Of a stretch of DNA of 49,560 nt, positions 1-49,560 are shown in pieces. The position numbers and the translations under genes were made by a program. The DNA is from a virus. Lineage: Duplodnaviria; Caudoviricetes. The stretch spans positions 1 to 49,560 of the IMG/VR virus record IMGVR_UViG_3300011338_000327. One strand, given 5' to 3'. Below the pieces are notes generated by a model. The model worked only from the letters and a program-made list of their open reading frames with translations. It was not told the DNA's origin and made no database searches. Position 1 is the stretch's first letter. The number at the start of each line of letters is the position of its first letter.

Positions 1-80
1 GAACATTTCATTTCTTTGTAAATTGGATTACTATCATCTCCTTTTTCTGGATAAATTCCAATTAATGCGTTTCTTTTCAT
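1..80 (-). CDS. 5' fragment of a gene running off the window edge (MKRNALIGIYPEKGDDSNPIYKEMKC...), product unknown
   Basis: ATG at 80 after an AT-rich leader, frame open to the window edge, directly downstream of the replication initiator. Confidence 0.35.
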   Translation of the reverse strand, partial: MKRNALIGIYPEKGDDSNPIYKEMKC

Positions 81-109
81 TTTTTTCATATTTATTTTTT
101 TCATATTTA

Positions 110-841
110 TTAACAAGCCCGTTGCGGATACTCATCCTGTTGGTTTGATTGATTAGCAACCCAACTAGCCTTGAAGCCTTGCCATCCACGGGAGACGCAT
201 TCTGTCAGAGCATCCTCCAATGTCCAGCCTGAAATTTTAACTTCTCTCTCAATGGCATCTAATGCTGTTTGGGTCAATGGTGCTTTCTTTGCTTTTCTTA
301 GTTTTAGAAAATCATTCCAGACTTGATCTGTAACCTCGAAAGGCTGGATTACGCTTTCAGTTTTCTTTTCTGTATTTGTAATAGAAGTAGAAGAAGAAGA
401 TGAAGAAGAAGACTGAAGAAGAAGTGTTGCGTTTTGGTTAATACCATTTGGCAAGCAATCCTCAACCACACTTGTAACGGTGGTTGAACCACCCTTAAGT
501 GCTTTACGCATTTCGGCAGACTTCTTACCACCTTCAGCACTTTTCCTAGCCCATTCGTTTTGTTTCAATATTTCTTGTTCAAGTCTTTCGTGAACCAACA
601 ATGAAGCATTTTCTGTGTGTGGTTGAAACATGGTTGCAACGGTGGTTGCAAGGGTGGTTGAAGCACCCTTACCAATCAATCGAGCAATTTGATCTGGATT
701 TGATGGAATACTTCCGTGCTGCCAACAATAGCAAAGCAACCTAATATATGCGCCTTCTTCTTCAAGTGTCATCAATGCGACTCTTTGAGATCCTAAATAA
801 TCTCCGGGGTAGAACTGAAATGCTGGACGTTTAATTTTCAT
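110..841 (-). CDS. Phage replication initiator, N-terminal DUF1376/YdaU-like wHTH domain
   Basis: Likely start MKIKRPAFQFYPGDYL...MTLEEEGAYIRLLCYCW (DUF1376-like); Ser-rich linker; C-terminal WNDFLKLRKAKKAPLT...RGWQGFK typical of phage replisome organisers. Confidence 0.8.
   Translation of the reverse strand: MKIKRPAFQFYPGDYLGSQRVALMTLEEEGAYIRLLCYCWQHGSIPSNPDQIARLIGKGASTTLATTVATMFQPHTENASLLVHERLEQEILKQNEWARKSAEGGKKSAEMRKALKGGSTTVTSVVEDCLPNGINQNATLLLQSSSSSSSSTSITNTEKKTESVIQPFEVTDQVWNDFLKLRKAKKAPLTQTALDAIEREVKISGWTLEDALTECVSRGWQGFKASWVANQSNQQDEYPQRAC
476..670. repeat. Iteron-like TGGTTG(C/A)A repeats inside the initiator gene (candidate origin)
   Basis: TGGTTG at 481, 620, 631, 643, 655 (last four spaced 11/12/12 bp); GGTGGTTGAA(C/G)CACCCTTA occurs twice. 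Confidence 0.5.
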
Positions 842-851
842 AGTTTGATAT

Positions 852-949
852 AGAAAAGCCTCGGCGGAAGTCAAACTCCTATACCGAAAGGCACAGGCAT
901 CCGCCAAGGCAAATTGTTTTTTGTGTTTTACATCGGTTTGAAACGATGC
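852..949 (-). promoter_or_regulatory. Structured 5' leader/attenuator of the replication initiator
   Basis: Hairpin GCAUCG-UUUCAAAC-CGAUGU, then long hairpin GCCUUGGCGGA...UCCGCCGAGGC followed by UUUUCU; loop UCAAAC is complementary to GUUUGA in the second hairpin. Confidence 0.6.
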
Positions 950-969
950 GCTTCAAATGAAGCTACACT

Positions 970-998
970 AATCTAAGCGAATCTTGCTCCTTTGTAAA
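970..998 (-). promoter_or_regulatory. Sigma70-like promoter TTTACA-17-TAGATT
   Basis: Canonical spacing, immediately upstream of the structured leader. Confidence 0.45.
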
Positions 999-1272
999 GC
1001 GAAATCCTCCTTGCGTGAGCGTTGTTACGCTTGGCTAATACGTCTCCAATACGAACGATTACCTTTGCCTTGGATGCAGTATTGAATATAGCTCCGAATG
1101 CGTTAGGATGGTTAGGTGGGTCACCAACTAGGCTCCTCACGTCTTCAGCATGGAATGATAGTCCAGAAGATGCCATTGCTGTAATTATATTAAGAGCCTC
1201 ATTACGCCACTTGTCTGGAGTATTTTCACTCACCTTGGCGCATCCACGTTCCTTGAGTTGTATGCCGTTCAT
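973..1272 (-). CDS. Hypothetical protein
   Basis: 99-aa ORF, ATGA-coupled to the upstream gene. Confidence 0.7.
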   Translation of the reverse strand: MNGIQLKERGCAKVSENTPDKWRNEALNIITAMASSGLSFHAEDVRSLVGDPPNHPNAFGAIFNTASKAKVIVRIGDVLAKRNNAHARRISLYKGARFA

Positions 1273-1607
1273 TCTACTCCTTTCAAGCGATATTTAATAC
1301 GTTCCATCGAATATCCGAATGACAGCAACTCGCCAACAACGTCATCCATGCTAACGTCTGGAAACTCTGGAGCTTGGACGTATTTATCCAACTGATCCCA
1401 TCCAGTGTTGCACGTTTTAATTGAGAAGAAATCCCACCAGACAATCCTTGCCGCAACGCAACGGACTTTGTAGTCTGGAACTAATTCAATCTCTTCAATC
1501 CAAGTCTTTTGTTTTTTTGATTTTAGGTACTCAGTATCAATAAATTTGTGCCTGTAGCGTTTCTCTTCAACTTCTTCAGCGTCTTCAATTTCAATTATAG
1601 CTTCCAT
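1269..1607 (-). CDS. Hypothetical protein
   Basis: 112-aa ORF tightly packed in the operon. Confidence 0.7.
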   Translation of the reverse strand: MEAIIEIEDAEEVEEKRYRHKFIDTEYLKSKKQKTWIEEIELVPDYKVRCVAARIVWWDFFSIKTCNTGWDQLDKYVQAPEFPDVSMDDVVGELLSFGYSMERIKYRLKGVE

Positions 1608-1612
1608 ATTAT

Positions 1613-2632
1613 TTATTTAGTTTTCTTTTCTTTTTTAGGCTTATCTTCTACCAAGCTAACCCTGTCCTTGGTTCGATATGTCTCAAAGTCAAACGGAATG
1701 CCTTTCTTTTCCGTAAACTCGCGCAGATCATTTGCTTTGATCTTACCGCCGAATAAGTCGATTATCTCAAACTTGCTCAATGTTTCGGTTGCTGAATAAA
1801 GAGCTTCCGCTCCGCAATACTCAATTCCCTTGGAGTTTTGCAGCTTGTAACCAACAACTGGCTCATTGTTAGTCAGGCGTTCACGGATCAAATCCTTTGC
1901 CCAGTCCACTAACTCATTGAAGATATTTGCTTTCTTTACAAATACGCTTATGCGCTCTGGGTCTGATGCCAAATACTCCTTTAATTGCGATACGTTGGCC
2001 TGTAGGTCGCTGTCCACTACAACCAAGGTATCGTTAACCGCTGTTGAAATGGCACTGCACGTTGAATAATTTGAACACCACTTGCAATACTCGCATGGAG
2101 TTGGTTTTTTGTTTGGATCATTTGCCTTTTCAAGCAATTCTTCAACCCTTGCTTTTGCTTCTTCGTAGTTGAATGAATGTTTTACGATCCGTTGCTGATC
2201 GCAGAATATCAAATAGCACGTCCACTCGTTACAGAACTCCTTAGCCATGTTTCCATAGGCGTATGCAACCATTTGATCTTCATAATCCCTAACTTGGCCT
2301 GACTTTAGGTCGCAGGAAACACACAATGATGTAATCCTGCAATCTTCTGTTCCTACATGGTCAATGCCGGGCGTAGCCACCTTGAGCTTGGACTCATCGG
2401 ATAGGATACCCTTGCCTTCAGATATTTCTATCACTTTATCAACTGCCCAGATGACAGCTTTCTTGTCCTCACTTGTATCCAGCAATTCAATCTTGCTTCT
2501 ATCTCCTGCAAGTGCGAAACGGAATGCCTCATCCATCTTTGTTCCACGGGCTGCCGCTGGGGAACTCTCCCCAGAAGCAGATTCGTAGCAGGCACATTGT
2601 GCTAACTTAGGTAGTGATGAGTGGCGGATCAT
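1613..2632 (-). CDS. PD-(D/E)XK (Cas4/DUF2800-like) exonuclease, partner of ERF
   Basis: N-terminal HSSLPKLAQC, ARGT, D...DLKSG, QxxxY and PCEYCKWC motifs; adjacent to ERF. Confidence 0.75.
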   Translation of the reverse strand: MIRHSSLPKLAQCACYESASGESSPAAARGTKMDEAFRFALAGDRSKIELLDTSEDKKAVIWAVDKVIEISEGKGILSDESKLKVATPGIDHVGTEDCRITSLCVSCDLKSGQVRDYEDQMVAYAYGNMAKEFCNEWTCYLIFCDQQRIVKHSFNYEEAKARVEELLEKANDPNKKPTPCEYCKWCSNYSTCSAISTAVNDTLVVVDSDLQANVSQLKEYLASDPERISVFVKKANIFNELVDWAKDLIRERLTNNEPVVGYKLQNSKGIEYCGAEALYSATETLSKFEIIDLFGGKIKANDLREFTEKKGIPFDFETYRTKDRVSLVEDKPKKEKKTK

Positions 2633-3288
2633 AGTGTTGTCAATACTGCTTGAACGAATGCTGATGCGCCGCCTTTGGAAAGAATCCTTGAGCGATATGG
2701 GCCTTCTTTTAACTCACGCCATGTTTGGCCTTCTTCTAGTGCACCCTTCTTGATGAGCCATAACGTAGCTTCCTTGTCGATCTCCTTGATGGTTGCCTCG
2801 ACTTCAGAATACCAGTTATCTCCCCAAGGCGCATCTGGCATATCATCCATGTTTACTGGAACGACTGGCTCCTTCTTTATGACTTTTGCTACAGGTTTAC
2901 TAACTGTCGCAACAACACGAGAAGCGGCTTGTCCATCGTCATCTTCAGGCGCAATCCCACACGCTGCCATAAGTGAGTACCTGCGGGCATAGGTCAATGC
3001 AGACCCGTATCCCATTGCGTCATTCTTGCTGGCTGGAACGTGCAGTTTCCCTGCTGAAAATGTCTCGCCAGATTCGTGAATGAAAAGAGTCTCTACTAAT
3101 ACTCCAGATTCACACTCGTGAGTCTGTTGAACTAGAGCGATTCCATTGTCATTTAATCCACCCATTACCGCTTCGACGCAAGCAGACAAGTCTGCATACC
3201 TTGAGCGGAAATGAGGGTTGGTTGATGTTTTAAGAGCAGGCCCGAAAGCCTTCTGTGCCTTGACTAATGCGGATGCGATGTTTTTCAT
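2629..3288 (-). CDS. erf: ERF-family single-strand annealing recombinase
   Basis: NPHFRSRYADL and GSALTYARRYSLMAACGIAPEDDDG signature motifs. Confidence 0.9.
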   Translation of the reverse strand: MKNIASALVKAQKAFGPALKTSTNPHFRSRYADLSACVEAVMGGLNDNGIALVQQTHECESGVLVETLFIHESGETFSAGKLHVPASKNDAMGYGSALTYARRYSLMAACGIAPEDDDGQAASRVVATVSKPVAKVIKKEPVVPVNMDDMPDAPWGDNWYSEVEATIKEIDKEATLWLIKKGALEEGQTWRELKEGPYRSRILSKGGASAFVQAVLTTL

Positions 3289-3298
3289 ATGTATTTAT

Positions 3299-3499
3299 TT
3301 ATTGGTTTTCGTTGTCGTCTCCCAAGAATGTATACTTGGGAAGGTTGTTGAGGTTAGTTTGTAGCTTTTCTGACTCAAGCTTTTTTTTCCTAGCATAGTA
3401 CTCGAACTGATCCAGCATATTTTGCTGGCCTAGCTTGTAGCTGGCAAACATGGATGCTATTGTGAGTGCGGTAAGTGCTATTGCGAATGTTGTTGTCAT
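3299..3499 (-). CDS. Small protein with N-terminal hydrophobic helix
   Basis: 66-aa ORF, FAIALTALTIASMFASY. Confidence 0.6.
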   Translation of the reverse strand: MTTTFAIALTALTIASMFASYKLGQQNMLDQFEYYARKKKLESEKLQTNLNNLPKYTFLGDDNENQ

Positions 3500-3521
3500 T
3501 GGTTTTTTGTAAATAGGAATG

Positions 3522-3593
3522 TTACTCCAAGGATTGCGATTGCTGGAGCGTCACTATGACTGGAACTTGGGTGAATGTTTCGATGATGCTCAT
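3522..3593 (-). pseudogene. Truncated paralog of the small gene at 5596-5724
   Basis: MSIIETFTQVPVIVTLQQ aligns with MNIINTFTQIPIITTLQH, then stops early. Confidence 0.45.
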
Positions 3594-3594
3594 G

Positions 3595-3846
3595 TTAGGA
3601 AATAGCAAGTTCGTTCCGTGCTTCTTGGGTTTGTTGATCTTGGGCGATAGCGTAACGAGCATCCTCTACCCATTGATCAATCGATTGCTGGTTGAGGTAG
3701 CACAGGCAAACGGATTCCCCCACTTGGTTGCCTGTTTCGGTGCTTGTGAAATACGAATACCCGCCTCGGTTATTTTGAATGATCACAGGCAATCCTGCGC
3801 GTTTGATTGCGGAATTGATTGCGCGTTTTGTGATTTGTGCAGTCAT
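3595..3846 (-). CDS. Hypothetical protein (MTAQITKRAINSAIKRAG...)
   Basis: Start reassigned to the ATG at 3846, just after the stop of the upstream small ORF. Confidence 0.65.
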   Translation of the reverse strand: MTAQITKRAINSAIKRAGLPVIIQNNRGGYSYFTSTETGNQVGESVCLCYLNQQSIDQWVEDARYAIAQDQQTQEARNELAIS

Positions 3847-3850
3847 GGTA

Positions 3851-4030
3851 TTATTTTTTAAGTGATGCGAGGTGAGCGTTGATGCGAGCGCACAGGTTAA
3901 TCGTGTCGAAGTACTGGGCCTCAGAATATGACGTTGTGTTGTGCTTGGAGCAAAGTTCACGAACCCGTGTTTTGCGAGTGCGCTTGAGGTGTTGTTTGAT
4001 TTCGGACTGCGTTTTATTTATAAGGTTCAT
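3851..4030 (-). CDS. Small hypothetical protein (MNLINKTQSEIKQHLKRTRK..., 59 aa)
   Basis: Hand translation; first ORF after the promoter at 4080-4107. Confidence 0.55.
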   Translation of the reverse strand: MNLINKTQSEIKQHLKRTRKTRVRELCSKHNTTSYSEAQYFDTINLCARINAHLASLKK

Positions 4031-4079
4031 TAGGTATGTATTTGGTTTTTGCTAGGCGGTGATCGCCTTGCTGAAAACC

Positions 4080-4107
4080 AATCTAGTATCTCGAATTCGC
4101 AACTCAA
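4080..4107 (-). promoter_or_regulatory. Putative promoter TTGAGT-16-TAGATT with A-tract UP element
   Basis: Same TAGATT -10 hexamer as at 970 and 5755; intergenic. Confidence 0.4.
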
Positions 4108-4190
4108 GATTTTTTTTCAATTATTTTTTCAGCTAGAAAAATAAAAGATTGACATCCGCAGATGCCGTTAGAATGGGCTTCTACGAGCCT

Positions 4191-4232
4191 TTAAAAAAAA
4201 GAGACACCCTTCTCTTGCGCGTCCACAAGAGT
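4191..4232 (-). terminator. Possible intrinsic terminator
   Basis: CUCUUG/CAAGAG stem followed, after a short spacer, by an 8-U tract downstream of the small-gene operon. Confidence 0.35.
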
Positions 4233-4243
4233 CACCTGTCCAT

Positions 4244-4402
4244 TCAGGTTCGCTTATCGGGGTGAGTTTGTGAAGACGCTTTCTTATGCGCTGACCAGTC
4301 GATCTCATCAAAGTTTGCGCGATACTTCTTTCTGTCAACTGGACGTTCTTCGTCGCCCTTACCAGCCTGTCCAGACCATTCGGATTTCTTAATGTTTTCC
4401 AT
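4244..4402 (-). CDS. Small phage protein (GKGDEERPVDRKKYRANFDEID, 52 aa)
   Basis: Hand translation; GKGxxxRPxxxxxYxxNFDxI pattern recurrent in small phage proteins. Confidence 0.6.
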   Translation of the reverse strand: MENIKKSEWSGQAGKGDEERPVDRKKYRANFDEIDWSAHKKASSQTHPDKRT

Positions 4403-4625
4403 AAAACTTTTCTACTGCTTTTCGAAAGTCGAAATACATTTCTTGCTCACCAATGTCTCTTGAATACTCTGGTTGCTTAACGTAGCTCAGTGCCATTAGA
4501 AGAAGTTCATTCGCCTGTTGCAGCCTTGAACAAGTTGCTTGAACGCCCATGTGGTCGAGCCACTCAGTGCCACAAGCCTTGCAGCAACCTTCCATGTCTC
4601 CGTTATGGTCACTAATAATGCTCAT
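4389..4625 (-). CDS. Hypothetical protein with CxxC/H/C possible Zn site
   Basis: CCKACG...DHMG...TC; ATGA-coupled. Confidence 0.65.
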   Translation of the reverse strand: MSIISDHNGDMEGCCKACGTEWLDHMGVQATCSRLQQANELLLMALSYVKQPEYSRDIGEQEMYFDFRKAVEKFYGKH

Positions 4626-4801
4626 TGTTCTCCACGGGTTGACAGCATATGCCGTCTAACAATGAAAGACTTTGCACGTCCAGCTTCACCAGTCTCGCCA
4701 CTTGTGCCTTTAGGAGCTTTCTTTGCGGCATGGGAGCGAGGAGCGATTGCTTCCTTACTCCCTTTGCCAGCAACGCGAGTATAGCTACTCTTTGCTTTCA
4801 T
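4622..4801 (-). CDS. Small basic hypothetical protein (MKAKSSYTRVAGKG...)
   Basis: Start reassigned to 4801; Lys/Arg-rich. Confidence 0.55.
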   Translation of the reverse strand: MKAKSSYTRVAGKGSKEAIAPRSHAAKKAPKGTSGETGEAGRAKSFIVRRHMLSTRGEQ

Positions 4802-5021
4802 CTGTGGATTCAGCGGCTTTTTCAGCCATGTCGGCAAGAGTCTTCTTTTCGAGAAGATGCAATGCGACTGAACATTCAAAGTTGAATCGTTTCAATCGAC
4901 CAATGAAGTCAAGGAACACTTCATCTTTGCTGATTGCGTCAATGTCAATGCCTTTGATTGCGTGTTCAATGGCTTTTTGCTGGTCTTCACCGAATCCTAC
5001 AAGTTCGTTTTCTTCGCTCAT
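4785..5021 (-). CDS. Hypothetical protein
   Basis: 78-aa ORF in a tightly packed operon. Confidence 0.65.
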   Translation of the reverse strand: MSEENELVGFGEDQQKAIEHAIKGIDIDAISKDEVFLDFIGRLKRFNFECSVALHLLEKKTLADMAEKAAESTDESKE

Positions 5022-5023
5022 AT

Positions 5024-5170
5024 TTATTTCTTTGCTTTTGGTAGTTTGGGCATCTTTGCTTTTAATTTAGGCATAGACACACGGATGTTTGTTTTTTGTG
5101 GTTTTGTTACTGCACTTGAAACGATCATTGGAGATCCAAATTTCAAGCTGGATGATGTTTGGCTTTTCAT
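5024..5170 (-). CDS. Small Lys/Pro-rich basic protein (48 aa)
   Basis: Hand translation MKSQTSSSLKFGSP...MPKLKAKMPKLPKAKK; fills the gap between neighbours exactly. Confidence 0.55.
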   Translation of the reverse strand: MKSQTSSSLKFGSPMIVSSAVTKPQKTNIRVSMPKLKAKMPKLPKAKK

Positions 5171-5403
5171 GGGTGATGTTCTCTTTCTTCTAACATTGCA
5201 TCTGCAAACTTGTATGCAATACGAGCAATCTGTTCAGGTGGTGCTTCCATTGCCAGTTCCTCTGGATTTGATAGAATTCCTTCCAATGCACGTCCTGCAA
5301 ACCAATCACGCATTCCCATTCCAGAATTAGGACGCACCTTTGGGCTATGCTGATCGCCGGGGTATGCCGCGACAGGAAAGGCTGGATGGTTATTTACTCG
5401 CAT
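5167..5403 (-). CDS. Conserved small phage protein (PAFP...GMGMRDWFAGRAL...AYKFADAML)
   Basis: AFP/GMxxRDxFA/AYxxADAML pattern common in phage early regions; start reassigned to 5403. Confidence 0.75.
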   Translation of the reverse strand: MRVNNHPAFPVAAYPGDQHSPKVRPNSGMGMRDWFAGRALEGILSNPEELAMEAPPEQIARIAYKFADAMLEEREHHP

Positions 5404-5599
5404 ATTTATTATTCGTATAGCTGCAATTTTTATTAAATTCAGCTTGCACTTTTCTGCGTTCTTCTGTTTTTGTCCAGAAGTAATTGCAGGCTCGATCAAA
5501 TTGAGCTGCTAGGTTAATAAGCCACACGTCTCTTTCATCTACCATTCCAGATGTAGTAAGAGATGCTGCTGAATACAGGCTTTTCTTAGAACGCTTCAT
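5390..5599 (-). CDS. Hypothetical protein (MKRSKKSLYSAAS...)
   Basis: Start reassigned to the ATG overlapping the stop of the upstream ORF. Confidence 0.55.
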   Translation of the reverse strand: MKRSKKSLYSAASLTTSGMVDERDVWLINLAAQFDRACNYFWTKTEERRKVQAEFNKNCSYTNNKYASK

Positions 5600-5724
5600 T
5601 TGGCGCGAATGCTCATGGTTGCGAATGCTACTACGGCAACTGGCATCAACACCATGAATGCGTCTAAACAATGCTGGAGAGTTGTGATGATTGGAATCTG
5701 TGTGAATGTATTTATAATGTTCAT
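5596..5724 (-). CDS. Small membrane protein (MNIINTFTQIPIITTLQHCLDAFMVLMPVAVVAFATMSIRAK)
   Basis: Hand translation; first gene after the promoter at 5755; hydrophobic C-terminal segment. Confidence 0.55.
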   Translation of the reverse strand: MNIINTFTQIPIITTLQHCLDAFMVLMPVAVVAFATMSIRAK

Positions 5725-5754
5725 ATATGTATTATCGTTTGTAACGATGCCGTG

Positions 5755-5782
5755 AATCTATCTGTTCGATTTAAAAAAGCAA
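5755..5782 (-). promoter_or_regulatory. Putative promoter TTGCTT-16-TAGATT
   Basis: Intergenic; third occurrence of the TAGATT -10 hexamer. Confidence 0.4.
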
Positions 5783-5788
5783 TAGTTT

Positions 5789-5824
5789 TTTCACCGAACT
5801 TTACTGCGAACTTTTCACCGAACT
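5789..5824. repeat. Three tandem 12-bp units (TTTCACCGAACT/TTACTGCGAACT/TTTCACCGAACT)
   Basis: Direct reading; lies immediately upstream of the -35 box. Confidence 0.7.
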
Positions 5825-6503
5825 AAAAATGTTTTTGAGTCCACAATAGTCTTGCGTTTTCAATGTCCATCGTTGGCTTACCAATCCGCAAGTTTACTGC
5901 GTTGTGGAGGTCAATACCCCATGTGAAAAACTCTTTCCAATCTGGAGGATTTTCGGAAATCCATTCATCGAGATGTTCTTTGCACGGACATCCATCAAAT
6001 GGCAACGATTCCCTCCACTCATTGAACCACCCCGTGGAATTTTTACCGCGATGGCGAACACCATAAAGATGCAACTCAGCCCAAAATCGAGGGCCATAAA
6101 CTAGGATTGACGGCACTTCATGGAATGACTTTTCCTCTACTTCGTCACCTGCTCGTTGAACCCAGTCGTTGTGTGCCTCCCAATCAATCGACATTGCCTC
6201 ACAAACGATCTTTTCTACTTGGTTGGCTATTTCATGCTGTTTGTGATATGGGGCATCTGGATGATTTCCGGGTTCAAGTATCCCCGGATTTGCAATGTCA
6301 AACGATGACACTTCATCCTATCGGATTCCAGCTTTGCGGCATAACCATGCCTCACCCATTTCGTGTAGGTTTACGAGAAACTCGCCATCTGGATTACCGT
6401 ACTCAGCAACAGAGCATTTCAACTCGCCGTTAGGCAACCATTCCCAGTCGCCAGTAGTCACATATCGCATGGATACTGGATCAACAGACTTTAACGTAAT
6501 CAT
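5823..6503 (-). CDS. HExxE-motif domain fused to an Erv1/Alr-like sulfhydryl oxidase domain; interrupted by one in-frame TAG at 6318-6320
   Basis: ORFs 6318-6503 and 5823-6311 share one frame (...GGA ATC CGA TAG GAT GAA GTG...); C-terminal YGPRFWAELH...GCPCKEHL...LHNAVNLRIGKP matches the Erv/Alr pattern. Confidence 0.65.
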
Positions 6504-6543
6504 TTTTTCAGCGTATTATCTTCAGGCTTCTCGTCAAATGGTT

Positions 6544-6636
6544 TCATTCCCACCAAAGCGCAATCCCAATGCAAAATCCACCTCCGATAAAGGAGATGAT
6601 TGCCATCATTAAAATTGTCCAATCTTCGTGACTCAT
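6544..6636 (-). CDS. 30-aa membrane peptide (MSHEDWTILMMAIISFIGGGFCIGIALWWE)
   Basis: Hand translation; ATG overlaps the stop of the ATP-grasp gene. Confidence 0.45.
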   Translation of the reverse strand: MSHEDWTILMMAIISFIGGGFCIGIALWWE

Positions 6637-7919
6637 GTGAAATAGTTTAATCCAAGTTTGTCCATCTTTTGAATAGCGTCAAGAGCCTTGTCGGTAGCTG
6701 ATGTAGGCATTTCTAGGTAGTATCCAGATACGCCGTCACAATGTTCAATGGCGTTCTCAATAGCGTCCTCAATCGACTTATCGGACATACCGATTACTGC
6801 GCCAATTTCAGGCAATCCATCACCCATAGGAGAGATGTATTCACGTCCGTTAATCTTCATGCAATTGCGAAGTTTCACAAAGTCACGAACGTCTGGATCA
6901 ATGTCAACTGGTTGCCAGTTTCCAGATGCCCACGATGAATGGATCAGAACTTCTGCACCATATTTAGCAGTTGGTTCTGGATCGACAACGATTCCGTTTG
7001 CACCATACCATACAATTTCAGCAAAGTTGCTATAAAGCTCTTGCCATAGTTCATTAGGTGGACTTGGCGAACGCATACACCCATCAATCATATATGGGTT
7101 GTGATCTTTACCAATGCGAACCTCGGTTGACATCCAACCACGATAACCATAAGCAGCAAAAACTGGCTTCATTTTGTCGTTAAAGCGGCGAATAGGTTCT
7201 GGAATGTCAAGATAGTCAGTAAACACGCCAACGTATGCCAAGTCCTTCACTTCGATTCCAGACATCAGCTTCGATGGATACTTGCCGTCAATGACGTATC
7301 CGTCAGTGCCACCTTCAAACATATTCTTTTCGGTCAACTCATTTTCAACCGTGAATTCAATGACGTGTTTAAGTGGCCCCAGCTTGTGTTCTACCTCGTC
7401 TAGTTTTGGCTCAACTTGCTGGTAGTTTTCACTCTTAAAAGTCTCAAAGGTTCCGCGCCACTTGTTGATTTTAACATATACGTTTTTATTCTCTTTTAGA
7501 TATGTTCTGAGGTTGTCAATTCCTTTGATATGCTCAAACTTTCCAACAGGGAGATCCAACGCAACAAGAATCTCTTTCATTCCTTCACGATCAAGCTCTA
7601 AGCACTCTCCTAGCCTTCCACCCCATACTGTCTTACCTTGGTCAACTAGATATTGTTGCAATGGCCCGTGGTTAATGTCTGGGAATACGAACAAATCAAT
7701 CTCATCGAAATGTGAGCCGAAGATGGAATCAACAAGCTCGATTTCATCGTAACCATAGCCAATCATACTGGTCATCTTTGGGAATGCTGATTCCCATGGC
7801 GTGTATGAGTAAACTTTCTTGAATGTTTGAGCCAGTTTTAGAGCTTGTGAAATGAAAAGCCCATGGTCAATGAACAATGCAGTTACTTCGCTTGGGTCTT
7901 TTAAATCTTCAATTTCCAT
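6633..7919 (-). CDS. ATP-grasp amide ligase, PurD/GARS-like but divergent
   Basis: DLFVFPD pre-ATP-grasp region, VWGG..ECLELDR...MKEILVALDLP, VYVK, EGGTDGYVIDG, YRGWMSTEVRI, YMIDGCMR. Confidence 0.7.
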   Translation of the reverse strand: MEIEDLKDPSEVTALFIDHGLFISQALKLAQTFKKVYSYTPWESAFPKMTSMIGYGYDEIELVDSIFGSHFDEIDLFVFPDINHGPLQQYLVDQGKTVWGGRLGECLELDREGMKEILVALDLPVGKFEHIKGIDNLRTYLKENKNVYVKINKWRGTFETFKSENYQQVEPKLDEVEHKLGPLKHVIEFTVENELTEKNMFEGGTDGYVIDGKYPSKLMSGIEVKDLAYVGVFTDYLDIPEPIRRFNDKMKPVFAAYGYRGWMSTEVRIGKDHNPYMIDGCMRSPSPPNELWQELYSNFAEIVWYGANGIVVDPEPTAKYGAEVLIHSSWASGNWQPVDIDPDVRDFVKLRNCMKINGREYISPMGDGLPEIGAVIGMSDKSIEDAIENAIEHCDGVSGYYLEMPTSATDKALDAIQKMDKLGLNYFT

Positions 7920-7920
7920 A

Positions 7921-8061
7921 TTATTTTTTCTTCTTAGCTTTCGCCTTGCGTTGGATGCTGTATGCTATGGCAAGAGCCTGCTTTTGGCTTTTTCCTGATT
8001 TGATTTCAGTTTTCAAATTGCGTTCAAAGCAATTCTGTGAGGCGCATTTTCGTAATGGCAT
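7921..8061 (-). CDS. Small basic phage protein (MPLRKCASQNCFERNLKTEIKSGKSQKQALAIAYS)
   Basis: MPL...SGKxQKQAxAIA pattern recurrent in phages; start reassigned to 8061. Confidence 0.7.
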   Translation of the reverse strand: MPLRKCASQNCFERNLKTEIKSGKSQKQALAIAYSIQRKAKAKKKK

Positions 8062-8071
8062 ATTATTATTT

Positions 8072-11000
8072 TTATTTGTCTTCTTGTTTTTGTTCAACTT
8101 GTTTTGGCAAATCTCCTTCAACTGGTTTATCGTTTTTATCAAGAATCTTGATTAGATTTTCGTCGAAAACAACATAGTTGTATGTGTTTTTTTGTTGCTC
8201 TTTTTCAAGTGTAGCGAGTCTATTTTGTTCGTCTTTTAGAATTTTTGAAAGAATTGCGTTTGACGGATTAGAATCTAAATCGCGTTGAGCTATTCTTACG
8301 CGAGCTTTTGCTTCTTCTAAAGTTTTAGGATTTAAACGCGATGTTCCGTCAAGGTAACGAATGCCGGGAATGCCTGCTGCAAGCAATGCTTCGGATGCTG
8401 TTTTAGGATTACCACTTGCAATTGTATTGTAAATTTGTGATCCGTTGCTTTTTTTTGTAACACCAAGATAATCTGGAGTTATTTCTGAAGCAAATAATTC
8501 CTCCAAAATAGGATCGCCTTTAGCAGCATATTTAGCCAATGCTTTCTGCACTTTCTCACTCTGCTCACTCAAAGGTTTGTCCCAATCAAGCAAGTCTTCG
8601 TCTTTTACGTCAAGATCAACTTTGTAGAGGTTGCCTTGTTCAAATGTGATTTCTTTTTTGGATTTAACTTGGCTCAACGCATCATTAAACTTTTTAGCGT
8701 ATTCAAGTCCACCTTGTTCAACAGTATATGGCTCACCTTTTTCAGAGTCTTTTTGTAAAGTTTTACCAATCTGTTTTGCTTTATTTATTCCTTGATGATA
8801 AACTAATGAAATCGCATGACGGATTGGGTTTTTGTAATCGTCGCTTCGTAGTGACATTCCTTTCCAATCGTATATTCCGGGAGAATTCCAATCGGTTAGC
8901 TTCTCTTTGTAATCTTGAGCAACTTTTCTAGCTTGAGCAAAATACAAACCCCATCCATATGCTTGCGCTCCTTCACCAGTTCCGATTTTCTCCAACTTGA
9001 ACTTGTCTACGTCAAATGGAGTGCCATGATACGCTGGCAGGAAGTTAATTAACCCTGCGGAGCTAACAAGAGCGTTGCTATATGGCTTAATAACTGCGTC
9101 AGTATCAGGTTTTGCACTTGTTTCAATATCAGCGGGTTTGATGGTGTCAGCATCCATCTTCGGAGAAATTTCAGTTTTTTCTCGAATAGCAGGCTCCATC
9201 TCCACCATGTTGCTGTGTAGAACGCCTCTATCAGTATTGAACGTGTCTTCCTCGCTGGTTGCCTCTTTAAGTTGTCCAGATGCCTCGGCAATACGATATG
9301 CCTCCTCACGATCTACAACACGCCCTGTGTCTGTTTTAAAACCATAGTAGCGCGATTCACGATCAGTCTGTTCATCAGGAGCATTGGGATTTGCTGCCAT
9401 GTGACTTACACCTTCACGAACTTCGCCAGTGCGAGGATCGGTGTAGGTCGCGGCAACGATGCGTTCCTCTTCGGCTGGACGCTCTGGCATGAATTGAACG
9501 CCTTTTTGTGCTGGAGGATTGTACCCAAATTCTGACAATGAATTACCTTCAGTAAACAAATGCGATGCTGGAACAGATTTTGAAAGTATTTTATACTCTC
9601 CGTTCAATGCACTTTCGCCATGATCTACAGCATAAGAACGAGAAGGCGTAACCCAATCACCAGCATTGATTGCAGTAATTTGTTGTGGTCTTTCTGACAA
9701 CGCTTCATCTAATTGTTTTTTGAAATCTTCAGACCAAGGGTTTAATTTAGCTAGTTTTTCAAATTTTGAAATTCTATCTTCAATTTCCTTAGCTTTTACT
9801 GGATCAACTTCACCAAGATATTTCGGAACAGCACGATAAACTTTTACTTTTGCATTAGCTTTTCCTTTTGCAGATCGGATTGCATACAATGATTCTGCAT
9901 CAGATTTTGGTTCTCCAGAACCATAATATTGTAATGCTTTATCAAATGAAAGTGTGTAAAAATCATCAGGGTAAATTCCTTTTGTAACTTCATTGAATGG
10001 AGAACCATTTTCTTGATCTGGAGATTTATGTGTTCCTCGATATGCGTAATCTTCTTCCCTTTCAGGCATGAAACTAATTCCAATGTTTTTTCTCTTATCA
10101 TTTTCCTGCCTTGGAGCTTCACCTTCCATGCGTTCTGGCATGAAGTTAGCTTTTGCAAACCCATAATTAACTGGCATTTTAGTTGCGTTTGGATTTTCAA
10201 GCAACTCTGCAATATGGTCAACACGCACGGACATAATTGTGCGGTTAGCATCTTTACCCCTTGGATCACCTTTTCTGCGTGGAATAGTTGTTCTGTCAAG
10301 GTTAGTATATTCACTTGCCTTGTCGTAAAGATTCAGAAGATCATTGAATATATTCTTCTTTTGCAACGCAATTTGCTTATCAGCATCAAGCCCAGTTTCA
10401 CCAGCTTCACCTCTTTGCCAGTTGTTTAAATACTTTGTGAAATCATCAAAAGTGCGTTCAAGGTTGTTATCCCAGTAACGTAAACGCCCCGGCATACGCT
10501 CATTCCACAAGCGCATTTTATCAAAGATTCTTCCAACTGAAATTGTTGTAACAAGAAAGTTTCCAGCTTTTGACAAGTGCATTCCGATTGGAACAAGATC
10601 ATACATTTTTGGTGAAAATGCTTGATACTTTCCGTTGTCATTCATAACCGCTGCATAATCGACAATGAAACGTGATCCATCACCGCGAGCAATGGCTTCG
10701 TTCATTTTCAGCATATTTTCCTTCAGAGTCTTTGGAATAAGACTTTCAGGCATATCTTTGATTGCTTGAATCTGTGCTGGAGTAAATGTTCCGCGATACG
10801 TTTCTGAATCCTCTGAAACTGCTTCAAATCGATTAGGAGTTCCATAATCGTCAGTATCCAATGATTCCGTGATTAGTTTTCTTCTATCTGCCGCAAGTTT
10901 TTTTGCATCTTTTGCCTTATACATTATGGGTGTTACCCCATCTGGCTCCATTGCTAAATCACGCGAAACAACGAGAGTTCCACCTTCGGGAACTTGCAAT

Positions 11001-14000
11001 CCTTGCGCTTCAACTGGAATGTCACCATATCCAGAAAGTTTTTTAAATCCACCATCGGTATTCTGAAATGTTCCTTCCAGTGGATTAGGCGTTGTGACTG
11101 GCATTGATTCGCCAATCTGATTTCCGTCTTTATCAAATACTTTTAATTTAAATTCTGTTTTGAATAACGGAGAGTCTTTTCCAAATCGTTCAATCAACGC
11201 AGAATTTTTCATCATCTGCGCTTTGCTTATCTTCGGCATCTGCGGAGCTTCCACAGGAGGCGAAATTTCGCCATTTAAGGCAACAATCTGGCGCATTGCG
11301 TCTCTTGCTGCCGCCATGGCCTCTGGCGGGAATTCTGCGCGTGTATTTGACGCTGTTACAATGTCGCCACTTCCACCAAGACCGTAAAAACGATTGATTG
11401 TACGATCAAGGAGATTTTTCTTTGCTTTGATCCTTGCCCTATCCCACATAGCAAGAGTTGCGGAATCTAAATCTTTAGCAAGGTGTCTGCTTGTAATTTC
11501 ACCAAGCAAATCTGACATAACTTCATTTTTCATGTAGTCAGCAACTTTGTTTTCATCTAACTGACCACGGGATTCATCCCAAAGTTTGTTTAGCTTTGCA
11601 AATGCCTCTTTTCCTTCTGGGTCTAAATGGCGAAGGTATCCATCATTGAAAAGCTCAGTAAGTTTTGCTTTTGAGAAAATACCGGGAGTTGTTGCTTTAA
11701 TGTTTCCAGCAGCATCGCGGATGTCATTTTGGAAAAGCATTGACCTAACACCACTAAGCGCATCTTGGAATTCTGGAACAACACCCATGAAGTGGCCTGT
11801 TTCGTGAGCCAATGCCTCAATTGGAGTTTCACCAAACAATTTGATTCGTTCACGGATTGAATCTGCATTCAGAACAATCGATGGTTTCCTTCTATCAAAT
11901 ACAACGCCTTCTTGCGCTGGATTTGAATAAAAACCAGCCTGTGCTGCTATTTGAGCTAGATCAGCATCAGGAACATTGCTATGCGCTGGATTATTACGCA
12001 GTTTTTGATAAATTTGATCTGTGGAAAGAATGTTAAATCCAACATTGTTCTGACCGCTTTTAAGAACACCATTGGTGATGTCTTGAAGGTTAGCGTATGT
12101 TTTAAGAAACTCCCTGCCAAATTCATTGCGCGTTTGAACATTTGCGCGTTTTGTTGCGTCAAGTTGCCTTTTTTGTAAATCAAGATTTTCTTGCGCAGCT
12201 TTTATTGCTTCAGATTTATTTGATGCGATTGCTTCATTTAATGCAGTTTGACTTTCGTCAAGTTTGCTTTGTCTAAATGCAATTGCATTATCAAAATCAG
12301 AAATTTGATCGATATTAGCTTGCGTTTCTGGATCTGCTTCTTGATACCTTCTGCGTATTCTTGAATCATCAGAAATTCGTTCACGTTGTGCAATAACGGG
12401 ATCAACTCCCATGAACTTACCTTTAATGTGCTGTAATGCGCGACCACCAAGGGTAATCGCAAGTCCATCTGAAAGCATTTGCTTCATTTCTTCAGGTGAA
12501 GCGGATTCTAGCGCACCAGTGGCAAGGGCAAGTGTTGTTCCGTGGATTCCAGTCTTTGCGTATTCAACAGAATTTGAAAGGATGTTATCAATTGTCTTTC
12601 CACCACGAGAAGGAAGTTTTGCTTTTAATGCAGAACCTTCAGCAGATTGACCAAGGGTTTCAAATGTTTTACCCAATGGTGCTACTTTTCTTGCTTCTGC
12701 CACTTCTTTTACAAGCGTAGGCACTTCAAGTCCAAACTTAATGCCTTTCAATGCAGATCTAGCTGCAACACCTCCAACAGCACCAGTCAAAATTCCAGCC
12801 AATGGATTTTCTGGAGACATTTGATACCCTGCAATACCTCCAATAGTTGGAGATGCTATTTTACCTAAAACTCCAGTTGTTTTTTCAGCGATTGGTTTAA
12901 ATCTCTGAATAACCTCTTCAATTTTTTCTGCACCTTTTGCAACGCTTGTTGCTCTTTCAGTGCGTCTTTTAAGCATCTCATCAAGTTTTGATTTCTGTAA
13001 TACTTGAGCAGCTTTATTGATTTCAGCAATTTCATCAGCAGATTTGCCAATGTATTTAAGACCTTGAGCGATGTTTTTAGCACCTTTGTATCCAAGGCTA
13101 ACCGCCCCCATTGTTCCCATGCCTACCTCACCGGGAAGCAAAAATTCACCAGCAATCCTTACACGGGCATTTTCTTCTGGAAGCTCAGACTCCATTTCAG
13201 ATGTAAGTTTGTCAACGATACCGCGAGCCATTTCGTCTTGTTGAGCTTTTGCCTGTTCAACGCTTACATTTGTTCTTGCAGCCAACTCTTCAGGCGATTC
13301 CATCTGAGATTTGGAAATATACGTCAAAGCATCTTTTGCAAGAGGACTATCAAGCAATCTTCCGTAAATAGTAGGATGTTCACGGAAATATTCAGCGTGA
13401 GCTTGATCTACAATCCTACGCCCCTTCCAGCGTTCAAAACGATCCTCTGGATTGACCAACCCCATCTTTTCACCAACAGCATCAGCCCAACCAAATCCAC
13501 CTTCTTTAGCTTTTTCACCCATCCAAATAACATCTTCAGGTATTTCAAAGGCTGGAGCCATGAAAGAATAAAATGATCCTTTGGCTTTTTGAAGATTCTT
13601 TGCTGCTTCTTCATCACTGACTGTCATGTCAGTTGCTTTTACAACATCTCTACCAAGTTCAGCGGCTCCAAGACCAACCTTTACTGGTATTTTAGAAACT
13701 CCTTTGATGACATCTACAGCGTCACCACCAAGGTTGTACCAATCTTCCCATGAAGACGGAATAGATGGCATTTTTGACTTCTCAACGTCAAAGATACGCC
13801 TTGCTTGAGCGTCATCCAGCGGAATATCTTTACGAGCTTGAGCTACCTTATATTGCTCGTCATCACTTAATGAGTTGAATAAACTTTTGTCTTCATCATC
13901 AAGTTCATTTGATCTCTTTTGTGAGATAACATTAAGAAAAATGTCTCCGCTTGTCTTTTCAGCAGCAGTTGGAACTGGCTCAAGTGCTTTTTCAGCAACG

Positions 14001-14173
14001 TCAAAGAAATCTTCTTGAGGTTGTTCAGTTTCAGTAAAAAGCTCAGGCTTTTGATCTAGTTCTTGTGTTACTTCTTGCGTAACTTCATCAAGAATGCTTT
14101 TTGGCTTTTCTTCTTGAGGTTGTTGAGATAGTTCGGACTCTACTTCAGCCTTGATTTCATCAAGAATTGCCAT
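8072..14173 (-). CDS. Giant polyvalent internal virion/ejection protein with zincin motif and C-terminal ART-like domains
   Basis: 2033 aa; ALAHETGH (HExxH); AYHGTPFDVDKF...IGTGEGAQAYGWGLYF and VYRAVPK...GDWVT domains typical of phage polyvalent proteins; last gene of the ejection cluster. Confidence 0.75.
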   Translation of the reverse strand: MAILDEIKAEVESELSQQPQEEKPKSILDEVTQEVTQELDQKPELFTETEQPQEDFFDVAEKALEPVPTAAEKTSGDIFLNVISQKRSNELDDEDKSLFNSLSDDEQYKVAQARKDIPLDDAQARRIFDVEKSKMPSIPSSWEDWYNLGGDAVDVIKGVSKIPVKVGLGAAELGRDVVKATDMTVSDEEAAKNLQKAKGSFYSFMAPAFEIPEDVIWMGEKAKEGGFGWADAVGEKMGLVNPEDRFERWKGRRIVDQAHAEYFREHPTIYGRLLDSPLAKDALTYISKSQMESPEELAARTNVSVEQAKAQQDEMARGIVDKLTSEMESELPEENARVRIAGEFLLPGEVGMGTMGAVSLGYKGAKNIAQGLKYIGKSADEIAEINKAAQVLQKSKLDEMLKRRTERATSVAKGAEKIEEVIQRFKPIAEKTTGVLGKIASPTIGGIAGYQMSPENPLAGILTGAVGGVAARSALKGIKFGLEVPTLVKEVAEARKVAPLGKTFETLGQSAEGSALKAKLPSRGGKTIDNILSNSVEYAKTGIHGTTLALATGALESASPEEMKQMLSDGLAITLGGRALQHIKGKFMGVDPVIAQRERISDDSRIRRRYQEADPETQANIDQISDFDNAIAFRQSKLDESQTALNEAIASNKSEAIKAAQENLDLQKRQLDATKRANVQTRNEFGREFLKTYANLQDITNGVLKSGQNNVGFNILSTDQIYQKLRNNPAHSNVPDADLAQIAAQAGFYSNPAQEGVVFDRRKPSIVLNADSIRERIKLFGETPIEALAHETGHFMGVVPEFQDALSGVRSMLFQNDIRDAAGNIKATTPGIFSKAKLTELFNDGYLRHLDPEGKEAFAKLNKLWDESRGQLDENKVADYMKNEVMSDLLGEITSRHLAKDLDSATLAMWDRARIKAKKNLLDRTINRFYGLGGSGDIVTASNTRAEFPPEAMAAARDAMRQIVALNGEISPPVEAPQMPKISKAQMMKNSALIERFGKDSPLFKTEFKLKVFDKDGNQIGESMPVTTPNPLEGTFQNTDGGFKKLSGYGDIPVEAQGLQVPEGGTLVVSRDLAMEPDGVTPIMYKAKDAKKLAADRRKLITESLDTDDYGTPNRFEAVSEDSETYRGTFTPAQIQAIKDMPESLIPKTLKENMLKMNEAIARGDGSRFIVDYAAVMNDNGKYQAFSPKMYDLVPIGMHLSKAGNFLVTTISVGRIFDKMRLWNERMPGRLRYWDNNLERTFDDFTKYLNNWQRGEAGETGLDADKQIALQKKNIFNDLLNLYDKASEYTNLDRTTIPRRKGDPRGKDANRTIMSVRVDHIAELLENPNATKMPVNYGFAKANFMPERMEGEAPRQENDKRKNIGISFMPEREEDYAYRGTHKSPDQENGSPFNEVTKGIYPDDFYTLSFDKALQYYGSGEPKSDAESLYAIRSAKGKANAKVKVYRAVPKYLGEVDPVKAKEIEDRISKFEKLAKLNPWSEDFKKQLDEALSERPQQITAINAGDWVTPSRSYAVDHGESALNGEYKILSKSVPASHLFTEGNSLSEFGYNPPAQKGVQFMPERPAEEERIVAATYTDPRTGEVREGVSHMAANPNAPDEQTDRESRYYGFKTDTGRVVDREEAYRIAEASGQLKEATSEEDTFNTDRGVLHSNMVEMEPAIREKTEISPKMDADTIKPADIETSAKPDTDAVIKPYSNALVSSAGLINFLPAYHGTPFDVDKFKLEKIGTGEGAQAYGWGLYFAQARKVAQDYKEKLTDWNSPGIYDWKGMSLRSDDYKNPIRHAISLVYHQGINKAKQIGKTLQKDSEKGEPYTVEQGGLEYAKKFNDALSQVKSKKEITFEQGNLYKVDLDVKDEDLLDWDKPLSEQSEKVQKALAKYAAKGDPILEELFASEITPDYLGVTKKSNGSQIYNTIASGNPKTASEALLAAGIPGIRYLDGTSRLNPKTLEEAKARVRIAQRDLDSNPSNAILSKILKDEQNRLATLEKEQQKNTYNYVVFDENLIKILDKNDKPVEGDLPKQVEQKQEDK

Positions 14174-14174
14174 T

Positions 14175-15914
14175 TTATTTATTTCCGATAAATGATTCTA
14201 ATGTTTCTCCAGTTGATCTAGGTGTTGCTGGTTGAAATATAGGTTGCTGAATTGGTTGAGAAACTGGAGTGACAGGAGTTGGTTTTTTCTTTTTCAACTC
14301 TTCTTGTTTTATAAGTTCATACAATGCCTTGCGTTTAGCTAGGAACTCTGGAGATTGTCTTTGGTCAACTGGAGTTTGTTCAAGATCCATTGACAACGAA
14401 GATATTTCGTTTTTTTGAGCTTCCTCTTTTGGAACTTGTATTTTCAATTCCCTAATAACTCTGTCTGGATTTATACCAGCATCTTTTGCCGTTTCACGCA
14501 AATCAGAAATAGAATCTTTTGCAGATTCAACGCGAGTTTTAGCAAGGTTTGATGCAAGATTTTTTATTTGTTTCCTAGCTTCTGGAGTCAATCTATCTCC
14601 AACAACAAGATTTTCTACAGTTAAACCAAGTCGTTTTAAACGTGGAATTGCTGTTTGCAACAATGTAACATCACCTTCACGAACAGCAACTCCGGGATCA
14701 ACCATTCTTTGAAATGCGTTAATAGCAGAAATATCACCAAATCCAGTTCCTTCAGCTAATGAAGTGTTTACAATTTCATGAGAGCTTTTTGCATCAATTG
14801 CATTTTTAATCAATGGATTTTGTTGAACATTTGACGCTAATTTATCGTAAACCGTAATTTGATCTTTTGATAAAATGGGTGCTGATACCGCCGCTTTCTC
14901 TTCAGCAAGTTCTTTTGGACTCAATGCTTTCCTTGGCTTAACCAAGAAGAAAGTTTGACCGCCAACCGTTTTTACTGTTTTTTCGTCAATTTCAGCAGGT
15001 TTCCATCCGGGTATTTCTCTGCTTGCCTCTTCTTGAGCTTTTTCAATTGGATAAAATCCGGGTCTTTGTGGTTCAATTTGAGTTTGTTTAACTGGTTTAG
15101 GTGCTTCAAGTCCAGCTAGTGTTTTACGCAATTCACCTCTGACTTGTTTTGCTTCTGCTAATTGTTCAGGTGGAACAAATGAAGTTTTAATTCCACTTAA
15201 AGAAAATTCAGTTGGAACTTCTGGAGCAACATTAGCTCCACTCGTTGATGCAGAAATATATTCTGGTGACAAATTCTCAAGACCTTTAGCTTGAGCTGCA
15301 ACTCGTTCTTGGATTGCTTGTGCTGGAGATATTGCACCCAATGAATCACTTTCTGACCCAAGTTCAGGTAACGGAGTGTCAAAATCAATTTGTGTTGCGG
15401 AATCACTAACATCACCACCAACATCACCATCAATAACGTCAGATTCGGAATCTTGCTTTACTTCGCCAGTTTGACCATCTAAATAAATTGGATAATTATC
15501 TCCAAGAGAACCTTTAAGTCTTTCTTTTGTTGCTCTATAATCAATTAAAGCCTTTTGTCTTTCTAAAGTGTCATCTTTTGCAGATGCCCTAATTGTCATT
15601 AATTCTTTTTCGTGAGCATACTTCCTTCCTTCAGCAGCAAGCTCTCTGTCACCTTTATACTTTGCTGTAACACCTTCAGTAATACCACCAATAGCAGCAA
15701 GTAAACCTTTAGAAATACCTTCAGTCACTAACTCAGGTCGTGAAGATGGTGGGATTATCATCGGAGGTGGTGCAGGTATATTAATTGGCGTCAATGCGCG
15801 AGGCTCAAATGAAGCTCGTCTAGTTACGTCAAGTGGCTGCAAGGCTTGCAATGCGCCAAGATTGGCGAGTTGAGGTGTTACTTTATACCCCTCTGATGAA
15901 TAGCTGATTGGCAT
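14175..15914 (-). CDS. Putative internal virion (ejection) protein
   Basis: 579 aa, mostly helical/low complexity, GDISAINAFQRMVDPGVAVREGD motif; position before the giant protein. Confidence 0.6.
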   Translation of the reverse strand: MPISYSSEGYKVTPQLANLGALQALQPLDVTRRASFEPRALTPINIPAPPPMIIPPSSRPELVTEGISKGLLAAIGGITEGVTAKYKGDRELAAEGRKYAHEKELMTIRASAKDDTLERQKALIDYRATKERLKGSLGDNYPIYLDGQTGEVKQDSESDVIDGDVGGDVSDSATQIDFDTPLPELGSESDSLGAISPAQAIQERVAAQAKGLENLSPEYISASTSGANVAPEVPTEFSLSGIKTSFVPPEQLAEAKQVRGELRKTLAGLEAPKPVKQTQIEPQRPGFYPIEKAQEEASREIPGWKPAEIDEKTVKTVGGQTFFLVKPRKALSPKELAEEKAAVSAPILSKDQITVYDKLASNVQQNPLIKNAIDAKSSHEIVNTSLAEGTGFGDISAINAFQRMVDPGVAVREGDVTLLQTAIPRLKRLGLTVENLVVGDRLTPEARKQIKNLASNLAKTRVESAKDSISDLRETAKDAGINPDRVIRELKIQVPKEEAQKNEISSLSMDLEQTPVDQRQSPEFLAKRKALYELIKQEELKKKKPTPVTPVSQPIQQPIFQPATPRSTGETLESFIGNK

Positions 15915-15917
15915 AAT

Positions 15918-16646
15918 TTAAACTCCACCGAACTTCAGATCGGATGATTTAGGAAGTGAGAATATATTAGATTTCTTCGCGTTTTGTCCAGCAAAACCTG
16001 ACAAAACTGGATTTACTGGGGTTGCTGGAGCCATTACATTAGCTGGAGTTGTTGGAAGCATACTTTGTGCTGCGCCTATATTAGCCAAAGCCTCTTGTTG
16101 CGATGCATTAACGTCAAAACCTCCACCTGTAGCTTGTTGTCCCGCTGTAGCTTGAGCTTGTTGAGAAGCTAACAATGCGTTTGCATCACGAATTGCTTGC
16201 ATTGAATTAGCTGTAGCTAAATCTTGTTTAGCCGATTGCTCTCCTTGAAGTTGAGATTGTTGTCCTGATACAATTTGAGATTGAATTAAAGCTTGTCGTT
16301 GGGCTTCAGCAGCAGCAGCAGCTTGTGCATTTTGCTGTTTTTGCATATCAGCCAAAAATGCAAGCATTGGATCTTTTTTATCTTTTTTATCTTTTTGTTT
16401 AAAAGGATTTTGATTAGTTACACCTGAAGATCCAGTTTTTGATTTATCTTCAGGACTCAAACCTTTAATTTTCCCAAACGCTCCTGAATATGTTCCAAAT
16501 TTTCCACCCTTTGGCCCCGGAAGAACTCCTGCTGGATCCATTATGTTCATTGGATCAATTATACCTCTGGCTTGTTTGGCTATTTTAGTTTTTCCAATTC
16601 CAAAAGGATCAACTACTTTTGTTAGTGTTTTTTGAACTCCTCCCAT
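15918..16646 (-). CDS. Gln/Ala-rich putative ejection protein (MGGVQK...), paralog of 16648-17160
   Basis: Shares DPM.A.LA, AAAAAEAQ.QA.IQ, ATGGGFDV and the L.FGG C-terminus with its neighbour; start reassigned to 16646. Confidence 0.65.
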   Translation of the reverse strand: MGGVQKTLTKVVDPFGIGKTKIAKQARGIIDPMNIMDPAGVLPGPKGGKFGTYSGAFGKIKGLSPEDKSKTGSSGVTNQNPFKQKDKKDKKDPMLAFLADMQKQQNAQAAAAAEAQRQALIQSQIVSGQQSQLQGEQSAKQDLATANSMQAIRDANALLASQQAQATAGQQATGGGFDVNASQQEALANIGAAQSMLPTTPANVMAPATPVNPVLSGFAGQNAKKSNIFSLPKSSDLKFGGV

Positions 16647-16647
16647 A

Positions 16648-17160
16648 TTAAGATCCTCCAAAAGTTAGACCAGATGTTGCTGGTGTTGCAAATTTATTTA
16701 ATCTTTGCTGAGTTCCACCAACGCCTTGATTTGCCATTGGTTGTTGTGATGCTCCACCTGTCATTTGTTGCAAAGATTGTTGTCTAGCTTGACCAACATC
16801 AAATCCTCCTCCAGTTGCTGATGCTCCAGCTCCTCCTGCTGGTTGAGATGCAAGCGTTGCATAATCTTGCGCTTGTTGAATTGCATTCATTCCACCCAAA
16901 GATTGTCTTGCTGTAGCTTCACTTTGCATTTGAGCTTGTTGTCCAGCTTGAGTTTGAGCTTGAATTTGAGCTTGTTTTTGCGCTTCAGCAGCAGCGGCAG
17001 CTTGTTGTGCCTGTTGTTGCTGTTGCATAGCAAGATATGCAATCATTGGATCAATGCTTGGTTGAACTTGAGCTTGGGCTTTAGGTTGCCTAGCTTGAGG
17101 TTGAGGTTGAGGCTGAGTTTGAAAACTTTGTTGTTTAGGTTGTGATTTGCTTCCGCCCAT
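16648..17160 (-). CDS. Gln/Ala-rich putative ejection protein (MGGSKS...)
   Basis: 170 aa, low complexity, paralogous to 15918-16646. Confidence 0.65.
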   Translation of the reverse strand: MGGSKSQPKQQSFQTQPQPQPQARQPKAQAQVQPSIDPMIAYLAMQQQQQAQQAAAAAEAQKQAQIQAQTQAGQQAQMQSEATARQSLGGMNAIQQAQDYATLASQPAGGAGASATGGGFDVGQARQQSLQQMTGGASQQPMANQGVGGTQQRLNKFATPATSGLTFGGS

Positions 17161-17202
17161 AGGATTTTACGTTTAATGTTAATATCTAACGATTACTTTA
17201 TA

Positions 17203-17490
17203 CTAAGTCAAAAGTTTTTTTCTAGCTTCCTTACAAAGATCACTACCGGGTTCAAATTTGCGGCATGAATTTGGTCTGTTATTGTATACTTTACAACACA
17301 CAGATTCACCAACTTTCCCATCAAGTGCAATACACCTATTATTCTCTGTTTTCATCAATGGATAGTCAATTCTTACCATGTCATTTGGTATATTATCCGC
17401 ATCTGACCTATCTCGTCTTAAAACAGGCCATGACCATTTAAATGCGCAACAAGCACCACATGATTTGCAATCAAATTCTACTTGTTCCAT
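17203..17490 (-). CDS. YkgJ/CxxCxxCC family Fe-S or Zn cluster protein
   Basis: FDCKSCGACC...RCIAL...CKVYNNRPNSCRKFEPGS..C. Confidence 0.85.
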   Translation of the reverse strand: MEQVEFDCKSCGACCAFKWSWPVLRRDRSDADNIPNDMVRIDYPLMKTENNRCIALDGKVGESVCCKVYNNRPNSCRKFEPGSDLCKEARKKLLT

Positions 17491-18314
17491 GTTACAGGTC
17501 TAAAGCCCAAGTCTTCATTTACTAAATCCTCGTATGGAGCAAGGTGTGAAATGTTGGATATTTTAGCCTTTAATTTTGGACAATCAACGTATTTTCCTTC
17601 GTGTCGATTTACGCAGTTAAAACAAACAGGGTAAAAATCAGCATTAAGTGATTTATCCTTGTTATTACCCCAAGTATCCCAACTTTTCACATAACGAGTT
17701 GGATCTGGAGTTACTCCTTCTTCTTCCAAGTATTGAAATATGTCTTTATCAGTCCAATCTCGCATTGGATAAAGTGACATCGGCGAATCGTCAGCATATC
17801 GAATATCAACAGCAAGTGGTACATGGCCTTTAATTAAATCTGTGTCGCTGTATTTTGTTCCGATATACACTGCTCCCCAAGGCCAATTAAAAGACCCTGT
17901 AGGACGTTGTAGGAGGTCTGTGACAGCGCATAGACAATCCTCGCCTTCCTTTGGTTTCTCTGTTCCCAGTGAAAGGCAAACAGCAGTTTCCTTTCCCCAC
18001 TGATAGTATTTAATGAAATCAAAGCGTAATTCACCAGTTTCAACGTCAGGGCCATCAGCGATTGCAACTTTGCTAGGAGGATAATCGTATACTTCCAATT
18101 TCCAATCTTTAATTAGCTTGTCAGAATACGCATATCGTTCACGCATTTTCGGTTCACGATATTGAATGACTGGAAGATCAATTCCAGCTTTGAACTTGAT
18201 AAGATGAAGCAATGCTGTGGAATCTTTACCTCCGCTCCACAAAACAACTGCTCTAGGCCATCTTTTATTCCATTCTATTACTTTATCTATTGTTTTATTT
18301 ATTAATTTTTCCAT
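17478..18314 (-). CDS. PAPS-reductase-family PP-loop protein
   Basis: WSGGKDS PP-loop, YPMRDWTDKDIFQYL, C-terminal CFNC...CPK. Confidence 0.8.
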   Translation of the reverse strand: MEKLINKTIDKVIEWNKRWPRAVVLWSGGKDSTALLHLIKFKAGIDLPVIQYREPKMRERYAYSDKLIKDWKLEVYDYPPSKVAIADGPDVETGELRFDFIKYYQWGKETAVCLSLGTEKPKEGEDCLCAVTDLLQRPTGSFNWPWGAVYIGTKYSDTDLIKGHVPLAVDIRYADDSPMSLYPMRDWTDKDIFQYLEEEGVTPDPTRYVKSWDTWGNNKDKSLNADFYPVCFNCVNRHEGKYVDCPKLKAKISNISHLAPYEDLVNEDLGFRPVTWNK

Positions 18315-19148
18315 TTATATAATAATTGCCACACCGATCAATGCTCCAGCAGCCGCACCCCCAGCACCAATCATTTGTCCAGTTTGTGCATTTTTACTAG
18401 CTGCTCCTTGAGCTGCCAATCCTTGTTTTGTCTGGAATTTCTGCATTGAAATCTGAGCGTTTCTATTAGCATTGTCAAGCATTGCTTGTTCGTAATTTTG
18501 CTGGTTCTGTTGGTCTACTTGACTTATTTTTTGTAGTTGACCAAGATTGCTATTTATCCAATCAGATGTGGATTGATTCAACCCTTGTGAACTCTGCATT
18601 ACACCACTCTGCCATTGTTGCATTGAAGCTAGATTCTGAGCTTTTGCAGCTTGTTCCGCAGCAATAATAGAAGCTGGATCAAGTCCACCAATGGGTGCTG
18701 GAGTTTGAGACAAATAACCTTGCTGAATAGCTAAGTTTTGCAGTTTTGCTTGCCTTCCTTCTTGCGTTGCTTGGTCGTAAATTGCAGAACGTCCAACCAA
18801 ACCATCAGTTCCACTTTGAATGCCAGCTTTTACTGACCATTGATCCATCCATTTTTTAGTAGCATCAAGGTTTGTCGCTTCTGCAACTCTTGATCCCAAC
18901 TCACCACGCATTTGAGCTGTTTCTGGATTAAAAAGACGCTCAAATTCTTTTGATCTTTGGATATTATCCATTCCAAACTCAGCAGCTTCTTGCGATGTTT
19001 TTGCTGCATCGAAAGATTGCATTATTGGAGCTTGTGAGGAATATGCTTTAAGAAGATTTGCTTGATTTTGTAATGCTCCAGCTTGCCCTTTGGCTTGAAG
19101 CATTAATCCTTGTAAACTTGCTCTTGGGTTTGGTCGTGAAAAATCCAT
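18315..19148 (-). CDS. Gln/Ala-rich putative ejection/pilot protein, paralog of 19155-20174
   Basis: APIGGLDPAS...AQNLASMQQWQ shared with its neighbour; C-terminal hydrophobic Gly/Ala helix. Confidence 0.65.
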   Translation of the reverse strand: MDFSRPNPRASLQGLMLQAKGQAGALQNQANLLKAYSSQAPIMQSFDAAKTSQEAAEFGMDNIQRSKEFERLFNPETAQMRGELGSRVAEATNLDATKKWMDQWSVKAGIQSGTDGLVGRSAIYDQATQEGRQAKLQNLAIQQGYLSQTPAPIGGLDPASIIAAEQAAKAQNLASMQQWQSGVMQSSQGLNQSTSDWINSNLGQLQKISQVDQQNQQNYEQAMLDNANRNAQISMQKFQTKQGLAAQGAASKNAQTGQMIGAGGAAAGALIGVAIII

Positions 19149-19154
19149 AAGTTA

Positions 19155-20174
19155 TTACCTTGAAGAAATTGATCCACTCAATGGAGCGTAATACGATCCT
19201 CCAGCTTTAGGAACATATGTTTGTCCACCATACCCAGTTATTCCACCACCACCACCGCCACCATATCTTGCACCTATTCCTCCAGCCGCTCCACCAATTG
19301 CACTTCCAGCAGCACCAACCCAAGCTCCTGTCATTGCATTTTTAGCAGCTTCATTTTGTGCTTGAATAGACTGAGCTATGCCTAATTGATTTGCTTTCAT
19401 AGCTTCATTTGCGGCAGTTTGATTAAGCATCGCTTGCATATAATTTTGTCTATTTTGTGCAGATGATTGTTGCAAGTTTTGGAAATTAGCTCCCAATTGC
19501 GACATTTGATCCGCTATAGATTGATTATATCCTTCAATATTTCCATACATGGCATTTTGCCAATTTTGCATAGATGCTAAATTTTGTCCTTGAGCTGCTT
19601 GTTGAGCAGCAATGGATGACGTAGGATCAATTCCACCAACAGGAGCTTGCATTTGTTGCAGTAATTGTTGTTGCAATGCTATATTCTGTTGTTCTTGATT
19701 CTGCCTTGCTTGTAATGCAGCGTCATAAGTTGCTGCTTGTGCTATTGTTGAATCTTGAAGCCCAGTTTCCATTCCTTGAATTAGGCCTTGCCTTTTAGCC
19801 CATTCATTAATGAATTGATTTGTTGTTTCTAGAGAAGTTAATTCAGCTAGATCTCTTGTTTGAGCCTCACGCATTGCTGCCGCTTCTGGAGATGTTTGCT
19901 TTTCTAATTCTCTTGAACGCTGGGCATTAACCATCCCAAGTTCCCCAAGTCTCTTAGATTCCATTAAAGGATCATAAGTCTGTTGAATAGGAGGCATTTG
20001 AGATGCAGCTTGAATCAATTCAGCTTGTCTAGCTTGCTGCGCAAATTGCGCTTGCATCATAGCAGTTAAAATAGCTGTATCTCTAGCCTCATTAGGCTTA
20101 GAAATATACTTATTAGCATCTACAATAGTGTCTGCTGGAGGTTTTTTTACTGGAGCTGATTTTGATCCACCCAT
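19155..20174 (-). CDS. Gln/Ala-rich putative ejection/pilot protein (MGGSKS...)
   Basis: 339 aa, coiled-coil-like, Gly-zipper C-terminus. Confidence 0.65.
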   Translation of the reverse strand: MGGSKSAPVKKPPADTIVDANKYISKPNEARDTAILTAMMQAQFAQQARQAELIQAASQMPPIQQTYDPLMESKRLGELGMVNAQRSRELEKQTSPEAAAMREAQTRDLAELTSLETTNQFINEWAKRQGLIQGMETGLQDSTIAQAATYDAALQARQNQEQQNIALQQQLLQQMQAPVGGIDPTSSIAAQQAAQGQNLASMQNWQNAMYGNIEGYNQSIADQMSQLGANFQNLQQSSAQNRQNYMQAMLNQTAANEAMKANQLGIAQSIQAQNEAAKNAMTGAWVGAAGSAIGGAAGGIGARYGGGGGGGITGYGGQTYVPKAGGSYYAPLSGSISSR

Positions 20175-20180
20175 AATTAA

Positions 20181-20567
20181 TTAAAAATTAGTCATAGAGT
20201 AGACTTCTCTATCCATTTTAGTCAAACCTAATTTCAACATAACATCATTAGTAAAGCTAGGCCGATCATTGATTAGCGGAACTCCAATATAACCCGGTGA
20301 TCCAGATAATTGTGTGTGCGCTCTCCAATCGCTCATTACTTGGATAACATCCTGTGGGCGCGTGTATTTTGGGTGAAAGGCTGGATAAACAGTTGGGAGA
20401 TACACATGGTCAGAGTATCCAAATAGTTTTCCGTTAGAATAATGAGCATATACATTAACATTTGGATGTTCTATAATTGTATGGTTAAATTCTTCTGCAA
20501 AATCAACTAATTCTAAGAATTCGTTGGTTCCAGCCCTAACAAGTTTGTAGTCTATCTTGGGTTTCAT
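20181..20567 (-). CDS. Putative GNAT-fold acyltransferase-like virion assembly protein
   Basis: 128 aa; NGKLFGY strand and terminal MLKLGL motif resemble GNAT; same position (after nozzle, before ejection genes) as T7 gp13/P22 gp14. Confidence 0.45.
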   Translation of the reverse strand: MKPKIDYKLVRAGTNEFLELVDFAEEFNHTIIEHPNVNVYAHYSNGKLFGYSDHVYLPTVYPAFHPKYTRPQDVIQVMSDWRAHTQLSGSPGYIGVPLINDRPSFTNDVMLKLGLTKMDREVYSMTNF

Positions 20568-20572
20568 ATTTA

Positions 20573-20827
20573 TTAATTTGTGCCTACTATTACTTCATTT
20601 CCTCCTAGACCACTAGGAAGATAACCGCTAAATCTTTCTGCTTGCTGCTGTATTACTTTATTTCTATTTTCAAAATTACCACACACAACACACGGAAGAC
20701 AAGAACTATCTTTAACTACAATCGGAACAGAAGAATAAAGTGGAACAACTGGGTCATCACTAAATGGAGATACAAATCGGCTTGGAAACTCTGTTACTTT
20801 TATGGATGCGTCAATGATAGATGGCAT
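20573..20827 (-). CDS. Small Cys-cluster protein (SSCLPCVVCG)
   Basis: 84-aa ORF coupled to the tail gene. Confidence 0.65.
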   Translation of the reverse strand: MPSIIDASIKVTEFPSRFVSPFSDDPVVPLYSSVPIVVKDSSCLPCVVCGNFENRNKVIQQQAERFSGYLPSGLGGNEVIVGTN

Positions 20828-20828
20828 A

Positions 20829-22940
20829 TTAACAAGGATTCTGTATGCGATATTGGTTTGCTGCCGCTGCTGCCGCTTGTTCAGCTAAGATTCCAGCTTG
20901 CTCTTCGGCGTGAGTGAAAGAAACACTTGACAAGAATGAAGCTGATGCAGTAGCAGAAATTGATGGTCTTACTGAAGGCAATGAACATGGCAATGTGACC
21001 GTTCTAAACACTTTTGCATACCATGATTTTTGATCAGTGCTAGGAGCCTCGTATGGATTTGGTAAAAGCTCCAAAGTCAATGTTGATCCGTCTTGAGCAA
21101 GCACACACGATTGTTTTTCATCTGATTGCGGGACGCCAGTTGACCTTTCGCTCCATGGGTCTTGGAACATACGAATTGTCTCAAGACCAAACTCACCGCA
21201 CCATTCAACAAGCATTGAAAACCCTTTATCAATGTCGGTTGTGAGCTTTGATTCACACGTTAATGATGCCGTATTTCGTGTTGTTGATTCAGTAATCAAA
21301 CGACGATATTGCGTGTTAAGAAACCCTAATTTTTCAATCTCTGGAGCAAATGGCGTGTTCTCCCATTGATAATTTTCAGTTACAGCAAGAAGCCTTGTGT
21401 TGAGGATTGATTGATATTGGCCTTTAGACCCCCTGTAGGACGCTTTAACGTCAACTGTGCCGCCAATCTCACAACATTCAAGCTCTCCATATACAAACTG
21501 CTTGTAATCCATTCCATCACCCAAAAGTGCAGTTTCAACTTGTGCATAAATTCGATTGAATAGGTCAGTTGTTGTACCATCTGCATTAATGCTCAAATAT
21601 GAATCAACTCGATTTGGCATGAATGATTCCCAAAGAGAAATATATGAACCATCGTTTGTTGCAGAATAATCAACGCTAAAGTGAAAGCATCTTGGTTGAC
21701 CTCCAATAATTCCTGTAGTCCATTCTACGGGCCTTGTTCCAGTCCATACACCACACCATGCAGGTGTCCGTTGTTGGTTTATTTCTGATGCAATAGCCCA
21801 ATCCATAACCATTGTTGCTGAATTTAATGGCTCAAGGTATGGAATGCTGTATAAAAGATAATTTTCAAAAGATGTAGCACAAATGCCGGTTTGATCTCCA
21901 GCCATATATGCTTTTGCTCTAACCATTTCAACGTCCTTATAAAGAACCTGAGAAGATAAATATGCGTTTCCTGCAACGTCAGCAGAAACAAGTCCACCTT
22001 GAGAAAACCACCACATTTGACCTGCTTGAAACGAAATGGATTTACCAGCAATGCAACCTACATTTGGAAACAATATAGTTTGAAAGTTTACAGTAGTTCC
22101 CCACTGTGTTCTATCATAAATTCCACTTGCAAGTGCATATGTTGAACGATCCGTAAAAACATAAAGTTTTTGGTCGTTATTTTGTCCAACGTAATTAGCA
22201 AGTGCTGTTACAGGTCGAGTAAATGAAAAGTCTCCGCGACCAGTTCCTGATTCACGCTCTTTCCATGAAGTTGGATCTCCAAGATCAGATGCTAAAACAA
22301 TGTTTCCATTTGCAACCCATAAACGATTTCCAGAATATGCCATCCAAGTTCCAGTTGGAATAGATGACGATTGAATTCCTGTTTTATTGCTACCATCCCA
22401 ATAAACAGGTGCTGAAATTCCATCCTGAATGAATAAAACACGATGCGATGGAGTAATTGAAACATCACCACCAGTCGAAATGTTTGCTGATTGTGTTGCA
22501 AGCGTAAAAACGCATTGTTTTACGTTTGGATCAAGTGATACATTAGAAAGCTGGAATGGAACCCATGATTCAGGTTGAACAAGTGGAAATGGAGTCCAGT
22601 AAACTTTTCCATTCACAGCAAATACCATGTATGGAATTTCTACTTGCTCAACACCCTCTCCATTAACGTCAAAAATCTGCGGTGGATTAGTTCCATCGGC
22701 TGCTTTATATTGTTTGTTTGCTAGAAAAAGAATTCCACCTTGGAAATTTCCAGCAGGAAGTGACAATTTCATGGATTGTCCCGGCCTTGTTTGAACGATT
22801 CCACCTCGGAATTGAGTATTAACTGACCATTTAACTTGGTCGTCAGGCAATGCCCAAGGATTTCGCATGGAATTAACTCCACGCAACCACCCAGCGGAAG
22901 TTTTTTCTTGTCTTCCTGATGTAATTTGTGATGATTTCAT
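20829..22940 (-). CDS. Tail nozzle/stabilisation protein (P22 gp10/T7 gp12-like)
   Basis: 703 aa, beta-rich, NTQFRGGIVQTRPG N-terminus, YSGNRLWVA..ASDLGDP; position in the tail module. Confidence 0.65.
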   Translation of the reverse strand: MKSSQITSGRQEKTSAGWLRGVNSMRNPWALPDDQVKWSVNTQFRGGIVQTRPGQSMKLSLPAGNFQGGILFLANKQYKAADGTNPPQIFDVNGEGVEQVEIPYMVFAVNGKVYWTPFPLVQPESWVPFQLSNVSLDPNVKQCVFTLATQSANISTGGDVSITPSHRVLFIQDGISAPVYWDGSNKTGIQSSSIPTGTWMAYSGNRLWVANGNIVLASDLGDPTSWKERESGTGRGDFSFTRPVTALANYVGQNNDQKLYVFTDRSTYALASGIYDRTQWGTTVNFQTILFPNVGCIAGKSISFQAGQMWWFSQGGLVSADVAGNAYLSSQVLYKDVEMVRAKAYMAGDQTGICATSFENYLLYSIPYLEPLNSATMVMDWAIASEINQQRTPAWCGVWTGTRPVEWTTGIIGGQPRCFHFSVDYSATNDGSYISLWESFMPNRVDSYLSINADGTTTDLFNRIYAQVETALLGDGMDYKQFVYGELECCEIGGTVDVKASYRGSKGQYQSILNTRLLAVTENYQWENTPFAPEIEKLGFLNTQYRRLITESTTRNTASLTCESKLTTDIDKGFSMLVEWCGEFGLETIRMFQDPWSERSTGVPQSDEKQSCVLAQDGSTLTLELLPNPYEAPSTDQKSWYAKVFRTVTLPCSLPSVRPSISATASASFLSSVSFTHAEEQAGILAEQAAAAAANQYRIQNPC

Positions 22941-23542
22941 GCGTTAAATGCCTTATAATTTTCAAGGCGAGAAATCAAAGCGTTTCGATATTCTGGAATT
23001 AAAGCATTAGCTTTTGCTGCAATTGACATTTTAACTTTTGTTTCAATTGGAATTGTTCTTCCTTTTTTTGCATCAGAAATCTTTTTTTTATGTTCTTCGG
23101 AAAGCGTAATTCCTTTTTTAGCTAAAGAAATCTTTAATCCAATTTCAGGAGACCTTTTTTTTCCCTTTAATGAATTTCCGTTTTTTAAAATTGTTTCTCT
23201 TATTTTGCTTTTTGTTTTTTCAGACATTAATCTTCCAGATTGACCTTCTCCTCCATCTGTTAAATTTGTTAATCTTATTCCAGTTTGTCTAAAATTTTCA
23301 ATAATTAGTTTTTCAGCATTATTGCAATCGTATTCTGAATTAAACCAATTAACTATTTGCATTATTGGTTTTTGATTGCTTTTCAATAAAGATCCAATCC
23401 AATAACAACAATTAGATTTTCGTGTTTTATGTTTTGCTGTATAGATATGCTGAATAATCCTTCTTTTTGGATTATTGCTTTTTCCAACATACCTTATTTC
23501 ATTTGTTAAAGGATGTCTTAAAGTATAAATGCAATGGTGCAT
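22937..23542 (-). mobile_element. Free-standing GIY-YIG homing endonuclease with NUMOD3 repeats
   Basis: CIY...RYVGKS, NLTDGGEG, MSEKTKSKI/LSEEHKKKISDAKKG repeats; AT-rich; inserted between two tail genes. Confidence 0.85.
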
Positions 23543-23543
23543 A

Positions 23544-26500
23544 TTAAAACATTACAGGATCAGAACAATCTCCATACGTTATTCCATTTATTTGTGGTGG
23601 AGTCATTGCATGACCATCAATGGATTCTTGTTGGTTTCTAAGATATTGATAAGCAATTCCCCAGTAACGAACTGCTTGATCTGCAAAATCTTTGTCTTCA
23701 AGATCAACTGCATGAACTGCTGCAATAATTGCACGTTCTTGCTCAAGTGGAATAAAGTCGTAAATAGACGAAACTTTTGGAGCTGTAACTTGATAAACAA
23801 TCCTTGCCCATGAACAAGATTTACCAAGTCGAATCTTGCGATATTGTGGATTTACTTCGGTTGGATGATACTGTCCGATCAAAGTCATATCATTACTGCG
23901 TCCTTGATCCCATGCGTAAAGACTCACATAGCCGTCTGTGAGTGGCTTTTCAATGTGGGCAATAGATTTCACCAATACTTCACAATAAATAGCATCTACA
24001 AAGAATGTGGATGTAATTTTGTTTCCAGATGTAAAATATTCTTTTCTTCCGATTGTTTTATCTGTATTTTCAGCATTTGCAGCAGAATCATAAAGCTCAA
24101 AAGAATTATTATCTAATCTTCGTACATAATAATTTGTGTCTTCACTTAATCCATTTGGCAAAACATCATTGCTTTTTGCTCTAACAACAACCTTATCTGT
24201 TGTTTCATAAAGGGATGATTTTGCAATAATGTTATTCGATGGCTGAACTGTTACGTTGCGAATAATATCCAAACTAAGTTGCCCAATTCCAGCATTTGTC
24301 AATACAACTGGATTTGATTCAAAATAAACACGAATAGAATCACCGATTAGTTTGATTGTATAATCTGTAGAAGCAATAAGTGGTGCTGGAAGTGTTCCTG
24401 ATGTTGAAAATTGAACAATCTCACCTTCAGTAATAAATGCAAGACTTGCTGGTTTAATAAGGTTGGTATCAACAGATGGGGCTGCTTGTGTCCTAATTGC
24501 GTAATATGTTTGACCAGTTCCAAACGAATCAATGTTAATTAATCCAGTTGTAGATGGTGAATTATTTGCATTGGCAAGAGTATCATAAACTTGCCCAAGC
24601 GTATTTGATATATATCTAAGATACCTTGGTGTTACTCCGTTATCAATTGATGGAAATGTTGTTGGAAGGATATAATCTGTTCCAAAGTAAATTTGTTGAC
24701 CAGTTGCAAGGCTTGTAAAGTCACCTAACCAATTATTTGTCCAATCAACACTAAATGAACGTGAAAGAACAACATATAATGTTCCAGTTCCAGAAGATGT
24801 AATATTAACATCACTAAAATCAGTGTTTTTAACAGTAAATGTTTGATTAATTATATTTGGCGATTCAGCAAGATAAGCTGTTCCTGAAATAAGAGGTGCT
24901 GGCAATGATCCAGTTGATGAAAAATTAACAAAAACTCCAGTTGATGGTTCAATTGTAACGCTAGGAGCAATTGTATATCCGCTTCCAGTAGTTATTATAT
25001 TTAATTGAGTTACAGATCCTGATGCAATAGTTGCTGTTGCTGTTGCCCCAGTTCCTATTCCTGTTATTTTTACTTGTGGAGCTTCTGTATATCCGCTTCC
25101 ACCAGAAATTTTAATAAATTCAGATACAAATGAAGTTGTTATTTGTGCTGTTGCTACTGCTTGTGATCCTCCTAATTTTTGCGATGTAATTGAAGCTCCT
25201 GTTGCTGGACTCACAAGAGCGGCAGGAACAGTATAAGTAAATGTGTTTGTTGCTGCTCCAGAAATAATAAATGTTCCATTGTAATCAGGTTCATTAGCAC
25301 CACTTATTATAACTTTATCTCCATTAGAATACCCGTGATTTTGACTTGTTGTAACAGTAGCAATTGTTCCGCCAACAGCTTTTGTTATTGATGTAATTTC
25401 AATTTGTTGTTGCGAAGGAGAATCAATTGTTATTGATGGAGCAGTAATATATCCAAATCCACCATCTATAATTACAATATTTAAAATTTTATTATTAATC
25501 GTATCTCTTACAGCATATCCAGTCGCTGTTTTTGGAATAAATGAACTTCCAGATGGGGCTGGTGGAGGTGCTGAAAACGTAATACCCGGATCAGAATCAT
25601 ATCCACTTCCTTGTGATGTTATTCTAGTAGATGTAACAGATCCAACAACTACAGCTTGAAATACTGCGCCAGAACCAGATGGAGTTGAAATATTTAACCC
25701 TTGCGCGGTAATTTGATTTGTTTCACCAATTGTAGATGTTGCTTGTATTAATTTTACAAGAGAATTAGTTCCAATTCCTGATGTTGTAATCTTAATTGGA
25801 TTTACAAAATTAGTAGCACTTGATGATAGTGCGTCAGCTTGATTTGAATGAAGTGAAACAGCAAAGCCATCAATGACATTGACAAAGTAATTTTGATTTT
25901 GAACTAGCGGTTGAGGCAATGTTCCACCATTTGTAAACGCTTGAACTTGATCTCCGTCATTAAAATAATGTTTTACAGGAAATACAAGTTTTGTTTCAGG
26001 CGTAATTGCTTTGCGAACATCAATATCAATTGCGCTAGTTGATCCAGTTAAATAAACTGGATTTGTGTTATTAGTAGCATCTGTTAAAGATGGAAAAATT
26101 TGGATATGATCTGTGTCAATTGGTTGAGCAAAGTATGTTTTTTGCGCTTCCAATGGGGCTGGAAGAGATTGTGTTGGAAATACAACCTCGTTTGGTGAAT
26201 CAATTGTAAAAGTTGGAGTAGATACAAACTTTAACGATGTTTCAACTTGAGCAGTTCTCTTGTCTTGAAGCTGCATTGATCCAAATCCCTCAATAGACTG
26301 TAATGCAATTGGATATTGCAATGCTTGCGCATTAAGAGAATCACCAAACAATTGAACTGTGTATGCATCAATTACGCCAACGTAATATGTCTGACCGTCA
26401 TTAAGAGGCACTGGAATAGTTCCACTAATAAGCCTAGCTGCCATTCCTTGACCAGATGATAGTCCATGTGGAGTTGATGTAGTAAAATCCGTTATAGGAT

Positions 26501-27059
26501 CAATGGCGACATCTCTTGTTGCAATCGTGTTTCCGTCTGGAGCAATGCTTCCTTGAGCAAAATCTTGTTGAGAATGGATTGGAACAAGTAAACCATCAAC
26601 ACCAATTCCGTTTTGCGTTTGCGAACGAAGATTTCTATTGTTTTGGTTAGTTCCAATGACTCTAATGGTTTTACCTACGTCATTATTGCTTTCAGCTACA
26701 GCAATAAGTTGAGATGGACGAACAATGTCCATTAATGTCGCTACATATCCTCGATCATCCCATGCCCAATCGACGGAATTATACATTCCACCCTTGTTTA
26801 CATGGTATTGGAATAAACGATTTCGGAAATATGTTGGAGAACCATCAATATTTACAGCAAGCGGAATATCAATACCTCTTGGCAATGCCAGAGATTGTCT
26901 ATCCCAACCTGTACAAATATCAATTTCCGCAGTCGTGTGAGTCCAATGCCCAGATTCCATCAAGGTCTGGACAGCTTGCGTGATTTTCCGAAATACCTTC
27001 GTTTCGTCGGTAGTTCCTAGAATTTCAGCGCATTCATCGAAGATTTCGGATACAAACAT
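23544..27059 (-). CDS. Head-tail adaptor/tail tubular A-like protein with a large beta-repeat insertion
   Basis: Helical N- and C-termini flank about seven LPxPL...Y(Y/F) repeats and GSGY..AP repeats. Confidence 0.55.
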   Translation of the reverse strand: MFVSEIFDECAEILGTTDETKVFRKITQAVQTLMESGHWTHTTAEIDICTGWDRQSLALPRGIDIPLAVNIDGSPTYFRNRLFQYHVNKGGMYNSVDWAWDDRGYVATLMDIVRPSQLIAVAESNNDVGKTIRVIGTNQNNRNLRSQTQNGIGVDGLLVPIHSQQDFAQGSIAPDGNTIATRDVAIDPITDFTTSTPHGLSSGQGMAARLISGTIPVPLNDGQTYYVGVIDAYTVQLFGDSLNAQALQYPIALQSIEGFGSMQLQDKRTAQVETSLKFVSTPTFTIDSPNEVVFPTQSLPAPLEAQKTYFAQPIDTDHIQIFPSLTDATNNTNPVYLTGSTSAIDIDVRKAITPETKLVFPVKHYFNDGDQVQAFTNGGTLPQPLVQNQNYFVNVIDGFAVSLHSNQADALSSSATNFVNPIKITTSGIGTNSLVKLIQATSTIGETNQITAQGLNISTPSGSGAVFQAVVVGSVTSTRITSQGSGYDSDPGITFSAPPPAPSGSSFIPKTATGYAVRDTINNKILNIVIIDGGFGYITAPSITIDSPSQQQIEITSITKAVGGTIATVTTSQNHGYSNGDKVIISGANEPDYNGTFIISGAATNTFTYTVPAALVSPATGASITSQKLGGSQAVATAQITTSFVSEFIKISGGSGYTEAPQVKITGIGTGATATATIASGSVTQLNIITTGSGYTIAPSVTIEPSTGVFVNFSSTGSLPAPLISGTAYLAESPNIINQTFTVKNTDFSDVNITSSGTGTLYVVLSRSFSVDWTNNWLGDFTSLATGQQIYFGTDYILPTTFPSIDNGVTPRYLRYISNTLGQVYDTLANANNSPSTTGLINIDSFGTGQTYYAIRTQAAPSVDTNLIKPASLAFITEGEIVQFSTSGTLPAPLIASTDYTIKLIGDSIRVYFESNPVVLTNAGIGQLSLDIIRNVTVQPSNNIIAKSSLYETTDKVVVRAKSNDVLPNGLSEDTNYYVRRLDNNSFELYDSAANAENTDKTIGRKEYFTSGNKITSTFFVDAIYCEVLVKSIAHIEKPLTDGYVSLYAWDQGRSNDMTLIGQYHPTEVNPQYRKIRLGKSCSWARIVYQVTAPKVSSIYDFIPLEQERAIIAAVHAVDLEDKDFADQAVRYWGIAYQYLRNQQESIDGHAMTPPQINGITYGDCSDPVMF

Positions 27060-27068
27060 AGCGCGATG

Positions 27069-27398
27069 TTATCGCACTGAACCTTGTTCTGCAATAGATT
27101 TCAGAAACTCTTCATCGGTTCCTGCACCTTCTGGCGTCATTGGTGCTTCTGCGCTTTCTGGAGCCATTTCTGGATTGCCGCCTCCCTTTTGCGCATCAAC
27201 ATCAGCCTTGAGTGATTCAAGTCCTCCAGCAAGTTGCGTTACAAGTGCGTAAATGGCATCAAACGCATCTGATGGCATTTGAACCATTACTTGACCGCCT
27301 TGTGGAGCCATGTCTTGTGCTGGTGATGCCATTTCGCCCGGCATAGCGTCTGCTGTTGGTGTAGGAGCCTCAGTTGGAGGCATAGTTTTGTCGGCCAT
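27069..27398 (-). CDS. Acidic Pro/Met-rich hypothetical protein
   Basis: 109-aa ORF in the structural operon. Confidence 0.65.
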   Translation of the reverse strand: MADKTMPPTEAPTPTADAMPGEMASPAQDMAPQGGQVMVQMPSDAFDAIYALVTQLAGGLESLKADVDAQKGGGNPEMAPESAEAPMTPEGAGTDEEFLKSIAEQGSVR

Positions 27399-27409
27399 AA
27401 TTAATATTT

Positions 27410-27799
27410 CTAGTCTTCTTCGTCTTCGTTTTCTTCGGATTCACCAGCAGCGGCTAGTCCCATTTCAATTGCGTCTTCTGGATCTTCCTTTTCTACTGTA
27501 GACTCCATTTTACTAGAACCTTTTGGTTTAATCCCATTGATTTGAAGTTCAACACAATGACGTTTTGTTTCTTTGCCGTCACGGATTAAAGTTTCAACTT
27601 TTTCCATGATTTTCTTAAAATGGATTGTTGCAGTACCTTCTTTTGGTAGGCTTTTAAGTGCATCAGCATTTTCAAAATATAATGATGGATAATGAACGCT
27701 TGGTTCTTTTTCTTCAGATCCAAGCGACATGATATTCAATGATTCTCCAAGATCATAGAATCCATCAGGCATTTCTATTTTTTCTTTAGTGTATGGCAT
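27410..27799 (-). CDS. Acidic hypothetical protein (MPYTKEKIEMPDGFYDLG...)
   Basis: Start reassigned to 27799, just after the upstream stop. Confidence 0.65.
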   Translation of the reverse strand: MPYTKEKIEMPDGFYDLGESLNIMSLGSEEKEPSVHYPSLYFENADALKSLPKEGTATIHFKKIMEKVETLIRDGKETKRHCVELQINGIKPKGSSKMESTVEKEDPEDAIEMGLAAAGESEENEDEED

Positions 27800-27800
27800 A

Positions 27801-28205
27801 TTAATTAAGAATTTCAGGCCAAGTGGCTTTAATTCCAGCCAAATCATTTGGAAGTGGAGTCAAAGTGACATCACGAAGGGCTTGCTTTGCGGTAATGATT
27901 TCAGCTTTCTTTGCTTCCTCGTTAGCCTCAACTGCCTTCATAAAGTCGATGTCGAGCTTTTGAAGTTTCGGTGAACGAGCAGCACGAAATTTATTTAGAT
28001 GAATAACTTTAGCTTTTTCAATATTAATCTTTGCGCCAGTTTCAGCATCAAATTCGTATGCGTTAAAGTATTCGTTATCAATGTCAACTGATTCAATGAT
28101 CTTGTATTCTACTCCTTGCGGGATGTCTTTGATTGCATCATTAACATTTCCTGTGGGTGTTACTACTGCTACTTGTCCGTTTGATTGTGGATAGGTGATT
28201 AACAT
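27801..28205 (-). CDS. Tail fibre assembly chaperone-like protein
   Basis: RAARSPKLQKLDIDFMKA...KQALRDVT...WP; follows a fibre gene. Confidence 0.7.
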   Translation of the reverse strand: MLITYPQSNGQVAVVTPTGNVNDAIKDIPQGVEYKIIESVDIDNEYFNAYEFDAETGAKINIEKAKVIHLNKFRAARSPKLQKLDIDFMKAVEANEEAKKAEIITAKQALRDVTLTPLPNDLAGIKATWPEILN

Positions 28206-28218
28206 AATATTAATAAAA

Positions 28219-28839
28219 TTAGTTTCCTAGAACTTGAATTGAAACATCGCTCATATCTGTGTTGTTTGCGTAGTTTCTTGTTATTACACGAAAAGCAGAT
28301 GTTGTTTTTGTGGTTACTGAAGTAGCAAGGTTGTCTGGAGCCAATCCAATTGACGATGAAAAGTAAGAGTTGCACATACCAGAAAGAGCATAATTTGCAT
28401 CTGCTAATGCACTTGTAAAACTTATAGTATAATCTCCAGTTGCATTTTTAGTAACGCTAGAAACATTGTAATTAGCGCGGATTGTTCCCGGTGATGTAGT
28501 TCCATTAAAATTGACCCATGCTTTGGCTGATGTAGCTCCACCACCGCCTCCAGTTGTTGCAATAGATATATTTGCACTACCATCAAAAGATGCGGAACCA
28601 GTAACGCTTCCAGTTAAAGCAATTGTTCTTGCAGTTTGAAGTGTGGTTGCTGTTGCAGAATTTCCCGTGCAGCTTCCAGCGGTAGTGGCTGTTGTTGCGG
28701 TGCTTGCGTTTCCAGTTAGTGCAGCGGTAATTGTTCCTGCACTAAAGTTTCCGCTTGCATCACGGAGAACAATGGAATTTGCTAAGTTTGTAGTCGATAT
28801 TGGACTTATTACATTTGGAGTTGCTTTTGTTATTGGCAT
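28219..28839 (-). CDS. Tail fibre protein
   Basis: VLRDASGNFSAGTITA, LQTARTI and AKAWVNFNG...YNVSSV...GDY fibre motifs. Confidence 0.8.
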   Translation of the reverse strand: MPITKATPNVISPISTTNLANSIVLRDASGNFSAGTITAALTGNASTATTATTAGSCTGNSATATTLQTARTIALTGSVTGSASFDGSANISIATTGGGGGATSAKAWVNFNGTTSPGTIRANYNVSSVTKNATGDYTISFTSALADANYALSGMCNSYFSSSIGLAPDNLATSVTTKTTSAFRVITRNYANNTDMSDVSIQVLGN

Positions 28840-28858
28840 GATTTTATTTTTTTGATTT

Positions 28859-29977
28859 TTATGCTACAGATAGTGATACAATGTTAATTTCCGAACCAGA
28901 AGGAACGGCAGTTGACATTGTTAGTGTTCTTGGTATCACATTGTTAATTGTATAGTTTGTTGTTTTTTGTAATATTCCATCTATAGAAACTAGGTATGCT
29001 GGTGCTAGTATAGACAAACCGCCAGTAATAGCAAATACTGTTTGTACTCCATCACCAGTGTATGACCATACGTTTCCAAAACTGGTTGGCACACTACCAC
29101 CGGCGGGGCCAGTCGCTCCTTGTAACCCTGTAGCACCTGTTGCTCCAATCCCTGTAGCTCCAGTTGAACCAATTCCAGAAGGCCCAGAAGGCCCTGTAGC
29201 ACCTGTAGAACCTTGAATTCCAATTCCCGTGGCTCCAGTCGATCCAGTCGATCCACTTCCGCTTCCAGATGGGCCAGTTGCTCCTGTCAAGCCAGTGGCT
29301 CCTGTTGGCCCTCCTGATGGCCCTGTAGCACCAGTTAAACCAATCCCAGTAGCCCCCGTTGCACCAGTTAAACCTGTAGATCCATTTGATCCCGTTGATC
29401 CCGTTTCTCCTTTTGTTCCAGTGGCTCCAGTTGATCCAGATCCGCTTCCAGCAGGGCCTTGCAACCCAGTTGCTCCAACAAGTCCATATGCGCTTCCAAT
29501 TGAAACAATAACTAAATTTGATCCATTTGGAACAGGGGAAGATAATTGAATTATTACACCAACAGTTGATGAATTTATTGTATATGTTGCTGGGTCAACA
29601 ACAATCCCATTAATCGTTACAAGATAAGAAGATGGAAATAAAATGTACGCTTCTTCAAGAAAATAAGAAGATTTTGTTCCATTTCCAATAAAATGCCAAG
29701 TTAAAAATGAATTTGTATATTGTGATTGGAAAAATCGCAAAATGTAACAAAGCAATCCTTCTCCCTGTTCTCTTGGAAAGTTTTGAATGTTTGAGGGGTT
29801 TCTTGCTGGATCACAAGGAACACACCAAGCAACTCTACCTGATTTTATTTTCTTTACAATTCCACCATACAAAGAATAAACAAGGTTATCAATAAGCGAA
29901 GGAACGCTTTCATGTGAAACTTGAGGATATGGTGTATCTGTATTGCAGAGACTATTGTTATTATTATTACAAGACAT
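28859..29977 (-). CDS. Collagen-like fibre protein with Cys-rich N-terminus
   Basis: G-A-T/G-S-T triplets between two copies of a W.F/Y.G.G...YLV.I.G....YTIN domain. Confidence 0.8.
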
Positions 29978-29996
29978 TTTGTTATTTTTTAATTAC

Positions 29997-30461
29997 TTAT
30001 AATTGAATTACACACAATGTTGATCCAATTGGAGTAGTAGATATTGTAATTGTTCTTGTAGGAGCATTGTTTATTGTATAGTTTGTTGGAACTTGGAACA
30101 CCCCATCAATACTGACAATATATGAAGCTGAAACAAGACTTCCAATTGTATTTCCTGTCAATGTAAATGTTGTTGTTGTTCCATCTCCAGTAAATGTCCA
30201 AAATACTCCACTTCCACCACCACCTCCACTACTGCCAGCAGGGCCAGTTGCGCCAGTTAAACCAGTTGATCCAGTTGCTCCAGTTAAACCAACTCCAGTA
30301 GCTCCAGTAGCTCCACCTCCCGGCCCCGTTTCTCCTTTTGGCCCAGTCGCGCCAGTAGGGCCACCAGATGGGCCAGTTGCACCTTTCGGCCCAGTAGCTC
30401 CAGTAGCCCCAATGTCATCAAAGCAGTTATTTACATAATTTTCGTTACATCCACAAGCCAT
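29997..30461 (-). CDS. Short collagen-like fibre protein
   Basis: MACGC start, GAT repeats, same C-terminal domain as its neighbours. Confidence 0.8.
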
Positions 30462-30518
30462 AAGTTTTTATTGTTACTTTTTTGTTTTATGTCAAATGAT
30501 ATTTTTAATTCAAGTGTT

Positions 30519-32465
<1,947 letters not shown>

Positions 32466-32479
32466 AAAATATCTTGTGG

Positions 32480-32509
32480 AAAGTAATGGATTGGATTGTT
32501 CATTGTCAA
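32480..32509 (-). promoter_or_regulatory. Putative promoter TTGACA-18-TACTTT
   Basis: Perfect -35 box in the intergenic gap before the fibre operon. Confidence 0.4.
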
Positions 32510-32515
32510 ATAAAA

Positions 32516-32785
32516 TTAAAAAACCTGTTTCATTTTGACGTAAATATCGTCAATTAGAGAACCTAATTCCTCAATAGCTTCCTCACTGAAATCTGGAAGT
32601 CTTGCGTGTAGCACTTCATGCGACAATACATTAAGAAGAGAGCTTTCTGAGTTTCTATTGATGGTAATTTTACGTTTTTCGTAGTCACAGCAGCCATCGT
32701 CGATAATTCCGTTGGTTTTACCCGGAATACCATAGGTAATAGTCCATAATTGCCCGTTAATTCTTACTTTTAGACTTTTTTTCAT
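32516..32785 (-). CDS. Small zincin-like metallopeptidase-motif protein
   Basis: [13 protein letters not shown]...VLSHEVLHA (HExxH)...E. Confidence 0.7.
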
Positions 32786-33020
32786 CTTTGAAGTAATAGT
32801 GAGGCACTGGTTTCATCGTTCCGTTCATGTCTGGAATATAAAATGTCTTTTTTTCAATCAAACCAAGTTTAATTCCTTTTGAAAGCCTATTCCAACAGAT
32901 TGTTTTTTTGACATTCCACATTTTTTCCAATTGATCTCTGGAATACCAGTCATTCGGTGGTGGATCGGTTGGTTTGTTGGTTGCATTAAGGAGAATCTTT
33001 AAAAAATCATTAGGAGTCAT
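32757..33020 (-). CDS. Hypothetical protein, possibly winged-HTH
   Basis: Start reassigned to MTPNDF (ATGA coupling with the upstream gene). Confidence 0.6.
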   Translation of the reverse strand: MTPNDFLKILLNATNKPTDPPPNDWYSRDQLEKMWNVKKTICWNRLSKGIKLGLIEKKTFYIPDMNGTMKPVPHYYFKDEKKSKSKN

Positions 33021-33763
33021 GGAAGTCTCCATATCTGACCTTGTTCGCGTGACGTAATGTGGAGTGAAGACTGGTTAAGTTCTTCACAATACTCTCCCCA
33101 TAAAAATCCATTCGTCCAAGCAAGCGTAGCCCGGCGTGTTTTTGCGTATTCCATTGATGATCTTTTTGTCAAAGACCCAATATTGTATCCAGTTCCACCA
33201 ACAAGATTGCGTCCAGATTGCATTGCAACCTTATGCGTATGCCCAAACACAATTTTACGCCTAGTTCCATTGCAGAATGCCTCTGCGGTGTCTCTAGCAG
33301 CCATTTCGTTGTAAAGAACGCCATGCTGAAATCCAATATCAGCTAGGTTATACATTTGAAACACGCCATCCCACGGCAAAAGTGGAGCTTTAAGTTTTTT
33401 ACAGCATTCCTCAATAGCCTCAACGATTTTGTATGCCGCATGAGCTACAACAGCGTTATTACTAGATTGCAGTCGCCAAGCTCGATCTTCATGGTTTCCG
33501 CATAGAACTACATTAGCACCTAGCATTTTTAAGTGCATTAAACCTGTGTCAATATCAGGAATCAATGGTTCAGCTTCACTTGATCCTTTTGCACCAGACA
33601 TTAGACTTGTTAAATCAACAAAATCACCAAGATGAATTGTGCTATGTGGTTTAAAATCTTTTTTGAATTTTAAAACAGCGTCTAATGATTCTTTGTCGCA
33701 ATATTTCGCATGACTGCACGAAACTGCTAGGACTTTCTTCCATTTATGTATAATATTTGCCAT
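33017..33763 (-). CDS. Calcineurin-like metallophosphoesterase
   Basis: SCSH, HLGDFVD, GNHE, QHG, FGHTH motifs. Confidence 0.85.
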   Translation of the reverse strand: MANIIHKWKKVLAVSCSHAKYCDKESLDAVLKFKKDFKPHSTIHLGDFVDLTSLMSGAKGSSEAEPLIPDIDTGLMHLKMLGANVVLCGNHEDRAWRLQSSNNAVVAHAAYKIVEAIEECCKKLKAPLLPWDGVFQMYNLADIGFQHGVLYNEMAARDTAEAFCNGTRRKIVFGHTHKVAMQSGRNLVGGTGYNIGSLTKRSSMEYAKTRRATLAWTNGFLWGEYCEELNQSSLHITSREQGQIWRLP

Positions 33764-33765
33764 AT

Positions 33766-34284
33766 TTATTTAGCTGTCGATGGATGTATGCGGATAAAAT
33801 CTTTCACAAGTGATTTCTTGCGAATTTTCCTCCATACTCCATCACCTGACTCAGAGTCTCTGCTTCCACTGCCATTGGTGTTTCCTTCGATAGTCACAAT
33901 ATGATCGCCACAATCTTCAAGAACAATTCCTGTATGCGAAAAATCAAAGGTAACAATGTCTCCAGCAACTGCTCTATCTTTTTCATCGTAAATGCTAGTC
34001 GTATTTGGCCTTTTCTTTGCCCAATATGTTAGACCATACGCTAACGCTGTTGTAGGCCTCCATTGGTCAGCAGTGCGGTTTTTAAGTCCTAACCATGCGA
34101 CAACCTCTTTGTCTTTTAGCCATTCACGAATAGACCAATCAACGAATGCTGCACACCAACTCCACGGAGCCGGGTCAAGCTCAGTTGCGGATTGGTATTC
34201 ACGAATACGTTTCCCGCAATTATTACCACCAGTTTCTTGCACCCCGATTTCGCGAGATGCAATCACGGTTAGCTTATAAAGCAT
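33766..34284 (-). CDS. Endolysin, CHAP-domain amidase/peptidase
   Basis: WCAAFV, GDIV.F..SHTGIV, TIEGNT. Confidence 0.85.
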   Translation of the reverse strand: MLYKLTVIASREIGVQETGGNNCGKRIREYQSATELDPAPWSWCAAFVDWSIREWLKDKEVVAWLGLKNRTADQWRPTTALAYGLTYWAKKRPNTTSIYDEKDRAVAGDIVTFDFSHTGIVLEDCGDHIVTIEGNTNGSGSRDSESGDGVWRKIRKKSLVKDFIRIHPSTAK

Positions 34285-34460
34285 TACTTCTTTTCTTTGC
34301 GAAATACGTTAATAGCTCCTACAACCGCCATAGATGCTGCCGCGATAGCATTGGCCTGTTCAGGAGCAACGGCAATACCAAGTCCACCAAGAAGAAAAAT
34401 CGCACCGCGATAGGTTGACGATTCCGAGAGACGAGCCAAGATGTAATCTACAATTTTCAT
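34284..34460 (-). CDS. Putative holin (58 aa)
   Basis: Hand translation MKIVDYILARLSESSTYRGAIFLLGGLGIAVAPEQANAIAAASMAVVGAINVFRKEKK; hydrophobic segments, basic tail, adjacent to the endolysin. Confidence 0.7.
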   Translation of the reverse strand: MKIVDYILARLSESSTYRGAIFLLGGLGIAVAPEQANAIAAASMAVVGAINVFRKEKK

Positions 34461-34651
34461 TTGTCTTTATATAATTTAGGTTGCGGAATAATAGGATTAA
34501 ACCAATCGAGTTGGTCGTTTGGTATGTATCTAATTTTTATTCCAATTTCTACTTTTCCATAGTCTCCCATTTTGTCTCCACTTGGAGGAATGGGAATTGA
34601 TATGCAGCTTGTTAATACAAGGCATACAACCAATGTGAGTGGAATTCTCAT
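34457..34651 (-). CDS. Small lipoprotein, possible spanin
   Basis: Signal peptide with LTSC lipobox, Pro-rich; in the lysis cassette. Confidence 0.6.
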   Translation of the reverse strand: MRIPLTLVVCLVLTSCISIPIPPSGDKMGDYGKVEIGIKIRYIPNDQLDWFNPIIPQPKLYKDK

Positions 34652-34664
34652 TATAGGTCAAGTG

Positions 34665-34844
34665 TTATTTGAAGTTCTTGATTTTTTTTAACATATAAAT
34701 GCAAGTCAATACACCTGCAATTACTGATACGAATGCACCAAATGTCCTGATCGTTGCATCAATTTCTGGAAGTATTGAAACAAAAAACCCACTGCTGGAT
34801 ATTACAGTTCCTATAATGCCATTTAAAGTCGTGTTATCATTCAT
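34665..34844 (-). CDS. Two-TM small membrane protein (holin/antiholin-like, 59 aa)
   Basis: Hand translation MNDNTTLNGIIGTVISSSGFFVSIL...FVSVIAGVLTCIYMLKKIKNFK. Confidence 0.6.
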   Translation of the reverse strand: MNDNTTLNGIIGTVISSSGFFVSILPEIDATIRTFGAFVSVIAGVLTCIYMLKKIKNFK

Positions 34845-34847
34845 AAA

Positions 34848-37094
34848 TTACACTGTTGGTCGTGTTGTTTTATATGGATGTCCGGCTGGAAGTAAAGAAA
34901 CTAAATTCCATTTCCACGCTAAATATCCTTCCATTTTTTGCCTGTCAGTTGTTGTTAAAGTTGAGCCATAAGAAACTATTTCGCATACAACACCATCCCA
35001 TGGAGAAGCAATTTCACGCAATGTTCCAATTCCATATCCACCAACAGAAACTGTGCTAGTTGCGTTTGACGAAATAAATCCAAGCGATGTGTTAAGTTGA
35101 GGAAGAACTGTCCGACTATTTAAATCGGCGGAGACTTGCGTTGCATTTAGGAAAAATGGCCCGTTCAAGTATGAGTTTGCTGTCCATGCTTGTGTAACTC
35201 CAGTTGCAAAGAAACAGTTTCCATTTGCGTTTCCTCCGCTAATTGCAGCAGAGAACAATGTGCAGAACCCAGTAGAAGCAGAGAAAAATGCTGTACCAAG
35301 CTCATATTTGCAGACAATAAATACATTCCTAAAATCTCTAACTGTAAGTTTGTCTGTTGAGAATAAACGCTTACTTCCCGTAAAACGGATTGCGTTCAAT
35401 CCATCAATTGTAGTGAACGCTGGTTCTTCGCCAGAATTAGGAATAGCATGGTTTGCCAAGCTAGATTTATCACGCCATTGAGTAATAAGTCCGCTGTTAA
35501 TTGTTAGCACATTGGGGTCTGCTGCATCAAGCCACAAGTTCATTGTTGCGCTTGCATTTGTAGGACTCCAGTAAGTCACTGGAAGTGGAACTGCATTTCC
35601 AAGAGAAGATGGAATAAATGCGGCTTGCTTTGAGCATACAACGATGGTGTTTGTATAGGTTATTTGAGCGTAAGCAAAAACATAACCATTGATGTTATTG
35701 CATGGTGTTTGTGCGCTCCAAGTGCCATTCCCGTTGTTCGTTGTTGTAGCTGCAATCCATGTTCTATTTTGCCAATCCGCTGTTTCAAGAGCATACCAAA
35801 TCTGAACGGATGAAATATTTGCAGTATCGGATGGTGCAACAGTCACCATTGGGTATCCAGCATTTGCGCCAGACGGAACAAGACTAGGAACAGTATTAGG
35901 ATTACTAGGCCAAGTAGCAATTGTTCCTTTTAGTTTGTGATCAAACCAAAGCTGAACATTTTGATCTATTCCAGTAAGAACATGATTTGCGTTTGCACAA
36001 AAAGCATAACTTCCAGCTACTGGTGTTATTTCAAAATTACGAAATCCTCTATCAAGATTTCCATGAAAATCATTTGTTGCCGTTAGCCAAAGAACAGGTG
36101 CTTTTACATATTTTGCGTATGCTTGTGATTCAAGAGTAGAAATATAATAATTGTTACCTTCAACAAATGTCGGTTCTACATACGGCAATGCGTATGGTAA
36201 AACGCCAAATGTTTTCCAATAATGAATCCACCCATTTCCAAAAGCAGCAATAACGGCTTTAATATCTGGCTCAATAGCCATGCTCCATGCAATATTCCCT
36301 CCCCATGAATTTCCGTAGAATCCAATTTTTGTTGGGTCAATGTCAACAGTTAGAGATTTTACATAAGCGAGAACCCTGCGTGGCATTGCATACCAATAAT
36401 ACATATCTTGGTTGCGGACATCATTGATTGTTGCAACTGATACTTGACTTGAATAGTTGGCATTAGGATTTACATATTGGTTCAACCTGCTCAATGCAGA
36501 TGGATAAACTGTCATTAAGTTTGCTGGGTATGCAGGAATTGTTCCTCCAGCAGTTCCGCGCCAATCATATTGAATTACTGCATATCCAAGATTTGCATAT
36601 GAAGTAAAATCTTGAACTCCTGCCCACCATCCATTAGTCCAAATAAAACATGGCAAATTTCCTTGCCCTTGTAATGTATCTTTGACTTGATATTTTATGT
36701 ATATTCTAATTATTTGTCCATTGATTGGCATATCAATGAATGAATTTTCTGTTAGAATATGATTTACTGTTACAGATGAAATTACAGTTTTGTTAAATGC
36801 TCCAATGGACGGATCATAATTATTATATTTTGATCCAACAGTCCAAATTGAATTTGCATCTGGAGTTACTTCGGTATTGGTATCAGCGCGATACCAAGTG
36901 TTATCTTTTGGATAAACTATAGACTGACTATTATTTCCCTGTTTACCAAATCCAGTTGCATTTGGACTGTATGCAGTCGTTCCATCAGGAAGATTTGTTG
37001 GAAGATCATTTACAGAGGCATTTATTACTGGTATTGCTGATTGACTCTTATAGAAATCAAGTTTTCCAGTTATTGGGTTTAATGTATATGGCAT
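34848..37094 (-). CDS. Virion spike with alpha/beta-hydrolase (carbohydrate esterase-like) domain and C-terminal lectin-like domain
   Basis: Start MPYTLNPITGKLDF; GFYGNSWGG nucleophile elbow, TNDFHG, NANH; C-terminal LWLDAAD...QWRDKS...EGYLAWKW domain. Confidence 0.75.
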   Translation of the reverse strand: MPYTLNPITGKLDFYKSQSAIPVINASVNDLPTNLPDGTTAYSPNATGFGKQGNNSQSIVYPKDNTWYRADTNTEVTPDANSIWTVGSKYNNYDPSIGAFNKTVISSVTVNHILTENSFIDMPINGQIIRIYIKYQVKDTLQGQGNLPCFIWTNGWWAGVQDFTSYANLGYAVIQYDWRGTAGGTIPAYPANLMTVYPSALSRLNQYVNPNANYSSQVSVATINDVRNQDMYYWYAMPRRVLAYVKSLTVDIDPTKIGFYGNSWGGNIAWSMAIEPDIKAVIAAFGNGWIHYWKTFGVLPYALPYVEPTFVEGNNYYISTLESQAYAKYVKAPVLWLTATNDFHGNLDRGFRNFEITPVAGSYAFCANANHVLTGIDQNVQLWFDHKLKGTIATWPSNPNTVPSLVPSGANAGYPMVTVAPSDTANISSVQIWYALETADWQNRTWIAATTTNNGNGTWSAQTPCNNINGYVFAYAQITYTNTIVVCSKQAAFIPSSLGNAVPLPVTYWSPTNASATMNLWLDAADPNVLTINSGLITQWRDKSSLANHAIPNSGEEPAFTTIDGLNAIRFTGSKRLFSTDKLTVRDFRNVFIVCKYELGTAFFSASTGFCTLFSAAISGGNANGNCFFATGVTQAWTANSYLNGPFFLNATQVSADLNSRTVLPQLNTSLGFISSNATSTVSVGGYGIGTLREIASPWDGVVCEIVSYGSTLTTTDRQKMEGYLAWKWNLVSLLPAGHPYKTTRPTV

Positions 37095-37096
37095 TA

Positions 37097-39283
37097 TTAA
37101 AAATATGTCGTTACGATTACAATGCCTTGTGCGCCATTTCCACCAGCACCAGAAAAGAATGCAGCGTTTTGTGTTCCTTGGCAACCTCCTCCGCCACCGC
37201 CACCACCATAGAGTCCTCCATTACCACCCGCTCCTGCGCTCTTTGTGTATGCGCCAACTCCACCAGAACCTCCACCTCCTGCGTGAATGTAGCTTCCCAT
37301 GCTAGTTCCAGTTGTTCCACTCGTGCCTTCTACACCAGAAGATTGAGATTGACCTCCAGTTGGATTATTTCCTACAACCCATTGACCATTACCTCCGTTG
37401 AAAAAAGACGTTGAGTTTGCTCCTCCTCCACCGCCACCACCAGTAGCAGATATAAAAGATAATGAACTCCCAGCACCAGCAGCAGCTCCGCCTCCAGCCC
37501 CGCCAGTACTTCCAGAATTTACGTTTCTTGCGCTTCCTGATCCGGGGACTCCATTAGTTCCATTACCGCCACCGCCACCGCCAGCAAAGCACCATGGATT
37601 AAAAGTATTTCCGCTAATTGCGCCAAACAAAGAATTGAATCCATCACCACCCCAAATGTGGTTAGAGTTTGCTAGATTAGTAGCGGTTCCGCCTATTCCT
37701 TCGATTCCAACAATAACTGGTTCAGTTGCTGAAAGAAAAGATGCAGGTATTTGAGTTCTGAATGTTAATCCACCTCCAGCACCTCCGCCTCCACCATAGA
37801 TTCCTGCACTAACGCGCCCACTAGAACCGCCACCACCGCCAGCAATACAAAGAACATCAACTGATTTTGCACCAGTTGGTTTTGTCCATGTATATGAATT
37901 TGTTGAAAAGTGGATTGTGTTCGCAATATTACGATCCGAATAATTTAATGTTGCATTGCTTGAAACAGTAATCGTAGTTCCAGCAATGTTTGTGATTGTT
38001 GTTTGAACTCCACTTGTTTGCGCTGGTAAAAATGGTGCTGAAATAGCCATACCAACTACCATATTTGCATTACTGGCTACAGTAATTGTAGGACTGCCAG
38101 AAGTGAATGCAGTTGCGGTTGTGCTATACAATGTTCCGCGAGTGAAAACTTGAACATCAGTTGGGGTTGCTGTTCCAGCCGGGCCAGTTGCGCCCGTTGA
38201 TCCGTTTGTTCCTGCAACGCCTGTCGCTCCTGTAGCTCCAGAACCTGTTGCTCCAGTTGCTCCTGTACTTCCGTTACTTCCAGCAACTCCTGTTGCCCCT
38301 GTTGCGCCTGTTGGGCCAAGCTGGTTATACATCACTTGCATAACAGTGATGATTACCGATGGAATTGAAGGGGCTGGAGCAATCGATGTATTATGATCAA
38401 TGCTGATATTCGTGTTATCAGTTGACCACATAATTTGGAAATAATCTCCAGCAGCAAAATTATCCATGAAATCCCAAGCTGGAACTACATAAGGATTGTT
38501 TGTTGGAATAGAAATGCGGGTTGCAGAATCTGGAATATCTACACCATTTTTTCGGAACCATATTTGAACAGTATTTCCAGAACCTCCACCGCCATTGTTG
38601 TGGAATTGTGCGGAGAATTGAATGTCGTATGTTCCATCAACAGTAAATGTAATTTGCGATCCGCTTACAACCGATACGCCACGTTCGCCAACGATACTAT
38701 TTAGCGTCATTGGATAGGCAGTACTTACTGATGCTGCTACTTGATCAACATTAGAGTAGTACGATCCATAATATCCAGATGCTCCTCCAGCACCAGTGAG
38801 GCCAGTGGCTCCTGTAGCTCCCGATCCTGCTGGGCCAGTTGCGCCTGTGCTGCCTTGAGTCCCAACTCCAGTACTTCCTGTAGATCCTTGAGTTCCAATT
38901 CCAGTAGCTCCTGTAGAACCTTGAGTTCCAATTCCTGTGGCTCCTGTAGATCCTTGTAATCCTGTAGCTCCTGTAGCTCCTGTTGAACCTTGAATTCCTA
39001 TTCCAGTAGCTCCTGTAGAACCTTGAGAACCTACACCTGTAGCTCCTGTGCTTCCTTGAATTCCAATACCTGTAGCTCCAGTGGCTCCACTGTTCCCAAC
39101 AACTCCAGTTGCACCTGTAGCACCAGTTAATCCAATACCTGTTGCTCCTGTAGATCCAATTACGCCAGTAGCTCCTGTTGGCCCTCCAGATGGGCCTGTA
39201 GCTCCTGTTGCTCCCATGCTTGCAGTTGAGCTTACTCCAGTAAAATCCAATTTACCAGTGAACGGATTGAATTTTAGGCCCAT
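37097..39283 (-). CDS. Collagen-like fibre with BclA-C/C1q-like and Gly-rich domains
   Basis: GATG repeats; YGSYYS...[11 protein letters not shown] domain; [21 protein letters not shown] Gly-rich C-terminal domain. Confidence 0.8.
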
Positions 39284-39287
39284 AATA

Positions 39288-39560
39288 TTAAGAAATTGTT
39301 ACATTAACAAGATTTGCGTCATTGGAAACTGGAGGCTGAACGGAATACGTCAACGTAAGTGTTGCAACTACAACCGATGCTTTGCTGTAAACCACAGTAG
39401 CGATATTGTTTGTTGTTCCATAGTAAGTCAAAGAAAGTTCGTCGTATTCAGGAATTGCAAACCCTTGCAGACTTGCAAGTGCAGTTTCGATTGAATTTAC
39501 TCCATCAAGAACAAGGTGACGGAATTTTGCTGTGTCGAGAATTGAAGGGATGTTTTCCAT
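39288..39560 (-). CDS. Small putative structural protein
   Basis: 90 aa, [11 protein letters not shown]...VATLTLTY; directly after the capsid gene. Confidence 0.65.
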
Positions 39561-39587
39561 AGGTTTTTTAATTAAATAAGCTAATTA

Positions 39588-39615
39588 GGTGCGGCTAGTA
39601 TTACCTAACCGCACC
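39588..39615 (-). terminator. Hairpin after the major capsid gene (weak terminator or mRNA stabiliser)
   Basis: GGTGCGG/CCGCACC stem; only an AU-rich, not poly-U, tail. Confidence 0.45.
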
Positions 39616-39632
39616 GATATTAACTTACCTTA

Positions 39633-40832
39633 TTACAGTCCAGTTTCGCAAGGCAAAGGATTGCCATCAAATGGGCAACGCTTGTAGACAATCGCACACA
39701 CGTTCTGTGGGCGAATTGGCTGGATAGCGCGTTGGATTTGATAGATATGCTGACCGAAGTCACCATACAAGTTACAATCATTGTCGCGGAAGTATGTCCA
39801 CTCCAACTCACCCATGGCAAGCTGAGGAGCAAAACGGAATGTTCCTTCACCAACGTATTGTTCAGGCACGAGGCGTTTGAACGCTTCGCCACCGATTACA
39901 AACATAACTTCGTAATCAGCAGCTACCCAAGCTGGGTTGCGGCGTTGAGCAAAACCATTTGTCACTGCAGTGCTGACGATTGGGTTGACAAGAACGAGAT
40001 TGCCACTGCCATCAAAACCAGTAGCGCGAAGTGGCTGTTGGTCGATACCAAAGGCGAAACCGCGATAGCCCATAAACTGATAACCAGAGATGGACTCATC
40101 ACCCAACTTGAACGAACCAGCGGTAAGATAGAGCAAGTCTTCTTTAACATCTGCATCGTTACGGAAGTTTTCGATCTGATCGGCAGAAGCGAGAACTTGG
40201 AAGAACTCACCATCTTTGGATGCAAAAGGCTCTGCAAGCATCTCTTCGCGGAGGAAAGTACCAATGCGATAGAGGGTCTTGAAGTTCATAGGCGCATCAG
40301 GTAGATGAGTGGCGAACTTGGTGTTGATTTGCTGCATATCACCCGTGAGGTTATTGCCAAACGAGTATGTGCTGTTGACAACGTATTTAATACCAGACTG
40401 AATGAGGTATTGATAACGGATGTCAGCGTTGATGATCTGAAGGATCGTTTTCTCAAGTGAAACTTGAGCTTGGAGGTAAGAACCTTTAAACGCCGTGCGA
40501 GCTTGCTTAACGCAAACACGAGGGCCAGCACCACGAAGAGTCTGGAGTTGGAACTGATACTCAGTCGAGCCAACAACATCAGGGGTTGCACCGATTCCGC
40601 AAAGGTTCAGATCGTTTTGGAACGTAGGAGAAGCGAGAGAAGCGGCAGGCACTGCCATTTCCTCAACAACGCTACGAACAACGTCCGATACGCTAGGAAG
40701 AGTTCCGCCATCAATCGAGTTGATGTAAGGAGATTTGCGAGCAAGCACACGACCGATTTGGCCGATGATGCGGTTTACGTCTTTAGAAGCGAAATTCTGA
40801 ATTGTCGCTAGTGGGATACATTCTTGAGCCAT
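39633..40832 (-). CDS. Major capsid protein
   Basis: 399 aa, downstream of portal and scaffold, own promoter and structured leader, hairpin after the stop. Confidence 0.75.
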   Translation of the reverse strand: MAQECIPLATIQNFASKDVNRIIGQIGRVLARKSPYINSIDGGTLPSVSDVVRSVVEEMAVPAASLASPTFQNDLNLCGIGATPDVVGSTEYQFQLQTLRGAGPRVCVKQARTAFKGSYLQAQVSLEKTILQIINADIRYQYLIQSGIKYVVNSTYSFGNNLTGDMQQINTKFATHLPDAPMNFKTLYRIGTFLREEMLAEPFASKDGEFFQVLASADQIENFRNDADVKEDLLYLTAGSFKLGDESISGYQFMGYRGFAFGIDQQPLRATGFDGSGNLVLVNPIVSTAVTNGFAQRRNPAWVAADYEVMFVIGGEAFKRLVPEQYVGEGTFRFAPQLAMGELEWTYFRDNDCNLYGDFGQHIYQIQRAIQPIRPQNVCAIVYKRCPFDGNPLPCETGL

Positions 40833-41050
40833 AATATTTGTTTTCTGATTTTGTTTTGTTTAGGTTTGTTCTGCTTGAACCGACCCTTTAGAAGATCTAT
40901 TGGGCGACATTCAAGTGCATAGAAATGCTTGCGCAATTCTACTGCTTGTTTCTTGTTTGTTCGCCCCGGCACGTTGGGCTTGTTGATACGGCCTGTTTGT
41001 GGATTTTGTGACTTCCACGGAGTCATAGGTATACGGAACCTACCTGCCGA
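40833..41050 (-). promoter_or_regulatory. Long structured 5' leader of the capsid gene
   Basis: At least four hairpins separated by CAA-rich linkers, one with a GCAA tetraloop, one forming a possible H-type pseudoknot; TTGACA at 41084-41089 upstream. Confidence 0.6.
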
Positions 41051-41101
41051 AGTGAATTCAGAACTGCGATATATTAACGAATATGTCAACAAAAAACATT
41101 C

Positions 41102-41130
41102 CGTGACATAGAAAAAATAATTATGTCACG
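41102..41130. promoter_or_regulatory. Perfect 9-bp inverted repeat CGTGACATA-N11-TATGTCACG (operator-like)
   Basis: Direct reading; lies between divergent -35 boxes. Confidence 0.6.
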
Positions 41131-41143
41131 ACGAAAAAAAGAT

Positions 41144-41172
41144 TTGACCTGTTAAAAAAACAATGCAATATT
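41144..41172 (+). promoter_or_regulatory. Putative rightward promoter TTGACC-17-AATATT with extended TG
   Basis: Good -35, weak -10, A-tract upstream; precedes the structured RNA. Confidence 0.4.
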
Positions 41173-41184
41173 TCTAACATCTTA

Positions 41185-41280
41185 CTTGAATTTTCACAGG
41201 ATTCAGGCGAAATAATTTTACTCTCCAGCAAAATAACCCGTCTCGATACTGTGAATATCAAGGCGGGTTTTTCCTTTTGT
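41185..41280 (+). terminator. Hairpin plus intrinsic terminator with fully complementary 7-nt loops
   Basis: CUUGAAUU-[UUCACAG]-GAUUCAGG and AACCCGUCU.GAUA-[CUGUGAA]-UAUC.AGGCGGGUU-UUUCCUUUU. Confidence 0.7.
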
Positions 41281-41284
41281 ATGA

Positions 41285-41615
41285 AGCCTAACGGCAGTTC
41301 CCAAAAGTAGCCCTAAAATAAGATGAGCGTAGCACGGCATGGTTCTATCCCATGACTGCGGAACAAACCTGAAAAGGACTCCCGTGTGAAGGAGAGGCGT
41401 TGGGAGGGGTAACAGACTACCAACTTAATAGCTTCTTCCGAAAGGAAGAGGTCTGCGAATCAAACTGGCTCTCACCGAAAGGTGTAAACTAAAGTAAGGC
41501 TAGGCAAAGGACGACCTCTGGCCGAGTGATTCATAAAAGCATACGAACGGCTCCATACGAGAAAGCATCGTGTATTTTTAGCAGTATCCCATTATGTGGG
41601 ATCTGCTATGCACCG
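41285..41615 (+). ncRNA. Candidate large structured non-coding RNA, family not recognised
   Basis: No useful ORF; nested helices and three GAAA tetraloops (CCU-GAAA-AGG, UCUUCC-GAAA-GGAAGA, CACC-GAAA-GGUG). Confidence 0.6.
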
Positions 41616-41644
41616 AACTCACCACCAAGTAAGCATTGTATAAC

Positions 41645-42220
41645 TTACAGCAAAGATGCCATTACTTCTGACTTAGGAATATCACATTTATCAATGTGAC
41701 GAACTTTATCACCGATAGCAGATAGTCTATCTTTTATGTTAAGAATATCTGATTCTATTTTTAACACATTATCTGATATGAATTCCTCTGAGATAAATTT
41801 GTGAATTGCAGCAGCGCAATTTTCTCTATTAGAATAAAAAAGAAAGCACGGACGACCATTTGTCATGTTCAGTTCACCTTGATACGGAATAGCGTCAGAT
41901 GGAGTGAATCCAAGATTAACGACATCGTAATCAGACATCCATCCACCACCGGCAGCGTGTAATGCTGACCATCTAGAGTAACGAGCGACAATTTGTGGAA
42001 AATAGTGCCGCAAGTTATCTGGAAGTGTATGCAATAACTTCCCTAGTTTTTGTATTAGTTTAGTGTGTAGATTAGATGCTGCTGCGTGAGACTTGTTAAG
42101 CATCACGCAATCCCAACCATTTTTCTCCCATGAGGTCTTCCACCAGTTTGCACGGGCAAATTGCTCTGCCTGTGGCAATGTCTGGATACTTTCATAGTAT
42201 GAGTAAACTTTAGTTTTCAT
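41645..42220 (-). CDS. DXD glycosyltransferase (GT32/Och1-like)
   Basis: WKTSWEKNGW, RWSALHAAGGGWMSDYDV. Confidence 0.65.
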   Translation of the reverse strand: MKTKVYSYYESIQTLPQAEQFARANWWKTSWEKNGWDCVMLNKSHAAASNLHTKLIQKLGKLLHTLPDNLRHYFPQIVARYSRWSALHAAGGGWMSDYDVVNLGFTPSDAIPYQGELNMTNGRPCFLFYSNRENCAAAIHKFISEEFISDNVLKIESDILNIKDRLSAIGDKVRHIDKCDIPKSEVMASLL

Positions 42221-42250
42221 AATAGATGTTTTTATGTCTATTTACAAACT

Positions 42251-43384
42251 TTAGTATGCTTTACTTCCAACATGGAAGACGGGTGTTCCGAGATCAATGT
42301 GTGGCTGATGTCCAGCTTCTTTTGCTCTTTTACAGAATGAAACGTCTTCGCTTGTTTGAGGATTAATAGGGCGGAAGTAATCGAATGTTGATTGAATAGA
42401 GCTATTACCTTGCGTCGATAGCTCAGGGAATTTTTGTTTAATGTCATTTAATACCTTTCTGTGTATCAATAGACAACCTGTGCCAATCCAATCAACTGGG
42501 GCAATCACATCAGGGTATGTTTTAGCTTTAGCGTCAAGCGAACGATCTGAAACCATAAGTGAAGATCCTTCCTTGCGACCAAAATAAGCCCCTCCAACAA
42601 GGGTTTTGCCGCTGCCTATCAACCGATGAATAATATGCCTCTGTAGTGGCAAATCTGCTAATTTACGAGCCGCTGTAACTGTTGAACGTATCCATGATGG
42701 ACGACCGATTGAAGGAATAATGTCATCATCAATCATCAACATCCATTTTGCGTCCGTTTCTAGGAACTTTTGAATAAGATTGTTTCTTGCGTCTCGAATT
42801 GTTTCTTCACCGATTGACATATCGAAGCGGATCTTGTCACGTCCGAAATCAAGTGCCATTGCAATCATTGTGAATGCCGTTACAGGGTTAGTTGTCTTGT
42901 AACATGGAAATCCAACAAAGATGTCGCGTCCTGCAAACTCACAACGATACGATGGAAGTCCATCACTTGAGCGAGACTCTACAATAGGTTTCTCATATGG
43001 TAATGTATTGTTTAGTTCTTGTGTTTGAACTTCCTCTACAATGGGAATTTCAGGTGTTTTGTCGGAAATATGTATGCTTTTTTCCGTCAAAACTTGTTCT
43101 TGAGATTTTTTGAAAGGAATATCGCTATCTTTTTCTTTCAAAACTGGTATTTCGATGTTTTCAAGAGGTTTTTCCTCTTCAACTTTGACATTTTCCTCAA
43201 CTTTTGGAGTTTTTTCCTCAGATTTGAGTTTTTCATCAACTTTTGGCTTACGTCCCGGCTTTTTAGCAACTCGATTCTGATTTGCAGGTGGAATTACCTG
43301 TCCCGGCCTTGCAAATGGGTCAGCAGACTCCAATGCGTTCATAGTGATTCGCTCATCTGGCGATACTTTAGGTGTAATAGACAT
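42251..43384 (-). CDS. GT-A fold (GT2-like) glycosyltransferase with long charged N-terminal extension
   Basis: IFVGFPCY, ARNNLIQKFL, LMIDDD, GTGCLLIHR, SEDVSFCKRA. Confidence 0.8.
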   Translation of the reverse strand: MSITPKVSPDERITMNALESADPFARPGQVIPPANQNRVAKKPGRKPKVDEKLKSEEKTPKVEENVKVEEEKPLENIEIPVLKEKDSDIPFKKSQEQVLTEKSIHISDKTPEIPIVEEVQTQELNNTLPYEKPIVESRSSDGLPSYRCEFAGRDIFVGFPCYKTTNPVTAFTMIAMALDFGRDKIRFDMSIGEETIRDARNNLIQKFLETDAKWMLMIDDDIIPSIGRPSWIRSTVTAARKLADLPLQRHIIHRLIGSGKTLVGGAYFGRKEGSSLMVSDRSLDAKAKTYPDVIAPVDWIGTGCLLIHRKVLNDIKQKFPELSTQGNSSIQSTFDYFRPINPQTSEDVSFCKRAKEAGHQPHIDLGTPVFHVGSKAY

Positions 43385-43417
43385 ATATAGCTATTTATAA
43401 TGAGTTTTGTGTATAAT

Positions 43418-44683
43418 TTACAGTCCAGCTTCGTCCAAACCGAGGTCAATTGCGTCAGCAGCATTCATTTTAATGCGGTCGTGCATGGAACTTGGCTTAT
43501 TGCTAGTTGGTGTATTGATTGATTGCTTAGGAATCTTAGATGATCCCTTGAGTTTATTGTTTTCAGTAGTCAATTGCTTGATCTGATCCATCAATGCGTT
43601 TTTCTGCGCTTGTTCAGTGCGAAGTTGCTCAGTTAGAACATGGGAGAATACGGCAGATGCAGCTACATTTGCCCGTTCTTGAGCAGTTGTAGGCCATAGT
43701 GCGGACTCAAACTTCTGAGCAAGGCCAGCAACAGTCTCATTGTGCTTCTGAATCTGTGCAAGTTGCTCGGGAGTTGCATTAGGTGCTGGTTCAGCATACC
43801 TAGCCCATGGGAGTTCTTTTGTGATCTCATCAATGGTATTGTCAATATCTTTAATTGTATTGTCATACCATTCTTTATTTGCCGTCTCACGTTGAACAAG
43901 AATCTCGTCAGCGTGTTCAGCGGCATTGGCAATCTCAGCTTCTTGCTTCTCTTGCAGGTCAGATACGTCAACAAGACCACGCTTTAGACGCTCAGAATCT
44001 GTTAATGGCAGCTTTGAAAACGCATCTTGCTTCCAAAACTCATCAGATACCTTTGTTGGGCCACCAGCATCTTCAATAGACTTGATTACTTCGTCACCCG
44101 CACCATGTTTGCGGAGGATGCTGTAGACGCTTTCTTTGGCATTTTGGATCGGCTCAACGTATTTGCTTTTGAAATCTGGATCGTTTTTGATGTCGAAGAT
44201 TGCACGGAACTTTTTGAGTTCGTCGTAGTCTTGCGGAGCTTCAACTCTCTTACTTTCGGCTTCAAGGAGACGTTGACGCAGAATTTCGGCTTCAGCGGCT
44301 TGCTGTTTGTATGTTGATGCGGTTTCTTGAAGTTTACGCCAGTTGCTTTGGTTTTTTTCGGAGAGATTGCGAGGCTGCTCAATGGCTGCGATTTCTGGGT
44401 CGATGTCAACTTTCGGCTCTTGGACAGCTTGGGGTGTTGCAGTTTCTGCGACAGGCGTTGGCTCAACAGGTGTTGGAGCGACAGGCTCGTCCAGAACGCC
44501 ATCTGGTTCCTGTGCGGGTTCCTCCACTTGAGGTTGAATCGTTTCAGTAGTTTCTCCGATAGCTTCATCAAGGAGTGAATCAATTTGTGAGGATGTATCT
44601 TCATCTATTGGGTCTGAGTTGAGGCTAGGATTACCAAAGCCTGTTACGTCTGGTTCTACTACGTTTTCGTCTGTGTCTGTCAT
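43418..44683 (-). CDS. Putative capsid scaffolding protein
   Basis: Acidic Pro-rich N-terminus, long coiled coils; between portal and capsid genes. Confidence 0.65.
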   Translation of the reverse strand: MTDTDENVVEPDVTGFGNPSLNSDPIDEDTSSQIDSLLDEAIGETTETIQPQVEEPAQEPDGVLDEPVAPTPVEPTPVAETATPQAVQEPKVDIDPEIAAIEQPRNLSEKNQSNWRKLQETASTYKQQAAEAEILRQRLLEAESKRVEAPQDYDELKKFRAIFDIKNDPDFKSKYVEPIQNAKESVYSILRKHGAGDEVIKSIEDAGGPTKVSDEFWKQDAFSKLPLTDSERLKRGLVDVSDLQEKQEAEIANAAEHADEILVQRETANKEWYDNTIKDIDNTIDEITKELPWARYAEPAPNATPEQLAQIQKHNETVAGLAQKFESALWPTTAQERANVAASAVFSHVLTEQLRTEQAQKNALMDQIKQLTTENNKLKGSSKIPKQSINTPTSNKPSSMHDRIKMNAADAIDLGLDEAGL

Positions 44684-44714
44684 ATTTTTATATTTTTACT
44701 GAAGTTATATATTT

Positions 44715-44954
44715 TTACATTGCGGTAAAATTACCAGCAGATGCGTCTTGGTTTTCTTCGTTCATGGAAGAAAGGTCTCGCAGTTCGCGAATAGCGAATT
44801 CAAAACCTTCTTTGAACTTCGCTTGAAGTGCAACTTCCTCAATAGTCTTTCCGTCACACAATGGAATGCGTGATCGGTAATATTCTATTAATTTATTGTT
44901 AGATTTGATTAAATATTCCCGTAAGGTAACGCTGTCTGCGCTAGTCCATTTCAT
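44715..44954 (-). CDS. Small helical head-module protein
   Basis: 79 aa, between portal and scaffold. Confidence 0.65.
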   Translation of the reverse strand: MKWTSADSVTLREYLIKSNNKLIEYYRSRIPLCDGKTIEEVALQAKFKEGFEFAIRELRDLSSMNEENQDASAGNFTAM

Positions 44955-44981
44955 AATGATATTTATTTATTTATTGTTTCT

Positions 44982-45341
44982 TTATTTTAAACCTTCGTCA
45001 ATAGCTTCGTAAGAAGATACTGGCCTTGCAACATTCCTGTTGTAATTTGGATCAAGCATTTCTTTAACAAGTTGCTTTCCACCTCTAAGATAATGACTAA
45101 GCGATTCATCAGCCATTCCACTCATGCCTTGCTTGTTAAGTCGATCAATTGTTGCTTGTTCGTTATCAGGAGCAACTGGTTTTCTTGGAGCAGTTCCACC
45201 AATCATTTCATTAACAAGTTTTTTACCTCCACGAAGATAACCGCCTAGAGATTCATCTGGTGAACCGCTCATGCCTTGTTTATTAAGTTGATCGTATGCT
45301 TGCGATTCTGTTAGTTTTGATTGTGTGTTTGCTCCGCCCAT
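44982..45341 (-). CDS. Small protein with MGG start and an internal duplicated ~33-aa unit
   Basis: LNKQGMSG..DESL..YLRGGK.LV.EM occurs twice; start reassigned to 45341. Confidence 0.65.
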   Translation of the reverse strand: MGGANTQSKLTESQAYDQLNKQGMSGSPDESLGGYLRGGKKLVNEMIGGTAPRKPVAPDNEQATIDRLNKQGMSGMADESLSHYLRGGKQLVKEMLDPNYNRNVARPVSSYEAIDEGLK

Positions 45342-45345
45342 AATA

Positions 45346-47760
45346 TTAAGCTGCTGTTGGTGGTTTAGGTGGGTTAGCAATTTCGCTAATCGTTCCACCT
45401 TGTGTTGGTGATGCTGCCGCCGTTAGTTCTGCGACATTTTTAGATTGTGCTGCGGCTTGCCTTCCTCCTCCTCCACCACCTTGATGCGGTGGCATTGCTG
45501 CCGCTGGTTGTAATTCTGGAGGTGGAGGTGTTCCATGACCTGCTGTAAGATGTGCAAACGCTTGTTTAGCCGATTGCTCGTATTTAGAAACTTCAGTTCC
45601 TTTCGCCTTAGCTTGTTGAACGTGCATCATAAAGTGACGCAACGCTTGCATGAATGGCTGAACCATCTCAGGTGGCAATGCGCCAGCAGGAGCTTGCTCA
45701 ATCAATGGCATTAGCTTCTGAGACATTACATCCAAGTGAACAATGTCATTATCCCGTGGTGAAACAGGAATCTCTTGACCTGCAATGATAGATTGCAACT
45801 CAACAATCTGTTGACGTGTAGCCTCAATAGCCAGCGTCTCAACTTGATCCTTTGGCAAGATAACTTGGTTTGCAATGCTCTCACCCAACTTACGCGACCA
45901 ATCAAGTTTCAGCAACTCGTCTTGGTTTACGTTAGGATTGCCAGTATAGCGTTGCACCATCATATCCAACATGGCGTTGTCCTGCGCTTGAGTGTCGGGG
46001 AGTAACTCTTCGGCAGGGCTATACGCCATGAGGAGGATATCACTTGGTGGAAGGTTACGTTCCATCATGTTAAGGCAACAATTGATTGCTTCCTCATCAA
46101 GATGCTCAGGAACTTCAAAAGGAACTAGGAATGATGGAAGATCCATCACAGAACGATCAAAAGCATCAACAACTTCACGTCTAGCCCAGACTGCGTTAGG
46201 AACAATTTGACGTGCAATATCAAGACGTGTCTTTAGTTCAGCAGCGGACTTAACGTGTTCTGGATGGCAAATACCACGTTGCATACGTTCAACGCATTTA
46301 GAGTATTGTTTCGTCCAACGCATCAAGATACCTTCGCGGAGTTGGTTCTCAATAGCTGCAACACGATTAACTTCGGATGCAGTTGCGCGACCTTGCTTCT
46401 CACCAATAGCTTGACCGGGCAAGAACGTGCCAACTTGGATTTCAGCTAGTCCACTAATAAACTGATCTAGGCGAAGGAAATCATCAACATCAGCAGGGAG
46501 ATTCTGTGGAATGACATCATATCCTTCCGCGATATAGCAGATAGGATGATGGACAGTAAGTGGTGCTGCTCCAGCTTTAGCATTTGGCCCTTTCTTGAGC
46601 AACAGCATTCCTTTGAGATATACGTTATCAACAACAAGGTTACGAGCTTTATCAACAGCGATATGTGTGTTGTACAAGTCACGTCCTGCACCACGGGAAC
46701 CCATAAGATTGCCATTGCCAATTTCAATAGCAAACAAAGATAAGCACTCACTCATCTTATTGTAACGATCAATCTGCGTACAAATCTCGTCGCCACTCTT
46801 ATCGTCAAACAAGAATCGGCTAATCTTGCCATGCGGTTCTCTAACGAGCAACTCACCTAATTCAACATACTTTGCGTCATTTTCATAACTTGCTCCGTAA
46901 CTACCTTCACGAATCCAGTCTTCATAACGCCTAGCGTCATCGTCGCTGTCGAGCGTTCTGCCAGCAGGAACAGCGTTGTTAATCGATTTAACTAGGTTCT
47001 TAATATGCCAACCAGCCATTGCAGACATAACTGGATCTTCCAAGATAGGAAGCAATTCAGCAATTTGATACCTGCGTTTCCTTGCCCAAATCGGTGTTCC
47101 TTCAACTTCTTGCGGAGTCTCAATAGAAAAAAACGTATAATCTTGTCTTAGAAATTCTGGTTTCCAATCACGAAGATCATCCCAGCAAACGCCACAAAAG
47201 CCAAAAGTTGTGTTCTCATGTACGATTTGCGCCAATAAATCATCATGTCCAGACCATCCACGGATCGTTTTAGTAATTTCCTCACGGAATACTTTAGTCT
47301 TGTTCTCAGCGTCTACTCCTTCGACTGGGAACTTGGAGAAAGTGAGAGTTGCAGCCTGTTCGATGACTTGCCGAAACGGAGGTTGAATTCTGCTAACCAT
47401 CGTGGAAAGAAAACCAGTAGGGCGATTAGACCGCCAGTTCTGACCCATGCTTTCCAGCTTTTTAGCACTATATGGAGGCTCATTGTTTAGTTTCTTTTGA
47501 ATGAGTTGGTTCTTCTTGTTCCTTTCGACATTCTGCTGTTTAAGCCTGCGATATGCAGAGTACGCTTGAGCGGCATCCTTAAAAGTCCGCTTAACCTGCA
47601 AAGTATCTTTATTAACAGTATCGGAATTATTGCCAGTAGTAGGATCAACAACATCAAGATCGAGGATGCGAGGTTTATCGTGTGAATTAGTAATCCTTGG
47701 AGATTTATTCGCATAACTATCAGTAACGAATGCGGGAAGCGGTTTAAGAACGTCTGCCAT
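45346..47760 (-). CDS. Portal protein
   Basis: 804 aa, RATASEV motif, Pro/Gln-rich C-terminal tail; position after terminase. Confidence 0.75.
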   Translation of the reverse strand: MADVLKPLPAFVTDSYANKSPRITNSHDKPRILDLDVVDPTTGNNSDTVNKDTLQVKRTFKDAAQAYSAYRRLKQQNVERNKKNQLIQKKLNNEPPYSAKKLESMGQNWRSNRPTGFLSTMVSRIQPPFRQVIEQAATLTFSKFPVEGVDAENKTKVFREEITKTIRGWSGHDDLLAQIVHENTTFGFCGVCWDDLRDWKPEFLRQDYTFFSIETPQEVEGTPIWARKRRYQIAELLPILEDPVMSAMAGWHIKNLVKSINNAVPAGRTLDSDDDARRYEDWIREGSYGASYENDAKYVELGELLVREPHGKISRFLFDDKSGDEICTQIDRYNKMSECLSLFAIEIGNGNLMGSRGAGRDLYNTHIAVDKARNLVVDNVYLKGMLLLKKGPNAKAGAAPLTVHHPICYIAEGYDVIPQNLPADVDDFLRLDQFISGLAEIQVGTFLPGQAIGEKQGRATASEVNRVAAIENQLREGILMRWTKQYSKCVERMQRGICHPEHVKSAAELKTRLDIARQIVPNAVWARREVVDAFDRSVMDLPSFLVPFEVPEHLDEEAINCCLNMMERNLPPSDILLMAYSPAEELLPDTQAQDNAMLDMMVQRYTGNPNVNQDELLKLDWSRKLGESIANQVILPKDQVETLAIEATRQQIVELQSIIAGQEIPVSPRDNDIVHLDVMSQKLMPLIEQAPAGALPPEMVQPFMQALRHFMMHVQQAKAKGTEVSKYEQSAKQAFAHLTAGHGTPPPPELQPAAAMPPHQGGGGGGRQAAAQSKNVAELTAAASPTQGGTISEIANPPKPPTAA

Positions 47761-47763
47761 AAT

Positions 47764-48345
47764 TTATTGTATATTCATCCAGCAATGGTCTGGGGTGGAG
47801 GTTGCTTGAGAAAGTTTATTCTTGTCAAAGAAAATTGCACTGCGGTTATCATGTCGCAAAATGCGACATCCTCCTAATTTAGTTGACGATTGAGTGTCTC
47901 TTCCGTTGCGAACACTTGCACTAATTCTATCTGCTGCTGAAATGCAAGAAGAACATCCGCCTCGCCAATTTTTATTATGTTGACAACCTTTGCAAATTTT
48001 TGCCCGTTCCTCTGCCAATCCATCAGAAACTAGGTTGTTTGCAGTTTTTGAATTAAGTAAATTTCTAGCCCAAGTTGTAATATCGTTAAGCAAAGCTTGC
48101 TGCTCAGATTCTGGGTGAACACTTGTCACAGTAACCATGTCAACTCCATGACAGAAATTAGGCCAGTTAGAGCAAATATAACTATTAACATCACCTTCAA
48201 CGTCACCAACAGACAAATGATTCTCTGCTCTGTAGTCCTCAACAACTTTAAGAAGTCCTTCATACGAATGTGCTGTCAACTTTGCGTCTGAATCAAAGTA
48301 GTGCCAACCGCCGGGCGGTATCATTCCAAGAATAACTTTTGCCAT
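47764..48345 (-). CDS. Cys-rich hypothetical protein
   Basis: PPGGWHY, YIC...FC, ICKGC, CSSC, GGC, HCW (8 Cys). Confidence 0.7.
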   Translation of the reverse strand: MAKVILGMIPPGGWHYFDSDAKLTAHSYEGLLKVVEDYRAENHLSVGDVEGDVNSYICSNWPNFCHGVDMVTVTSVHPESEQQALLNDITTWARNLLNSKTANNLVSDGLAEERAKICKGCQHNKNWRGGCSSCISAADRISASVRNGRDTQSSTKLGGCRILRHDNRSAIFFDKNKLSQATSTPDHCWMNIQ

Positions 48346-48355
48346 GAGTTCGATT

Positions 48356-48384
48356 CTAATATGTTAAAATATTAAGATTTGCAA
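48356..48384 (-). promoter_or_regulatory. Putative promoter TTGCAA-17-TATTAG
   Basis: Intergenic, canonical spacing, very short leader before the ATG. Confidence 0.4.
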
Positions 48385-48421
48385 GCGTTTTTTATCATTT
48401 TTGATGTATTAAGCAAGCAAA

Positions 48422-49560
48422 TCACTCAGAAAAGTCAATATATTCAGTTTTATCGACGATACTCTTCATTCCGCGATCCATTAATCGTGGCAATGTTTTT
48501 TTATCTTCAACCATGGTTGCAATAGCTCCACCACGCTGCCGCATCAAAAATACTAACAATGACAACGAATCCAAAGCATCTGGAGAATTTTGCCTAGTGC
48601 GTTTAACATAATCTTTTTTACTTTCCACGCGAACCATGCCTTTACCCTTTTGCATATAGCGTCTTCCAGTAGCTTGACGAACTAACGCATCGTTGCGGAA
48701 CCCCGGTGATATTTTTAGATATTCAAACTCCAAATACTTTGCCACTCCAAAAAGAAGCTCGGTGACAACCCCATTATAAAGCTCACTGGCTTTTTGCGAG
48801 TCGTCACCAAGAATATGTGTTTCCGTTGCAGCCCATGAATAATTCACACCCATGACTTCACTTCCAAACAAAGTCTTTAGCGAATCGTGGATTCCTGCTC
48901 CGTTACCAGTTCGATCAACACATAACCAGTTAGGAGCAATCTTCATGTTCTTACAGAACTTAATTATGTTATACGTCTGTTCTAGCGTAGCTGCTTTTGG
49001 GAACGTAATCTGCGAATCCATTTGCAATACTGTCCGTGCAGTCTTGAATTCAATAAATTGTCCGCTCATTGGTGTCCACCCATCAGAAAGCCCAAATCGA
49101 CCGAAAGAACAAATAACTTGGTCGTTACCCTCCAACGCCAAATCGAACGCTGCTAGCGGCACTACAGGCCCAATAAATCGCACGTTACCCATTGCGTTAT
49201 CCATCATGCTAGGGGTAATGATTGCCATGGAAATACCTTCCTGTGGGAACCAACCTCTAGCCATGGTAAAATATTCAGCTGTCCTGCCTTTGGCTTCGTA
49301 TGCCGTGTAACCTTCGTTTGTCTGTAAACCAGCAAATACAATCTTCCTCTCAATGACGTTCTCGCACCTAGCTGCGTCTAACCTTAAAACGTGCCAGTCA
49401 TCCCGTGACTCCCATTCAAAATCATCTTCGCAGTCAACACTCCCCCAGCCTCTGGCTGGCTCGCATCTTTTTCCAAATTCACTTGTCCTATCTTTCGGGT
49501 TACTTGCCGCGAAAATTTTAATGCGTCCCTTTGCGCCTTCCGTATCCGCAGCAGACAAAA
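48422..49560 (-). CDS. terL: Terminase large subunit, C-terminal part (5'-truncated by the window edge)
   Basis: ASNP coupling motif, AFDLALEGND, VDRTGNGAGIHDSL, VESKKD...SPDALD nuclease motifs. Confidence 0.9.
   Translation of the reverse strand, partial: LSAADTEGAKGRIKIFAASNPKDRTSEFGKRCEPARGWGSVDCEDDFEWESRDDWHVLRLDAARCENVIERKIVFAGLQTNEGYTAYEAKGRTAEYFTMARGWFPQEGISMAIITPSMMDNAMGNVRFIGPVVPLAAFDLALEGNDQVICSFGRFGLSDGWTPMSGQFIEFKTARTVLQMDSQITFPKAATLEQTYNIIKFCKNMKIAPNWLCVDRTGNGAGIHDSLKTLFGSEVMGVNYSWAATETHILGDDSQKASELYNGVVTELLFGVAKYLEFEYLKISPGFRNDALVRQATGRRYMQKGKGMVRVESKKDYVKRTRQNSPDALDSLSLLVFLMRQRGGAIATMVEDKKTLPRLMDRGMKSIVDKTEYIDFSE

Follow-up and report, generated by a model that had tools for sequence, protein, structure and literature searches.

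Few large structured RNAs are found in phages, and a function is known for almost none of them. The RNAs closest in character to the one described here are GOLLD and ROOL, which are large, ornate and dispensable phage RNAs with pseudoknots (PMC12286853). The ColE1 primer, RNA II, is a long noncoding RNA with a host-type promoter and control through its 5' region (PMC4412123, PMC5043065), in which a run of rG in the transcript pairs with a run of dC in the template strand (PMC4412123), and R-loop origins, oriF and oriG, are present in T4 (PMC4412123, PMC5043065). The zipper-type attenuator cATT of plasmid pLS20, in whose long leader a stem-loop is complementary to a terminator further downstream, is the closest described switch (PMC13401043). 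Templating of the A-B-A' form is described for DRT2/DRT10-type systems (10.1101/2025.10.16.682844, 10.64898/2026.04.29.721553, PMC12039810), and the IS110 bridge RNA has an internal 8-9-nt segment that matches the bottom strand at the element's own end, and co-varies with it (PMC11208160). Finally, Type III antitoxins (ToxI, RCd22) and phage pseudo-ToxI are repeated RNA units that act in trans against host RNases.

The RNA gene described here is an undescribed RNA class of freshwater phages and adds four new pseudoknotted folds on one chassis. The window (the whole stretch of DNA that was analysed, 49,560 nucleotides) is a 49.6-kb virus record, about 78% complete, whose long genes lie on the minus strand. 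A sequence-only reading had singled out 41285-41615 as an ORF-free stretch encoding a multi-domain RNA of about 330 nt on the opposite strand. The stretch does lie in a gap, 40833-41644, between two minus-strand genes, and every helix strand quoted for it is present there. It makes up the core and 3' part of a larger predicted RNA gene, 41178-41638 (+), whose features are collected in Table 1. A promoter with a fixed 16-nt spacing places the start near 41178, so the noncoding RNA is predicted to measure about 455 nt and the earlier size was too small. Conservation stops at 41638, a few bases short of the stop codon of the convergent gene, and a scan of the window found no plus-strand terminator 3' of the RNA gene. 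No ORF is kept across the RNA, as indels of 1-2 nt occur throughout the alignment; a short leader peptide was also considered and dropped, its start codon and frame not being conserved. The neighbour on the other side has no Pfam or PHROG match, and its Atlas matches include Phage_capsid_3/_4 clusters, the family being present in 18-33% of members.

Table 1. Features of the predicted RNA gene and of its two neighbours (window positions)
Feature	Position	Strand	Basis
Sigma70-type promoter; -35 at 41144-41149, 16-nt spacer, -10 at 41166-41171	41144..41171	+	promoter scan
Leader hairpin 1; loop 41193-41199 perfectly complementary to hairpin 2 loop	41185..41207	+	loop comparison
Leader hairpin 2 and U-run, terminator-like candidate attenuator; loop 41249-41255 kisses hairpin 1	41237..41278	+	pattern scan
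Tetraloop-capped leader hairpin found with cores A, B and C	41277..41305	+	95% of cells paired over 9 pairs
Interchangeable core type A, multi-helix with pseudoknots	41322..41532	+	alignment, covariation
Start of shared 3' module: variable-register helix around pentaloop hairpin 41552-41560	41537..41575	+	alignment A3
Internal twin 9-mer, purine-rich, predicted guide-like segment	41558..41566	+	co-variation with terminal copy
Long 3' hairpin between twin copies	41579..41611	+	10 pairs, 97% of cells paired
Terminal twin copy (9-mer part 41626-41634)	41626..41638	+	end of conservation
Neighbour, likely major capsid protein, transcribed away from RNA gene	39633..40832	-	Atlas feature matches 0.97-0.98
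Neighbour, convergent 191-aa gene, no family match	41645..42220	-	Pfam, PHROG profiles searched

Homologues of the core were collected with pattern scans, in which the real matches numbered 20 of 21, 12 of 13, 21 of 24 and 17 of 17 in viral sequences and 31 of 35 in a metagenome scan. Pattern matches dropped as chance were L089, L105, L124, L126, L127, L157, L158, L183 and L184, then L230 and L255 from the leader scan, and also L210, L216, L217 and L221. One exact-pattern scan of GTDB genomes, sensitive only to close type-A homologues, returned 18 matches and none was real, so a host copy of another type is possible. The real matches collapse to 35 distinct cores including that of the window, all on phage or metagenome contigs. 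Alignment A3 holds 34 of them (L165 was left out as incomplete), with a mean identity of 81%, a lowest identity of 68% and about 16 effective sequences.

The resulting model of 60 pairs has 99.2% of its cells paired over the 34 homologues, the model being derived from the same alignment. Changes on both sides of a pair are seen at 15 of the 60 pairs, compared with 9.0 ± 1.7 in shuffles and at most 3 in slid controls. The best-supported pairings are 41457-62/41527-32, 41473-76/41481-84, 41498-501/41520-23, 41399-403/41420-24 and the 3' hairpin. Two of the 15 pairs belong to pseudoknots, 41325-28/41468-71 and 41393-97/41515-19, each with one compensatory change in a single clade, and a candidate third pairing, 41333-36/41383-86, is invariant. 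A 7-nt T-loop-like hairpin lies at 41338-41354, its loop replaced in 2 of the 34 homologues, and long unpaired stretches of the core never vary. An 8-pair helix, 41327-34/41604-11, is possible and invariant and was set aside, as no co-variation backs the pairing. Where only one side of a pair changes, the change is of the G-U type, and tetraloop variants stay within GNRA; this fixes the plus strand. Folding energy is unremarkable and slightly better on the minus strand, with z-scores of -1.5 (+) and -2.2 (-) for 41285-41615 and -2.8 (+) and -4.0 (-) for 41178-41635, so the case rests on comparison; the energy test suggested earlier neither exceeds chance nor picks the strand. On the comparative evidence, this is a structured RNA on the plus strand, as first proposed, and its structure is under strong purifying selection.

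Much of the fold drawn by eye is borne out by the alignment, including GAAUCA/UGAUUC, CACC/GGUG, GGCU/GGCC, CAUGG/CCAUG, GUAG/CUGC, CCU-GNRA-AGG, the 3' hairpin and the variable GNRA stem. Three helices of that drawing do not hold: CCUAACG/CGUUGGG is compatible with only 11-33 of 34 homologues per pair, CAGACU/GGUCUG has one pair kept in just 2 of 34, and AUACGA/UCGUGU in the register given is kept in 2-27 of 34 per pair. GUUCC/GGAAC is compatible with 29-33 of 34 homologues, but its GUUCC strand sits in the covarying leader hairpin, while CUCC/GGAG is present but never varies and overlaps a covarying pseudoknot. The drawing lacked both covarying pseudoknots, the pairing GUUGG/CCAAC, the 100-nt kissing-loop leader and the twin 3' sequence.

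Comparison with known RNAs supports the view that no described family is involved. Rfam gave nothing at gathering level in the window (three chance matches at E up to 10), no family on the RNA in 15 homologous loci and none for cores B, C and D in five loci at E up to 0.05. The covariance models of GOLLD, ROOL, OLE, raiA and HEARO do not match the RNA, and ARAGORN finds no tRNA or tmRNA in the window. Likewise, blastn of cores A, B and D against 50,697 phage records, blastn of A against plasmids and tblastn of the capsid protein against phages gave no match. No published description was found in the literature searched, which reaches few subscription journals. The supplement of Fremin et al. 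(PMC10690425) gave no match to five motifs in the 6 files searched; a fragment of the RNA may be among their candidates of at most 151 nt.

Several familiar classes were considered and rejected, in line with the first impression that no tRNA, tmRNA, RNase P or intron core is present. The tRNA, tmRNA and RNase P RNA assignments have no ARAGORN or Rfam match, the T-loop-like loop is replaceable and the 3' CCA is not conserved. A group I or group II intron is set aside for an intergenic RNA with its own promoter, no empty site among 39 leader loci and no Rfam intron match. Resemblances to tRNA/tmRNA, RNase P, group I, group II domain V, hammerhead and CsrA sites, judged by eye, were dropped because the positions they need vary in alignment A3.

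The expression data are sparse. Run X1, a freshwater metatranscriptome, holds one strandless 171-nt contig over 41249-41369, with 2 differences and a depth of 4.9, which is weakly compatible with read-through past the leader and may be DNA. The same run has no contig over the B core of L012, uncovered stretches being uninformative.

The earlier proposal of a dedicated promoter is upheld at 30 of 30 type-A loci, where the promoter spacing and a CAT motif downstream are kept. The proposed gated terminator also gains ground as a prediction. Although the loops of the two leader hairpins are hypervariable, each of 30 distinct pairs (30 of 30) keeps 5-9 complementary nt, and the complementarity of a loop to its own partner averages 6.9 nt, against 3.2 nt across pairs, a value reached by 0 of 50,000 permutations. 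The hairpin 2 pattern occurs once in the window and is conserved upstream of cores A, B, C and D and of an HNH gene, and its U-run is weaker in 6 of 30 type-A loci. Four pairs of the tetraloop-capped leader hairpin change on both sides and the hairpin contains the top-ranked covarying column pair; a conventional hairpin 3' of the tetraloop was dropped in its favour. An X1 contig (depth 4.9) joins opposite strands at window 41200-41249, between the two complementary loops, and may be a template-switch artefact caused by loop pairing.

The pLS20 attenuator (PMC13401043) differs in having three segments, whereas the phage leader has two hairpins with hypervariable 7-nt loops and is predicted to gate an RNA gene, an HNH gene or an initiator; the likeness covers the leader only. 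Read by eye, 4 of the 5 phages inspected, that of the window among them, have a leader of similar design before their initiator gene. The leader of the O-like initiator at window 841-950 (-) consists of a small hairpin followed by a long terminator-like hairpin just before the ATG, and the loop of the small hairpin is complementary to a bulge in the terminator-like one. This design recurs with other loop sequences in G002, G006 and G007, and none was seen in the G003 stretch folded.

Judged from the compared loci, the cassette is modular, being built from a constant promoter and kissing-loop/terminator leader, an exchangeable core or HNH gene, and a homologous 3' module. The 41 matches to the leader hairpin comprise 17 with core A, 21 with core B, 1 with core C and 2 chance matches, and none of the 39 real leader loci lacks cargo. 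Core B (L014:1563-1978 (-) and 20 other loci) has covarying helices and one pseudoknot and is unrelated to A; core C is found at one locus, L251, and core D at L214, L222 and L223, in a distant 37-kb phage type. Model R1, built on the type-A core, detects none of the loci with cores B, C and D. Homology across the types does exist in the 3' modules, as D joins an A-type hairpin to a B-type motif and flanks, and the pentaloop motif of A recurs in B, C and D; the type-B locus L259 is without the module. L262 and L239 are two ends of one contig that carry core A and core B with an identical downstream flank, and they are probably two co-existing alleles joined during assembly. A formylglycine-generating-enzyme-like gene lies between the cassette and the capsid gene at L026:2992-3954 and L011:3186-3941.

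The cassette is also optional. The best 80 of 158 capsid relatives were scored, and 5 carry core A, 14 core B, 2 an HNH gene and 54 nothing; the remaining 5 are too short to score, leaving the cassette in 21 of 75 and missing in 54 of 75. Its state differs even between phages at 96-97% capsid identity, and no phage gene tracks specifically with it in six genomes. Core A occurs as well in a second phage group, with a capsid about 25% identical. There it lies a long way from the capsid gene, at the turn that separates the late genes from dCMP-deaminase-like and helicase genes. These distributions bear on the suggestion that an RNA of the head module might serve in packaging or as a pRNA-like virion component. 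It does adjoin the likely capsid gene in the window's phage group; the majority of close relatives lack it, and the second group places it before nucleotide-metabolism and helicase genes. A phi29-type pRNA would be an essential, fixed part of packaging. Two distant phage groups with different genomic places argue that this is not a packaging RNA, a role that we consider hardly credible.

The 3' module carries a twin sequence, whose copies lie 61-68 nt apart in type A and 71-82 nt apart in types B, C and D. What the co-variation of the two copies preserves is identity, not complementarity. In type A, a copy agrees with its own partner at 6.6 of 8 positions, compared with 4.7 across pairs (16 distinct pairs; no permutation as high), and 11 hand-picked lineage representatives give 6.1 against 3.9, again reached by no permutation. 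Types B, C and D show the same independently, with 9.4 against 6.2 of 12 positions (16 pairs) and 5.0 against 2.9 in the distal 7 nt. These permutations correct only partly for kinship; on the tree, several separate clades each carry their own change in both copies, and the repeat columns rank each other highest in covariation. The twin has no pairing partner within the RNA, where its best complements lie at no fixed place. All distinct type-A loci whose flank is long enough (32 of 32) contain the 3' hairpin once, with no deletion or duplication of the module. In one clade, around L096:2262-2290 (-), the terminal copy doubles as the likely ribosome-binding site of the next gene, and the internal copy bears the same change.

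One reading of such a pair of junctions is a ribozyme or self-processing RNA, whose core would cut or splice at two equivalent sites and free a 61-82-nt hairpin. The pseudoknotted core and its long invariant unpaired stretches suit it, as do junction sequences that are the same on either side of a fixed hairpin. The RNA has no guide for the twin sequence, though, one 3' module is served by four unrelated cores, Rfam returns no ribozyme or intron at E up to 10 (window) or 0.05 (B, C, D), and no cargo-free allele is seen, all 39 real leader loci being filled. Self-processing is thus unlikely in our judgement. Slightly less probable still is an RNA-only oligomer or cage like GOLLD and ROOL, with intermolecular long-range pairings and assembly driven by the 3' module. 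Such cages are likewise phage-borne, ornate and non-essential, and GOLLD joins a constant 3' to a variable 5' region while kissing loops form the cage bridges in ROOL (PMC12286853). At about 455 nt, the present RNA is shorter than those RNAs (659 and >800), matches neither family in Rfam, lies outside any tRNA island in a window with no tRNA and differs from both in its attenuator leader and twin 3' sequence, and a cage leaves the identity of the twin copies unexplained.

The twin might also be a by-product of recombination in a selfish homing cassette, where a free-standing HNH endonuclease would drive the exchange, with the RNA as partner or passenger. One HNH family, with a basic N-terminus and 58-61% identical, fills the slot alone at L011:2216-2743 (-) and L070:2880-3572 (-), or directly follows core B at L224:1744-2334 (+) and L263. 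Most RNA loci, however, have no adjacent HNH gene, the structure is under strong purifying selection, no module is duplicated or precisely deleted in the 32 type-A loci, and the terminal copy is missing from the 17 empty sites compared, so that homing seems improbable. Another HNH-like ORF lies 3' of core B in L239/L243.

Read from the internal to the terminal copy, transition mismatches between the two run G>A and U>C by 22:1 in type A and 14:1 in B/C/D, or 11:1 and 9:1 without a fixed loop-closing position. The cells are not independent, distinct kinds giving 4:1 and 6:1, and a cross-pair composition control, with a baseline ratio of 0.65-0.7, gives p about 0.09 per family, so the direction is only suggestive of G-U wobble being allowed against a DNA template strand. 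In addition, A/C at the base before the repeat co-varies with G/T (10:7 and 13:1 in the two families), which amounts to A-G versus G-A against the complementary strand. The internal copy is 83-96% purine, and in a model that sets the internal RNA copy against the complement of the terminal copy a mean of 8.5 of 9 positions pair. The mismatch direction and the preceding-base pattern would fit pairing of the internal copy with that complement. As group-2 loci are without the convergent gene, the template DNA is the only complementary strand present in every context.

This direction counts against a role as template, or decoy, for a host reverse transcriptase that makes repeats (DRT2/DRT10, telomerase-like), in which the A-B-A' arrangement would realign the cDNA and yield tandem hairpin DNA. 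The A-B-A' pattern of free sequence and required identity is the defining DRT10 signature (10.1101/2025.10.16.682844) and DRT2 RNA is pseudoknotted and 280 nt long (PMC12039810), so that the likeness to these template RNAs, and to telomerase RNA, lies in the repeat pattern and the pseudoknotted scaffold. Realignment would tolerate A>G and C>U when the terminal copy is read against the internal one; 2 of 38 transition cells change in this way, which is opposite to the prevailing direction. The repeat measures 9-13 nt rather than 2-4 nt and lies at the extreme 3' end with no scaffold beyond it, unlike DRT2, and the units, at 61-68 and 71-82 nt, do not keep to multiples of three. Furthermore, no reverse transcriptase is found nearby, and none exceeds the PF00078 cut-off in 10 of 10 cassette-bearing phage records, one weak match having two stops; the ORFs of six genomes and of the window contain one YxDD-like motif, in a protein that is not annotated as an RT. 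None of 4 read runs holds a junction running back over the 3' unit. Such templating is accordingly a poor candidate, a little behind homing. UG27 arrays need three proteins, unlike the phage RNA (10.64898/2026.09.22.753630).

A bottom-strand-type match, as in the IS110 bridge RNA, is present here. The match to the top strand is not specific, the upstream strand binding its own terminal copy no better than those of others (p 0.65, 0.38); no IS110 recombinase was found (PF01548, 0 of 5 genomes), and the cassette is not scattered like a transposon.

An internal segment of the RNA repeats the end of the RNA's own gene and may re-pair with the DNA there. Our leading but tentative reading, which we hold to be possible and well short of probable, is that the internal 9-mer pairs with the template strand at the end of its own gene and that the lasting hybrid primes or opens an auxiliary origin. 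Host sigma70 polymerase would begin the transcript near 41178, and pairing between the two loops would gate read-through of the leader terminator, as in the similar leader of the initiator gene. The core would then fold and keep the internal copy free. During transcription, while the polymerase moves past the terminal copy, the tethered internal copy may capture the template strand behind it over about 9 pairs, with tolerance for G-U wobble and for one purine-purine pair at one end. The persistent hybrid could be used by host RNase H and Pol I or by a phage helicase, and the exchangeable core would help the RNA to fold, as a scaffold, or offer a handle to various host proteins. Put more generally, and with the same reserve, this may be a new class of self-recognising phage RNA, in which a fixed chassis, made up of the kissing-loop attenuator and a 3' module with an internal guide for the DNA end of the gene, may tether any of several unrelated pseudoknotted payloads to the phage chromosome through a programmable 9-base RNA-DNA hybrid. 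No dedicated phage protein would be involved, and the hybrid might either prime replication or park the payload on the phage's own genome, which is again a possibility held below even chances.

The phage gene resembles that of ColE1 RNA II in having a promoter, at 30 of 30 loci, about 450 nt before the terminal copy, and no ORF. In RNA II a purine-rich stretch that pairs with the template strand seeds a persistent hybrid, and the same is predicted for the internal 9-mer. ColE1-type replicons are without an initiator of their own, and an O-like initiator is present here. Further differences from RNA II are that the phage kissing loops act in cis, the cassette is optional, the cores are exchangeable and the matching stretches lie 61-82 nt apart, and there is no sequence or Rfam similarity; the Rfam model of the antisense RNA I (RNAI) has no match in the window, and no consensus minus-strand promoter for an antisense RNA was seen inside the window's gene. 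The phages encode an O-like initiator (window and relatives) and a DnaB-like helicase, and most capsid relatives lack the cassette, so any origin here would be dispensable. GC skew turns near the RNA only where gene direction turns too (G001, G002), not in G003 or G007, and is not diagnostic of an origin at the RNA gene. Of the functions first suggested for the RNA, a replication primer gains most from the twin-sequence result.

The cores themselves complicate a priming role. There are four of them, unrelated and with many single-stranded bases that never vary, and they resemble surfaces for binding or catalysis more than the scaffold of a primer. An alternative nearly as likely as R-loop priming is that the RNA is a decoy for host proteins. 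As a trans-acting instrument of counter-defence or host takeover, the RNA would bait a host protein, with different cores aimed at different proteins. This deserves a place among the live possibilities, short of an expectation. On this reading, the twin copies would be equivalent sites at which a homodimeric RNase or RNA-binding protein binds or cleaves, in the manner of type III antitoxins. The abiF antitoxin RCd22, with two motif copies, acts in trans on a dimeric toxin (PMC12373285). Optional carriage and rapid exchange of the cassette suit a decoy, as do the contig with A and B at opposite ends and the lack of any reverse transcriptase, IS110 recombinase or other dedicated phage partner among those looked for. 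An abiF-motif RNA also adjoins the cassette in L012 and L013, 2 of the 15 loci scanned (compare PMC12373285, PMC3475682). The twin sequence nevertheless drifts between lineages instead of keeping one motif, and many copies are without GGA, the CsrA-type motif. There are only two copies and no array, and neither the directional wobble nor the A/C-G/T co-variation is predicted by protein binding. Compared with type III antitoxins, the phage RNA has no cognate toxin gene and no Rfam match, and what repeats is 9-13 nt, not a whole unit. The abiF-motif RNA of these two loci (L012:2951-2987 and L013:3099-3135; Rfam RF03085, 44.5 bits) has a U-run, is convergent with the cassette and has no adjacent abiF gene; it is a candidate orphan antitoxin.

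What separates these readings is the unusual constraint on the twin 9-mers, which are free in sequence and bound to be identical, and single and double mutants would tell recognition of DNA apart from binding of protein, from catalysis and from templating. Should the R-loop reading be true, the RNA would be a natural and apparently protein-independent case of RNA-guided DNA recognition, and no ColE1-like primer RNA would have been seen before it in tailed phages that have an initiator of their own. Otherwise, the cassette would still be a new family of candidate ribozymes or counter-defence decoys.

Elsewhere in the window, the likely capsid gene has a 5' leader, 40833-41090 (-), that is conserved, has a promoter to itself and appears to be a structured RNA of about 220 nt. 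Its core motif, 40966-40974, is found in 61 of 80 relatives and has no Rfam match, and the leader is a candidate autoregulatory element. A GIY-YIG/NUMOD3 homing endonuclease lies between virion genes at 22937-23542 (-), an Erv1/Alr-family oxidase is encoded at 5823-6311 (-), and a 2033-aa protein with ParB-like and weak ADP-ribosyltransferase matches is encoded at 8072-14173 (-).
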